In this document: in pieces, positions 1-50,388 of the stretch
Position numbering within the stretch: the stretch's first letter is position 1
Layout of the letters: every line of letters starts with the position of its first letter
NCBI GenBank assembly: GCA_038247415.1
Contig: JBBRUX010000028.1
Span: 1 to 50,388, forward strand
Length of the DNA: 50,388 nucleotides
Reading direction: 5' to 3'
Source: Chitinivibrionales bacterium
GTDB taxonomy: Bacteria > Fibrobacterota > Chitinivibrionia > Chitinivibrionales > WJKA01
The notes under the pieces: model-generated
Database searches by the model: none
Told to the model about the DNA's origin: nothing
Seen by the model: the letters and a program-made list of their open reading frames with translations, nothing else
Program-made: the position numbers and the translations under genes

Positions 1-17
1 ATATAAAAAGCTTTTGA

Positions 18-296
18 ATGAAAGCCGTCGTTCCAATTGGTTTTCAATACATCCACCAGCACCCCGGTTACATACTTCTCTTTTCTCGTCTCGAACAGAT
101 TGACATCATATTCCGGCAGGTGTTTTCCTTTGTATTCGGCGCAAAGGGTTTTATGAAACCTGGAAATATGGTATACATATATGACTATTCCTTGAAACCT
201 TTGAAATACAATGATGTCAGTTTTGCAAAGCCTCCGTATTCACTTCATTTCTTTCCAGGCTTAAAGAAATTATATGTAAAGGGACATGGCAAATGA
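18..296 (+). CDS. Hypothetical protein (doubtful)
   Basis: 92-aa ORF whose stop overlaps the next start (ATGA 293-296). No recognisable motif, and the antisense frame is also open, so it may be spurious. Confidence 0.25.
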   Translation: MKAVVPIGFQYIHQHPGYILLFSRLEQIDIIFRQVFSFVFGAKGFMKPGNMVYIYDYSLKPLKYNDVSFAKPPYSLHFFPGLKKLYVKGHGK

Positions 297-787
297 AAAG
301 GCTTGCTATGTTTTGCTTCCTATGTTTGATTATTGCAAATTGTAACCACAAAGACATTAACTATAAACCCTACACAAATGCTTCATTTGTCAATTCTGAT
401 CTGTTGAATATAAAAAATGCTTTTTGCAATAAAGAATTGACTATTAATTATTTGAATAATCGTATTGTAGGAAAAGATTCCGAAGATAATAGTCAAAATA
501 CTCAACGGCATATCTATTATTTAGATAATAGTGACACTAGCTTTTCCATTGAATTATTAGACTTCAATGATTCAATACCTAATTCAGTCATAATCAAATT
601 TCCGTATCAAAAATATGAAAAAGACATGATTGATAAAATATTCGGTACATGCATTTACGAATTACCAAGAGCAAAGAATTCAAATCCTTGTACCTATCAT
701 AATTTTGGTTGTGATACAGGTACGGAAATTATTGCAGAAGTGCATTTCTTACATACAATTCAAAAGCTAAGTTTTCATAGAAAATGA
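293..787 (+). CDS. AT-rich hypothetical lipoprotein, probable gene-cassette ORF
   Basis: N-terminus MKR + hydrophobic stretch + IANC lipobox-like motif; much more AT-rich than the core genes; followed by an attC-like site. Confidence 0.7.
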   Translation: MKRLAMFCFLCLIIANCNHKDINYKPYTNASFVNSDLLNIKNAFCNKELTINYLNNRIVGKDSEDNSQNTQRHIYYLDNSDTSFSIELLDFNDSIPNSVIIKFPYQKYEKDMIDKIFGTCIYELPRAKNSNPCTYHNFGCDTGTEIIAEVHFLHTIQKLSFHRK

Positions 788-831
788 CAAAAAAACACGC
801 GCTCAGGAACGAAGACAGGGCCAAAACACAG

Positions 832-985
832 CAAACAACAGCGCCAGCCCAAAATTGACGTTTCGGCTGGGGCACTCACCGCTGGCGGGTGCAAAGCCAA
901 CCCGCCTGTCAGTTCGTGTCCACCAGCCTACACTTGGCGTTTTCCAAACGCCACAACTTCGGGCGAGTGGCGCGCACGTTGTGTG
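832..985 (+). mobile_element. attC-like cassette recombination site 1
   Basis: CAAACAAC (832-839) ... GTTGTGTG (978-985). Imperfect arms GCGCCA-GCCCAAAATTG / CAACTTCGGGC-GAG-TGGCGC plus internal hairpins; lies 3' of a single ORF. Confidence 0.7.
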
Positions 986-1052
986 AAATGCTGCCTGCTA
1001 AGACAGGGCCAGCGAAGAGCGCGGCCATCCATGGCCACGCAAGAATAAAACA

Positions 1053-1081
1053 TTGCAGATAAAAGTTTTTATACATATATT
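1053..1081 (+). promoter_or_regulatory. sigma70-type promoter of the TA cassette
   Basis: TTGCAG (1053-1058), 17-nt spacer, TATATT (1076-1081), ATG at 1088. Confidence 0.55.
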
Positions 1082-1087
1082 AGATGT

Positions 1088-1351
1088 ATGTGGCATTTTA
1101 CTCAACACGTTTTAATCAGAATAGAAGAAAGAGGATTTACCAAAAGTTAAATCCTTTAGGTTCTGAATGGTGACGTTCCGGCACTTGTATACGTAAGCGC
1201 CCAAGATAAAGAAGCAGACATGTATTTCGGAAAGGTTGGGGACAAGTTTTTAATGATACCGGTAGATAGAATGACCACATCAATAATTACAGTACGTCCA
1301 ATGCGAAAAAATGAAAAGGATGTATTTACAAAAGAGGTAAAAAATGGTTAA
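1088..1351 (+). pseudogene. DUF4258/BrnT-like toxin pseudogene (two in-frame stops)
   Basis: Manual translation MWHFTQHVLIRIEERGFTKS*IL*VLNGDVPALVYVSAQDKEADMYFGKVGDKFLMIPVDRMTTSIITVRPMRKNEKDVFTKEVKNG*. FTxH..R..ERG start and ITVR end are typical of this family. TAA at 1148-1150, TAG at 1157-1159; overlaps the antitoxin start. Confidence 0.75.
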
Positions 1352-1598
1352 AGTAAACCGGCTGCAACATTTTGAAGATACCGATTTTTCAGAATTAATG
1401 AAGATACAAAAAGGTAGGAAAATTGGCGGGGTAGCGAAGAGAATTACAATAAATATTTCAGACAAAATTTATGATGAAGCCAATGAACTTGATTCCTATA
1501 TGCAAATGGGCTATCAGAATGTTTTAAAAACTGCGATGACAATTGGATTAACAGAATTGTATGAGCAGGTATCAAAACATAAAGTCAATAGAAAGTAA
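1344..1598 (+). CDS. BrnA/CopG-like ribbon-helix-helix antitoxin
   Basis: KRITINISD beta-strand and GYQNVLK motif resemble the BrnA C-terminus; GAGG RBS; coupled to the toxin-like gene. Confidence 0.7.
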   Translation: MVKVNRLQHFEDTDFSELMKIQKGRKIGGVAKRITINISDKIYDEANELDSYMQMGYQNVLKTAMTIGLTELYEQVSKHKVNRK

Positions 1599-1663
1599 GA
1601 TATTTGCTTGCCGTCGTGGCAAGTAAATGAAGAACGCTGGCCCTAAGAAAGCAGTCAGCACAT

Positions 1664-1817
1664 CAAACAACACAGCCATGGCGGCTCGGAGGACCTCGAC
1701 CCAAATGCCAGCGGCACTGGTGGTAGCACCTGCGTGTCCGTTCACCTTCAGTCGTGTCCACTCGCAAAGCCTCGGGCACCGTCATGTCGGCAATCCGGCC
1801 ACGGCACACGTTGTGGG
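1664..1817 (+). mobile_element. attC-like cassette recombination site 2
   Basis: CAAACAAC (1664-1671) ... GTTGTGGG (1810-1817). Arms GCCATGGCGG / CCGGCCACGGC. Same 138-nt AAC-to-GTT spacing as site 1, and shared GGCACT and CAGT(T)CGTGTCCAC motifs. Confidence 0.7.
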
Positions 1818-2309
1818 CAATTGTAAACCGCTCAAGACATAAGAGCGCTTGCAAGACAGGAAGACCATAAAACCGTTTAAGGCGATGCCGCACTATGATC
1901 AAATCTGGCGCGTCCTGCGCCTCCAATTTGAAACTTAGAATGAATAAAAATCGATTAAAAGGTAAAACATCTTAATAGCGCATCCGTTACCATTCCGGCA
2001 AAAACGCTTCGTACTCTTTCGGCCCCTGCCAAGTTGATTTGGCTTTCTCAAAGAATAGTGTTATAGAAACAGCAATAAACTTAGGTACATTTATTGAGGC
2101 ATTGTAGCTTGATTCCTCATTTGAAAGGTGGCTAAAAGAAATTATTTTTCTTTTAGTCTCTTTTTTACCCACAGCCTTCAATTCTTAATTCTTTAGTGCT
2201 ACTCAAAACCAGTCTCGATGATAACCTCCCGATTTTGAACATCCCCCGCGGATAAGTATTTTGTACATTCTTTAAATTGGTTCTATTACTTTAGTATAAG
2301 CAGGCACAC

Positions 2310-5258
2310 ATGCCCCGACTTTTTGATCTTTTAAGCGGTTCATCGGATGAACAGAAACTCCGTGCGCTGGCACAACCAAAACGACCTGCTCCACCGGCCA
2401 AAAAAGCCCCTGCTGCAAAACCTATGCCTCTTCCCCTTTTTGAACAAGAAACAAGCTTACCCTTGGTACCCGAGTTTGTGGCACTCGATTTTGAAACCAC
2501 GGGGCTCGATGATAAAAATGAGCGCGTTATTGAAGTAGGTGCAATTCGATTTGTAAATGGGGTTCCCATTGCCGAAATCAGCATGTTCATTAATCCGCAA
2601 AAGCCTATTCCTCCCGAAATTTCAGACCTCACCGGTATCCGCGACGCCGATGTGGCAACTGCAAAGAAGTTTTCGGAGATTGCAGACGAACTTGTTGCCT
2701 TTATTGGCACTGCGCCACTGTGTGGGCATCAGATCGATTTCGATGTTGGATTTTTAAAAGCAGAACTTATTCGCTGCAATAAAGCCGAACTTAATCCCCC
2801 GCAGCTTGACACAGCGCTTCTTTCTCGCATTGTACTATCCGACCTCAAAGGATACTCTCTTTCTAATGTATCGGATGCTCTTGAAGTACCATTAACTACT
2901 GCGCATCGCGCGCTGGATGATGCTAAAGCATCAGGGTTTGTTGCACTCAAACTCCTCAACCTTTTGGGCGAGATTCCCTATCACATTCGCAAATCGATGG
3001 CCCACATGTGCCCTGCATCGTATTTAAAATCAATTCTCTTTGCAACGCTTGGGGTGCCCTCTGCTCATCCTTATTCGTCAAAAAGGACTCTTCCTCCCAT
3101 TGGCCAGAAGCTTTTGCATCCCGATGAACTAATTCCTGTTGATCAAGAAAAGCTGACAGAATTTTTTTCTGAAAATGGGGCGTTGTCTCAAACCGTTGAC
3201 ACTTATACAATTCGAAATGCACAACAACAGATGGCCAAAGAGTGCGCAGCAGCGTTATCCGACCGCAGCTTTCTTGTGTCCGAAGCTCAAACCGGCACCG
3301 GAAAGTCGCTGGCATACCTTGTGCCTGCTGCCCTGTTTGCCCAAGCAAATAATTGCAGAGTTTTAGTTGCTACCCATACCCGCAATCTACAAGACCAGCT
3401 CATTGCCAAGGATATTCCTCTTGTCAAAAAGGCACTTGGCACAAATCTCTCGTTTTCGGTTTTAAAAGGCCGATCAAATTACATTTGTCGCAGACGTTTC
3501 CAGAAGCTTGCTTTTGGGGAACTCGGCTATATTTCTGCACGCGAACGGGCCGGTGCATTACCCCTTGTCTCGTGGATAGAACGCACGACCACAGGCGACA
3601 TCGAAGAACAACAGCAATTCAATCGCAGTTGGTATCGCAAAGTTTGGAATCTTATTTCAGCCGAAACTCACGAATGCAAAAATCGTGCGTGCCCTGCGTA
3701 TGGGGAATGCTTCTTTCAACGAGCACGGCAAAAGGCGCTGTCTTCACATATCGTAGTTATCAACCATGCGCTTTTCTTTTCTGAAGTATGTGCAGAAACA
3801 TCATTTCTTGGACCTATCGATGGGCTAATTTTCGATGAAGCTCACCACCTCGAGGCAAGCGGACATCAGCACTTGCGAACTGAGGTTGATACTAATAGAT
3901 TCATGCAATACATCGATTTCATGAGCGACCTTCAAAAAAAGATCGAGAAGATACCTGCTAATCCTGCATGTGATACAATTATCAAATCGCTCAAAACAAG
4001 CATTAAACGGCTGCGCAAAGCTTCGGAACACTTTTTAACACGCGTAAGTACCTTTGCCTCCCCACACTCACGGGATGGCCAGGTGTTTGCAGCTGCACTC
4101 GCACCCGATCAATATGCATCCGACCCGGATGGTCTTGACATCGATATAACACTTAAAGATGTTGGTGATACGTTACATACGCTTCTGCAACACATCACCG
4201 CCCCCGAAAAAGAAGACACCTTCGATGGACTCGGTGCCGAAGCAGCACTCTGCAATCAGCGCACCTCACAATTACGCGCCGATCTTATCTACCTCTGTAA
4301 AGCATCAACACCGGGGCATGTTTTTTGGGCAGAAGGCAAAGTAGATAAAAACTGGATCAAGATCTGCGGCGTATCGCTGGATATTGGTGCAATATTATCC
4401 CAGGTGTGGCACACCAACAAGATGGGCGTTATATTTACATCGGCTACTCTTTTTGCATCCGACTCCCACGACGCTTGCCTAACCCGCTTTGGGCTAACAG
4501 GCGATCATAAGGACAAAACAATTGTCAATCGTTTCACAAGCCCCTTTTCAAAGGATCAATCGTTACTTGTTGCTGCGCCCTGGATGGCAGAACCAGACGA
4601 TACCGAGTATGCGCAATCACTTGCAACAACCATCGAGCAGATTTCATGCACCTTCAAACGCAATATGCTGGTACTTTTCACATCCCTTGCCCTCATGAAT
4701 CGTGTTTACAGCATGCTACGAGCATCTTCAAAACTGGATCGTCAAAAAGTACTTGCTCAAGGGCTTTCGGGCAACCGGCATCATTTGCTCACCCGGATGC
4801 ATACCGATAAAGGTATTATTGTTCTGGGGGCAGACAGCTTTTGGGAAGGCATCGATGCTCCCGGCGAAACATGTGAAATTGTTGTCATTACGCGACTTCC
4901 GTTTATTGTTCCGTCGCATCCGCTTACCGTGGCTCTTGCACAGCAGCACGAAACTAATGGCGGCGATTCGTTTTTTACCTTTGCCCTACCCGAAGCAATT
5001 ATCCGATTTAGACAAGGCATTGGTCGATTGATACGCACCGAAAACGATAGAGGCGTATTACTTGTTTTAGATCGTCGACTTGTTACCAAAGGCTATGGCA
5101 AACAATTTATTAAAGCATACGGGTCAGCTGTACAACAGAGCACCGATAGTAACGACATGGTTGCACACATGGATACCTTTTTTAACCAGCCGCACAAACT
5201 TTCTAAAACGCTTAAAATTGACAGCGAACCACAGTATGTTCCGTTTGATGATCTATAA
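2310..5258 (+). CDS. dinG: DnaQ-like 3'-5' exonuclease / DinG family helicase fusion
   Basis: DFETTG and HRALDDA exonuclease motifs, AQTGTGKS Walker A, DEAH box, Fe-S cysteines, FWEGID and QGIGRLIR motifs. Confidence 0.92.
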   Translation: MPRLFDLLSGSSDEQKLRALAQPKRPAPPAKKAPAAKPMPLPLFEQETSLPLVPEFVALDFETTGLDDKNERVIEVGAIRFVNGVPIAEISMFINPQKPIPPEISDLTGIRDADVATAKKFSEIADELVAFIGTAPLCGHQIDFDVGFLKAELIRCNKAELNPPQLDTALLSRIVLSDLKGYSLSNVSDALEVPLTTAHRALDDAKASGFVALKLLNLLGEIPYHIRKSMAHMCPASYLKSILFATLGVPSAHPYSSKRTLPPIGQKLLHPDELIPVDQEKLTEFFSENGALSQTVDTYTIRNAQQQMAKECAAALSDRSFLVSEAQTGTGKSLAYLVPAALFAQANNCRVLVATHTRNLQDQLIAKDIPLVKKALGTNLSFSVLKGRSNYICRRRFQKLAFGELGYISARERAGALPLVSWIERTTTGDIEEQQQFNRSWYRKVWNLISAETHECKNRACPAYGECFFQRARQKALSSHIVVINHALFFSEVCAETSFLGPIDGLIFDEAHHLEASGHQHLRTEVDTNRFMQYIDFMSDLQKKIEKIPANPACDTIIKSLKTSIKRLRKASEHFLTRVSTFASPHSRDGQVFAAALAPDQYASDPDGLDIDITLKDVGDTLHTLLQHITAPEKEDTFDGLGAEAALCNQRTSQLRADLIYLCKASTPGHVFWAEGKVDKNWIKICGVSLDIGAILSQVWHTNKMGVIFTSATLFASDSHDACLTRFGLTGDHKDKTIVNRFTSPFSKDQSLLVAAPWMAEPDDTEYAQSLATTIEQISCTFKRNMLVLFTSLALMNRVYSMLRASSKLDRQKVLAQGLSGNRHHLLTRMHTDKGIIVLGADSFWEGIDAPGETCEIVVITRLPFIVPSHPLTVALAQQHETNGGDSFFTFALPEAIIRFRQGIGRLIRTENDRGVLLVLDRRLVTKGYGKQFIKAYGSAVQQSTDSNDMVAHMDTFFNQPHKLSKTLKIDSEPQYVPFDDL

Positions 5259-5281
5259 TGCTTTTTAAAAGGAACGAATTC

Positions 5282-5812
5282 ATGAACACGACTTGCTTCT
5301 TTAGAACTTTGGTACGATTGGTACTGTGTTGCAGCTGCCTTGGTCTATGCCTGTTGCTACCAAGCTGCGGGGTCTATACTTTTACGCAGTCATCTCTTCC
5401 GCAAAATCTGAAAACTATCGATATTCCCCTTTTAGCAAACACAAGCGGACAACCCAATGTAGCCGAAGCACTCACCGATGAGCTTTCAAAAAGCGTTCAA
5501 TCGGGCAACCTTTTGCGCATCGTTTCCGACAAAGGCGACGCAACGCTTAAAGGGATTGTAACAGGGTATTCTACCTACCCGTACACTTATGGACAAAAAG
5601 CAATCAGGGAAGTTGATGTTTCTCAATATGCAGTTAAAATAACCGTGGATGTTGAATTTCTTGACAACAAAAACGATAAACCTCTTTACAAAGGCACGAT
5701 TTCGGGCGAAGGTATTTACGAATTTAAAACGGAAACCGAAGAAAAAGGAAGAAAACTTGCCCTGCGTAAGGTAGCCGATCAGGTCATGCAAAACTCAGTT
5801 CAGAGCTGGTAG
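5282..5812 (+). CDS. LptE-family LPS assembly lipoprotein
   Basis: Lipobox LPSC followed by GVYTF; LptE-like size and pattern (L.G.V..Y, V.V.F.D). Start at 5282 chosen from the AAGGA RBS. Confidence 0.7.
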   Translation: MNTTCFFRTLVRLVLCCSCLGLCLLLPSCGVYTFTQSSLPQNLKTIDIPLLANTSGQPNVAEALTDELSKSVQSGNLLRIVSDKGDATLKGIVTGYSTYPYTYGQKAIREVDVSQYAVKITVDVEFLDNKNDKPLYKGTISGEGIYEFKTETEEKGRKLALRKVADQVMQNSVQSW

Positions 5813-5838
5813 CGGCATCGTATCTGGTTATTGGATTA

Positions 5839-7872
5839 ATGTATTTTTTCTCAATGCATCCACAACCTTTTAAAACAACTCCCCACTCTCTTGAGCTTCT
5901 GGCGCCGGCCGGAAAGCCCGATTGTTTCTACGCGGCACTTGATGCTGGCGCTAATGCGGTGTATGTAGGCGTAGACGCTTTTAATGCCCGTTTGCGCGCA
6001 CCCAATTTTACCCTCAAGACGCTTTCTCACCTTGTTCCCTATGCCCATGCACACAAGGTAAAAGTGTATGTTACCCTCAATACGCTCGTGCGCAATATCG
6101 AAATCCCCGATGCCCTCAACCTTGTTTTTGCCCTTTCCCAAATTGGTGTCGATGCCATTATTGCAGCCGACATTGGGCTTATAACGTTGGCTCAAGCAGC
6201 ATTTCCAAAACTTCCTATTCATGCGTCAACGCAAATGAGTATTCATAATAGCGCCGGCTGCGAAGCTATCAAACGCATGGGCATTTCGCGTGCGGTTCTT
6301 GCCCGTGAATGCACCTTCGAAGAAATCAAAGCCATCCGCCACGCCACGAATTTGGAGCTTGAGATATTTGTTCATGGAGCCATTTGCTATTCGTATTCTG
6401 GGGCCTGTCTTGCGTCAAGCAGCTTTGGGGGGCAAAGCGGAAATCGAGGAAGATGCACCCAGGTATGCAGACGTCAATTTACACAAAATGGTGTTACGGG
6501 GAATTTCTTTTCGCCCTACGATCTTTCGCTTTTGCAAGAAGTTCCGGCATTAGTTGCCCTGGGCATTGCAAGCCTTAAAATAGAGGGCCGCATGAAAAGC
6601 CCGCATTATGTTCATACAGTTGTTAAGGCGTACCGAGGAGTACTCGATAATCCATCTCGTATCCAAGAATACGAAGAAATGCTTAAAAACGATTTGGCGC
6701 GCAATAAAACAACGCTCTTTTTTAAAGATCCCCATCAAACGGGCATTATTAATTCACAAACAGGGAGTGGCACCGGCATTAATCTTGGAACCATTAGTGC
6801 CTGTGTTGGAACAACAATTAGCGTGTCAACTTCCCAAGCGCTCTGTGTTGGAGATACCATCAGAATCCATCCAGCAACAGGCTTTGAAGGAGAGTCGTAT
6901 CGTATACATGCCATTGCCGCACGCGACAACGTACTTGACATTACGCTCGATAAGCAAGGAGCATGTGCTTGCGGGGATCGGGTTTATCTTACTGCCTTTA
7001 AAAAAGAATACACCCCCCCACGACCAAAAACTGCTAGTTTTCCTGCCCGATATCAAACAATATTTAATATTGCATCGCGGATTATAGCTGCCCACTCACC
7101 GCAACAGCAACCAAATCGTGGGACCGATAAAGTCTGGATCAAAGTCGATTCACCCGACTGGCTCCCGATTATTGCCGACAAAGCAGACTCGGTTATTATT
7201 TCTTTTGACAAAATACAAACTCTCAAATTTTTTGATAACACCGATCTGCTTCTTAAATTTGGCAAAAAACTTATCGTATCGTTACCGCAATTTATTCCGC
7301 AAGGTTTGCTTGCATCTTGGAGGGGTGTTATTGATACGGGTAAACGCAAAGGGATTTCTCGTTGGATGGCCCCCAACATTGGAACGCGTGCTCTTTTTGG
7401 TCCCGCAGATACGGTATATGCCGATTGGTCGATACCCTGCATGAACAGGCCAGCCCAGTATGGCGTACTCAAAACGGGCGCGAGTTTATTTACCTATTCT
7501 CTCGAAGATGATTTTGTCAACATTCGGGGAGCTTCAAATAGTCAAGGTTTGGTTTATTTGTACGGCACGATTCCGCTCTTTATTTCTCGGATACACCCCG
7601 GTGCACAGTTTAACGAAACGATAACCGATGCGCACAAGAATACGCTTCGTGTAGTGGAGCGCGATGGCCTTTTTTATACTCTCCAGCAATCACCCTTGTG
7701 CCTTTTGCAGAAGCGTGATAAACTCAGTGAGCTTGGGCTTAAAACATTTATTCTGGATCTTAGTTTTTTAAAAGCATCCCAACAAACACTTTCTTCTATT
7801 CTTGTGCATTATAAAGAAAAAACTAAAATTCCCCAAACGACCATGGTAAACTTTAAACTTGGTTTAGCGTAG
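5839..7872 (+). CDS. U32 family protein (RlhA-like RNA hydroxylation protein)
   Basis: ELLAPAG, HASTQ, EIFVHGAICYSYSGAC, NRGRCTQVCR and SLKIEGRMK motifs. Confidence 0.88.
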   Translation: MYFFSMHPQPFKTTPHSLELLAPAGKPDCFYAALDAGANAVYVGVDAFNARLRAPNFTLKTLSHLVPYAHAHKVKVYVTLNTLVRNIEIPDALNLVFALSQIGVDAIIAADIGLITLAQAAFPKLPIHASTQMSIHNSAGCEAIKRMGISRAVLARECTFEEIKAIRHATNLELEIFVHGAICYSYSGACLASSSFGGQSGNRGRCTQVCRRQFTQNGVTGNFFSPYDLSLLQEVPALVALGIASLKIEGRMKSPHYVHTVVKAYRGVLDNPSRIQEYEEMLKNDLARNKTTLFFKDPHQTGIINSQTGSGTGINLGTISACVGTTISVSTSQALCVGDTIRIHPATGFEGESYRIHAIAARDNVLDITLDKQGACACGDRVYLTAFKKEYTPPRPKTASFPARYQTIFNIASRIIAAHSPQQQPNRGTDKVWIKVDSPDWLPIIADKADSVIISFDKIQTLKFFDNTDLLLKFGKKLIVSLPQFIPQGLLASWRGVIDTGKRKGISRWMAPNIGTRALFGPADTVYADWSIPCMNRPAQYGVLKTGASLFTYSLEDDFVNIRGASNSQGLVYLYGTIPLFISRIHPGAQFNETITDAHKNTLRVVERDGLFYTLQQSPLCLLQKRDKLSELGLKTFILDLSFLKASQQTLSSILVHYKEKTKIPQTTMVNFKLGLA

Positions 7873-7883
7873 CACAAATTATT

Positions 7884-8885
7884 ATGAATATAGCAATTGT
7901 TGGAAGCGGAGCCGTGGGAAGTCTGTTGGGTGCATTCCTTGTTAGAAAAGGGCACTCGGTGACGCTGGTATGCCGTCCCGACCATGCCAGCGCTATCCAG
8001 AAAAATGGGCTTACCATTAAAGCAAACCTCAATTCCTTGTGCGTAGCCCTTCCTGTTGTTCATTCTCTTGCCTTTAAAGCAGATATCATCTTTCTTGCTG
8101 TCAAATATACCGACTTAAGCGCTACCTGCGCAAGCATTCATCCGTATGCAGCAGGATGTATTGTGGTTACTTTGCAAAACGGTGTTATGTGCGACGATCT
8201 TTGCCAAGCCATGCTTCCTCAAAGCACCCTTGTTGGAGGCATCGTTTTATTTAACGCACAATATTTTTCTGCCGGTGTCATTACCTATGGTGCCCAAGGA
8301 TCTATTCTTGTTGGAGATCCCCACGGGTTATCCCCTCAAGCTGTTGACACTGTGGCAACACTTCTGGGAAGCATCATGCCATGCACCAAGGTGAGCACCA
8401 TTAAAAACTTTCGCTATGCAAAGCTTTTAGTCAATAGCATTAATAATAGCCTCGATGCACTCACCAGTATGCCCCTTAATCAATGTATGGATCACCCCGA
8501 ACTCAGAATAATCGGGCTTCGCATTTTGCGCGAAACGGTTTCCGTTTTAAGGCATGCAAAAATCCCGCTTCGTAATACAGCAGGATTTAAAATACGCGAT
8601 CTTGTGCTCATTGCAGCGCTGCCTTTATGGATTGGTTCATTAATCTTGTGGCTTCGCATGCACAAGCGCCGCCAACGAGATATTTTTTCTTCAACCATTC
8701 AAAGTCTCATTCGTCACAAAGCTACCGAAATAGATTTTCTGCACGGCGAAATTGTACGTCTTGCAGCTTCACTGCAACTCAAGGCGCCCTACAATCAAAA
8801 AGTTGTTTCGCTGATACACACCATCGAACAAACCCATATTTTCTATTCACCAGAGGAATTGGTTCATCACTTTTCCCGTTTGTAA
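7884..8885 (+). CDS. panE: Ketopantoate reductase family protein
   Basis: GSGAVG Rossmann motif, AVK, LQNG, KLLVN and TEIDFLHGEIV motifs. Confidence 0.8.
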   Translation: MNIAIVGSGAVGSLLGAFLVRKGHSVTLVCRPDHASAIQKNGLTIKANLNSLCVALPVVHSLAFKADIIFLAVKYTDLSATCASIHPYAAGCIVVTLQNGVMCDDLCQAMLPQSTLVGGIVLFNAQYFSAGVITYGAQGSILVGDPHGLSPQAVDTVATLLGSIMPCTKVSTIKNFRYAKLLVNSINNSLDALTSMPLNQCMDHPELRIIGLRILRETVSVLRHAKIPLRNTAGFKIRDLVLIAALPLWIGSLILWLRMHKRRQRDIFSSTIQSLIRHKATEIDFLHGEIVRLAASLQLKAPYNQKVVSLIHTIEQTHIFYSPEELVHHFSRL

Positions 8886-8888
8886 CCT

Positions 8889-9872
8889 ATGGAACAAACT
8901 CAAACCCTGCCACGTACGCGCAATAAACGAATCGATGAATTTCGTGGTGCCACGATCATGCTTATGGTAATAGCCAATTATATTGGAAATATTCACGGAA
9001 TACCTGCGTGGCTTAAACACCCCAAAGATATCGGTCTTACTATCATCGATTTTATTGCTCCACTTTTTATGCTTGCGGTTGCTTTGTCACTGAGGACATC
9101 TGTCGTGCGTCGCATTGAGCATTCAGGAAGAGCCAACACCACTCGACACATCCTATCCCGTGCATTCGCGCTCATCGGCATAGGTACGCTTTTTTCATCT
9201 GCAGACGTCCTCTTTTCTGGCTCTCATAGCCCTCTCTTGTGGGGAGTTTTACAAGCGATAGGCGCCTCAATTGCAATCGCATATTCCATGCTTTCGCTCC
9301 ATTGGCTCTGGCGAATTACTGTTGCAACGCTGCTTTTAATTGGATACCAGTTTGGCTTGGAACATGGGTGGCAAGCCCTTGTCCTCGCTTCTTCTCATGG
9401 AGGAATTTACGCAGCCCTTTCATGGACAGCCTTGCTACTCTTATTTACGGTGATTGTCGAACTCTACGACAACCGTCAACATGCCCGATTGCTCGTTTAC
9501 GCCGTGTCTCTGCTTTTTATAATCTTTGGCATTCTATTAGCCTACTGTGGAATACCAATCAGCAAAGCCAGGATGACCATAAGTTTTGTATTTCTTGTTG
9601 CAGGGCTTTGCCCACTTGTATATATAGCATATTGTTCTTTTGTAAATATCTTTTCGATTACACATGCCGGGTTAAGCATGTGGGGGAAAAATTCTCTTGT
9701 TCTTTTTGGCCTTCATGGAATTCTGATAGGTGCTGCTTCTATCCCTAAAAACCCAGCAATTTACACCCATGCAAAAGGCGCTGCTATTCTTTTAGGGCTT
9801 GCCATCTGTTTTGCTGTGCTGCACACCGTAGCTTTTTTACTTGATAAACACAATAAGATTATTTCTTTATGA
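8889..9872 (+). CDS. Heparan-alpha-glucosaminide N-acetyltransferase-like membrane protein
   Basis: RIDEFRG..I.LM..N, conserved His, D.I.P.F and GVLQAIG motifs; multiple TM helices. Confidence 0.75.
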   Translation: MEQTQTLPRTRNKRIDEFRGATIMLMVIANYIGNIHGIPAWLKHPKDIGLTIIDFIAPLFMLAVALSLRTSVVRRIEHSGRANTTRHILSRAFALIGIGTLFSSADVLFSGSHSPLLWGVLQAIGASIAIAYSMLSLHWLWRITVATLLLIGYQFGLEHGWQALVLASSHGGIYAALSWTALLLLFTVIVELYDNRQHARLLVYAVSLLFIIFGILLAYCGIPISKARMTISFVFLVAGLCPLVYIAYCSFVNIFSITHAGLSMWGKNSLVLFGLHGILIGAASIPKNPAIYTHAKGAAILLGLAICFAVLHTVAFLLDKHNKIISL

Positions 9873-10144
9873 CCTCAGAGCGCATGCACTGCCGCAAAGG
9901 ATGCGGGGCTTGCTGTAGTGCCATATCCATTAGTTCTCCGCTTCCGCATCATCCGGCTGGCAAAGCTGCGGGAATACGCTGCAGCAATCTTGATACTTTT
10001 AATGTGTGTTCTATTCATGGAACGCCAGAATATCCTGGGGTGTGTCAAAATCTGACCCCTATGGAGGATATGTGCGGGAATACCTATGAAGAAGCTTTTA
10101 GATATTTGGAGGAGTTGGAGAGATTGACGAAGCCGGAATTTTAG
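9869..10144 (+). CDS. YkgJ-family CxxCxxCC cysteine cluster protein
   Basis: CRKGCGACC..ISISSP, GK.AG.RC and CSIHG...P.VC motifs. Confidence 0.85.
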   Translation: MTSERMHCRKGCGACCSAISISSPLPHHPAGKAAGIRCSNLDTFNVCSIHGTPEYPGVCQNLTPMEDMCGNTYEEAFRYLEELERLTKPEF

Positions 10145-10285
10145 CAAACAGGATTTAAAAGATTAAGCTGGAAAGGGCTCGGTAGCCCTTTAAATCCAAC
10201 TCGGAAAATGCTTTCCAGATAGCCCAACCCCCTACCCCCACACTTGGGGTTTACTGAATATAATACTAAACTTCTAATTTCTGAG

Positions 10286-10495
10286 TTGTAAACGGAGTGC
10301 CACCGGCAGTGCGCGAGGACTCAGGCACGTAGTGCCGCATGGCTGAGCGCACCGGCTCGCGAAGCGAGAGCATGGAGGAAGCCGCATCGGAACACCCGAA
10401 GGGGTGGGCCCGCTTCGCTTGACTTAGGGGTGGTCTGCAGCAACCACCCTTAAGAACCTCAAGCTGATCCGGGACGAAGTGATGGGTGTTTACAA
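10286..10495. repeat. Structured repeat, copy D (divergent, with terminal inverted repeat)
   Basis: TTGTAAAC / GTTTACAA ends; core CAGGCAC-GTA-GTGCCGCA...ACCGGCTCGC-GAA-GCGAGAGC shared with the other three copies. Confidence 0.7.
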
Positions 10496-10550
10496 ACCAT
10501 AATGCCAAACTTTAAATTTCCGAATGGATTTTGTCGTGCTCTTATGCGCA

Positions 10551-10699
10551 AGGCAGGACTGGAGGGTGGTGGATGAACGAAGTGATTCCGCCAGTCTGGA
10601 GAGACCCAGGCACTCTGTGCCGCAGGGATTGACAGACCGGCTCACGAAGTGAGAGCCCAAAAGGAGGGCCGACCGGCCTCAGGCCGGATGCGCCCAGAT
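10551..10699. repeat. Structured ~150-nt repeat, copy A
   Basis: Colinear with 49788-49938 and with the reverse complement of 49516-49657; multi-hairpin. Confidence 0.9.
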
Positions 10700-11232
10700 A
10701 TTTGAATTAGTATCCCCCTTATCATCTCATACTCCTTCTCATGCTGCACAAAATGAGGCGGGCACTCTTTACATATTCTACATAATTCAGGATACTTAAC
10801 AAATCGCACTGCCGAAACTTCTTCTGTTTGAAGTACACACTGGGCCACTCCCACATCGAGATTAACATAGTAAATATCGGTAAACTCGCAATCATCAACA
10901 TTTATAGCAATGTTTGTATATCTAACCTTTTCTGTAGCAAGAAAATTAAGCTGTTCTGGTTCAACCTTAAGGCCAAGCTCTTCGTAAAGCTCACGCGCTG
11001 CACCCTCAACCGATGTATCTCCCGCGCAAAGGTGTCCAGCAGCAGAAACATCCCAAAATCCCGGGAACGTTTGTTTAGAACATGATCGAAGTTGAAAAAG
11101 CACCTCGCCCTTTGGGTTAATAACCCACACATGCGCCGATTTATGCCAGATCCCCTGCCGATGGGCTTCGTCACGAGCAACTTGGTTTGCCGTTGGAAGT
11201 CCTTGGTCGGTTACAATGTCAAAAAACTCCAT
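10642..11232 (-). CDS. NUDIX hydrolase (IDI-like)
   Basis: H..G.WH and WDVSAAGH motifs, Nudix box G.....GAARELYEELGL. The C-terminal ~19 codons lie inside repeat copy A. Confidence 0.85.
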   Translation of the reverse strand: MEFFDIVTDQGLPTANQVARDEAHRQGIWHKSAHVWVINPKGEVLFQLRSCSKQTFPGFWDVSAAGHLCAGDTSVEGAARELYEELGLKVEPEQLNFLATEKVRYTNIAINVDDCEFTDIYYVNLDVGVAQCVLQTEEVSAVRFVKYPELCRICKECPPHFVQHEKEYEMIRGILIQISGRIRPEAGRPSFWALTS

Positions 11233-11234
11233 TA

Positions 11235-11747
11235 CTAAAAATGCTCCCATCGAACTACATCTGAAAGCAGTTTACGTTTTTTTTGAGGGGGCGTTGCTAA
11301 AGGATATCCTAGCGGCGTAATTAGAATTGGTTCCCAATCTGCTGGAATGCGCAAAAGCTGTACGGCCGCATTTCGATCAAAAGCAGCAATAAAACAGGTT
11401 CCAAGCCCTTGTTCCGTGGCAGCAAGAATCATATGATCCATAGCAAGAGCGGCATCTACCATTGCATAGGATAGTCCATCGGCACGTTTCCAGGCCGCAC
11501 TTTTAGAAACACACACGATAATATATACTGGTGCTGTTAAAAACCAGTCGCGAATATATACCGACCCCATACCTTGGCGAACTTCTTCGCTGGTTACAAC
11601 AATAAACGTCCACGGCTGAATATTACATGCCGAAGGAGCGATAGTGCCCGCTGTAAGAACGGTTTCGAGGATTTCGGGGGAAATCGGCGTGTTTGCATAG
11701 GAACGAACAGAGTAGCGTGAAGCTGCTAAATCGAAAAAGGTTGTCAT
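11235..11747 (-). CDS. Nitroreductase family protein
   Basis: RYSVRSY, APSACNIQPW and GLGTCFI motifs; GAGGA RBS. Confidence 0.9.
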   Translation of the reverse strand: MTTFFDLAASRYSVRSYANTPISPEILETVLTAGTIAPSACNIQPWTFIVVTSEEVRQGMGSVYIRDWFLTAPVYIIVCVSKSAAWKRADGLSYAMVDAALAMDHMILAATEQGLGTCFIAAFDRNAAVQLLRIPADWEPILITPLGYPLATPPQKKRKLLSDVVRWEHF

Positions 11748-11897
11748 ACTATTTCCTCTCATTTTATCTGTGCATCAAAGAGTGTATTTTGATATAATAC
11801 AATACTACGTATTGCATCTCCTAAAAAAGGTTCTGCGTAGGTTCTTTTTCTAAAATACGCATTTTCATTCAACTCGGATAAGGAATTTTGCACCCCT

Positions 11898-13337
11898 ATG
11901 GCACATACCGATTCATACGTCAATCCGCTCATCGAACGATACGCAAGTCAGGCAATTTCATATGTCTTTTCACCAGACTTTAAATTTTCAACATGGCGTA
12001 AGCTGTGGGTTGCCCTGGCGACCTGTGAACAAGAGCTTGGTTTACCAATTACCACCGAACAAATCGAAGAACTAAAAGCTCATATTTCAGATATCGATTA
12101 CGCAGCAGCAAATGCCTACGAGAAAAAAACACGTCACGATGTCATGGCTCATGTGCTTACCTATGGCGATGTATGTCCGCTCGCTAAACCTATCATTCAT
12201 CTTGGCGCAACCAGTGCGTATGTTGGCGATAATACCGACCTTATCCAGATTAAAGAAGGCTCTAAAATTATTCTGCAACGATTGCGCAAACTTATTCACA
12301 CGCTACGCGATTTTGCACTGCGCGAACAATCGACCGCAACCCTTGGATTTACCCATTTTCAATCTGCCCAACTTGTTACAGTTGGTAAACGTGCAACCCT
12401 CTGGATGCTCGAACTGTGCCTGGATGCCCAGGCGCTGCTTTCGTATACCGAAACTCTTCCCTTTCTTGGCGTTAAGGGAACCACAGGAACCCAGGCGAGC
12501 TTTTTAAGTCTTTTTAATGGCGATCACGAAAAAGTCAAGAAACTTGATTCGCTCACGTCTCATGCCATGGGTTTTGATACAGTACTTCCCGTTGCTGGCC
12601 AAACCTACACCCGCAAGCTGGATGCCCAAATTGCTGCCATTCTTTCGGGGGTTGCCCAGTCACTTCACAAAATGGCAAACGACATTAGGCTCCTTGCTCA
12701 TCTTAAAGAAATAGAGGAACCCTTCGAAAAAGACCAGATAGGGTCGTCGGCAATGGCCTATAAAAGAAACCCCATGCGCTCGGAGCGTATTACCGCCCTT
12801 TCTCGTTTTGTAATAACGCTCTCGGTATCGCCTGCCCTTACCGCAGCCGAGCAATGGTTCGAGCGTACACTCGACGATTCGGCAAATAAAAGACTGGCCA
12901 TACCCGAATTATTTCTAGCTACCGATGCCATGCTTATCATTGCGGAAAATGTAGCACATGGCTTGGTGGTTTATCCCGAAGTAATTAAACGACACATTAA
13001 CGCCGAGCTCCCTTTTATGGCCACCGAAAATATTCTTATGGGTGCCGTTAAAAATGGTGGAGATCGCCAGGAGCTCCACGAATTAATTCGGGTCCATTCA
13101 CAAGAGGCGGCCATGCAAGTAAAGCAATTTGGCCGGGAGAACGATTTACTCGATCGTATTGCTTCCGACCCAGCTTTTCATATGACGCGTGCCGATATCG
13201 ATGCAATCCTTAATATTTCGGATTTTGTTGGACGAGCGCCAATGCAGGTTGTAGAATTTATGAAAAGCACGGTAGATCCGTTGCTTGAACGGCTCTTACC
13301 CTTTGGCACTGCAACAGACGTCGCTCTTACGGTTTAA
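11898..13337 (+). CDS. purB: Adenylosuccinate lyase
   Basis: RHDVMAH, HLGATS and GSSAMAYKRNP signatures. Confidence 0.95.
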   Translation: MAHTDSYVNPLIERYASQAISYVFSPDFKFSTWRKLWVALATCEQELGLPITTEQIEELKAHISDIDYAAANAYEKKTRHDVMAHVLTYGDVCPLAKPIIHLGATSAYVGDNTDLIQIKEGSKIILQRLRKLIHTLRDFALREQSTATLGFTHFQSAQLVTVGKRATLWMLELCLDAQALLSYTETLPFLGVKGTTGTQASFLSLFNGDHEKVKKLDSLTSHAMGFDTVLPVAGQTYTRKLDAQIAAILSGVAQSLHKMANDIRLLAHLKEIEEPFEKDQIGSSAMAYKRNPMRSERITALSRFVITLSVSPALTAAEQWFERTLDDSANKRLAIPELFLATDAMLIIAENVAHGLVVYPEVIKRHINAELPFMATENILMGAVKNGGDRQELHELIRVHSQEAAMQVKQFGRENDLLDRIASDPAFHMTRADIDAILNISDFVGRAPMQVVEFMKSTVDPLLERLLPFGTATDVALTV

Positions 13338-13351
13338 CACGGGAATTCTCG

Positions 13352-14209
13352 ATGCGCGTAGACTATCACATGCATGCACCCTACTGCGGACACGCACAAG
13401 GGAAAACTATCGAATATGTGCAGTCTGCTATTGCTCAAAAACTCGATCAAATTTGCTTTACAGATCATCTTGGCAGATATTATCTCACAGCATCTCAACA
13501 AAAACGATATTGGAACTGGGGGATGGACGAAGATAAGATCCCGCGCTATGTAGAAGAAGTCTGTGCGCTTCGAGATGTTTACCAAAGTAGAATCGACATT
13601 CGCGTCGGTATCGAGGCAGACTACATCGAAGGAGCAGAAGATAAGCTTGGGAGCATACTAGCACAACATCCCTTCGATTTTGTACTCGGATCAGTTCATT
13701 GCATACCCCGCTTTGGGTGGGAGCATCTTTCCGATGTCACCGTGAAGGATGCACAAGAATTGTACAGGGCTTATTTCGAAACAGTAGCACAAGCTTTGCG
13801 TAGTGGTTTATTTCAGGCAATTGCGCATGTGGATTTTATTTGGCGCTCTATCAAATTGCCCCCGGGTAGTTTTCCTTTTGTAAGAGACCTCATATCCGCA
13901 CTATGTGAAGTTGCGGGGAGTACTAACACTGCACTTGAAATAAATGTAAACGGCTACCTCTGGTCTCAAATGAACCAAACCGCCGAGCCCGATGTATACA
14001 CCCACTTTGTTGAACAAATTCGTCATAATGCAGTCATGGTCACCCTCGGTTCCGATGCACATGCCCCAAAAAACGTTGCAAAAAATTACGACCAGGTCAT
14101 ACCGTATCTTCACAACCTCGGAATTCGTTCGGTAGCTACCTATAAAAATAAGCGCATGAGGCTTGTAACCCTTGCACAAGCCCAACAAAAAAACCCCAGT
14201 AGTCTTTAA
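13352..14209 (+). CDS. PHP-domain histidinol-phosphatase (HisJ/HisK family)
   Basis: DYHMH, FTDH, GSVH, AHVD and GSDAH motifs. Confidence 0.85.
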   Translation: MRVDYHMHAPYCGHAQGKTIEYVQSAIAQKLDQICFTDHLGRYYLTASQQKRYWNWGMDEDKIPRYVEEVCALRDVYQSRIDIRVGIEADYIEGAEDKLGSILAQHPFDFVLGSVHCIPRFGWEHLSDVTVKDAQELYRAYFETVAQALRSGLFQAIAHVDFIWRSIKLPPGSFPFVRDLISALCEVAGSTNTALEINVNGYLWSQMNQTAEPDVYTHFVEQIRHNAVMVTLGSDAHAPKNVAKNYDQVIPYLHNLGIRSVATYKNKRMRLVTLAQAQQKNPSSL

Positions 14210-14253
14210 AAGACCACCGGGGCAATGCAATTACATCTGGAGTCACGAAACAG

Positions 14254-14424
14254 TTACTGTGGAGCGATAGCGCTGGCAGGGCACACCGAAGCACAGGCGC
14301 CACAATCAATGCATTTGTCAGCATCGATCACATAAATCGGACTACCTTCACTGATTGCTTCTACCGGACATTCCGGTACGCATGTTCCGCAGGCGATGCA
14401 ATCGCTGGAAATTTTATAGGCCAT
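14254..14424 (-). CDS. 2[4Fe-4S] ferredoxin, 56 aa (absent from the ORF track)
   Basis: MAYKISSDCIACGTCVPECPVEAISEGSPIYVIDADKCIDCGACASVCPASAIAPQ; two CxxCxxCxxxCP motifs; AAGGAGG RBS. Confidence 0.95.
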   Translation of the reverse strand: MAYKISSDCIACGTCVPECPVEAISEGSPIYVIDADKCIDCGACASVCPASAIAPQ

Positions 14425-14569
14425 GCATTCCTCCTTTTCTGTTTAGGTTAAACATCAATCACGCACACCACACCCGGATGTGCACCTTAAAATCTTTTTT
14501 AAAGGATTAAACCAATTAAAAAGATCCTCTCTATAAAATACACTGTGCATAAGGTATTTTCTTTTCCTT

Positions 14570-17077
14570 ATGAATACATATCAAACATGGTACCAGGCTT
14601 CTTATCCAAAACTAGCAGGCTACGGCTTATGGCTGCGTGGACCTATCCGCAACTCCATAAACCTCAAAGAATTTGATACTGCTTCAAGCACAATTCTTAT
14701 TGCCCGGCTTTCGACTTTTGCAGATACCTCCGAATCTATTACGCATCAGGTACTGTATGGCATTGCTCGCTCTATAGAAGGCGTTTTTGCTGACTGTTCT
14801 TTTTTACCGCCTCCAGCAGATGTGGCAGTGTTTGCCGACGACCATATTCCCTGGCTTTTGGGCACGCACACCAAACGAGGCCCGAGGGATTTTTCCTGTA
14901 TCGCCTTTTCGCTTTCTATTGTACAGGAAATGCTTAATATCGAAACGGTGCTTACAAAAAGCGGCATTCCCGTTTCACGCGGTGAACGCCTCGATGACGA
15001 GAGTATTCCCCTTATTCTCTTAGGGGGCGCAAGCTCTTCTGCAAGTGCACTTTTATGCGGGAAAGATTCCCCGGTAGATGGAATCTACTGCGGCGATTCA
15101 ACCGATGCAATACGCTCCATCTTTCTCACGATCAATACTTTAAAAAAATCGGGGACAAAAAAACGAGATATTCTTCTGGCCCTTAGTTCTATCAATGGCT
15201 TTATCCTATCCGACAAGCCAGAATCAACAAGCCTTACGGTAGAACATCCGCTCCATTGCAACGACTATCTCACACATCCCCCGCTCTTTGCAAAACCAGA
15301 AAACAACGGTAAAGCCACGCTCCAAATTTCCGAAGGATGTCCTGCATTTTGCTCGTTTTGTGCCGAGTCGTGGAACAAGAAGCCCTATCGCGAAGTTTCC
15401 GTGCAATCGCTTCTTTCTTCCGTTCGCGCATGCAAAGCAGGTACTGGTTGCTGGGATATAGATCTCTATAGCTTCAATTTTTCGATGCATCGTGATTTAT
15501 ATCAGATTTTATGGAATATCCCCCGGTGTGTATCGTCGATAGGTCTTAAAAGTCAACGACTAGAAATGATCGCGCACGATCCCGGTTTGCTGCCTATTCT
15601 TCATGCAGTAGACAAAACAAGTATTACACTTGGTCTTGAAGGTATTTCTGCACGTTTGCGTCGCTACCTTGCCAAAAGTCTTAGCCAGGAAGATATCCGC
15701 GATGCACTCATAGCTGTATTCTCTCATAAAATAAGGGAACTTAAAATATTCCTGATTGCAACAGGGCTCGAAAACGACGAAGACATTGCTGAATTAGCCC
15801 AGTTTGTAGATACTATCAATGCACTCAAGGAAACGTTTCGTACACAGGTGAGAGTCATTTTTTCTATTACACCACTTGTTCGGTTTCCGTTTACTCCTCT
15901 TGCACTTGACAACTGCTCTCCCGTTGCAGATGTCAAAAAGATAGTCGGCCGCATTGGAAGTATCATACGAGCGCGTCATGCAGAATGCCGCTCGGCGTGC
16001 ACTGCCGAAGAATCTTTTATTTCTCAGGCGCTTATAAGGCCTATAAATACCTTAGTTTACACTGCCTTTAAAAATGCCCTTAACGATACCGGCTTTATTT
16101 ATTACAAAGAAATAGATGCTTCGTTTTATGCCATGGTCATTGCCAAATTGGCGCTTGTAGGAATCTCTCCCGAAAGCATTCTTAAAGCAATTGACCCACA
16201 AGACTCCGTGCCATTTTTGCCCGTGAAAAATGTCATTTCCGACTCGTTTTTGGAGGCATCAAGAAAAAACGTTCTCACTACTATCGACGAGGGTTTTTGT
16301 TTAGGAACAACCAACAATCACGGAACATGCCGTGGGTGTGAAGCGTGCGATTCCCAGGAATTACAAACCGTAATAACGCACAAGCGCAGTAAAGCTCCTT
16401 TTACGGGAGACGCGTTAAAGGCGCTTCTCAAAGAAAAAAAGGTGCAGGAAACTCCGCTTATGATAGAGATTATTGTAGACCCGCTTGCTAAGGGGTTACC
16501 CCGCGAAGTACTTGGTGCAGCAATCATTGGTTCTCTTGCACAGTGTTTCCCGCACCACACAGATGCTCTGGGTTCATATAAAGGTAGCTATTGGAGTAAA
16601 TCCGATCCGTTTACTACCATTACGGGACATGATATTGTCACTATTAAGTGTGCATCAAGTGCCATGCAAAGTATTGCTTTAGCACTCACACACGACCACA
16701 CAATCGATGCCCTCAATGCAAACCTTGTCGGCATGTGTAGTATACAAAAGCAACAAGCTAAGATGCCCTCACGAGTATCGCTTTCAATCGTGTCGCCATT
16801 TCCACTAGCGCTCGATACCTATTTTTCACTGCACCATCTCAAATATACTGCTGTGGGTAAAGGTAAGGGTGTCAAGGAATTCTCGTTAACCCCACAATCT
16901 TACAAAAAGAATATTCTTTCGGATATACTCTTTACGCCCGACCCAACACCCTCTGGGACTCTAACGTTTTGCGCACTCGAGAAATTTGTTCTCCGAGATT
17001 TTTGCACGCATGCGGTAGCACTCCCTTCGGCCCATGATTGGGTGAAGATTGCAATTTCTGCACATTTTGAATTTTAA
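14570..17077 (+). CDS. Radical SAM protein (TIGR03960-like)
   Basis: GCPAFCSFC radical SAM motif, N-terminal FSL...QE..N and LGG segments, second Cys cluster C...CRGCEAC. Confidence 0.75.
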   Translation: MNTYQTWYQASYPKLAGYGLWLRGPIRNSINLKEFDTASSTILIARLSTFADTSESITHQVLYGIARSIEGVFADCSFLPPPADVAVFADDHIPWLLGTHTKRGPRDFSCIAFSLSIVQEMLNIETVLTKSGIPVSRGERLDDESIPLILLGGASSSASALLCGKDSPVDGIYCGDSTDAIRSIFLTINTLKKSGTKKRDILLALSSINGFILSDKPESTSLTVEHPLHCNDYLTHPPLFAKPENNGKATLQISEGCPAFCSFCAESWNKKPYREVSVQSLLSSVRACKAGTGCWDIDLYSFNFSMHRDLYQILWNIPRCVSSIGLKSQRLEMIAHDPGLLPILHAVDKTSITLGLEGISARLRRYLAKSLSQEDIRDALIAVFSHKIRELKIFLIATGLENDEDIAELAQFVDTINALKETFRTQVRVIFSITPLVRFPFTPLALDNCSPVADVKKIVGRIGSIIRARHAECRSACTAEESFISQALIRPINTLVYTAFKNALNDTGFIYYKEIDASFYAMVIAKLALVGISPESILKAIDPQDSVPFLPVKNVISDSFLEASRKNVLTTIDEGFCLGTTNNHGTCRGCEACDSQELQTVITHKRSKAPFTGDALKALLKEKKVQETPLMIEIIVDPLAKGLPREVLGAAIIGSLAQCFPHHTDALGSYKGSYWSKSDPFTTITGHDIVTIKCASSAMQSIALALTHDHTIDALNANLVGMCSIQKQQAKMPSRVSLSIVSPFPLALDTYFSLHHLKYTAVGKGKGVKEFSLTPQSYKKNILSDILFTPDPTPSGTLTFCALEKFVLRDFCTHAVALPSAHDWVKIAISAHFEF

Positions 17078-17081
17078 CTTG

Positions 17082-17987
17082 TTAATTTACAGAAGACGCA
17101 GAAAATCGATCGGCAGTTTGCGCTACTACGCTTGTTGGATCAAGACGCGGTATCAGATATTCGGCAGGATCCACCGCTTTTTCATTGCGCCAAATTTCGT
17201 AGTGTACATGGGGGCCCGTTGCCAAGCCACTTGCTCCAACGGCTCCAATAATATCCCCTCGTCTAACCATATTTCCCGTTTGAACATATGCTTTTCCTAA
17301 ATGAGCATACACCGTTGTAAAACCAAATTGATGTTCAATGGTTATACGTACTCCCCACACCGGATCATTTTCGGTCCTTGCAACACGACCATCGCCCGTC
17401 GCATACACCGAAACATCTTTAACTCCAACAAAATCGATGCCATTATGCATTCGATTCTCTCCAGTAAACGGATCTTTATTGATCCCAAATTTAAGCCCAT
17501 ATAAAGGAGCTCCAAAAATTGGCCAAGCAATAGGAATGCGGGAAAAAAAAGCAGGGTTCTGATTGCACAATCCGGCAACAACCGTGGCAACATGCAAATT
17601 AGCATCTATCCGTTGAAGCAGTTCATCGATATTTTTAGGTGAAAGCTTTTTTTTGCGAGTGTTTACTTTTGTTTTTTCTGTATTTTGTGTAAGCAAAACT
17701 ATAGTCTTGCGCTTTTCTTCGAGCTGTTCGGCTTGTTTTTTAAGAGAAAGCAGCTCTTCGCGAATAAGCCGTGTTCGAGCTTTAAGTTCGCTATTCTGAT
17801 GAGCAAAATTTCGTTTCTGATTCTGCTCTACAATGTCAAGCCGCATTTGACTAAAAGGAATAAAGTAGCCTGCAAACCCCGCACAGATAATACCTATCAG
17901 TACAATAACAAAAAAAGGGCGCACCTTCCGTAAAATGAGAGGTGCGCCACTAGGCCTGATAACAACAAACGTGGACTTCTTTTTCAT
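17082..17987 (-). CDS. M23 family metallopeptidase
   Basis: TM segment, coiled coil, HNGID, YAHL and TGPHVHYEI motifs. Confidence 0.9.
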   Translation of the reverse strand: MKKKSTFVVIRPSGAPLILRKVRPFFVIVLIGIICAGFAGYFIPFSQMRLDIVEQNQKRNFAHQNSELKARTRLIREELLSLKKQAEQLEEKRKTIVLLTQNTEKTKVNTRKKKLSPKNIDELLQRIDANLHVATVVAGLCNQNPAFFSRIPIAWPIFGAPLYGLKFGINKDPFTGENRMHNGIDFVGVKDVSVYATGDGRVARTENDPVWGVRITIEHQFGFTTVYAHLGKAYVQTGNMVRRGDIIGAVGASGLATGPHVHYEIWRNEKAVDPAEYLIPRLDPTSVVAQTADRFSASSVN

Positions 17988-18343
17988 TAAATCCCGGTTA
18001 TTTCTTCGTCATCAACTATTGGTCGCCCTTTTTTTCGTGCTTCTTCGTGGATTTGCTGAATTTTATCAGCAATGGAAACAAGCTCAAAATTAAGCGCCTT
18101 GATTGTTTCTATACTTTTAAGAACAGCAAGGTCTTTATCTACACCTTCGCCTTTTTGTGCAGTTATGCAATCGAAAACCCGTTCTCCAATATCAAGAAAA
18201 TTACGATCGATTTTGCGCTTTGCAGCGAGTTCGTCGATTTTGAGTTTTCCGATTTTGGTATACTCTTCGATTTTTTCAACCGACATTGTAGCGCCATCAC
18301 GCAACCCTTTTTTAATTTTGCTCCATACAGAATCTATCTCCAT
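17987..18343 (-). CDS. Hypothetical coiled-coil protein
   Basis: AAGGAGG RBS; stop overlaps the M23 start. Confidence 0.75.
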   Translation of the reverse strand: MEIDSVWSKIKKGLRDGATMSVEKIEEYTKIGKLKIDELAAKRKIDRNFLDIGERVFDCITAQKGEGVDKDLAVLKSIETIKALNFELVSIADKIQQIHEEARKKGRPIVDDEEITGI

Positions 18344-18454
18344 AGCAACCCTCCTTAAACAGTTTTTAATCGCTTTTATGCACCAGATGCACCTTAAGAA
18401 GTATACATTCCGGATTCAATCTTAGTAACCCCCACTTTCGTCAAAAGTGCATTG

Positions 18455-19471
18455 TTACCGTTTGCCAAAAAGGGTGCCAACTCGATCGAGCTCGCTTTGT
18501 GCATCCGAAACAAGATTTTCTATAACCTTGGCCATGGGTAAAATATCATCGATAAGCCCAACGCTCTGCCCCGCCATAAGCGAGCCATTCTCAACATCGC
18601 CATCTACCACAGCCTTTCTTAGCGCACCAACCCAAAAGCTCTCAACCTCAAACTGAGCCTTTTCCCGAGTAATGCTTCCAGCTTCTATTTCTTTAATAAG
18701 CTTCATTTGAAGTCTACCAAATTCATCGGTACCTTTATTTTTAATAGCGCGAACTGCCACAACTGGCAATTTAGAATCGTACTGAGGAGTTGCAATTGCC
18801 TGACGTCCTCGCGCCTTACGAAATACTTCTTTAAATGCAGGATGCGCAGTGCATTCGTTAGTCATTACAAAACGGGTTCCAAGCTGCACACCCGCTGCAC
18901 CCATGAGCATCATGTGGGCCATCATTTTTCCCGTAGCAATACCCCCGGCAACAAAAATAGGCACCTGATCGAATTTGAAAAGAACCTGCTGGAGCAATAT
19001 GCCAAGCGATACATGGCCAATGTGACCACCAGCCTCGCTACCCTCTAAAATAAGAGCATCGATGCCATAATTGATCTGCATCTGCGCAATCGATTCTTCG
19101 GAGGCAAAGGCAAGCGTTCGAATGCCATGAGACTTAACCGAAACAACTTCTGCCTTATGCGGAAAACTTCCCGCAAAAATGACAAAAGGGACTTTTTTGC
19201 TCTTTACAATTTCAAGATGCGCATGATAGTTAGGCGCAATGGTAATCATATTGACCGCAAAAGGCCCATTGATTTCAGCTATTGCTTTGTCAACTTCTTT
19301 TTCAAAGAGTTCAGGGGGCATATTTCCCCCAGCCAAAACGCCAAAAGCGCCCTCTTTAGAAACTGCTTTTACTAAATGAATATCACTGACCCAGGTCATA
19401 GCTCCTGCCATAATAGGATATTTCACACCTAAGAAATCGGTTCCGCGTTTTGCTAAAGTGTCGAAAATCAT
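18455..19471 (-). CDS. FabK-like enoyl-ACP reductase / nitronate monooxygenase family
   Basis: PIMAGAMTWVS, EGSEAGGHIG, AGGI, GVQLGTRF and GSLMAGQSVG motifs. Confidence 0.85.
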   Translation of the reverse strand: MIFDTLAKRGTDFLGVKYPIMAGAMTWVSDIHLVKAVSKEGAFGVLAGGNMPPELFEKEVDKAIAEINGPFAVNMITIAPNYHAHLEIVKSKKVPFVIFAGSFPHKAEVVSVKSHGIRTLAFASEESIAQMQINYGIDALILEGSEAGGHIGHVSLGILLQQVLFKFDQVPIFVAGGIATGKMMAHMMLMGAAGVQLGTRFVMTNECTAHPAFKEVFRKARGRQAIATPQYDSKLPVVAVRAIKNKGTDEFGRLQMKLIKEIEAGSITREKAQFEVESFWVGALRKAVVDGDVENGSLMAGQSVGLIDDILPMAKVIENLVSDAQSELDRVGTLFGKR

Positions 19472-19637
19472 AGCGTTAGATCCTTTTCTAGCGTTATCAT
19501 CACATCATTTTTCAATAATTAGAGTATACGTTAACAGGAGGGTTGAAATTGCAGAAAAAGCCAAATCGTAAGATGAGTAGTACAACAGCACTAAAAACTG
19601 CCGTTGTCCTCATTCCAAAAGAGGGATTCAATGAATT

Positions 19638-20291
19638 TTAAAGAGTAAGAAGCTGCTCTACCGTTACAAGGCTCATATCATTGGCTCTTAAATGCGCACG
19701 CGCATCGGTAGAAGCCGATCCTACCGCAAGAACCTTCATACCACCAGCAAGCCCTGCAGTAACACCAGCCTCGGCGTCTTCTACTACAAGACACTCACAT
19801 GGGGCAATGCCAATGAATTGTGCAGCAAGGAGAAACACCTCAGGATCGGGTTTGCTCTTTTTAATGCCGTTTCCATCTGCAACGCCATCAAAAAAGGCAT
19901 CGAGCCCAATGTACTTTAAAATTCCCGGGGTATTTTTAGACGAAGACCCAATAGCCATTTTAATCCCTTGAGCGCGCAGACCTTTGAGGATATCAGATAC
20001 TCCAGGGAGAATATCAGCAGGGCCTATCTTTTTCAAGAGATCTTTATAGTAATTATTTTTTCTTTCTGCGAGCGCAATCTTTTCTTCTTCTGTATAAATT
20101 CGCGTTGATTTTTCGAGAATAATTTCTAGGCTTTCCATCCGGCTAACACCGCGAAGCCGTTCATTAGTATGCCGATCAAATGCAATGCCTTCGTCATTGG
20201 CCATGCGCTGCCAGCCCTGGTAATGAAATTCATCGGTTGACACAATCACGCCGTCAAGATCAAAAATCACGCCTTTAATTGGCATAATCAT
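19638..20291 (-). CDS. pgmB: Beta-phosphoglucomutase
   Basis: FDLDGVI..TDEFHY, GVSRMESL, SSSKN, SKPDPEVF and VEDA motifs. Confidence 0.9.
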   Translation of the reverse strand: MIMPIKGVIFDLDGVIVSTDEFHYQGWQRMANDEGIAFDRHTNERLRGVSRMESLEIILEKSTRIYTEEEKIALAERKNNYYKDLLKKIGPADILPGVSDILKGLRAQGIKMAIGSSSKNTPGILKYIGLDAFFDGVADGNGIKKSKPDPEVFLLAAQFIGIAPCECLVVEDAEAGVTAGLAGGMKVLAVGSASTDARAHLRANDMSLVTVEQLLTL

Positions 20292-20340
20292 TCCTTAAAG
20301 AAATTAAGCAAAAATGGAACAACTAAGAAGAAGAAAAATA

Positions 20341-20427
20341 TGGTGCGGTTGGTCGGACTCGAACCGACACAGGATTGCTCCCACTACCCCCTCAAAGTAG
20401 CGTGTCTACCAGTTTCACCACAACCGC
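20341..20427 (-). tRNA. tRNA-Leu(GAG)
   Basis: GCGGTTG acceptor stem, anticodon arm CTACT-TT-GAG-GG-GGTAG, long variable arm, GGTTCGAGTCC, encoded CCA; downstream of secG. Confidence 0.95.
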
Positions 20428-20460
20428 ACAATATAAAGAACAAATCTGCAGATTTACAAA

Positions 20461-20928
20461 TTATTTAGCAGCAGGAGCAGGCGCTGGTGCCGGAACCTCA
20501 AGAGGTGCAGGACTACCCGCAGGTACTGCTCCACCTTCTGTAGAAGCCGGTTGCCCTTGACCTTCAAAAACATTTGCTGGCACAACGCCAGTTTGACCTT
20601 GCAAAGCTGATGCTGGAGAAAAGCTTTGTTCTTGCGATTCGGCACGTTTCTTAAGCAGTGATTTTTCTGCAGTGTTGCTTACCCCATGGCTTAAAAAAAC
20701 CGAGATAACGATGCACAGCGCCATGTATGTTCCAGCAAACCACGTTGTCCCTTTTGTAAGAATATTGGCGGTATCTTGCGTTCCCAAGAGTGCATTAGCA
20801 CCCGAGAGGCCACCACCAATTGCTCCAGATATTCCACCACCCTTATCCGATTGGATAAGAACCAAGAATATAAGGATAATACATACAAACACATAAATTA
20901 CAATAAACAAGCCAAAAAGAAACGCCAT
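20461..20928 (-). CDS. secG: Preprotein translocase subunit SecG
   Basis: TM-LIQSDKGGG..G-LTK.T-TM pattern; synteny tpiA-secG-tRNA-Leu. Confidence 0.9.
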   Translation of the reverse strand: MAFLFGLFIVIYVFVCIILIFLVLIQSDKGGGISGAIGGGLSGANALLGTQDTANILTKGTTWFAGTYMALCIVISVFLSHGVSNTAEKSLLKKRAESQEQSFSPASALQGQTGVVPANVFEGQGQPASTEGGAVPAGSPAPLEVPAPAPAPAAK

Positions 20929-20949
20929 AATAAATCCTAGATTGTTAAC

Positions 20950-21702
20950 TTATTTAGGAAAAACAATTCCTGCAAAATCGTCAGCCTTAAGAGCTGCACC
21001 ACCAATTAAACCACCATCAACATCACTCTCACTCAAAAGCGATTTGGCATTATCGGCCTTCATAGAGCCACCGTATTGAATGCGCACAACAGATGCAGTT
21101 TTTGCATCGTATAGTTTTGCAATAAGCGATCGAATAAATACATGAGCTTCGTTTGCCTGAGCTGGCGTTGCAGTTTCTCCTGTGCCAATTGCCCAAACAG
21201 GTTCGTAGGCAATAGTACAGGTTGCTGCTTGCTCGGCGCTTAGACCAGCAAAGCCGCCTGTTACATGGTCTTTCACGACCGATTCCATATTACCACTCTT
21301 GCGTTCTACCAGTGTTTCTCCAACACAAATAATTGGAAAAAGTCCTGCGGCAAGAACAGCTTGAACTTTTTTATTAACGGTTTCGTTTGTTTCGCCAAAG
21401 TAGGTACGTTGTTCGGAGTGTCCAATGATTACATAGGTAACACCAACGCTTTTAAGCATTGCGGTACTTACTTTACCAGTAAATGCGCCTTTGGCTTCCC
21501 AATGAACATCCTGTGCGCCAAGCTTAATAGTTGTACCCTTGATTATTTCGGAAACAGCAAAAAGACTTGTAAACGGAGGACAAATTGCTACATCTACATC
21601 GGTGGTTGCACCCATTTTTGCCACAACGGCACGAGCAAGTTCAACGGCTTCGGTAACCGTTGTATTCATTTTCCAATTTCCGGCAATAAATTTCTTAAGC
21701 AT
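20950..21702 (-). CDS. tpiA: Triosephosphate isomerase
   Basis: AGNWKMN, GHSE, AYEPVWAIGTG and YGGS motifs. Confidence 0.97.
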   Translation of the reverse strand: MLKKFIAGNWKMNTTVTEAVELARAVVAKMGATTDVDVAICPPFTSLFAVSEIIKGTTIKLGAQDVHWEAKGAFTGKVSTAMLKSVGVTYVIIGHSEQRTYFGETNETVNKKVQAVLAAGLFPIICVGETLVERKSGNMESVVKDHVTGGFAGLSAEQAATCTIAYEPVWAIGTGETATPAQANEAHVFIRSLIAKLYDAKTASVVRIQYGGSMKADNAKSLLSESDVDGGLIGGAALKADDFAGIVFPK

Positions 21703-21873
21703 AATATGTCTCGTAGTAAAAAATGACTGTCTTTAAATATTAAAAGACTCTTAAAAATAATTCCGGTTGCATAATTTGTCCAGATTCAATGCAACCAGAC
21801 GCAAAAAAAACAACTACCACATTACTTGGCAAGGAGATCGTACAACGAGATCCTTGCCATAAAAATCGTGTTC

Positions 21874-23142
21874 TTATTTATCGTTGAGCGCTTTTACACC
21901 GGGCAACGCTTTACCTTCAACGAGTTCCAAAGCAGCTCCACCACCCGTTGAAATGTGCGACATTTTATCAGCAACGCCAGCTTTTTTAATAGCTGACACA
22001 GAGTCCCCGCCACCAATAATGGTTGTTGCGCCTTGCAATTCCCCCAAAGCTTTCGCAATGGCATTCGTTCCAACAGCAAACTTAGGAAACTCAAAAACGC
22101 CCATGGGCCCGTTCCAGAACACCGTCTTAGCGCCTTTAAGCGCATGCGTAAACTTATCGATGGTCATAGGGCCAATGTCCATTCCCATCCAGCCATCATC
22201 AACACCATTGCGTGCCACATGGCGTGACTCGGCATCTGCTGCAAATTTCTGCGTTACAATATGATCGATGGGCAAATAAATATATTTGCGCATATGATAT
22301 GCTTTTTCGAGAATTTCATGTGCCTTGGGGATCATTTCCTGTTCGATAAGAGAAGCACCGCACGTAATACCCTTTGCAGTAAGGAAGGTATATGCCATTC
22401 CACCGCCAATGATAATATGATCTACCTTATCAATAAGGCTTTCGAGCACTGCAATCTTGCTGCTTACCTTTGCACCACCAATAATGGCAACGAAGGGAGA
22501 CTCGGGATTCTTAACAATTTTTTCGTAAAGATATTCGAGCTCTTTTTCCATGAGAAATCCTGCAACGGCAGGAAGAAGCTTTGCTATATCGGTTGTTGAC
22601 GCGTGTGCGCGATGAGCTGTGCCAAAAGCATCGTTAACATAAATATCGCCGTAGCGTGCAAGTGCTTTGGCAAGTACTAACCGTTCTTCGTCGACCTTGC
22701 TGGTTTCTTCTTTGTGAAATCGTGTGTTTTCGAGCATGAGAATAGCACCATTAGCCATTCCGTTGACTAAGGCGAGTGTAGCATCGGAGATGCAGTCTGG
22801 AGCAAGAGCTACATCTTTTTTAAGAAGCCCCGCAAGATAGGTTGCAAGAGGAGCCATTTTGTGTTTGCCATTGAGATAGGCCTGTTCGTCAAAAGATATG
22901 CCATCTTTTTCGGCTTTTTCTCGAGCTTTTTGAGTGTCTTTTTTAGGATCGCCCACATGTGACATGAGCACCAGACTCTTTGCGCCATGAGAAAGCACGT
23001 ATTCGATGCTGGGCAATGCTGCTTTGATACGAGTATCGTCTTGAATAACGCCATCTTTAAGAGGAACGTTAAAATCGACCCGCATGATAACCCGCTTGCC
23101 AGAAAAATCTACATCGCGTACTGTTTTCTTAGAAATCGCCAT
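21874..23142 (-). CDS. pgk: Phosphoglycerate kinase
   Basis: RVDFNVP, DAFGTAHRAH, GGAKVSSK and HISTGGGA motifs. Confidence 0.97.
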   Translation of the reverse strand: MAISKKTVRDVDFSGKRVIMRVDFNVPLKDGVIQDDTRIKAALPSIEYVLSHGAKSLVLMSHVGDPKKDTQKAREKAEKDGISFDEQAYLNGKHKMAPLATYLAGLLKKDVALAPDCISDATLALVNGMANGAILMLENTRFHKEETSKVDEERLVLAKALARYGDIYVNDAFGTAHRAHASTTDIAKLLPAVAGFLMEKELEYLYEKIVKNPESPFVAIIGGAKVSSKIAVLESLIDKVDHIIIGGGMAYTFLTAKGITCGASLIEQEMIPKAHEILEKAYHMRKYIYLPIDHIVTQKFAADAESRHVARNGVDDGWMGMDIGPMTIDKFTHALKGAKTVFWNGPMGVFEFPKFAVGTNAIAKALGELQGATTIIGGGDSVSAIKKAGVADKMSHISTGGGAALELVEGKALPGVKALNDK

Positions 23143-23220
23143 CTGATGCTCCTTCTCTTCACGTAAGTGTCAGGAAAAATCTGACAAATCGAAATTGTAT
23201 TGAAGTAATCCCGCCATTTA

Positions 23221-23249
23221 AAAAGCGCCCCCGACACAATCGGGGGCGC
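23221..23249 (-). terminator. Intrinsic terminator between gap and pgk
   Basis: GCGCCCCCGA-N5-TCGGGGGCGC hairpin followed by a T-run on the minus strand. Confidence 0.7.
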
Positions 23250-23264
23250 ACGTCTTAAAGAATT

Positions 23265-24365
<1,101 letters not shown>

Positions 24366-24447
24366 TCAATCAAATAAGTTTAGCAAAAATAGATGCTCGC
24401 AGCATACTAATTCAAGATTCACATTTTTAGATTTTCTTTTCACATGC

Positions 24448-24485
24448 AAAAAAATAGGCCGTTTTGGTTTCCCTAACGGCCTATT
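24448..24485 (-). terminator. Intrinsic terminator after groEL
   Basis: AATAGGCCGTT / AACGGCCTATT stem with a T-run on the minus strand. Confidence 0.75.
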
Positions 24486-24522
24486 GCGAGTGCTTAATCA
24501 AATACTAACACAATCTGAGCTG

Positions 24523-26172
<1,650 letters not shown>

Positions 26173-26204
26173 TTATAAGTAAATAAAATAATTTCGTTAT
26201 ACCA

Positions 26205-26489
26205 TTAAACCGTAGCCAAGACATCGCTTTCACGCATAATCAAGTATTCTTCGTTGTCGACTTTAATTTCTGTGCCGGAATACTTTCCGTAAAGAACTTT
26301 GTCGCCTTTTTTAAGAACCATTTCGATTTTGGCACCTTTTTCGGAAACTTTGCCAGGACCAACAGCAACTATTTCGCCCTTTTGTGGTTTCTCTTTTGCA
26401 TTATCAGGGATGATAATTCCGCCAGCGGTCTTCTGTTCTGCTTCGAGTGGCTTAACAATGATGCGATCTTCGAGTGGCTTGACATTCAT
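26205..26489 (-). CDS. groS: Co-chaperonin GroES
   Basis: [20 protein letters not shown] and KYSGTE motifs. Confidence 0.98.
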
Positions 26490-26537
26490 ACAAAAACCTC
26501 CATAAATAATGAGTAAAACAGGAATTACAATTTATAC

Positions 26538-28592
<2,055 letters not shown>

Positions 28593-29009
28593 TCATATAT
28601 TTTCTTAATTACCACTCTTTCGAGCCAAAATTATCATTGTGCTTTTTTCATAACTACTCATTTTACAATGCATTATATAAAATATTGGGACGATTTTGAG
28701 CATCATTGAAACATTCTGCTATTTCTAATAAGAATCTCTAAAGGTTTTTTAACTTTCCCGATTTTAAAACATTACTGTTTAAAACTGAAAACTATTTAAA
28801 CCCACCGTTTCATTTTGAAACATATACCTAGGCTTGAATACCAAGCTGCTATCGAAACAATTGCAAACCTCTCGTGACCACTCCAAAAACTGAGTGCAAC
28901 CCCTCTGGGTAGCATTTTAGGGGAGAGTAACAAGAATTGAAGAATTAAAGATCTACAGAAGTGCCGAAAACAGGATTATTTTAGATCTACAGGTGACCCA
29001 ATGACCAAC

Positions 29010-29025
29010 TGGCACAGCAGTTGCA
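29010..29025 (+). promoter_or_regulatory. sigma54 (-24/-12) promoter upstream of the YugP-like peptidase
   Basis: TGGCAC-AGCAG-TTGCA, an exact match to the TGGCAC-N5-TTGCA core, ~70 nt before ATG 29095. Confidence 0.75.
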
Positions 29026-29094
29026 ACAATTTTCTATTTTAAGCGTAGTAACAAAAATCTCTTATTTTAATTACCTTTTTTAAGGAGCGTTAAT

Positions 29095-29790
29095 ATGTTT
29101 TTCGATCCGGTTTATTTTATGTTTGCAATTCCTGGTTTGCTGTTAGCTTTTTATGCAACTTTCAAAACAAAATCCACCTTTGGAAAGTATTCGAAAGTTC
29201 GGACAGCTAAAGGTTTAACTGGTGCTCAAGCAGCAAAGCGATTGCTCTCTGAAGCGGGTATTAATGATGTTGACATTGAAGAAGTTGGCGGATTTTTATC
29301 CGATCACTACGATCCAACCGCAAAGAAGCTTCGCCTCTCGCCAGATGTTTTCAGAAGCGACAGTTTGTCTGCTACGGGCGTTGCTTGTCACGAGGCAGGC
29401 CATGCAATTCAACATGCGCGAGGGTATGCGTGGCTTGGGCTACGGTCGGCGCTTGTTCCAGCAACCAATATATCTAGCTGGCTATCGTATATCGTAATAA
29501 TCCTTGGAACCCTGCTCCACTCTCAATCTTTTGTCCTTTTGGGAGCGGTGATCTTTTCTGCAGCGGTTCTTTTTTCGATTGTAACGCTTCCCGTTGAATG
29601 GGATGCAAGTGCCCGCGCTAAAAAGCTCATGGTAGAAGCCGGAATTGTTTCTCAATCCGAAGCAGGAATGGCCGGAGCAGTTCTCAATGCAGCTTTCTTG
29701 ACGTACGTTGCTTCTGCGGTAAGCTCGTTATTGACACTTGCGTATTATCTCATGCGCGCCGGGGTGTTTGGCGGGAGAAGTAATGATTGA
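29095..29790 (+). CDS. YugP-like membrane zinc metallopeptidase
   Basis: LSDHYDP, HEAGHAIQH, TLPVEWDAS.RA and AA.LTYV motifs. Confidence 0.9.
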   Translation: MFFDPVYFMFAIPGLLLAFYATFKTKSTFGKYSKVRTAKGLTGAQAAKRLLSEAGINDVDIEEVGGFLSDHYDPTAKKLRLSPDVFRSDSLSATGVACHEAGHAIQHARGYAWLGLRSALVPATNISSWLSYIVIILGTLLHSQSFVLLGAVIFSAAVLFSIVTLPVEWDASARAKKLMVEAGIVSQSEAGMAGAVLNAAFLTYVASAVSSLLTLAYYLMRAGVFGGRSND

Positions 29791-29802
29791 TGAATCGTCG
29801 GG

Positions 29803-29830
29803 GTCGGGGTTCACTATTTTGAACCCCGAC
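29803..29830. repeat. 28-bp palindromic repeat, copy 1
   Basis: GTCGGGGTTCA-CTATTT-TGAACCCCGAC; near-identical copy at 33029-33056. Confidence 0.8.
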
Positions 29831-29964
29831 ACGCACAGAGGCAGTATTGACTAAGACGGATGTCATCAAGAATTTGGGGAATCTTCTGAATAACGCATGA
29901 GGCGGTAACGGGGCTTAGCCGCCCCTTCTACCACAATCCTTTCAACATACCTACAAGAAAGCTC

Positions 29965-30741
29965 TTATGCCTTTTTGTTAACCCTCTGCGCCAGTTTCTT
30001 TTTTCGCTCATAAGATTTTGCCCGTAACCAGAGAGGAATAATTAGAGCCAGTGCAGCACCGGAACCGCATCCACTCTTTTTCTTTTCTGCAACAGCAGGA
30101 TTTACAAGAATAAAGTTTGTTTGTACATTTGTTGGAGCTTGATACAATTGCACTTTGAGGATGCCTTCACGTGTGCTGTCGAGATAATTGGTTCCAATGT
30201 CCCAAACCACAGAATCTAAAACACTCGTTTTGGTTATCCTGCTCCAGCTTTTTCCGCCGGTCAAAGAATACTCAACCTCACAACCGGCTGGAATATCCAT
30301 TTGCCAATGAATCGTATAAGACTTTCCTATTTCAATTCGTTCGCCATCAGCGGGTTTGTTAATTTTAAATGGTACTGTCGTATGTACCGTTATTTTTACC
30401 GTATCTACCGAGAACAGCGTACCATCCGATGCCTTAAGTTGAAAATTGTAAACACCTGCGGCTGTAAATGAAACAGTAGTAATCGAAGCACTAGAATTTT
30501 TAATCTGGCTTGCAGCAGGTCCAGAAACTTGACTCCAGGTTATTACCAATTGTTCAACAGGTGTGCTGTCATCTGAAATATTCCCTGTTAGAAATGCTTC
30601 ATACGTAGTGCCAATATTTGGTTGATCAAATCCGGCACCAACATCAGGGGGCATATTCGCCAGTGCGAGTGTTGCATGCATACTAATGATCAAACCAAGA
30701 AATCCTATTGCCCCTTGTTTTTTAAAAAAAGATTTTTGCAT
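29965..30741 (-). CDS. Secreted PKD/Ig-like protein with C-terminal sorting signal
   Basis: Signal peptide, WSQVSGP...F...GVYNFQL.ASDG PKD-like pattern, C-terminal SGCGSG + hydrophobic + basic tail. Confidence 0.75.
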   Translation of the reverse strand: MQKSFFKKQGAIGFLGLIISMHATLALANMPPDVGAGFDQPNIGTTYEAFLTGNISDDSTPVEQLVITWSQVSGPAASQIKNSSASITTVSFTAAGVYNFQLKASDGTLFSVDTVKITVHTTVPFKINKPADGERIEIGKSYTIHWQMDIPAGCEVEYSLTGGKSWSRITKTSVLDSVVWDIGTNYLDSTREGILKVQLYQAPTNVQTNFILVNPAVAEKKKSGCGSGAALALIIPLWLRAKSYERKKKLAQRVNKKA

Positions 30742-30826
30742 AAGCTTCTGATACTTTCTAAAAAAAATTCGCCCATTCTTTTTAGAAGGAGCGAACTGTG
30801 TTACTAGATATTACTTAATGTAAACG

Positions 30827-32059
30827 TTACTTAAGTATTACATTCTTTGAAGGTATAAACCCCGATTTTTTGGGTGAAATAAAAACTCCCTGTACCCCAG
30901 AACCCGATACAGGAGCAACTCTCCCTTTTGTATCAATCATCATATCGTTTTTGGCTACTTCGCTTTGAGTCAACACAGATTGTGCGCTGCGATCGTGACC
31001 AGCAATAGAAGTTCCGGTGTAAAAATAAGCATCCATATTTCCCATGGCTACGCTAGGCGCGTCTACTACTGCCGCCCATTTTAAATCCGAAACTCTTACA
31101 AGTCGTGGGTTAGAAATTCCTTCTGTGCTAAAAGAGTTTTTATACGCATAGATAGATATGTAATCGCGTTCTGAAGTCCATCGGAGACTCTCATATTGAT
31201 TGCTCTCTCCACCAAGCACATTGGTTCCCAGCGCCTTCAAATAGGTCTCCGTACCAGTTTTGGTGATAAGACGAATATGGGTATGAGAACCTACGGTATA
31301 TAGCACATCACCGGTTGCATCTCGAGCCATACTTGGCCAGCAACCCGTCGGATTAATTGTATGGAGGCTACTACTCTCAACAGTCAAGATGCCAATTGCT
31401 CCATAATTAGGAAACCCACCTGCAACATATTTTCCATCAGAAGAAATAGATGCCCAGCAGGTTGAGCCGGCGCCAATGGTTCCTCCCCATGCCGCACGAG
31501 CCCAGGTACAAGTAAAAATGGTTGCCTTTTCGCTCGTATCGGCAATATTAATGCGCATTAAGCGTGCTGTAGTACTTGTGTCGCCTTTATATTCTGTTGC
31601 TAGCATCCAATTCTTAGAATCAGAAGTCTGGTAACAATGTCCATCTCCTTCAAAATTCTTGACAACGGTCTTTTTTGTAGTATCTGCCCAGTCAACAATA
31701 ATCATCTGATGTGAAACATTCTCGGTATAAATGATTTTTGCTCCATCCCAGCTCAATGTTGCACTGGAATAATGGATATTCAATTTAGCACCGGCAATTT
31801 GCTTGACAATCCCATCTTTGGTATCCATTGCCTTTATCTTATTTGGGTTGATTTGCCGCGTTCCACCCCAATCAAAATTGGGTTTTCTCTCATTGTTGCC
31901 TTCTTCCTGCCAGACTAGTTTTGCATATTTATCTGCACCAAGCAGCGTAGCAAATCTCGTTTTTAGCTGATCTGCTGTTTGTGCGCTCAAAAGCCCGCAC
32001 ATCGAAATAATAGCAACAATTCCTGCCTTCAACCGAAACCCGTTTACCATCTTATTCAT
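30827..32059 (-). CDS. Secreted TolB-like beta-propeller protein
   Basis: Signal peptide, SWDGAKIIY and SSDGKYVA blade motifs, short C-terminal D.KGR domain. Start at 32059 follows a GAAGGA RBS. Confidence 0.65.
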   Translation of the reverse strand: MNKMVNGFRLKAGIVAIISMCGLLSAQTADQLKTRFATLLGADKYAKLVWQEEGNNERKPNFDWGGTRQINPNKIKAMDTKDGIVKQIAGAKLNIHYSSATLSWDGAKIIYTENVSHQMIIVDWADTTKKTVVKNFEGDGHCYQTSDSKNWMLATEYKGDTSTTARLMRINIADTSEKATIFTCTWARAAWGGTIGAGSTCWASISSDGKYVAGGFPNYGAIGILTVESSSLHTINPTGCWPSMARDATGDVLYTVGSHTHIRLITKTGTETYLKALGTNVLGGESNQYESLRWTSERDYISIYAYKNSFSTEGISNPRLVRVSDLKWAAVVDAPSVAMGNMDAYFYTGTSIAGHDRSAQSVLTQSEVAKNDMMIDTKGRVAPVSGSGVQGVFISPKKSGFIPSKNVILK

Positions 32060-32452
32060 ACAACTTCCTTTCAACACAATGCAATTTTTATCCGCTCTCA
32101 CAATCTCTACCATTTAATATATCCCATTGTTTTGAAATAGCCAACAATTACTTACTACATGGAACGAAATTACTATACATTCATGTCTAAAGTTTCAAAG
32201 AGACTCCGTTCTTTATCGTATGAGCCCAAATTCAGATTGCTTTTTTTTGAAAATCAGTTGGTTTGCCTATTTTTGAGCCCATATGACTTGGATACTATCA
32301 ATAATCCTCTTTTCTTACGAATGAACCCCTAAAAAGGCTAGATAATTTCGATTATATAACTTTTTTGCTACTTTTTTGAATTTAATTGAGGTGGATGCTA
32401 AAAATAGATTTGGTAGTATTTATTTATAACCTTAATTAGGTTTTTTGGTTTA

Positions 32453-32860
32453 ATGGGCAGTAAAGATGGCGTCATTAAAGATATTGCCACCGAAGCTGGT
32501 TTTAAATACGAACCATCTTTTACTTATGACGGCACAAGGATTGTTTACGGCAATAAAAATGGAACTTATTCAGTTGTATCTGTTCCAAATGCTCTCCCCG
32601 GTGAACCAAGAGTATTAACATCAGGTGTTAGCTACACGGGAAGTTGCCGCACATGGCGAGATGCAGCAGGGAATGATTATTTCATCGCGACAGATGCTAG
32701 AACCACCACAAAAATTCAAATTATTCCTGTCGATCCAGGTAAAGGAACACAAAAGACTATCACCATGCCTATGGACGCCGGGTCAGATGGTTTTTGCTGG
32801 GTTTCACTCACAGCGGATCAAACCCGTGCATTTTACACCAATGGGATGTTCATAAGATAA
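32453..32860 (+). pseudogene. Truncated paralog fragment of the adjacent beta-propeller gene
   Basis: SKDGVIKDIA / FTYDGTRIVY / CWVSLTAD align in order with TKDGIVKQIA / LSWDGAKIIY / CWASISSD. No signal peptide and no C-terminal half. Confidence 0.55.
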
Positions 32861-33028
32861 TGCATATTACTTCAATGAATTCACCAAGCTCCTCCACACC
32901 AATAAATGGTGATATATTGCTTGGTCAAAAAGGGCCAACCCTTGATACAATCCTCAAAGCTGGTTTGCCACCCTCAAGGAAAACCCATATGCCTCTTATC
33001 AAATCGGCGGAAATACAATAACTACTCG

Positions 33029-33056
33029 GTCGGGGTTCAATATTTTGAACCCCGAC
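33029..33056. repeat. 28-bp palindromic repeat, copy 2
   Basis: GTCGGGGTTCA-ATATTT-TGAACCCCGAC. Confidence 0.8.
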
Positions 33057-33089
33057 CTTGCAAAGAAGCGGGTTTGGAACACGCCTCTT

Positions 33090-36000
33090 CTATTCTTTTC
33101 TCATCTCTGCAATAACCTTCTCAAACTCTTGCTTAATTTCCACAAACTGACCTATAAAAACACTTGTTTCTTTTCTGCGGGCGGCGTTTTCGAGCATTCC
33201 AAGCAGCTGTGCTAACCGCACAGCTCCCACAAGGCCTGCTGCCCCTTTAAGAGAATGCGATTGCATACAGGTATCATCTGGATTGTTTGCTTTGACAGCC
33301 GCTTCTATTTTGTTGACATACTCACCAGCGCGCAGCATAAACAGATTGATGCTTTCGTTAAAAAGTTCCTTATCATTGCCAAGCCGTTCCAATGCACCGA
33401 TCCTATCAAATACAACTTCTCGGGTTTGCGCCTTTACCTGTTCCACTGGTTGACAAACTGAATCTGGAGACAGCATTCGCTTGATGCTTGCGATAATATC
33501 GAGCAACCGTACTGGCTTTGAGACATAATCAGAGGCTCCCACAGAAAGACATCGCTCCCGGTCGCCTTTCATGGCATTTGCCGTCATTGCGATAATAGGG
33601 ATAGTTTCGTTCGCTTTTCCGGCCAGTCCTTTTCGTATCGATTCGATTGCTTCAAAACCATCCATCACGGGCATTTGAATATCCATAAAGACAAGGTCGT
33701 ATTTATTTTTGGTAATCATGCCTACTGCTTCGTGGCCATTTTCTACCGAATCTACAATAAGTCCTAATTTCTCGAGCATGGCTATTGCAACGCGCCTATT
33801 GATCGCATTGTCCTCGGCCAGAAGCACCGTGGTTATACTCCCTTTTTTTAAATCCAACGACATCGTTACAGGACTCGAGGCAACTTCTTTGAGAACCCCA
33901 TGAGCAGGAATTTGAGGTTGCGCTGTGATACTTGCAGAGGCAGCATTAACACTTAAGGGAATTGTGAACCAGAATCGAGATCCTTGATTGCCTTGGGTCG
34001 TAAATGACTCTAGGCCAATATCCCCGCCCATAAGCTCAACGAGTCTTTTACTAATAGAGAGGCCAAGCCCGGTGCCTCCAAAACGTCTTTTGGAAGAAGC
34101 ATCGACCTGGGTGAATGGATTAAAGAGTTCGCCAATGCGATCGGAAGGAATCCCTACCCCGGTATCGGAAATAGAAAACTTGATAACAGTAAGCGATGGC
34201 CCCATCATTTCTTTGGTGACAACAACATTGACACATCCCTGGTCTGTAAATTTTATTGCATTGCCAATGATATTCACAAGTACTTGACGTAATCGTCCTT
34301 CGTCACAATAAATTATGCGGGGAATGAGCGGATCGATTGAGACAGTGTAATCTATTTTTTTCTCCGAAGATTTTACCGCCATAATCATGCTTACGTCACG
34401 GACAACTGCCGTAAGATCTACAGGCGCGGTATCAATAGAGAGCTTTCCTGCCTCTATTTTAGAAAAATCGAGAATGTCATTAACAATTGACAAAAGCGCT
34501 TCGGAGCTCGATCGGATGGTGAGCAAAAAATCTCGTTGATCAGCATCAAGCGTTGTTTCTAGCAACAAATCACTCATTCCGATAATGCCATTCATGGGGG
34601 TTCGAATTTCGTGGCTCATATTCGCCAAGAAGCGACTTTTTGCGACATTTGCTTCTTCTGCTGTAAACCGAGCCTGCTTGATTTCGGTAATATCGATAAG
34701 ACTTCCAATAAGCCCGGCAATACGACCGGAACCATCGGAAAATGTTGCTTTTGAAAAGAGCACATCCCGAACCTGTTGATCTTTGGCTTTTATGAATCCT
34801 TCGTAGGTTTGCGTTCCTCCGTTTTCGAGCAATTCGTTATCGTGATCCCGATAATGTTCAGCCTGATGTTGGGCCCACAACTCCTCGACAGTCTTGCCGA
34901 CGATCTCTGCTTCCTTTACACCCATCACCGATTCGAATGCTCCATTACATCCGAGATAACGCCCTTTGGCATCCTTATAAAAAACAGCATTGGGTATCGT
35001 ATTAAAAAGTGCCTTTTGAAAACTCATGCGAATAGAAAGATCATTTTCTGCATTGAGCCGTTCGATAACCGTAGCAGCTTGCCTAACGAAGGTATCAATA
35101 AAATGCGTGTCAATTATTTTCATCTTTTTAAAACAAAAAAGATGAATTGCTCCGTAAATTTTATCCCCCCGAATAAGTCCGATTGTATTGACAGTAGATA
35201 TTCCTAAAAGGGCTTCGATGCTTTTAGTTATTGGGCGGGAAAGGGCAGATTTGGAAAATCCTCCTAAGCCTTCGGGGAACTCATAAAAACAACCCGTGCT
35301 AAAAATATCACGAAACCGAGGCTCAAGGGGAAACGAGGCGTCTTCGAGATCGAATTTTAGAAGTTTCTGAACTTTAAAGAGCAGGGATTTTTCCAAACCA
35401 TATATTTTTCTCACGCGCACGATACCCAAGGATTCATCAACGCTATTAACTACAATAATGGAATGGGGTACCATTTTTGAAAGTGTTTCGCCTGCATAGT
35501 TAAAAACAGCATCAACCGAGCTCAATGAAATAAGATCAGATGCGCTTGATGCGAGACCCTTGAGCATCTCTGTTCCTTCACGAGCATGCACCAACGCATT
35601 TTCTAACTGACGATTTTTTGAAAAAAGAAGTGCCTGATTTCCCGACCGTACTCTTTCGTAAAGCACCATCCCTAACGAGAGCGCACTATACGATCCAACA
35701 AATCGAAGCATATCCGGCATGGTAAATTTGGTGTCGATACCAAACTTATGCAAAACAATCACTTCGACAACGGCACAGGTCATATATCCGAAGGTAAGTA
35801 CTGTCCCCCAAAACGATCCAAGAAGGGACAATGCAAAAATAGGAAAACAATAGCTCCATACAAATCCAAAATGATCAAGGCCCAGACCAAAATTGTACAA
35901 AAAGAAAAATGCAATGGCAATTACTTCAAAAACCTTTGCAATTTTAATGCTTTTTGAAACATATACCTGAATTATAATGCCAAGAAAAACAACAACAATA

Positions 36001-36185
36001 ACCGCATCCAGTATTGCTTTACAATACTGTCCACCAAGGCACTCAAAAACCCCAAATAAAAAACCCATCAGCATGGTTATTACTGCCATTAAATAGACAA
36101 AAATAACCCCATACGATTCCTGGGGCTCTCCCACGACTTTGATAAAGCGAGTGCCAATAGATTTAAATAATGATCCAATACTCAT
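33090..36185 (-). CDS. Hybrid sensor histidine kinase (TM-GAF-like-PAS-HisKA-HATPase-REC-HPt)
   Basis: FLANMSHEIRTPMNG, NAIKFT, GGTGLGL, FMDIQMPVMDG and HSLKGAA motifs. Confidence 0.93.
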   Translation of the reverse strand: MSIGSLFKSIGTRFIKVVGEPQESYGVIFVYLMAVITMLMGFLFGVFECLGGQYCKAILDAVIVVVFLGIIIQVYVSKSIKIAKVFEVIAIAFFFLYNFGLGLDHFGFVWSYCFPIFALSLLGSFWGTVLTFGYMTCAVVEVIVLHKFGIDTKFTMPDMLRFVGSYSALSLGMVLYERVRSGNQALLFSKNRQLENALVHAREGTEMLKGLASSASDLISLSSVDAVFNYAGETLSKMVPHSIIVVNSVDESLGIVRVRKIYGLEKSLLFKVQKLLKFDLEDASFPLEPRFRDIFSTGCFYEFPEGLGGFSKSALSRPITKSIEALLGISTVNTIGLIRGDKIYGAIHLFCFKKMKIIDTHFIDTFVRQAATVIERLNAENDLSIRMSFQKALFNTIPNAVFYKDAKGRYLGCNGAFESVMGVKEAEIVGKTVEELWAQHQAEHYRDHDNELLENGGTQTYEGFIKAKDQQVRDVLFSKATFSDGSGRIAGLIGSLIDITEIKQARFTAEEANVAKSRFLANMSHEIRTPMNGIIGMSDLLLETTLDADQRDFLLTIRSSSEALLSIVNDILDFSKIEAGKLSIDTAPVDLTAVVRDVSMIMAVKSSEKKIDYTVSIDPLIPRIIYCDEGRLRQVLVNIIGNAIKFTDQGCVNVVVTKEMMGPSLTVIKFSISDTGVGIPSDRIGELFNPFTQVDASSKRRFGGTGLGLSISKRLVELMGGDIGLESFTTQGNQGSRFWFTIPLSVNAASASITAQPQIPAHGVLKEVASSPVTMSLDLKKGSITTVLLAEDNAINRRVAIAMLEKLGLIVDSVENGHEAVGMITKNKYDLVFMDIQMPVMDGFEAIESIRKGLAGKANETIPIIAMTANAMKGDRERCLSVGASDYVSKPVRLLDIIASIKRMLSPDSVCQPVEQVKAQTREVVFDRIGALERLGNDKELFNESINLFMLRAGEYVNKIEAAVKANNPDDTCMQSHSLKGAAGLVGAVRLAQLLGMLENAARRKETSVFIGQFVEIKQEFEKVIAEMRKE

Positions 36186-36644
36186 AAATACATGCGTGCC
36201 GTTAAAAATTATGGTTCAAGCGATCCTATAGTATACTGCAAAGATATTCTCCTGTGAAGGAATCTCCAAGAGAATAATTTTTTTTATCTATTTATTTTTT
36301 ATACCAGAGGGCCCTTTTAGACACTCAATTATACTATATTATTGCATAAAACGCCCTTTTTATCGCCTCATTATGATTATTTTTAAGCATTATCATTACA
36401 AAGAATGATTTTTGCAAATCTGTTATTGTCCCCACGCAACACGCTTATCTCATGAGTTTGAGCTCACAGTGTAACTTTCCTTTGATAACTGAATAAAGAC
36501 GCATTATCTTCGTAGTTACCATTATAGGTAAAGCCCTGAAATTATTTTGTCCTGTGTCCTGTATAAGCTAGTTATGAGTGCCTGGATTGAAATTGATTAC
36601 GATAGTACCAATCACTCGTGTATCAGCTCGTGTGATTTCTCTGG

Positions 36645-36672
36645 CCGGTGGTTGAGCTCGTCGAAACGATGC
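36645..36672 (+). repeat. Short REP-like repeat (GTCGAA family)
   Basis: CCGGTGGTTGAGCTCGTCGAAACGATGC; related to 39968-39995 and 47526-47544. Confidence 0.55.
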
Positions 36673-36708
36673 CCGAATATTCACGCTTCCATCCATAAGG
36701 AGAGTTTT

Positions 36709-37461
36709 ATGAAAAAAGTTTTGATCATCTCGGCTATTGCGTTTACGGTCATCTTTTTCACAGGCTGTTATACCGAATTTATAGCTGTGAACCACGCTCC
36801 CTATGCTGGAAAAACCACAGAAAACGGAAAAGATACTATTGTAGTACGTGAAAAAGTTGAAGTCCTTTCCCGACCCGATAATCAGACCTGCTACTGGACG
36901 CAAGATTTTTTTGGTAGGCCATTTCTCAAATGCGTTAGTAGCATATATGATCGAAACTGGTATGTATACAATAACTACCCCTGGTGGTATCGAGAAGGCT
37001 CCTACTACTACGACGATGCTGGCCGCTGCCCTCAATATTACTTCTACGATCCTTCGTGCGGGTGCTGCAAATACTACTCATCCTACTCAAGTACGGGGAG
37101 TGGTGGAGCGCCGAGCACGCCTGTTGCGCCCACAAGCACAATTCGTAGACGCACCCTCGATTCCTCTCCACCGCAGGCCGCACCAACGCCATCGCTTAAT
37201 AAACTTCCTTCTGTGAGTGGAGGGACAAGCCCAACGGTAACCGTAACACCTGTGCCCATTATACGACGCTCCATGGATACCCCCGCTCCAGCTCCTTCGG
37301 AAGCATCAAAAGAGCAACAGCTCCAAAAAGATGCCTCGGACACACAAACGGAACCATCTCCCGCTGTTGAGCAAACTCCCACGGTACAACCAAGTCTGGT
37401 TCCTGCAGATTCTAGCAGAAAAAACTCAGAACCTCGTCCCCTCAGAAGAAGGTCTTTATGA
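36709..37461 (+). CDS. Hypothetical lipoprotein with Tyr/Cys-rich core and Pro/Ser/Thr-rich tail
   Basis: AAGGAG RBS and lipoprotein signal MKKVLIISAIAFTVIFFTGC; the 36547 start in the ORF track is too long. Confidence 0.8.
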   Translation: MKKVLIISAIAFTVIFFTGCYTEFIAVNHAPYAGKTTENGKDTIVVREKVEVLSRPDNQTCYWTQDFFGRPFLKCVSSIYDRNWYVYNNYPWWYREGSYYYDDAGRCPQYYFYDPSCGCCKYYSSYSSTGSGGAPSTPVAPTSTIRRRTLDSSPPQAAPTPSLNKLPSVSGGTSPTVTVTPVPIIRRSMDTPAPAPSEASKEQQLQKDASDTQTEPSPAVEQTPTVQPSLVPADSSRKNSEPRPLRRRSL

Positions 37462-38654
37462 CACTCCGAATACACTACAAACAGCTAATCGCAGCACTTT
37501 TTCTTATTGTGTTAACCAGCACCAGCAGTGCTCAGGATGTTCGCTTTCAGCATATAGGGTTTGGCGCCCGATCGAGTGCTCTAGCCAACAACTGCGTCGC
37601 CCTCTCTTCCGATCAATCGGTTATGTATTATAATCCGGGGGCCATGGGGTTTATTCCCATCCGAGAGTTTTCTTTTGGAGTCAATGGACTTACAACAGCA
37701 TCGAGTGCCTCTGACGGTGCAACCAGCGGCACTGCTTCTTTTTCTCGGGTACATTTGAGCCAGCTTGGAGGCATTTGGGCACTTCCGGTTTCTCAAGGGG
37801 GAGCATCTTGTGCCTTTGGCTTCAATTCCCCCTATACTGCCGATGAAACAACCGATTTGACAATGAATATCAAGAGCGGTTCAACGAACATTTTTAACAA
37901 AGCATTTGGTCAACTCAATTATTTCACGGGTGCTTTTGGTATTCAAGTAGCGCCAGGGCTAGGTGTTGGAGGAGCAGTCTCTTTTCTGATAGGTTCTGGC
38001 TACCGCTATTTTGGAATCACTGATAGCAGCAATTCATGGGCTGACACCTATATACGGCGCTATGTTGGCGTAGGTATCAGAGGCGGGATACTCTATAAAA
38101 TCAATGAAATAAACTCCCTTGGGCTGCGCATTGTTCTACCCCAAACACTTGGTTTTAGTGGAACGTTGACAGATTCTACGAGGACTGTCACACTAACAGA
38201 AGATGATCCAGGCCTTTTGACATCCCCTCTATCAGGAGCCTTTGGATATGCACTCTCATTACCATTTTTGCTTATTTCTAGCGAACTTCGGGCCACAACG
38301 CCAAATCCGACAGCACCAATAAATAGTTTTGAAGCATCTTTTAAGGTTGGCGGCGGGGGAGGCGTTGAAATTCCAATTGGAAAAAGCCTAATCCTGAGAG
38401 GGGGATACTCATATGATGAATATGATCCGTCTCCATTTACATACGAATATTCTATTCCCCGCGTATCAGATCCCTCACACCTTACTATTTTAAAAAATCA
38501 GACTACACTCTCGGCTGGTGCCGGATTTATTCTGCAATCAAATGTTTCTCTCGATATTGGCTATAGCACCGTATCTTATGAACTCCAGAAATCATCATAT
38601 TCGCAAAAGAACACTAATCAACGTGTTAATGCTCAATTCTCAATTCGCTATTAA
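37458..38654 (+). CDS. FadL/OmpP1-like outer-membrane beta-barrel
   Basis: Signal peptide, GARSSAL...A..D.S.MYYNPGAM, LRGGY, C-terminal aromatic residue. Confidence 0.8.
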   Translation: MTLRIHYKQLIAALFLIVLTSTSSAQDVRFQHIGFGARSSALANNCVALSSDQSVMYYNPGAMGFIPIREFSFGVNGLTTASSASDGATSGTASFSRVHLSQLGGIWALPVSQGGASCAFGFNSPYTADETTDLTMNIKSGSTNIFNKAFGQLNYFTGAFGIQVAPGLGVGGAVSFLIGSGYRYFGITDSSNSWADTYIRRYVGVGIRGGILYKINEINSLGLRIVLPQTLGFSGTLTDSTRTVTLTEDDPGLLTSPLSGAFGYALSLPFLLISSELRATTPNPTAPINSFEASFKVGGGGGVEIPIGKSLILRGGYSYDEYDPSPFTYEYSIPRVSDPSHLTILKNQTTLSAGAGFILQSNVSLDIGYSTVSYELQKSSYSQKNTNQRVNAQFSIRY

Positions 38655-38666
38655 CCTTTGGAAACT

Positions 38667-39125
38667 ATGAAATCGATTCAGCTCTTTACAGATGGCGCTT
38701 GTAGTGGAAATCCTGGACCAGGTGCATATGGGGCAATTCTCTGTTGCGAATCGCACCGCAAAGAACTTTCTGGGGGGTATAAAAACACTACCAACAATCG
38801 TATGGAAATCATGGGTGTTATTGCTGGCCTTATGGCCCTTAAAGAACCCTGTGCAGTTACCATAACCACCGATTCTCAATATGTGGTTAATGCTATAAGT
38901 AAAGGATGGGCTAAAAAGTGGCGCTCAAACGGATGGAAACGAAACAAAAACGAACCCGCGCTCAATTCCGACCTCTGGGCAAAACTCCTTGATTTGTGTG
39001 ATATCCATACAATCACTATGGTATGGGTGCGCGGCCACGCAGGGCATGCCGAAAATGAACGGTGCGACGAACTAGCTGTTGCTGCCATTCGCAATCCCCC
39101 ACTTCTGGACGACATCAAAACATAA
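38667..39125 (+). CDS. rnhA: Ribonuclease HI
   Basis: TDGACSGNPGPG, TTNNRME, TDSQYV and WVRGHAGHAENERCD motifs. Confidence 0.96.
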   Translation: MKSIQLFTDGACSGNPGPGAYGAILCCESHRKELSGGYKNTTNNRMEIMGVIAGLMALKEPCAVTITTDSQYVVNAISKGWAKKWRSNGWKRNKNEPALNSDLWAKLLDLCDIHTITMVWVRGHAGHAENERCDELAVAAIRNPPLLDDIKT

Positions 39126-39886
39126 TGACTCTGCGTATTCATACACTGCCTGCACTCGATGATAATTATATCTTTGCACTAGAGAAAAAGGGTTTCTGCG
39201 TTATTATCGATCCTGCAAAGGCGAAACCAATACTAACTTTTCTTTTTCAAAATTCCTTAACGCTTGCGGGTATTATTGTTACCCATCATCATTTCGACCA
39301 TATAGGCGGGGTAGCAGAACTTGTAAACACATTTAAATGCCCGGTGTATGGCCCCAAAGACCCTCGCCTTGCCTTCGTAACGACACCGCTTGAACCGGAC
39401 ATCGAATTTTCGATTAAAGATATGGTACTTTTGCCCATTGCTACTCCGGGTCACACGTCGTCGCATATGTCATTCTATTGCCACGAGGCTAACGCTTTAT
39501 TTTCGGGAGACACCCTTTTTGGCTGCGGGTGCGGAAGAATTTTTGACGGCACTGCAATCCAGATGTACAACTCGTTTGTGCGCCTTGGCTCTATACCTCC
39601 TGATACTTGGGTTTACTGTGCGCATGAATATACCCAGGATAATATCGCGTTTGCAAAAACCATCGATCCTTCTAACATTCTGCTTGTGCAAAGAGGGAAA
39701 ACGGTCCTCGCACTCAGAAACAAAAAAATTCCTTCTGTTCCGTTTCTTCTCTCAGATGATTTTGCCACCAATCCGTTTTTTAGAACCAGCTCATTTACGC
39801 TACGCGCGTCGCTCGGGTTTACCCACACCAATCCACCCGACAGTGTTGTTTTCGCAACCTTGCGAAACATGAAAGATTTGTTTTAA
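39125..39886 (+). CDS. gloB: Hydroxyacylglutathione hydrolase (glyoxalase II)
   Basis: DNY, THHHFDHIGG, TPGHT, GDTLF..GCGR and CAHEYT motifs; TAATG coupling to rnhA. Confidence 0.92.
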   Translation: MTLRIHTLPALDDNYIFALEKKGFCVIIDPAKAKPILTFLFQNSLTLAGIIVTHHHFDHIGGVAELVNTFKCPVYGPKDPRLAFVTTPLEPDIEFSIKDMVLLPIATPGHTSSHMSFYCHEANALFSGDTLFGCGCGRIFDGTAIQMYNSFVRLGSIPPDTWVYCAHEYTQDNIAFAKTIDPSNILLVQRGKTVLALRNKKIPSVPFLLSDDFATNPFFRTSSFTLRASLGFTHTNPPDSVVFATLRNMKDLF

Positions 39887-39967
39887 AAAAGTTAGATGCT
39901 TACAAAGTGATAACGATCCTAGAATCACCCGTCTGCGGGTGTTGATATTGTCAAGGTCTTCTGCTTC

Positions 39968-39995
39968 CCGGTCGTTGATTTTGTCGAAACGATGC
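39968..39995 (+). repeat. Short REP-like repeat (GTCGAA family)
   Basis: CCGGTCGTTGATTTTGTCGAAACGATGC; 24/28 identical to 36645-36672. Confidence 0.55.
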
Positions 39996-40039
39996 GGATT
40001 TGGGCTCCCTTTTTAACATCCTATAAACTTTCTCTTTTC

Positions 40040-40053
40040 TTGATCCACATCAA
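40040..40053 (+). promoter_or_regulatory. Crp/Fnr-family (FNR/HcpR/DNR-type) binding site
   Basis: Perfect TTGAT-CCAC-ATCAA upstream of the hcp operon; -10 TATATT at 40076-40081. Confidence 0.8.
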
Positions 40054-40146
40054 GAAAGCCCCTCCCCGTATGGGGTATATTTATTACGTACCACTGATGA
40101 CATCGCAGCATCGATCAAAAAAAACAGTTACAGCATGGAGATCCGC

Positions 40147-40986
40147 ATGGAACGAAGCATTATTACAATAGATGAAGCAAATTGCAACGGATGTGGCGAA
40201 TGTATCCCAAATTGCCCAGAAGGCGCAATTCAGATTATCGACAATAAAGCACGTTTGGTATCAGACCTTATGTGTGATGGGCTTGGAGCATGTTTAGGTC
40301 ATTGCCCCCAAGGCGCTATTACCACTATAAAGCGCGAAGCCGAAGCCTATGACGAGCGCAAAGTCATGGCAAATATCGTTAAGCAGGGCGAAAATACCAT
40401 TAAAGCTCATCTTATTCACCTTAGAGACCATAATCAAACCGAATTTTTGAACATCGCACTTGTTTATCTCAAAGAAAATCGTATCGAAAATCCTCTACTT
40501 AAGGAGACTGCAATGAATACCCCTCATACCGGATGTCCCGGATCGCACACGCAATCGTTTGATGCACCGGCAACCGATGCGTCTTCTGACGCAGGGGATA
40601 GACCATCGCATTTGACCCATTGGCCAGTTCAAATGCATCTGATGTCGCCCCAGGCACCTGCGTATCAAAACGCCGATGTTCTTTTGGCAGCCGACTGCAC
40701 AGCATATGCACTGGGTGATTTTCATAAAAACTTTCTAAAAGGAAAGGCTCTGGCCATTGCATGCCCAAAGCTTGACGATGGGCAAAATATCTATAGCGAT
40801 AAAATTGTATCGCTTATTGACGATGCAAAAATCAATACGCTTACCGTTCTTATTATGCAAGTCCCGTGCTGTGGAGGGCTTTTGCGCCTTGCGCAAGCAG
40901 CGGCCGCAACGGCAACACGAAAGATTCCTATAAAATCTGTTGTTGTAAGCCTCCAAGGAACTATTTTGAAAGAAGAATGGCTTTAA
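40147..40986 (+). CDS. 4Fe-4S binding protein co-transcribed with hcp
   Basis: CNGCGECIPNCPEGA, CDGLGACLGHCP, WPVQ, ACPKLD and VPCC motifs. Confidence 0.88.
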   Translation: MERSIITIDEANCNGCGECIPNCPEGAIQIIDNKARLVSDLMCDGLGACLGHCPQGAITTIKREAEAYDERKVMANIVKQGENTIKAHLIHLRDHNQTEFLNIALVYLKENRIENPLLKETAMNTPHTGCPGSHTQSFDAPATDASSDAGDRPSHLTHWPVQMHLMSPQAPAYQNADVLLAADCTAYALGDFHKNFLKGKALAIACPKLDDGQNIYSDKIVSLIDDAKINTLTVLIMQVPCCGGLLRLAQAAAATATRKIPIKSVVVSLQGTILKEEWL

Positions 40987-41043
40987 GAGAGCTATTTTAA
41001 TATGATACTATCCCGCTTTTATTAATTTACAAAAGGAGTGTTT

Positions 41044-42684
41044 ATGGAAATGTTTTGCTATCAGTGTGAACAAACAGCTAAAGGTACCGGATGTAACATC
41101 AGCGGTGTTTGTGGTAAGAAACCCGACATCTCTGCTTTACAAGATTTAATTGTCTACCAGCTTAAAGGTATTGGCTGGTATGCTCATCAAGCAAGAAAGC
41201 ATGGTCAATCGGATCGTGGTGTAGATACTTTTATTATCGAAGCACTCTTTTCAACGGTTACCAATGTCAACTTTGATGGCCCCCGTCTCGAAGCAATTAT
41301 TCATAAAGGCGAAGCCATTAAGCGTATTATTGCAGCAATCTATCAAAAAGCCATTTTTGGCACCAGCGAAAATCTGACTGTTCCTGCATCTGCAACATTT
41401 GTCCCTTCTGTCACGTCGGATAAGCTTGCCGAACAAGCAGCAAAACTGAGCATTGTCAATGATTCTCCCAATGTAGACCTTCGTTCGCTTATGCACCTTC
41501 TTGTGTATGGACTAAAGGGAATGGCAGCTTATGCAGATCACGCTCTCATTCTTGGCGAAACCGACGATTCCATCTTCGCATTTCTTGCCGAAGCACTTGC
41601 AGCCCTCAACGACAACACCCTTGGTGTTGACGAACTTGTTGCGCTTAACATGAAATGCGGCACAGTTAACATCACGACCATGGAAATTCTTGATAGAGCT
41701 CATACCACTCGTTATGGACATCCGCAGCCAACTCCTGTTTCTACAGGATACAAAGCTGGCCCAGCGATTGTTGTTACCGGGCATGATCTTCTCGATCTCG
41801 AACTTCTTCTTAAGCAAACCGAAGGTAGTGGTGTAAACATTTATACCCACGGCGAAATGCTTCCTGCTCATGGCTATCCTGGGCTTAAAAAGTACAAACA
41901 CCTCGTAGGCCATTTTGGTACTGCATGGCAGAATCAACAAGCTGAATTTGATGGTGTTCCGGCTGCATTTCTCTTTACAACGAATTGCATTCAGAAACCA
42001 AAAGATTCCTATATCAAGAATGTCTTTACAACAGGATTAGTTGCATGGCCCGATGTTGCGCATGTTGCAAATCGCGATTTTGGCCCGGTTATTGCCCGTG
42101 CAAAAGAGCTTGGCGGATTAACGGCACACGAAGGCAAAAATCTTATGACTGGCTTTGGTCATAATGCTGTTCTTTCGGTTGCCGATAAGGTTATAGCAGG
42201 CGTAAAAAGCGGCGCAATCAAGCATTTCTTCTTGGTTGGGGGTTGCGATGGTGCAAAACCCGGTCGTAATTATTATACCGAATTTGTAGAAAAAACACCA
42301 AAGGATACCGTAATTCTTACGCTTGCCTGCGGTAAATTCAGATTCAACCACCTCGAGCTTGGCGATATTGGCGGCATCCCTCGATTACTTGACGTTGGTC
42401 AATGTAACGACGCCTATTCTGCCGTTAAAATTGCCATGGCACTTGCGTCTGCATTCGAATGTGGCGTTAATGACCTTCCCTTGTCGCTTATTCTTTCGTG
42501 GTACGAGCAAAAAGCGGTTGTTATTCTGCTTTCGCTCTTGTCACTCGGCATCAAGAATATCCGCCTTGGACCAACATTGCCAGCATTTATTACACCAACC
42601 GTTCTTTCGGTTCTTGTCAATGCATTTGACATTAAGCCAATCACAACGGCTGATGCAGACCTCAAGGCAATCTTAACCAAGTAG
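41044..42684 (+). CDS. hcp: Hybrid cluster protein (hydroxylamine reductase)
   Basis: MFCYQCEQT...C...GVCGK, GHDL, YTHGEMLPAH, GGCDG, GQCND and SWYEQKA motifs. Confidence 0.97.
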   Translation: MEMFCYQCEQTAKGTGCNISGVCGKKPDISALQDLIVYQLKGIGWYAHQARKHGQSDRGVDTFIIEALFSTVTNVNFDGPRLEAIIHKGEAIKRIIAAIYQKAIFGTSENLTVPASATFVPSVTSDKLAEQAAKLSIVNDSPNVDLRSLMHLLVYGLKGMAAYADHALILGETDDSIFAFLAEALAALNDNTLGVDELVALNMKCGTVNITTMEILDRAHTTRYGHPQPTPVSTGYKAGPAIVVTGHDLLDLELLLKQTEGSGVNIYTHGEMLPAHGYPGLKKYKHLVGHFGTAWQNQQAEFDGVPAAFLFTTNCIQKPKDSYIKNVFTTGLVAWPDVAHVANRDFGPVIARAKELGGLTAHEGKNLMTGFGHNAVLSVADKVIAGVKSGAIKHFFLVGGCDGAKPGRNYYTEFVEKTPKDTVILTLACGKFRFNHLELGDIGGIPRLLDVGQCNDAYSAVKIAMALASAFECGVNDLPLSLILSWYEQKAVVILLSLLSLGIKNIRLGPTLPAFITPTVLSVLVNAFDIKPITTADADLKAILTK

Positions 42685-42699
42685 TCTTTTTGCACACAG

Positions 42700-42742
42700 A
42701 AATGCTGGAATAATCACCTCGATTATTCCAGCATTTATTTTT
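42700..42742 (+). terminator. Intrinsic terminator after hcp
   Basis: AAATGCTGGAATAATC / GATTATTCCAGCATTT stem followed by a T-rich tail. Confidence 0.75.
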
Positions 42743-42748
42743 AATCCT

Positions 42749-43453
42749 ATGCGTATAACTTTTTTCCAACACGTTGCCTTCGAAGACCCCGGACATATTC
42801 TTGTGTGGGCTCAAGAACGCAATCACGAAGTTCGCGTTATTCATCTTTATCGTAGCGAAGTAATCCCGAGCATTTCCTCATTAGACATGCTTGTTGTCAT
42901 GGGTGGACCAATGGGCGTTTACGATGACGCTGCCTTCCCTTTTTTATCAGAAGAAAAAGCACTCATTGCAGCCTGTATCAAACAGCGCAAAAAAATTCTG
43001 GGGATTTGTTTGGGAGCGCAGCTGATAGCATGCGCAGCGGGAGCAGCGGTTTACAAAAACAAGCAACGAGAAATTGGATGGTTTCCTCTTGTTAAAGAAT
43101 CGGCAGGCATGAATTCGCCTTTGTTTTCGGCCTTTGCAAACAAAGAAATTGTTTTTCACTGGCACGGCGACACCTACGATCTACCCACACGCGCCACACA
43201 CCTTGTAAGCTCTATGGCTACCTCACATCAGGCATTTATTCTTGATTCATGCGCATTGGGATTGCAATTTCACATCGAAACCACCCCCCAAAGCCTTGCT
43301 GCGCTTATTCAAAATTGCAAGCACGAACTTACTGCCGACACGTATGTACAATCGGAAAAACGTATTATTGCAGAAGCTGCTTTACATTACAACAAAATGC
43401 ACACGCTGCTCTATGCGCTTCTCGATGCTTTTACAGAACGCTCGTTTATTTAA
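42749..43453 (+). CDS. Type 1 glutamine amidotransferase
   Basis: MGGPMGV, GICLGAQL, HWHGD and LQFHIE motifs. Confidence 0.9.
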   Translation: MRITFFQHVAFEDPGHILVWAQERNHEVRVIHLYRSEVIPSISSLDMLVVMGGPMGVYDDAAFPFLSEEKALIAACIKQRKKILGICLGAQLIACAAGAAVYKNKQREIGWFPLVKESAGMNSPLFSAFANKEIVFHWHGDTYDLPTRATHLVSSMATSHQAFILDSCALGLQFHIETTPQSLAALIQNCKHELTADTYVQSEKRIIAEAALHYNKMHTLLYALLDAFTERSFI

Positions 43454-43766
43454 GGGCTTCTTCGATTGCCGCACTATAGCCCTGCTCGGATTGCGCTCCT
43501 ACCAATTGTTTCACAACCTTGCCACTCTTAAAAATGAGGACAGAGGGGATCCCGGTAATGCTATAGGCCGAGGCTGTTTGAGGATTTTCGTCTACATTTA
43601 GTTTGTAAACTTTAAAGCGTCCATTGGCAGTCTTTTCGATTTTATCGATTATAGGACCAACGAGCCTACATGGCCCACACCAGGGAGCCCAAAAATCTAC
43701 CACCACAGGGATATCGGAGGATAAAACCTCCTGTTGAAACGTTGCATCGGTAGTCCGAGACGTCAT
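43446..43766 (-). CDS. trxA: Thioredoxin
   Basis: DFWAPWCGPC and GIP motifs; AAGGAG RBS before ATG 43766; possible in-frame TM extension from GTG 43889. Confidence 0.92.
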   Translation of the reverse strand: MTSRTTDATFQQEVLSSDIPVVVDFWAPWCGPCRLVGPIIDKIEKTANGRFKVYKLNVDENPQTASAYSITGIPSVLIFKSGKVVKQLVGAQSEQGYSAAIEEALK

Positions 43767-44093
43767 ACTACTCTCCTTTGATTTCGAAGACTTATTGGCT
43801 GGCATAATAGACATAAAAAACAGGATCCCAACAACAATAGCAGCGATACCGATCAATAACGAAATTTTTGCTGATTTTTTTGATTCCACGAGTATGTTTC
43901 AATCTATGTAAGTGATTAAACAAAAAAATACCCTCTATTAATTTAATTTGATCACATAGTCTGGGGTGGAGTTTTTTTAGGTTTGCCAAAGGCCATAATC
44001 TTCGCTATTTTAATTACTGATACACGATAAACTATTTTAAAACGTAGTATGAACATTCACATTTTTTAGATTGTATCTAGCAGGAACAACTCT

Positions 44094-46307
44094 ATGGCAT
44101 CGACTACACCAGATCCTGCATCGTTTATTGTAGAAATCGAAACACTCCGCTCAAAACAGAGCGAAATGAAGGAAGTCTTTAAGGCCCTACAAGCACACAC
44201 AGAAAATCTTGAGAACGAACAACGGCTTCTTCACACGCTTATCGATAATATTCCCGATGTTATTTATTTCAAAGATTCACACAGTAGATTCGTTCTTATC
44301 AATAAATCGGGGGCCCTCAAATTTGGAAGTGCTAATCCCCTGGAAATAATAGGTAAGACAGACAGGAATTTTTTTGCTGCCGAACATGCAGAAGCCGCAT
44401 TTCACGATGAGCAAGAAATTCTCACCTCAGGCAAACCGCTTATTGTCAAGGAAGAACGAGAAACTTACCAGAACCAATCCGACACCTGGGCACTTTCAAC
44501 AAAAATGCCCATGCGCGACAAACTGGGAAATATCATTGGTACCTGCGGCATTTCGCGCGATATAACCGCAATTAAATTAGCCGAAGCAGACCTCGAGCGC
44601 GAACGTAATCAGTTGCGAACTCTTATCGACAACATGCCCGACTACATCTATATCAAAGATGTCGAGAGCAGATTTGTCATTAATAATCGCGCCCATTTAA
44701 CAATCCTTGGGGCTAAAACGCAGGCCGAAGTGCTGTGCAAAACAGATTTCGACTTTTTCTCGCGGGAACTTGTGGCTCGCTATTTTTCCGACGAACAAGT
44801 TGTTTTACAAACTGGCAAGCCAATTATCAATCGCGAAGAGCCAACAAAAGACAAGCACGACAGGAAGCAATGGCTCTCAACCACCAAAGTACCCATCCGC
44901 GATACCGCAGGATTAATTACGGGGCTTGTGGGAATCTCCAGGGATATTACCGAACGCAAAAATTTTGAAGATGCCTTAAAAAGAGCTAACGACGAACTCG
45001 AACTGCGTGTAGCAGAACGCACAACAGACTTGCAAAAGGCCAATGAGAGGCTTGCCGAACGACTCAATCAGCTCAACTTTTTAACAACATCATCGTACGA
45101 ATTAGCACAGTATACAAAACTCTCCGAGCTCGCCACTGCAATAATCAGCACGTTTACCCAAAGATTTACAAAATCCGAAATAGTTCTGCATATCCGTAAA
45201 GACATGACTTTTAAGCATTTAAGCGCTACCCCCGGATTTTTCGATGCAGCTAATCTAGAAGCGGCAACAAGGTCCCTGGATCCCTACCTTACCAATGGGC
45301 TTCAGCGACCCTTCATGATTTCCGATTGGACAACCGAAGAATCCATTAGCGGGATATCTTTTGTTAATCAGAGCGAGTTGCCCTGCTATATCGTTTTACC
45401 GCTTTTGGCCGACAATAAAGACTGCGCGATTATCCAGATTTTTACCCAATCTCCGTATGTGCACCATTACGATGCCGAGCTTCCACTGCTTACAACCCTT
45501 GCTGCCCATGCGGCCGTATGTGTTAGTAATGCGGTACATTATCAGGAACTCGGAGAGCGCGCCCGATTGCAAGGAGAGCTCGATGCGGCTCGTTCAATTC
45601 AGCAACGCTTTGCACCACGCGAAAAGCCTCAGATTGCAAATTTGGATATTAAGGGTGTTTATTATCCTGCTTTTGAAGTTGGTGGAGATTATCTCGACTA
45701 TTTTCAAACTGGAAATGGCTCGTGGGTTGTCGTTATCGCCGATGTTTGCGGCAAAGGAATTCCTGCAGCGCTCTTCATGACCATGTTACGCAGCACCTTC
45801 CGCGTAGAAGCGCGTACAGCAAAATCGGCACGGCAGCTTTTATGCGTTGTAAACGAATCCATGAAAGTAAATCTCGATGACAAATCGTTTGTAACAGCGC
45901 TGTGCTGCATGATTGCACCCGACGGGCAAAGCATGACCCTGGCCCGAGCGGGGCACCCCATGCTTATTATGCAAGAATCCAACGGAGCCCCACCTCGAAA
46001 TATCAAATGCGCCGGCCTAGCACTTGGGTTAGTATCGGGAGACGATACCTTCGAAAAAATAATGGAAGAAATTACAATCCCACTTGTAAGCGGAAACCGT
46101 TTTCTTTTATATACCGATGGCCTCAACGAGGCAAATGATCCTGATAAAAATGATTATGGAATTAAACGCATTTTTGAGCTGTTGCACCGCGACAAGAGCA
46201 CAACCCCCGAAGGTGTAATCGATACCATAATGAGCGATGTAAAGATGTTCATCAAAGATGCGCCGTATCACGATGATTTGACTATTATTTCGATGATCGT
46301 GAAGTAA
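44094..46307 (+). CDS. PAS-PAS-GAF-SpoIIE (PP2C) phosphatase
   Basis: Two PAS/PAC repeats ending in SRDIT; VGGDYLD, DVCGKG, AGHP, YTDGL and DDLT motifs. Confidence 0.92.
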   Translation: MASTTPDPASFIVEIETLRSKQSEMKEVFKALQAHTENLENEQRLLHTLIDNIPDVIYFKDSHSRFVLINKSGALKFGSANPLEIIGKTDRNFFAAEHAEAAFHDEQEILTSGKPLIVKEERETYQNQSDTWALSTKMPMRDKLGNIIGTCGISRDITAIKLAEADLERERNQLRTLIDNMPDYIYIKDVESRFVINNRAHLTILGAKTQAEVLCKTDFDFFSRELVARYFSDEQVVLQTGKPIINREEPTKDKHDRKQWLSTTKVPIRDTAGLITGLVGISRDITERKNFEDALKRANDELELRVAERTTDLQKANERLAERLNQLNFLTTSSYELAQYTKLSELATAIISTFTQRFTKSEIVLHIRKDMTFKHLSATPGFFDAANLEAATRSLDPYLTNGLQRPFMISDWTTEESISGISFVNQSELPCYIVLPLLADNKDCAIIQIFTQSPYVHHYDAELPLLTTLAAHAAVCVSNAVHYQELGERARLQGELDAARSIQQRFAPREKPQIANLDIKGVYYPAFEVGGDYLDYFQTGNGSWVVVIADVCGKGIPAALFMTMLRSTFRVEARTAKSARQLLCVVNESMKVNLDDKSFVTALCCMIAPDGQSMTLARAGHPMLIMQESNGAPPRNIKCAGLALGLVSGDDTFEKIMEEITIPLVSGNRFLLYTDGLNEANDPDKNDYGIKRIFELLHRDKSTTPEGVIDTIMSDVKMFIKDAPYHDDLTIISMIVK

Positions 46308-46368
46308 AACAAAAACGGCAGAAGGCCCACAAGCCTCCCGCCATTCGAAAACCAACCTAATAGCCCAA

Positions 46369-47229
46369 TTATCCCTTGATAAGAGAGAGCACGCTCGAAG
46401 GCATCATGTTCGACTGAGAAAGCATTGATGTCGCCGATTGTGTTAAAATCTGATTACGTGTAAAATTAGTTGATTCGGTCGCAAAGTCTACGTCACGAAT
46501 AAGCGATTCTGCAGCACTCTGATTTGTTTCTGCTACAATAAGGTTATTTACAGCATGCTCTAAGCGGTTTACAGAAGCACCTATTGAAGCCCGCATCGAG
46601 TTAACACTGTTAATTGCGCTATCGATGGCAGAAATTGAACTAGTAGCAAGAGCCTGTGTGCTCACATTTTGAGTGTTAAGCCCGGCCAATGAAGTAGAAG
46701 TCAATGTTCCAATAGTAATGGTAATACTATCAGTTCCTGCGGTATTATTTGCATCTATCCAGATAGCAGAACCACTACCAGCGGCTGCACCTTGATACCC
46801 AAATCGTGTTGACGAGCTTGAAATAAGTTCTTGCCCATTATAGTTAGTAACAGAGGCGATACGATCTATTTCACTGCGCAGGTTAGAAAACTCTTGCTGT
46901 GTATAGCCACGTTCAACACTTGTAAGGGTATCATTTGCCGATTGAATCGACAATTCGCGCATACGCTGTAAAATGCCACTTACTTCATTGGCTGCGCCTT
47001 CTGCAATTTGCAAAGCGGCAATACCATCTTGTGCATTACGTTGGGCTTGTGCAACACCTTTTATCTGGGTGCGAAGGTTTTCGGATACACCAAGACCTGC
47101 TGCATCGTCTGAGGCTCGGTTGATACGAAGGCCAGTTGATAAACGTTCGAGTGATTTGTTAAGCTCTCTGCTTGTAGTATAAAGAGCACCTTGTGTAACC
47201 ATTGAAGCGATATTATGATTAATACGCAT
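46369..47229 (-). CDS. Flagellin
   Basis: MRINHNI, ERLSTGLRINRASDDAAGL, LQRMREL, NRLE and IRDVDFA motifs; GGAGG RBS before ATG 47229. Confidence 0.96.
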   Translation of the reverse strand: MRINHNIASMVTQGALYTTSRELNKSLERLSTGLRINRASDDAAGLGVSENLRTQIKGVAQAQRNAQDGIAALQIAEGAANEVSGILQRMRELSIQSANDTLTSVERGYTQQEFSNLRSEIDRIASVTNYNGQELISSSSTRFGYQGAAAGSGSAIWIDANNTAGTDSITITIGTLTSTSLAGLNTQNVSTQALATSSISAIDSAINSVNSMRASIGASVNRLEHAVNNLIVAETNQSAAESLIRDVDFATESTNFTRNQILTQSATSMLSQSNMMPSSVLSLIKG

Positions 47230-47258
47230 AAGAAACCTCCCTGTAAAAAAAACGATGT

Positions 47259-47279
47259 GATTAACAATCCTTGTTAATC
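47259..47279 (-). promoter_or_regulatory. CsrA-type hairpin in the flagellin leader
   Basis: Minus strand GATTAACAA-GGA-TTGTTAATC: perfect stem with GGA in the loop, just upstream of the RBS. Confidence 0.65.
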
Positions 47280-47400
47280 TGACCATGTAACTTACTGTTT
47301 GCGAATTACGTCCGATCCTCCTTTCGTTTCTTTCGCAGGGAGTTAGTATAAGGAAATTGCCGCTTCCCCTCCCCACAAATTATAATCTTCCCTATTTTAT

Positions 47401-47427
47401 GTATCGGACGAAAAAGCTTTGGCTTTA
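47401..47427 (-). promoter_or_regulatory. sigma28 (FliA) promoter of flagellin
   Basis: Minus strand TAAA-N15-TCCGATAC versus consensus TAAA-N15-GCCGATAA. Confidence 0.7.
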
Positions 47428-47525
47428 ATTTTATTTTAATTCTTTTTTAAAAGGCAATTGCAAGACATCTTTTCGTTTTGACAGTCTCAACGAACGGGAT
47501 CCGAAACGCACCCTTAGGCCTCGAT

Positions 47526-47544
47526 CCCTAAGCTTGTCGAAGGG
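47526..47544 (+). repeat. Short REP-like repeat (GTCGAA family)
   Basis: CCCTAAGCTTGTCGAAGGG; shares the T(G/A)AGCTYGTCGAA core, with a CCC/GGG closing stem. Confidence 0.45.
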
Positions 47545-47586
47545 AGTCAGAGGTGAATTTTGCAATTAGCTTTAAGGACCTATTTA

Positions 47587-48576
47587 ATGCACTCCATACT
47601 CAAGCTTAAAGACACTTCGTTTTCTCCTTCATTATATATAGCGCCTATGGCCGGCATAACACATGCTCCCTTTAGAAGATTGCTATCGGAGTTTGGGGGC
47701 TATGGTGCCATTTTTACAGAAATGCTTTCGGTACGGGCGCTTCTTTTCGAGGATTTGCACAAATCTCCTTACACAAAAAAACGGCCTGAAGAGGGTAAGG
47801 TCTGGTACCAACTCCTTATTGGGGTTGATGATGCTTACCTCCCCGCACTTGATAGGCTCAATACGCTCAATCCATGCGCTATCGATATAAATGCCGCGTG
47901 CCCGGCCCCTGAAATTATTAAGCGCGGTGCAGGATCTGCCTTGTTTAATAACGCCCCACGACTATCCTTGATTCTTAAGGATATTCGAGCACACTACACG
48001 GGAATCCTCTCGGTAAAGTGCCGTTTAGGTAATGGCGAAGATGGTTGGGAAGAGCGTTTCTGCGAGCGGATTAAGATTTGTGAAGATGCAGGAGTAGATG
48101 CAATTATCGTTCATCCGCGGTTCTCTTTCGAAAAGCTTAAACGGCGGGCACGTTGGGAGATTTTTAATTGGGTATGCAACCAGACAAAGCTACCCATCAT
48201 TGCTAATGGGGATATTGTCAACCCTCACGTGGCCACTCAAAATCCTGAGGCCTTTGAGCACAGCCGGGGAATCATGATAGGCCGGATGGCAGTTGTAAAG
48301 CCTTGGATTCTTGCATCTCCGGCCCCGGAAGCCATCGATTACTGTGCACTCTGGCAAAAAATGTACGCGTATATCCTCGAAGATTTCGAGCCCGAAAAAG
48401 CTCTAGGGCGTATTAAAGAATTTTCGGCATATTATGCACGCAATTTTTTCTTTGGGCATCATCTTTTTTCAGGAATACAAAGTGCCTCAACTCTCGAAAT
48501 TATTTATGAACGCGCAACAGCATTTTTAAGTTCTAATCCACAGGTATGCGCCGAACCAACAGTATCGGGGATATAA
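47587..48576 (+). CDS. tRNA-dihydrouridine synthase family protein
   Basis: APMAGIT, TEM, DINAACP, GAGSAL, VHPR, ANGDI and MIGR motifs. Confidence 0.9.
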   Translation: MHSILKLKDTSFSPSLYIAPMAGITHAPFRRLLSEFGGYGAIFTEMLSVRALLFEDLHKSPYTKKRPEEGKVWYQLLIGVDDAYLPALDRLNTLNPCAIDINAACPAPEIIKRGAGSALFNNAPRLSLILKDIRAHYTGILSVKCRLGNGEDGWEERFCERIKICEDAGVDAIIVHPRFSFEKLKRRARWEIFNWVCNQTKLPIIANGDIVNPHVATQNPEAFEHSRGIMIGRMAVVKPWILASPAPEAIDYCALWQKMYAYILEDFEPEKALGRIKEFSAYYARNFFFGHHLFSGIQSASTLEIIYERATAFLSSNPQVCAEPTVSGI

Positions 48577-49494
48577 ATGGACACACCACCCAATCAAAAA
48601 GAAAAGCGCATGCTCATTACGGGAGCATCGGGATTTTTAGGCTATAACCTCTGTAAAGAAGCTCTCGATTCTGGATATTCCGTTTACGCTCTTGTCAATA
48701 AGCGCCCCATTTCCAAAAGGCGTGTTACAACAATTTCGGGAAATGTGAGTGATGCTGCTTTTATTGGGGATCTTTTTACTACGGTTAAACCCCACGCTGT
48801 AATTCATGCTGCTGCTCTTGCCGATCCGAATGCATGCCAGAAAGACCCAAAACTATCTTATTTAGTAAATGTTGGAGGTTCCCAAAATATCGCCAGAGCA
48901 GCGCAACGCCACAATGCCCACTGCGCATTCATTTCAACAGATCTCGTTTTTGATGGCACCAAGGCTCCTTATACAGAAGACTCCCCCGTGTGCCCAATCT
49001 CGGTGTATGGAGAGCATAAAGTAGTAGCGGAACAATCCTTAATTGAATTGTGTGAACGAGGGATAATTTGCAGAATGCCACTCATGTTTGGCTATGGGGG
49101 AGAAAAGGGCGCAAGCTTTCTTAAGGCGATGATTAGTGCTTTGCGCAATAATCAACCCCTTAAACTCTTCTCCGATGAATACCGCACGCCACTGGATGGG
49201 GTAAGCGCTGCCCAAGGAATTCTTAAAGCACTCACGTTACACAAAAAATGCCTGCACCTTGGTGGATCAACACGCATTTCCCGCCTCGATTTTGGAAAAA
49301 AGGTTGCAGCAGTTCTTGGCATTTCGGCAACCATAGAACATGTATTACACAAGGACGTAACAATGCCAGCACCGCGACCGGCAGATGTTTCATTTGATAG
49401 TTCCAGGGCAGTATCCTTAGGATATAACCCGCTTGCCATGGAGATTGCGCTTGCTGAGGAATGTACAAAAATAGAAGCTTGCCTGGACCATTGA
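48577..49494 (+). CDS. dTDP-4-dehydrorhamnose reductase (RmlD)-like SDR
   Basis: TGASGFLG, HAAA, STDLVFDG, YGEHK and RPAD.S motifs. Confidence 0.85.
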   Translation: MDTPPNQKEKRMLITGASGFLGYNLCKEALDSGYSVYALVNKRPISKRRVTTISGNVSDAAFIGDLFTTVKPHAVIHAAALADPNACQKDPKLSYLVNVGGSQNIARAAQRHNAHCAFISTDLVFDGTKAPYTEDSPVCPISVYGEHKVVAEQSLIELCERGIICRMPLMFGYGGEKGASFLKAMISALRNNQPLKLFSDEYRTPLDGVSAAQGILKALTLHKKCLHLGGSTRISRLDFGKKVAAVLGISATIEHVLHKDVTMPAPRPADVSFDSSRAVSLGYNPLAMEIALAEECTKIEACLDH

Positions 49495-49515
49495 TAAAAT
49501 ATTAAGATAAGCTTA

Positions 49516-49657
49516 TGGGCATTCCGGCTTTGCCGTCGCCCCTCCTTATGGGCTCTGGCTTTGCCAGCCGGTCTTTCATGCCATGCGTCACTTTGTGCCT
49601 GAGGCATTCAAGACTGAAAGCTTCACTCCGTTTCGCTTTCACCCTCCAGTCCTGGCT
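49516..49657. repeat. Structured ~150-nt repeat, copy C (inverted relative to A and B)
   Basis: TGGGC..CCGGC..GCCG TCG.CCCTCCTT.TGGGCTCT..AGCCGGTCT..GTGCCTG..AGACTG..CACCCTCCAGTCCTG aligns with the reverse complement of 10551-10699. Confidence 0.85.
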
Positions 49658-49680
49658 AATGCGCTTGACATGAAAGGGGC

Positions 49681-49769
49681 CTGAACATGATTACCAGGAT
49701 TATGCGATTACCATGATGAACTCGGGAGAAATCAGGATCATAAAGGTAATCATGTGAATCAAGGTTCAG
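49681..49769. repeat. AT-rich inverted repeat with ~9-nt GATT/AATC periodicity
   Basis: CTGAACATGATT ... AATCAAGGTTCAG ends; GATT at 49689, 49698 and 49706; AATC at 49730, 49748 and 49757. Confidence 0.6.
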
Positions 49770-49787
49770 ATAGTTGACTTTCGCGAC

Positions 49788-49938
49788 AGGCAGGGCTGAA
49801 GTGTGATGGATGAACACCGTGAGTCCATCAGTCTAAAGAGACCCAGGCACCTAGTGCCGCAGGGTTTGACAGACCGGCTCACGAAGTGAGAGCCTGAAAG
49901 GAGGCCCGACGGCGCTCTTGGCGCCGGCGTGCCCAGAT
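49788..49938. repeat. Structured ~150-nt repeat, copy B
   Basis: Colinear with copy A, including identical TTGACAGACCGGCTCACGAAGTGAGAGCC. Confidence 0.9.
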
Positions 49939-50024
49939 TCTTATTTCTTTGTATTCCCCTTTATATCCACCTGCTCCAAGATTCCCGGTGCACAAAAAGC
50001 GAGAGTTTTACAAGTGCCTCTTTA

Positions 50025-50388
50025 TCATGACTTTTGTCTCAACTTGACAATTTCATCAATTGTCATTTCGGTTGCCTTTGAAATCTTATCGTCTTCAATT
50101 CCTAGTGCAATAAGTTTTTTGGCAACTTCAATCGTGCCTTCAATCTTCCCCTCAATCTTCCCCTCAATCTTCCCTTCAATCTTCCCTTCAATCTTCCCCT
50201 CAATCTTCCCCTCAATCTTCCCCTCAATCTTCCCTTCAATCTTCCCTTCAATCTTCCCCTTCATTGCCCCTTCAATCAAACCCTCTTCTTTTGCTGTATC
50301 CAATGAATTCTTCATATCTCGATAATACTTCAAACTATCTTCATACGCTTCGCGTTCACCCGGCTTGAATTGAGCAATCTCCGCACAT
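50025..50388 (-). CDS. Rpn-family PD-(D/E)XK nuclease / putative transposase, 3' part (runs off the window)
   Basis: Frame open to the window edge: AEIAQFKPGEREAYEDSLKYYRD..NSLDTAKEEG, EGK repeats, A..L...G.....I...T.....EI C-terminal helix-turn-helix. Confidence 0.85.
   Translation of the reverse strand, partial: CAEIAQFKPGEREAYEDSLKYYRDMKNSLDTAKEEGLIEGAMKGKIEGKIEGKIEGKIEGKIEGKIEGKIEGKIEGKIEGKIEGTIEVAKKLIALGIEDDKISKATEMTIDEIVKLRQKS
50139..50258. repeat. 12-bp coding tandem repeat x10 (GKIE)
   Basis: Ten YTCAATCTTCCC units. Confidence 0.95.

Follow-up and report, generated by a model that had tools for sequence, protein, structure and literature searches.

The window, i.e. the whole stretch of 50,388 nucleotides of contig JBBRUX010000028.1 from a Chitinivibrionales bacterium that was analysed here, harbors two regions with copies of a structured element. 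In the first region, copies D and A are flanked by a small CxxC-type ORF (9869-10144, plus strand) and a Nudix gene (10642-11250, minus strand). In the second region, copies C and B are flanked by an RmlD-like gene (48577-49494, plus strand) and by an Rpn/PD-(D/E)XK-like gene, of which the 3' part is present (50025-50387, minus strand). The four copies are related, with a mean column identity of 69% in an alignment of the four sequences, and a search of the window contig with covariance model R1 returned exactly four matches (10536-10709, 10281-10381 and 49773-49948 on the plus strand; 49503-49672 on the minus strand), which, together with a check of the sequence itself, bears out the places at which a preliminary description of this DNA had put them. 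Copy A (10536..10709, plus strand; 164.8 bits, E 1.8e-47) is of full length. The repeats lengthen or shorten adjacent ORFs, as in the case of the Nudix ORF 10642-11250, the final ~20 codons of which fall within copy A. Copy D (10281..10426, plus strand) was matched by R1 at 10281-10381 over model positions 24-131 with 62.4 bits, and by nhmmer at 10289-10426. It starts inside the P2 loop of the fold described below and lacks the 5' strands of P1, P1b, P2a and P2, while P3 and P4 are kept, and it carries an additional 3' domain that is found in one subfamily. Copy C (49503..49672, minus strand; 179.8 bits) is also of full length, with P1 formed by 49658-49662 and 49519-49523 and a single C-A mismatch within the tip of P3; the stop codon of the RmlD-like gene, which is convergent with it, is ~9-13 nt away from its 3' end. 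Copy B (49773..49948, plus strand; 153.1 bits) is of full length and chimeric; in the rows of alignment A2 it resembles the C24-type subfamily over its 5' part and the C19-type subfamily over its 3' part. Only 3/5 pairs are left in its P1 (49783-49787 with 49928-49932), and its P2a is weakened. The divergent copies C and B are separated by a conserved spacer (49673..49772), and the whole arrangement of C-type copy, spacer and B-type copy recurs elsewhere in the genome. The sole ARAGORN call in the window was a tRNA-Leu (20341-20427), with no tRNA-like gene in any of the four copies, and neither region contained inverted repeats of 14 nt or longer. A 16-nt direct repeat at 10100 and 10696 was discarded, since by our own estimate it is near chance expectation.

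The element is ~160 nt long and has one branched fold that is common to all copies. This fold, which was modelled with RNAalifold and RIBOSUM scoring on an alignment (A2) of 23 copies from the window's own genome, comprises 45 pairs in 10 helices, and the positions given for copy A in the following (plus strand) were obtained by mapping the alignment columns onto its sequence. The two ends of the element, about 140 nt apart, are joined by P1 (10546-10550 with 10689-10693), a GC-rich closing stem of 5 bp that occurs in the own-genome alignment as GCGCA/UGCGC, GCAUU/AAUGC, GCGUU/AACGC, GCGUA/UACGC, GCACG/CGUGC or GCGUC/GGCGC. P1 is followed by the 3-bp helix P1b (10552-10554 with 10668-10670), which reads GGC/GCC, GCC/GGC or GGG/CCC, and by a conserved purine-rich internal loop, in which AGGA-CU-GNA stands opposite GNA-AG-GAGG with two CU/AG pairs inside (10559-10560 with 10662-10663). 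P2a (10564-10567 with 10655-10658), a helix of 4 bp with a conserved U-G pair (GGGU/GCCC, AGGU/GCCU, GUGU/GCAC or AUGU/GCAU), then encloses the three hairpins P2 (10568-10573 with 10587-10592), P3 (10594-10637, with the tip GGCAC 10609-10613 paired with GTGCC 10617-10621) and P4 (10641-10645 with 10649-10653) in a four-way junction. A further hairpin, P6 (10673-10678 with 10682-10687), precedes the 3' strand of P1, after which come a conserved CCCA(A/G)A and a U-rich tail (CCCAGAT in copy A, 10694-10700). Length varies in P2, P3, P4 and P6, and one subfamily has an added domain after P4, while the junction and loop sequences are kept across genera. Two further pairings were considered and rejected: a closing helix CUGG/CCAG from single-sequence prediction is without covariation and crosses P1, and a pseudoknot GGACUG/CAGUCU is lost in the C12-type subfamily. 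Downstream of the element no intrinsic terminator was found.

The stems named in the preliminary description are real and find their places in this fold. The alternatives TCAC/GTGA, TGGC/GCCA and TCGC/GCGA correspond to P4, CGGTCTG/CAGACTG and its variants to the outer part of P3, TGATGGA/TCCATCA and TGAAAGC/GCTTTCA to P2, and CCGGCC/GGCCGG and CGGCGC/GCGCCG to P6, while the GGCAC-NNN-GTGCC hairpin, described as having a loop that differs in every copy, is the tip of P3 with the loops TCT, CTA, AAA and GTA in copies A, B, C and D, respectively. Likewise, the linkers listed as conserved are indeed so, being the reverse complements of AAGGAGG, AGAGC, ACCGGCT and AACG.AGTGA. The long-range helices P1, P1b and P2a had been missed, and the strand on which the stems had been read is the wrong one, since it is the opposite strand that folds. 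A telling case is TGGCGGA/TCCACCA, which had been given as a stem of copy A and contains a C-A mismatch on the strand chosen at the time and a U-G pair on the plus strand.

The stem covariation claimed from the four window copies holds in larger samples. Among the 23 own-genome copies, 90.3% of 1030 cells pair, compared to 37-41% when the partners are slid by 1-3 columns, and two-sided changes occur in 22/45 pairs (159 cells). For the same alignment, the covariation score was 0.414, relative to at most 0.094 for slid partners, and was reached by 0/500 shuffles. Since paralogues within one genome share descent, there were fewer independent events than these cell counts imply. Similar results were obtained with 24 foreign copies from 19 loci of other genomes, of which 93.8% of the cells pair and 42/45 pairs show two-sided changes, in an alignment that was fitted to the model and is hence biased towards the structure. 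When 20 copies, 15 of which were foreign, were aligned by plain MAFFT without fitting to the model, P1, P1b, P6 and the P3 tip were recovered with two-sided changes and the variable inner helices were lost. Strong covariation both within the genome and across genera thus supports the view that the structure is under selection, as had been suggested from the window alone.

The orientation of the fold was evident from its wobble pairs. In 33 distinct cores, 1297/1435 cells pair, and G-U combinations outnumber A-C/C-A combinations by 77 to 30, from which it follows that the folded strand is the plus strand for copies A and B; one U-G pair is retained in 21/23 own copies, and the U-G pair of P2a in 17/24 foreign copies. 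Fold energies agree with this assignment, as in 4/4 window copies the better fold of the two strands is that of the sense strand, clearly so in A, B and C. The z scores for sense and antisense strands were -2.71 and -1.42 in copy A (-62 kcal/mol on the plus strand), -3.49 and -2.41 in copy B, and -2.46 and -0.81 in copy C (-50.9 kcal/mol on the minus and -42.9 on the plus strand). The folded strand is therefore the plus strand in A, B and D and the minus strand in C. A folded intermediate of single-stranded DNA would likewise account for a strand-specific excess of G-T wobble, but the long-range closing stem and the four-way junction are easier to explain with an RNA. A replication-strand bias of the kind associated with single-stranded DNA was considered as well; judged by GC skew, the G-rich strand carries 15 copies and the other strand 23 (n=38, absolute skew at least 0.01), which is no clear bias.

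Upstream of the element, the flanks are common to copies, in contrast to the downstream flanks, which are not. Copy A is preceded by promoter-like boxes that were located by consensus scan and alignment (10489..10518, plus strand), with TTTACA at 10489-10494, a 17-nt spacer and TTAAAT at 10512-10517, followed by a leader of ~28 nt up to P1; the consensus scan by itself reads these boxes as an 18-nt spacer and TAAATT. The upstream module of copy D (10150..10290, plus strand) is a repeat in its own right, consisting of a terminator-like hairpin, GGGCTCGGTAGCCC then TTTAAAT, and promoter-like boxes (TTTACT 10250-10255, 17 nt, TCTAAT 10273-10278). The upstream alignment showed this promoter module to be fused directly onto the P2 loop in copy D. 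The module gave 23 BLAST matches, the query counted, on 14 contigs, and the word depth over it was 530 versus 13 in its flanks. Since some of the matches precede a different repeat, the region is a mosaic of modules. Modules of this promoter type are found at copies A and D and on contigs C1, C79, C70, C54 and C19, in the order of terminator-like hairpin, TTTACA or TTTGCA, 17 nt, and TATGAT, TTAAAT or TCTAAT. Both boxes and the 17-nt spacing are kept in 6/7 aligned copies, with varying spacer sequence, while the seventh (C19b) has the weaker boxes TTACAA ... TTAAGC. The presence of these upstream -35/-10-like boxes suggests that the element may be transcribed on its own. A second upstream type is represented by the 100-nt spacer that separates a C-type copy from a divergent B-type copy. 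On contigs C65, C24 and C16, and more loosely on C2, it is again located between divergent copies, and on contigs C17, C38 and C39 it adjoins single copies. For the B/C pair no convincing promoter-like site was found, and none was seen by eye in the other genera.

The preliminary description had placed copies A, B and C at the 3' ends of genes, in one relative orientation and between convergent genes. This is correct for the window copies and does not extend to the genome as a whole, where orientation relative to the neighbours is unbiased, with 21 upstream genes in the same and 19 in the opposite direction and 26 and 25, respectively, downstream. When the downstream gene is convergent, the 3' end of the element is usually located 0-25 nt from its stop codon, and in three cases the stop codon lies within the terminal CTTAT. 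Distances to genes on the upstream side are 100-450 nt. Our analysis of neighbouring genes did not reveal any that recurs: the 34 neighbour ORFs at 19 foreign loci are varied housekeeping genes and one DDE transposase, and the 25 ORFs on 6 small copy-bearing contigs of the own genome include no transposase, integrase or reverse transcriptase. The search that had been proposed for an adjoining nuclease, HUH transposase or reverse transcriptase was thus negative, and the combination of many copies with no recurring gene in cis is in keeping with the initial assessment of a dispersed non-coding RNA or non-autonomous mobile element.

What had appeared as a family of four copies is in fact one of ~60-73 copies in the genome of the window (3.84 Mb, 99 contigs). 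Two successive nhmmer searches returned 59 and 61 matches, including 29 of near-full length, and the covariance model search, a check that had been suggested at the outset, gave 73 matches at E ≤ 0.001 among 150 candidates scored. Numerous matches touch contig ends. Such repeats fragment metagenome assemblies, and many contigs of this genome end inside copies. Likewise, when contigs from four DNA runs were compared over 8000-12500 of the window, they broke at the repeats, where word depth rose from 13 to 180-530, and the joints between them were opposite-strand joints or back-joints as is typical of repeats; no joint spanning an empty site was present among them. The contig breaks and the rise in depth indicate that the assembly probably undercounts the copies.

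Among related bacteria the element has a patchy distribution, and many of its copies show chimerism, truncation or decay. Matches were obtained in 20/61 genomes of relatives, the own genome included, leaving 41/61 without a match. The 6 other genomes in the window's own family are all without a match, whereas in one other genus 5/6 genomes have at least 33 copies each (33-43 or more) and the sixth, 99% complete, is without any; several relatives have only 1-6 copies. In a sample across the phylum, 25/151 genomes matched, 24 of them within the window's order, and outside the order there was a single weak match in 79 genomes. Scans of collections of genomes and metagenomes yielded 2 and 8 records, of which the model confirmed 2/2 and 5/8 (E ≤ 0.001). 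The two confirmed records of the former are both Fibrobacteres/Fibrobacterota metagenome-assembled genomes, which contain at least 53 matches in one case and at least 74 in the other. Among viral contigs, one search pattern gave one match, which the model did not confirm, and the second pattern gave none.

Comparison of orthologous sites provided some insight into the turnover of copies. At one intergenic locus the element is present in genome G148, its place is taken by another 150-nt sequence in G122, and the locus is shorter in G051. The 3' boundary at this locus could be placed within ~8 nt of CGCCCAAG, and no target duplication was readable at a flank identity of 76-88%. For a copy in G016, orthologues of the left flank exist without the element in 4 congeners, with synteny lost on the other side and hence no exact boundary. 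We also considered TTAT or CTTAT as a target duplication and discarded it, as the motifs on the two sides disagree copy by copy, and no matching target-site duplication was found in the flanks of the 29 near-full copies, a weak negative given that the 5' boundaries are fuzzy. Between nearest paralogues (22 non-independent pairs of at least 85% identity), paired positions differ by 6.9% and unpaired positions by 8.7%; single changes in stems kept pairing in 30 cases and broke it in 66, and double changes kept it in 14 and broke it in 2. In our view, these figures point to a weak constraint on the individual copy, while the fold is apparently maintained in those lineages that are still multiplying. 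Movement of the element itself probably takes place at the DNA level, and it is deduced from distribution only, because target-site duplications, terminal inverted repeats and a mobilising enzyme were not identified.

In line with the initial statement that the family was not recognised, searches of Rfam 15 did not assign the element to a catalogued RNA. At gathering threshold, the whole window gave a tRNA (20344-20427) alone. At E ≤ 10, the two regions gave three weak matches, all far below gathering scores, namely sR45 (E 1.3) over the extra 3' domain of copy D, isrN (E 0.015; 21.5 bits versus a gathering score of 44) in the B-C spacer and snR77 (E 9.9) mainly in the flank of copy C. Seven loci of other genomes gave nothing at E ≤ 0.1. 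In addition, the listings and abstract openings returned by a literature search held no description of the family. The lack of a match in Rfam 15 supports the conclusion that the family is uncatalogued.

A partner protein acting from elsewhere in the genome was sought among enzymes of known mobile systems, the comparison across genomes covering four candidate families. TnpB (PF07282) was dismissed, as the own genome (96% complete) gave no match and matches were present in 7/61 genomes and 3/20 carriers of the RNA. The Y1/HUH family (PF01797) is present in 49/61 genomes and yet absent from the carriers G023, G034 and G037, with two copy-rich genomes lacking it; the single Y1 gene of the own genome (contig C19, 51888-52208) has its own unrelated flanking inverted repeat, and nhmmer with filters off found no element within 1.5 kb of it. 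IS110 (PF01548) is missing from the own genome and 10 other carriers (11/20 carriers). As for reverse transcriptases, a single match was obtained in the own genome, a truncated gene of group II intron type. The Rpn/PD-(D/E)XK-like gene at the end of the window was set aside as well, as it is not multi-copy; there was one Transposase_31 fragment (contig C11) and no PF12784 match. Finally, no related autonomous insertion sequence occurred among the 34 foreign and 25 own neighbour ORFs, in assemblies that break at repeats and from which a multi-copy insertion sequence could be missing.

With about evenly balanced confidence, we favor the reading that the element is a non-autonomous, promoter-carrying small-RNA element that proliferates and whose fold is selected at the RNA level. 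The dispersed unit would consist of the RNA module and a conserved upstream module, one type of which resembles a terminator hairpin followed by a sigma-70-type promoter. Such a self-contained small transcription unit would multiply in intergenic DNA in bursts, and its fold would be kept if only copies yielding a correctly folded RNA continued to propagate or to be retained, while most single copies would subsequently decay. The fold may therefore be needed for propagation.

According to an unlikely alternative, the copies form a family of host-beneficial, trans-acting sRNAs that are kept for the cell's own use, e.g. as a sponge for a GGA-binding protein such as CsrA. The low copy number in several relatives is that of ordinary sRNA genes, promoter-like boxes are present 5' of some copies, the unbiased orientation relative to neighbours is expected of independent genes, and the conserved sequence includes unpaired GGA in AGGAC, UGGAG and AAGGAGG, as well as CGGAG in the P2 loops of the own genome, which has one CsrA gene. 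However, of the approximately five GGA motifs per copy only one is in a hairpin loop, that of P2, and this one is not conserved across genera, the others being mostly in the internal loop. Moreover, a family of conserved host RNAs would hardly be absent from 41/61 genomes of the order, among them 6/6 from the own family and one from a genus that is otherwise copy-rich, and at least 70 copies with chimeras, truncations and a near-neutral loss of pairing in single copies are atypical of it. A further alternative is that the repeats function at the level of DNA or mRNA in the manner of REP/BIME, ERIC or MITE sequences, with hairpins acting in DNA, in single-stranded DNA during transposition or, on the opposite strand, the one read in the preliminary description, as stabilisers in 3' untranslated regions or terminators of adjacent genes. 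We consider this quite unlikely. It is true that the three full copies of the window all face the 3' end of a convergent gene, that element 3' ends usually lie close to convergent stop codons genome-wide, three of which are inside CTTAT, and that antisense P6 followed by CCCTCCTTTT was flagged as terminator-like; the mosaics with other repeat modules and the five divergent pairs, which resemble doublets, would also fit. On the other hand, the excess of G-U over A-C and the conserved U-G pair belong to the sense strand, and a long-range closing stem with a four-way junction is unlike cruciform or terminator repeats. The unbiased orientation, the unclear replication-strand bias, the lack of inverted repeats of at least 14 nt in either region, the unrelated repeat that flanks the own Y1/HUH gene and the two copy-rich genomes without Y1 also argue against such a role.

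The 3' boundary of the element raised a further question, as it is sharp and followed by unrelated sequence, while conservation extends further on the 5' side. This would be expected of a relic or satellite of an RNA-guided mobile system, derived from an omega-RNA of IS200/IS605 TnpB elements (PATE-like) or from an IS110 bridge RNA, in which the variable 3' DNA served as the guide, and the size and branched fold would seem to be within the range of scaffolds of the omega-RNA and bridge-RNA type. We regard this origin as very improbable and already weakly refuted. PF07282 is absent from the own genome and present in only 3/20 carriers, compared to 7/61 genomes overall, PF01548 is absent from the own genome and 10 other carriers, and no such gene adjoins any copy examined. 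In addition, families of the omega-RNA type are present in Rfam, and no Rfam family matches the element.

With its 160 nt, conserved four-way junction, strong cross-genus covariation and lack of an Rfam entry, the RNA is a candidate for a new class, found in a poorly studied, largely uncultured bacterial order. Copy numbers that reach at least 50-70 per genome in several lineages, with none in sister species, are unusual for a complex RNA fold, and so is the absence of any linked protein. If the RNA were required for its own spread, this would point to an unknown route of transposition; if it served the host, the sRNA family would be exceptionally large.

Known bacterial repeats offer points of comparison, in particular the REP/BIME and REPIN-RAYT sequences (Delihas, 2011, PMC3184786) and bacterial MITEs (2024 review, PMC10969869). 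Similar to REP/BIME sequences, the element is GC-rich, structured and intergenic, occurs in dozens per genome and often just after stop codons, sometimes forms inverted doublets and takes part in mosaics with other modules. REPs are single palindromic hairpins of 20-40 nt, and in the REPIN-RAYT system a single-copy Y1 (RAYT) gene is flanked by the repeats. In contrast, the element described here measures ~160 nt, has a long-range closing stem, a four-way junction and strand-specific pairing, and shows no link to a RAYT, as the sole Y1 gene has other flanks and Y1 does not co-occur with it. MITEs such as Correia and ERIC are non-autonomous, multi-copy elements of 100-400 bp with a patchy distribution between species that may carry promoters and alter the transcripts of neighbours. 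The element is likewise non-autonomous, multi-copy and patchy; it differs in that no terminal inverted repeats, target-site duplication or parent insertion sequence were found, and in that its fold is branched rather than one long hairpin formed by inverted ends. Integron attC sites are single imperfect hairpins with core sites in cassette arrays beside an integrase, whereas our copies have a branched fold and are dispersed among housekeeping genes.

Among structured RNAs, IS200/IS605 PATEs and TnpB omega-RNAs have a structured scaffold of ~150 nt and can be multi-copy without an adjacent gene. The element shares with them a sharp 3' end beside variable DNA and departs from them in that TnpB does not co-occur and neither an Rfam match nor a link to Y1 was found. 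Unlike IS110 bridge RNAs, no copy examined adjoins a DEDD recombinase gene, and unlike a tRNA-derived repeat the element has no cloverleaf by ARAGORN, its four-way junction being similar in topology only. Sponge sRNAs of the CsrB/RsmZ type carry GGA in many hairpin loops and are encoded by 1-5 gene copies; several conserved GGA motifs per RNA and the presence of a CsrA gene are reminiscent of these, but in our element a single internal loop contains most of the GGA, and copies number in the tens. Eukaryotic SINEs are copies of small-RNA genes that have their own transcription signals, form subfamilies, multiply in bursts, decay and depend on functions supplied in trans. In contrast to SINEs, the putative promoter of our element is located upstream, in DNA, and is copied along with it, which argues for spread at the DNA rather than the RNA level, and the own genome has only a reverse transcriptase fragment of group II intron type. 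It is tempting to speculate, although we consider it distinctly doubtful, that the element represents a new kind of bacterial mobile element, i.e. a protein-free, promoter-carrying small-RNA gene that attains 70 or more copies per genome in one order and whose branched fold itself drives copying, with the RNA either recruiting or guiding an unlinked enzyme of the host or of another element or acting by itself, and thus a bacterial counterpart of the SINEs.

The promoter module upstream of copy D of the RNA family (the ~160-nt multi-copy element with a branched fold), which combines a terminator-like hairpin with promoter-like boxes at positions 10150-10290 of the window, is a repeat separate from that family. 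A BLAST search of the window's own genome gave 23 matches to the module on 14 contigs, the query counted, and the contig depth at this position (530 versus 13) was the maximum of the region. 

Both the RNA family and a different repeat were found downstream of copies of the module, an arrangement that resembles a portable promoter cassette. Repeat X, a second GC-rich structured repeat that begins TTGTAAACACCCATCAC..., is likewise placed behind the same module as the RNA family; it occurs in the window at 10457-10496 in inverted orientation, with further copies on four other contigs of the genome (C54, 24030-24174; C88, 4258-4395; C42, 32595-32696; C86, 1914-2041), and several contig ends carry it. 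The inverted fragment of repeat X in the window supplies the promoter-like -35 box of copy A of the RNA family.

In the C24-type subfamily of the RNA family, the terminal motif, GGCGCCCA(T/G)ATTC, recurs as a second copy ~30 nt past the element end in the 3' flanks (C3, 36090+; C24, 27534+; C38; C4), and this copy could represent a target-site remnant or a binding site. At locus L032 a copy is followed by a similar solo 3' end. Three RNA elements are arranged in tandem on one strand in each of two other genomes, at L037 793-1693 (G049), where the period is 354 nt and the spacers are near-identical, and at L040 887-1630 (G021). In G148 the element adjoins a different dispersed repeat of ~180 nt (L058 1728-1909), beginning TGTGTTTTCTACCCTGAAAGAGGGCGTTGCGGGAGGGG..., which was also found on many contigs of G122 and G051 and is multi-copy in the latter, a genome without the RNA family.

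The last ~20 codons of a Nudix ORF in the window (10642-11250, minus strand) fall within copy A, antisense to it (overlap 10642-10709), and the original end of this gene seems to have been replaced through the insertion of copy A. An ORF at 50025-50387 (minus strand) that runs off the contig end encodes the C-terminal portion of a 'transposase'-like protein of the Rpn/PD-(D/E)XK kind, with ten KIEG repeats in tandem and a weak match to Pfam PDDEXK_2 (E 0.0022); the start of contig C11, with a Transposase_31 match at 20-331, seems to encode the N-terminal portion.

The sole RVT_1 match in the window's genome is a truncated ORF, split over two reading frames (C5 47318-47725; L072), of the kind that encodes group II intron reverse transcriptases/maturases. 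A gene present once in this genome (C19 51846-52829; L001 1459-2442), bordered by a G-rich 25-nt inverted repeat of its own, encodes a Y1/HUH (IS200-like) protein of 327 aa with a long C-terminal extension.
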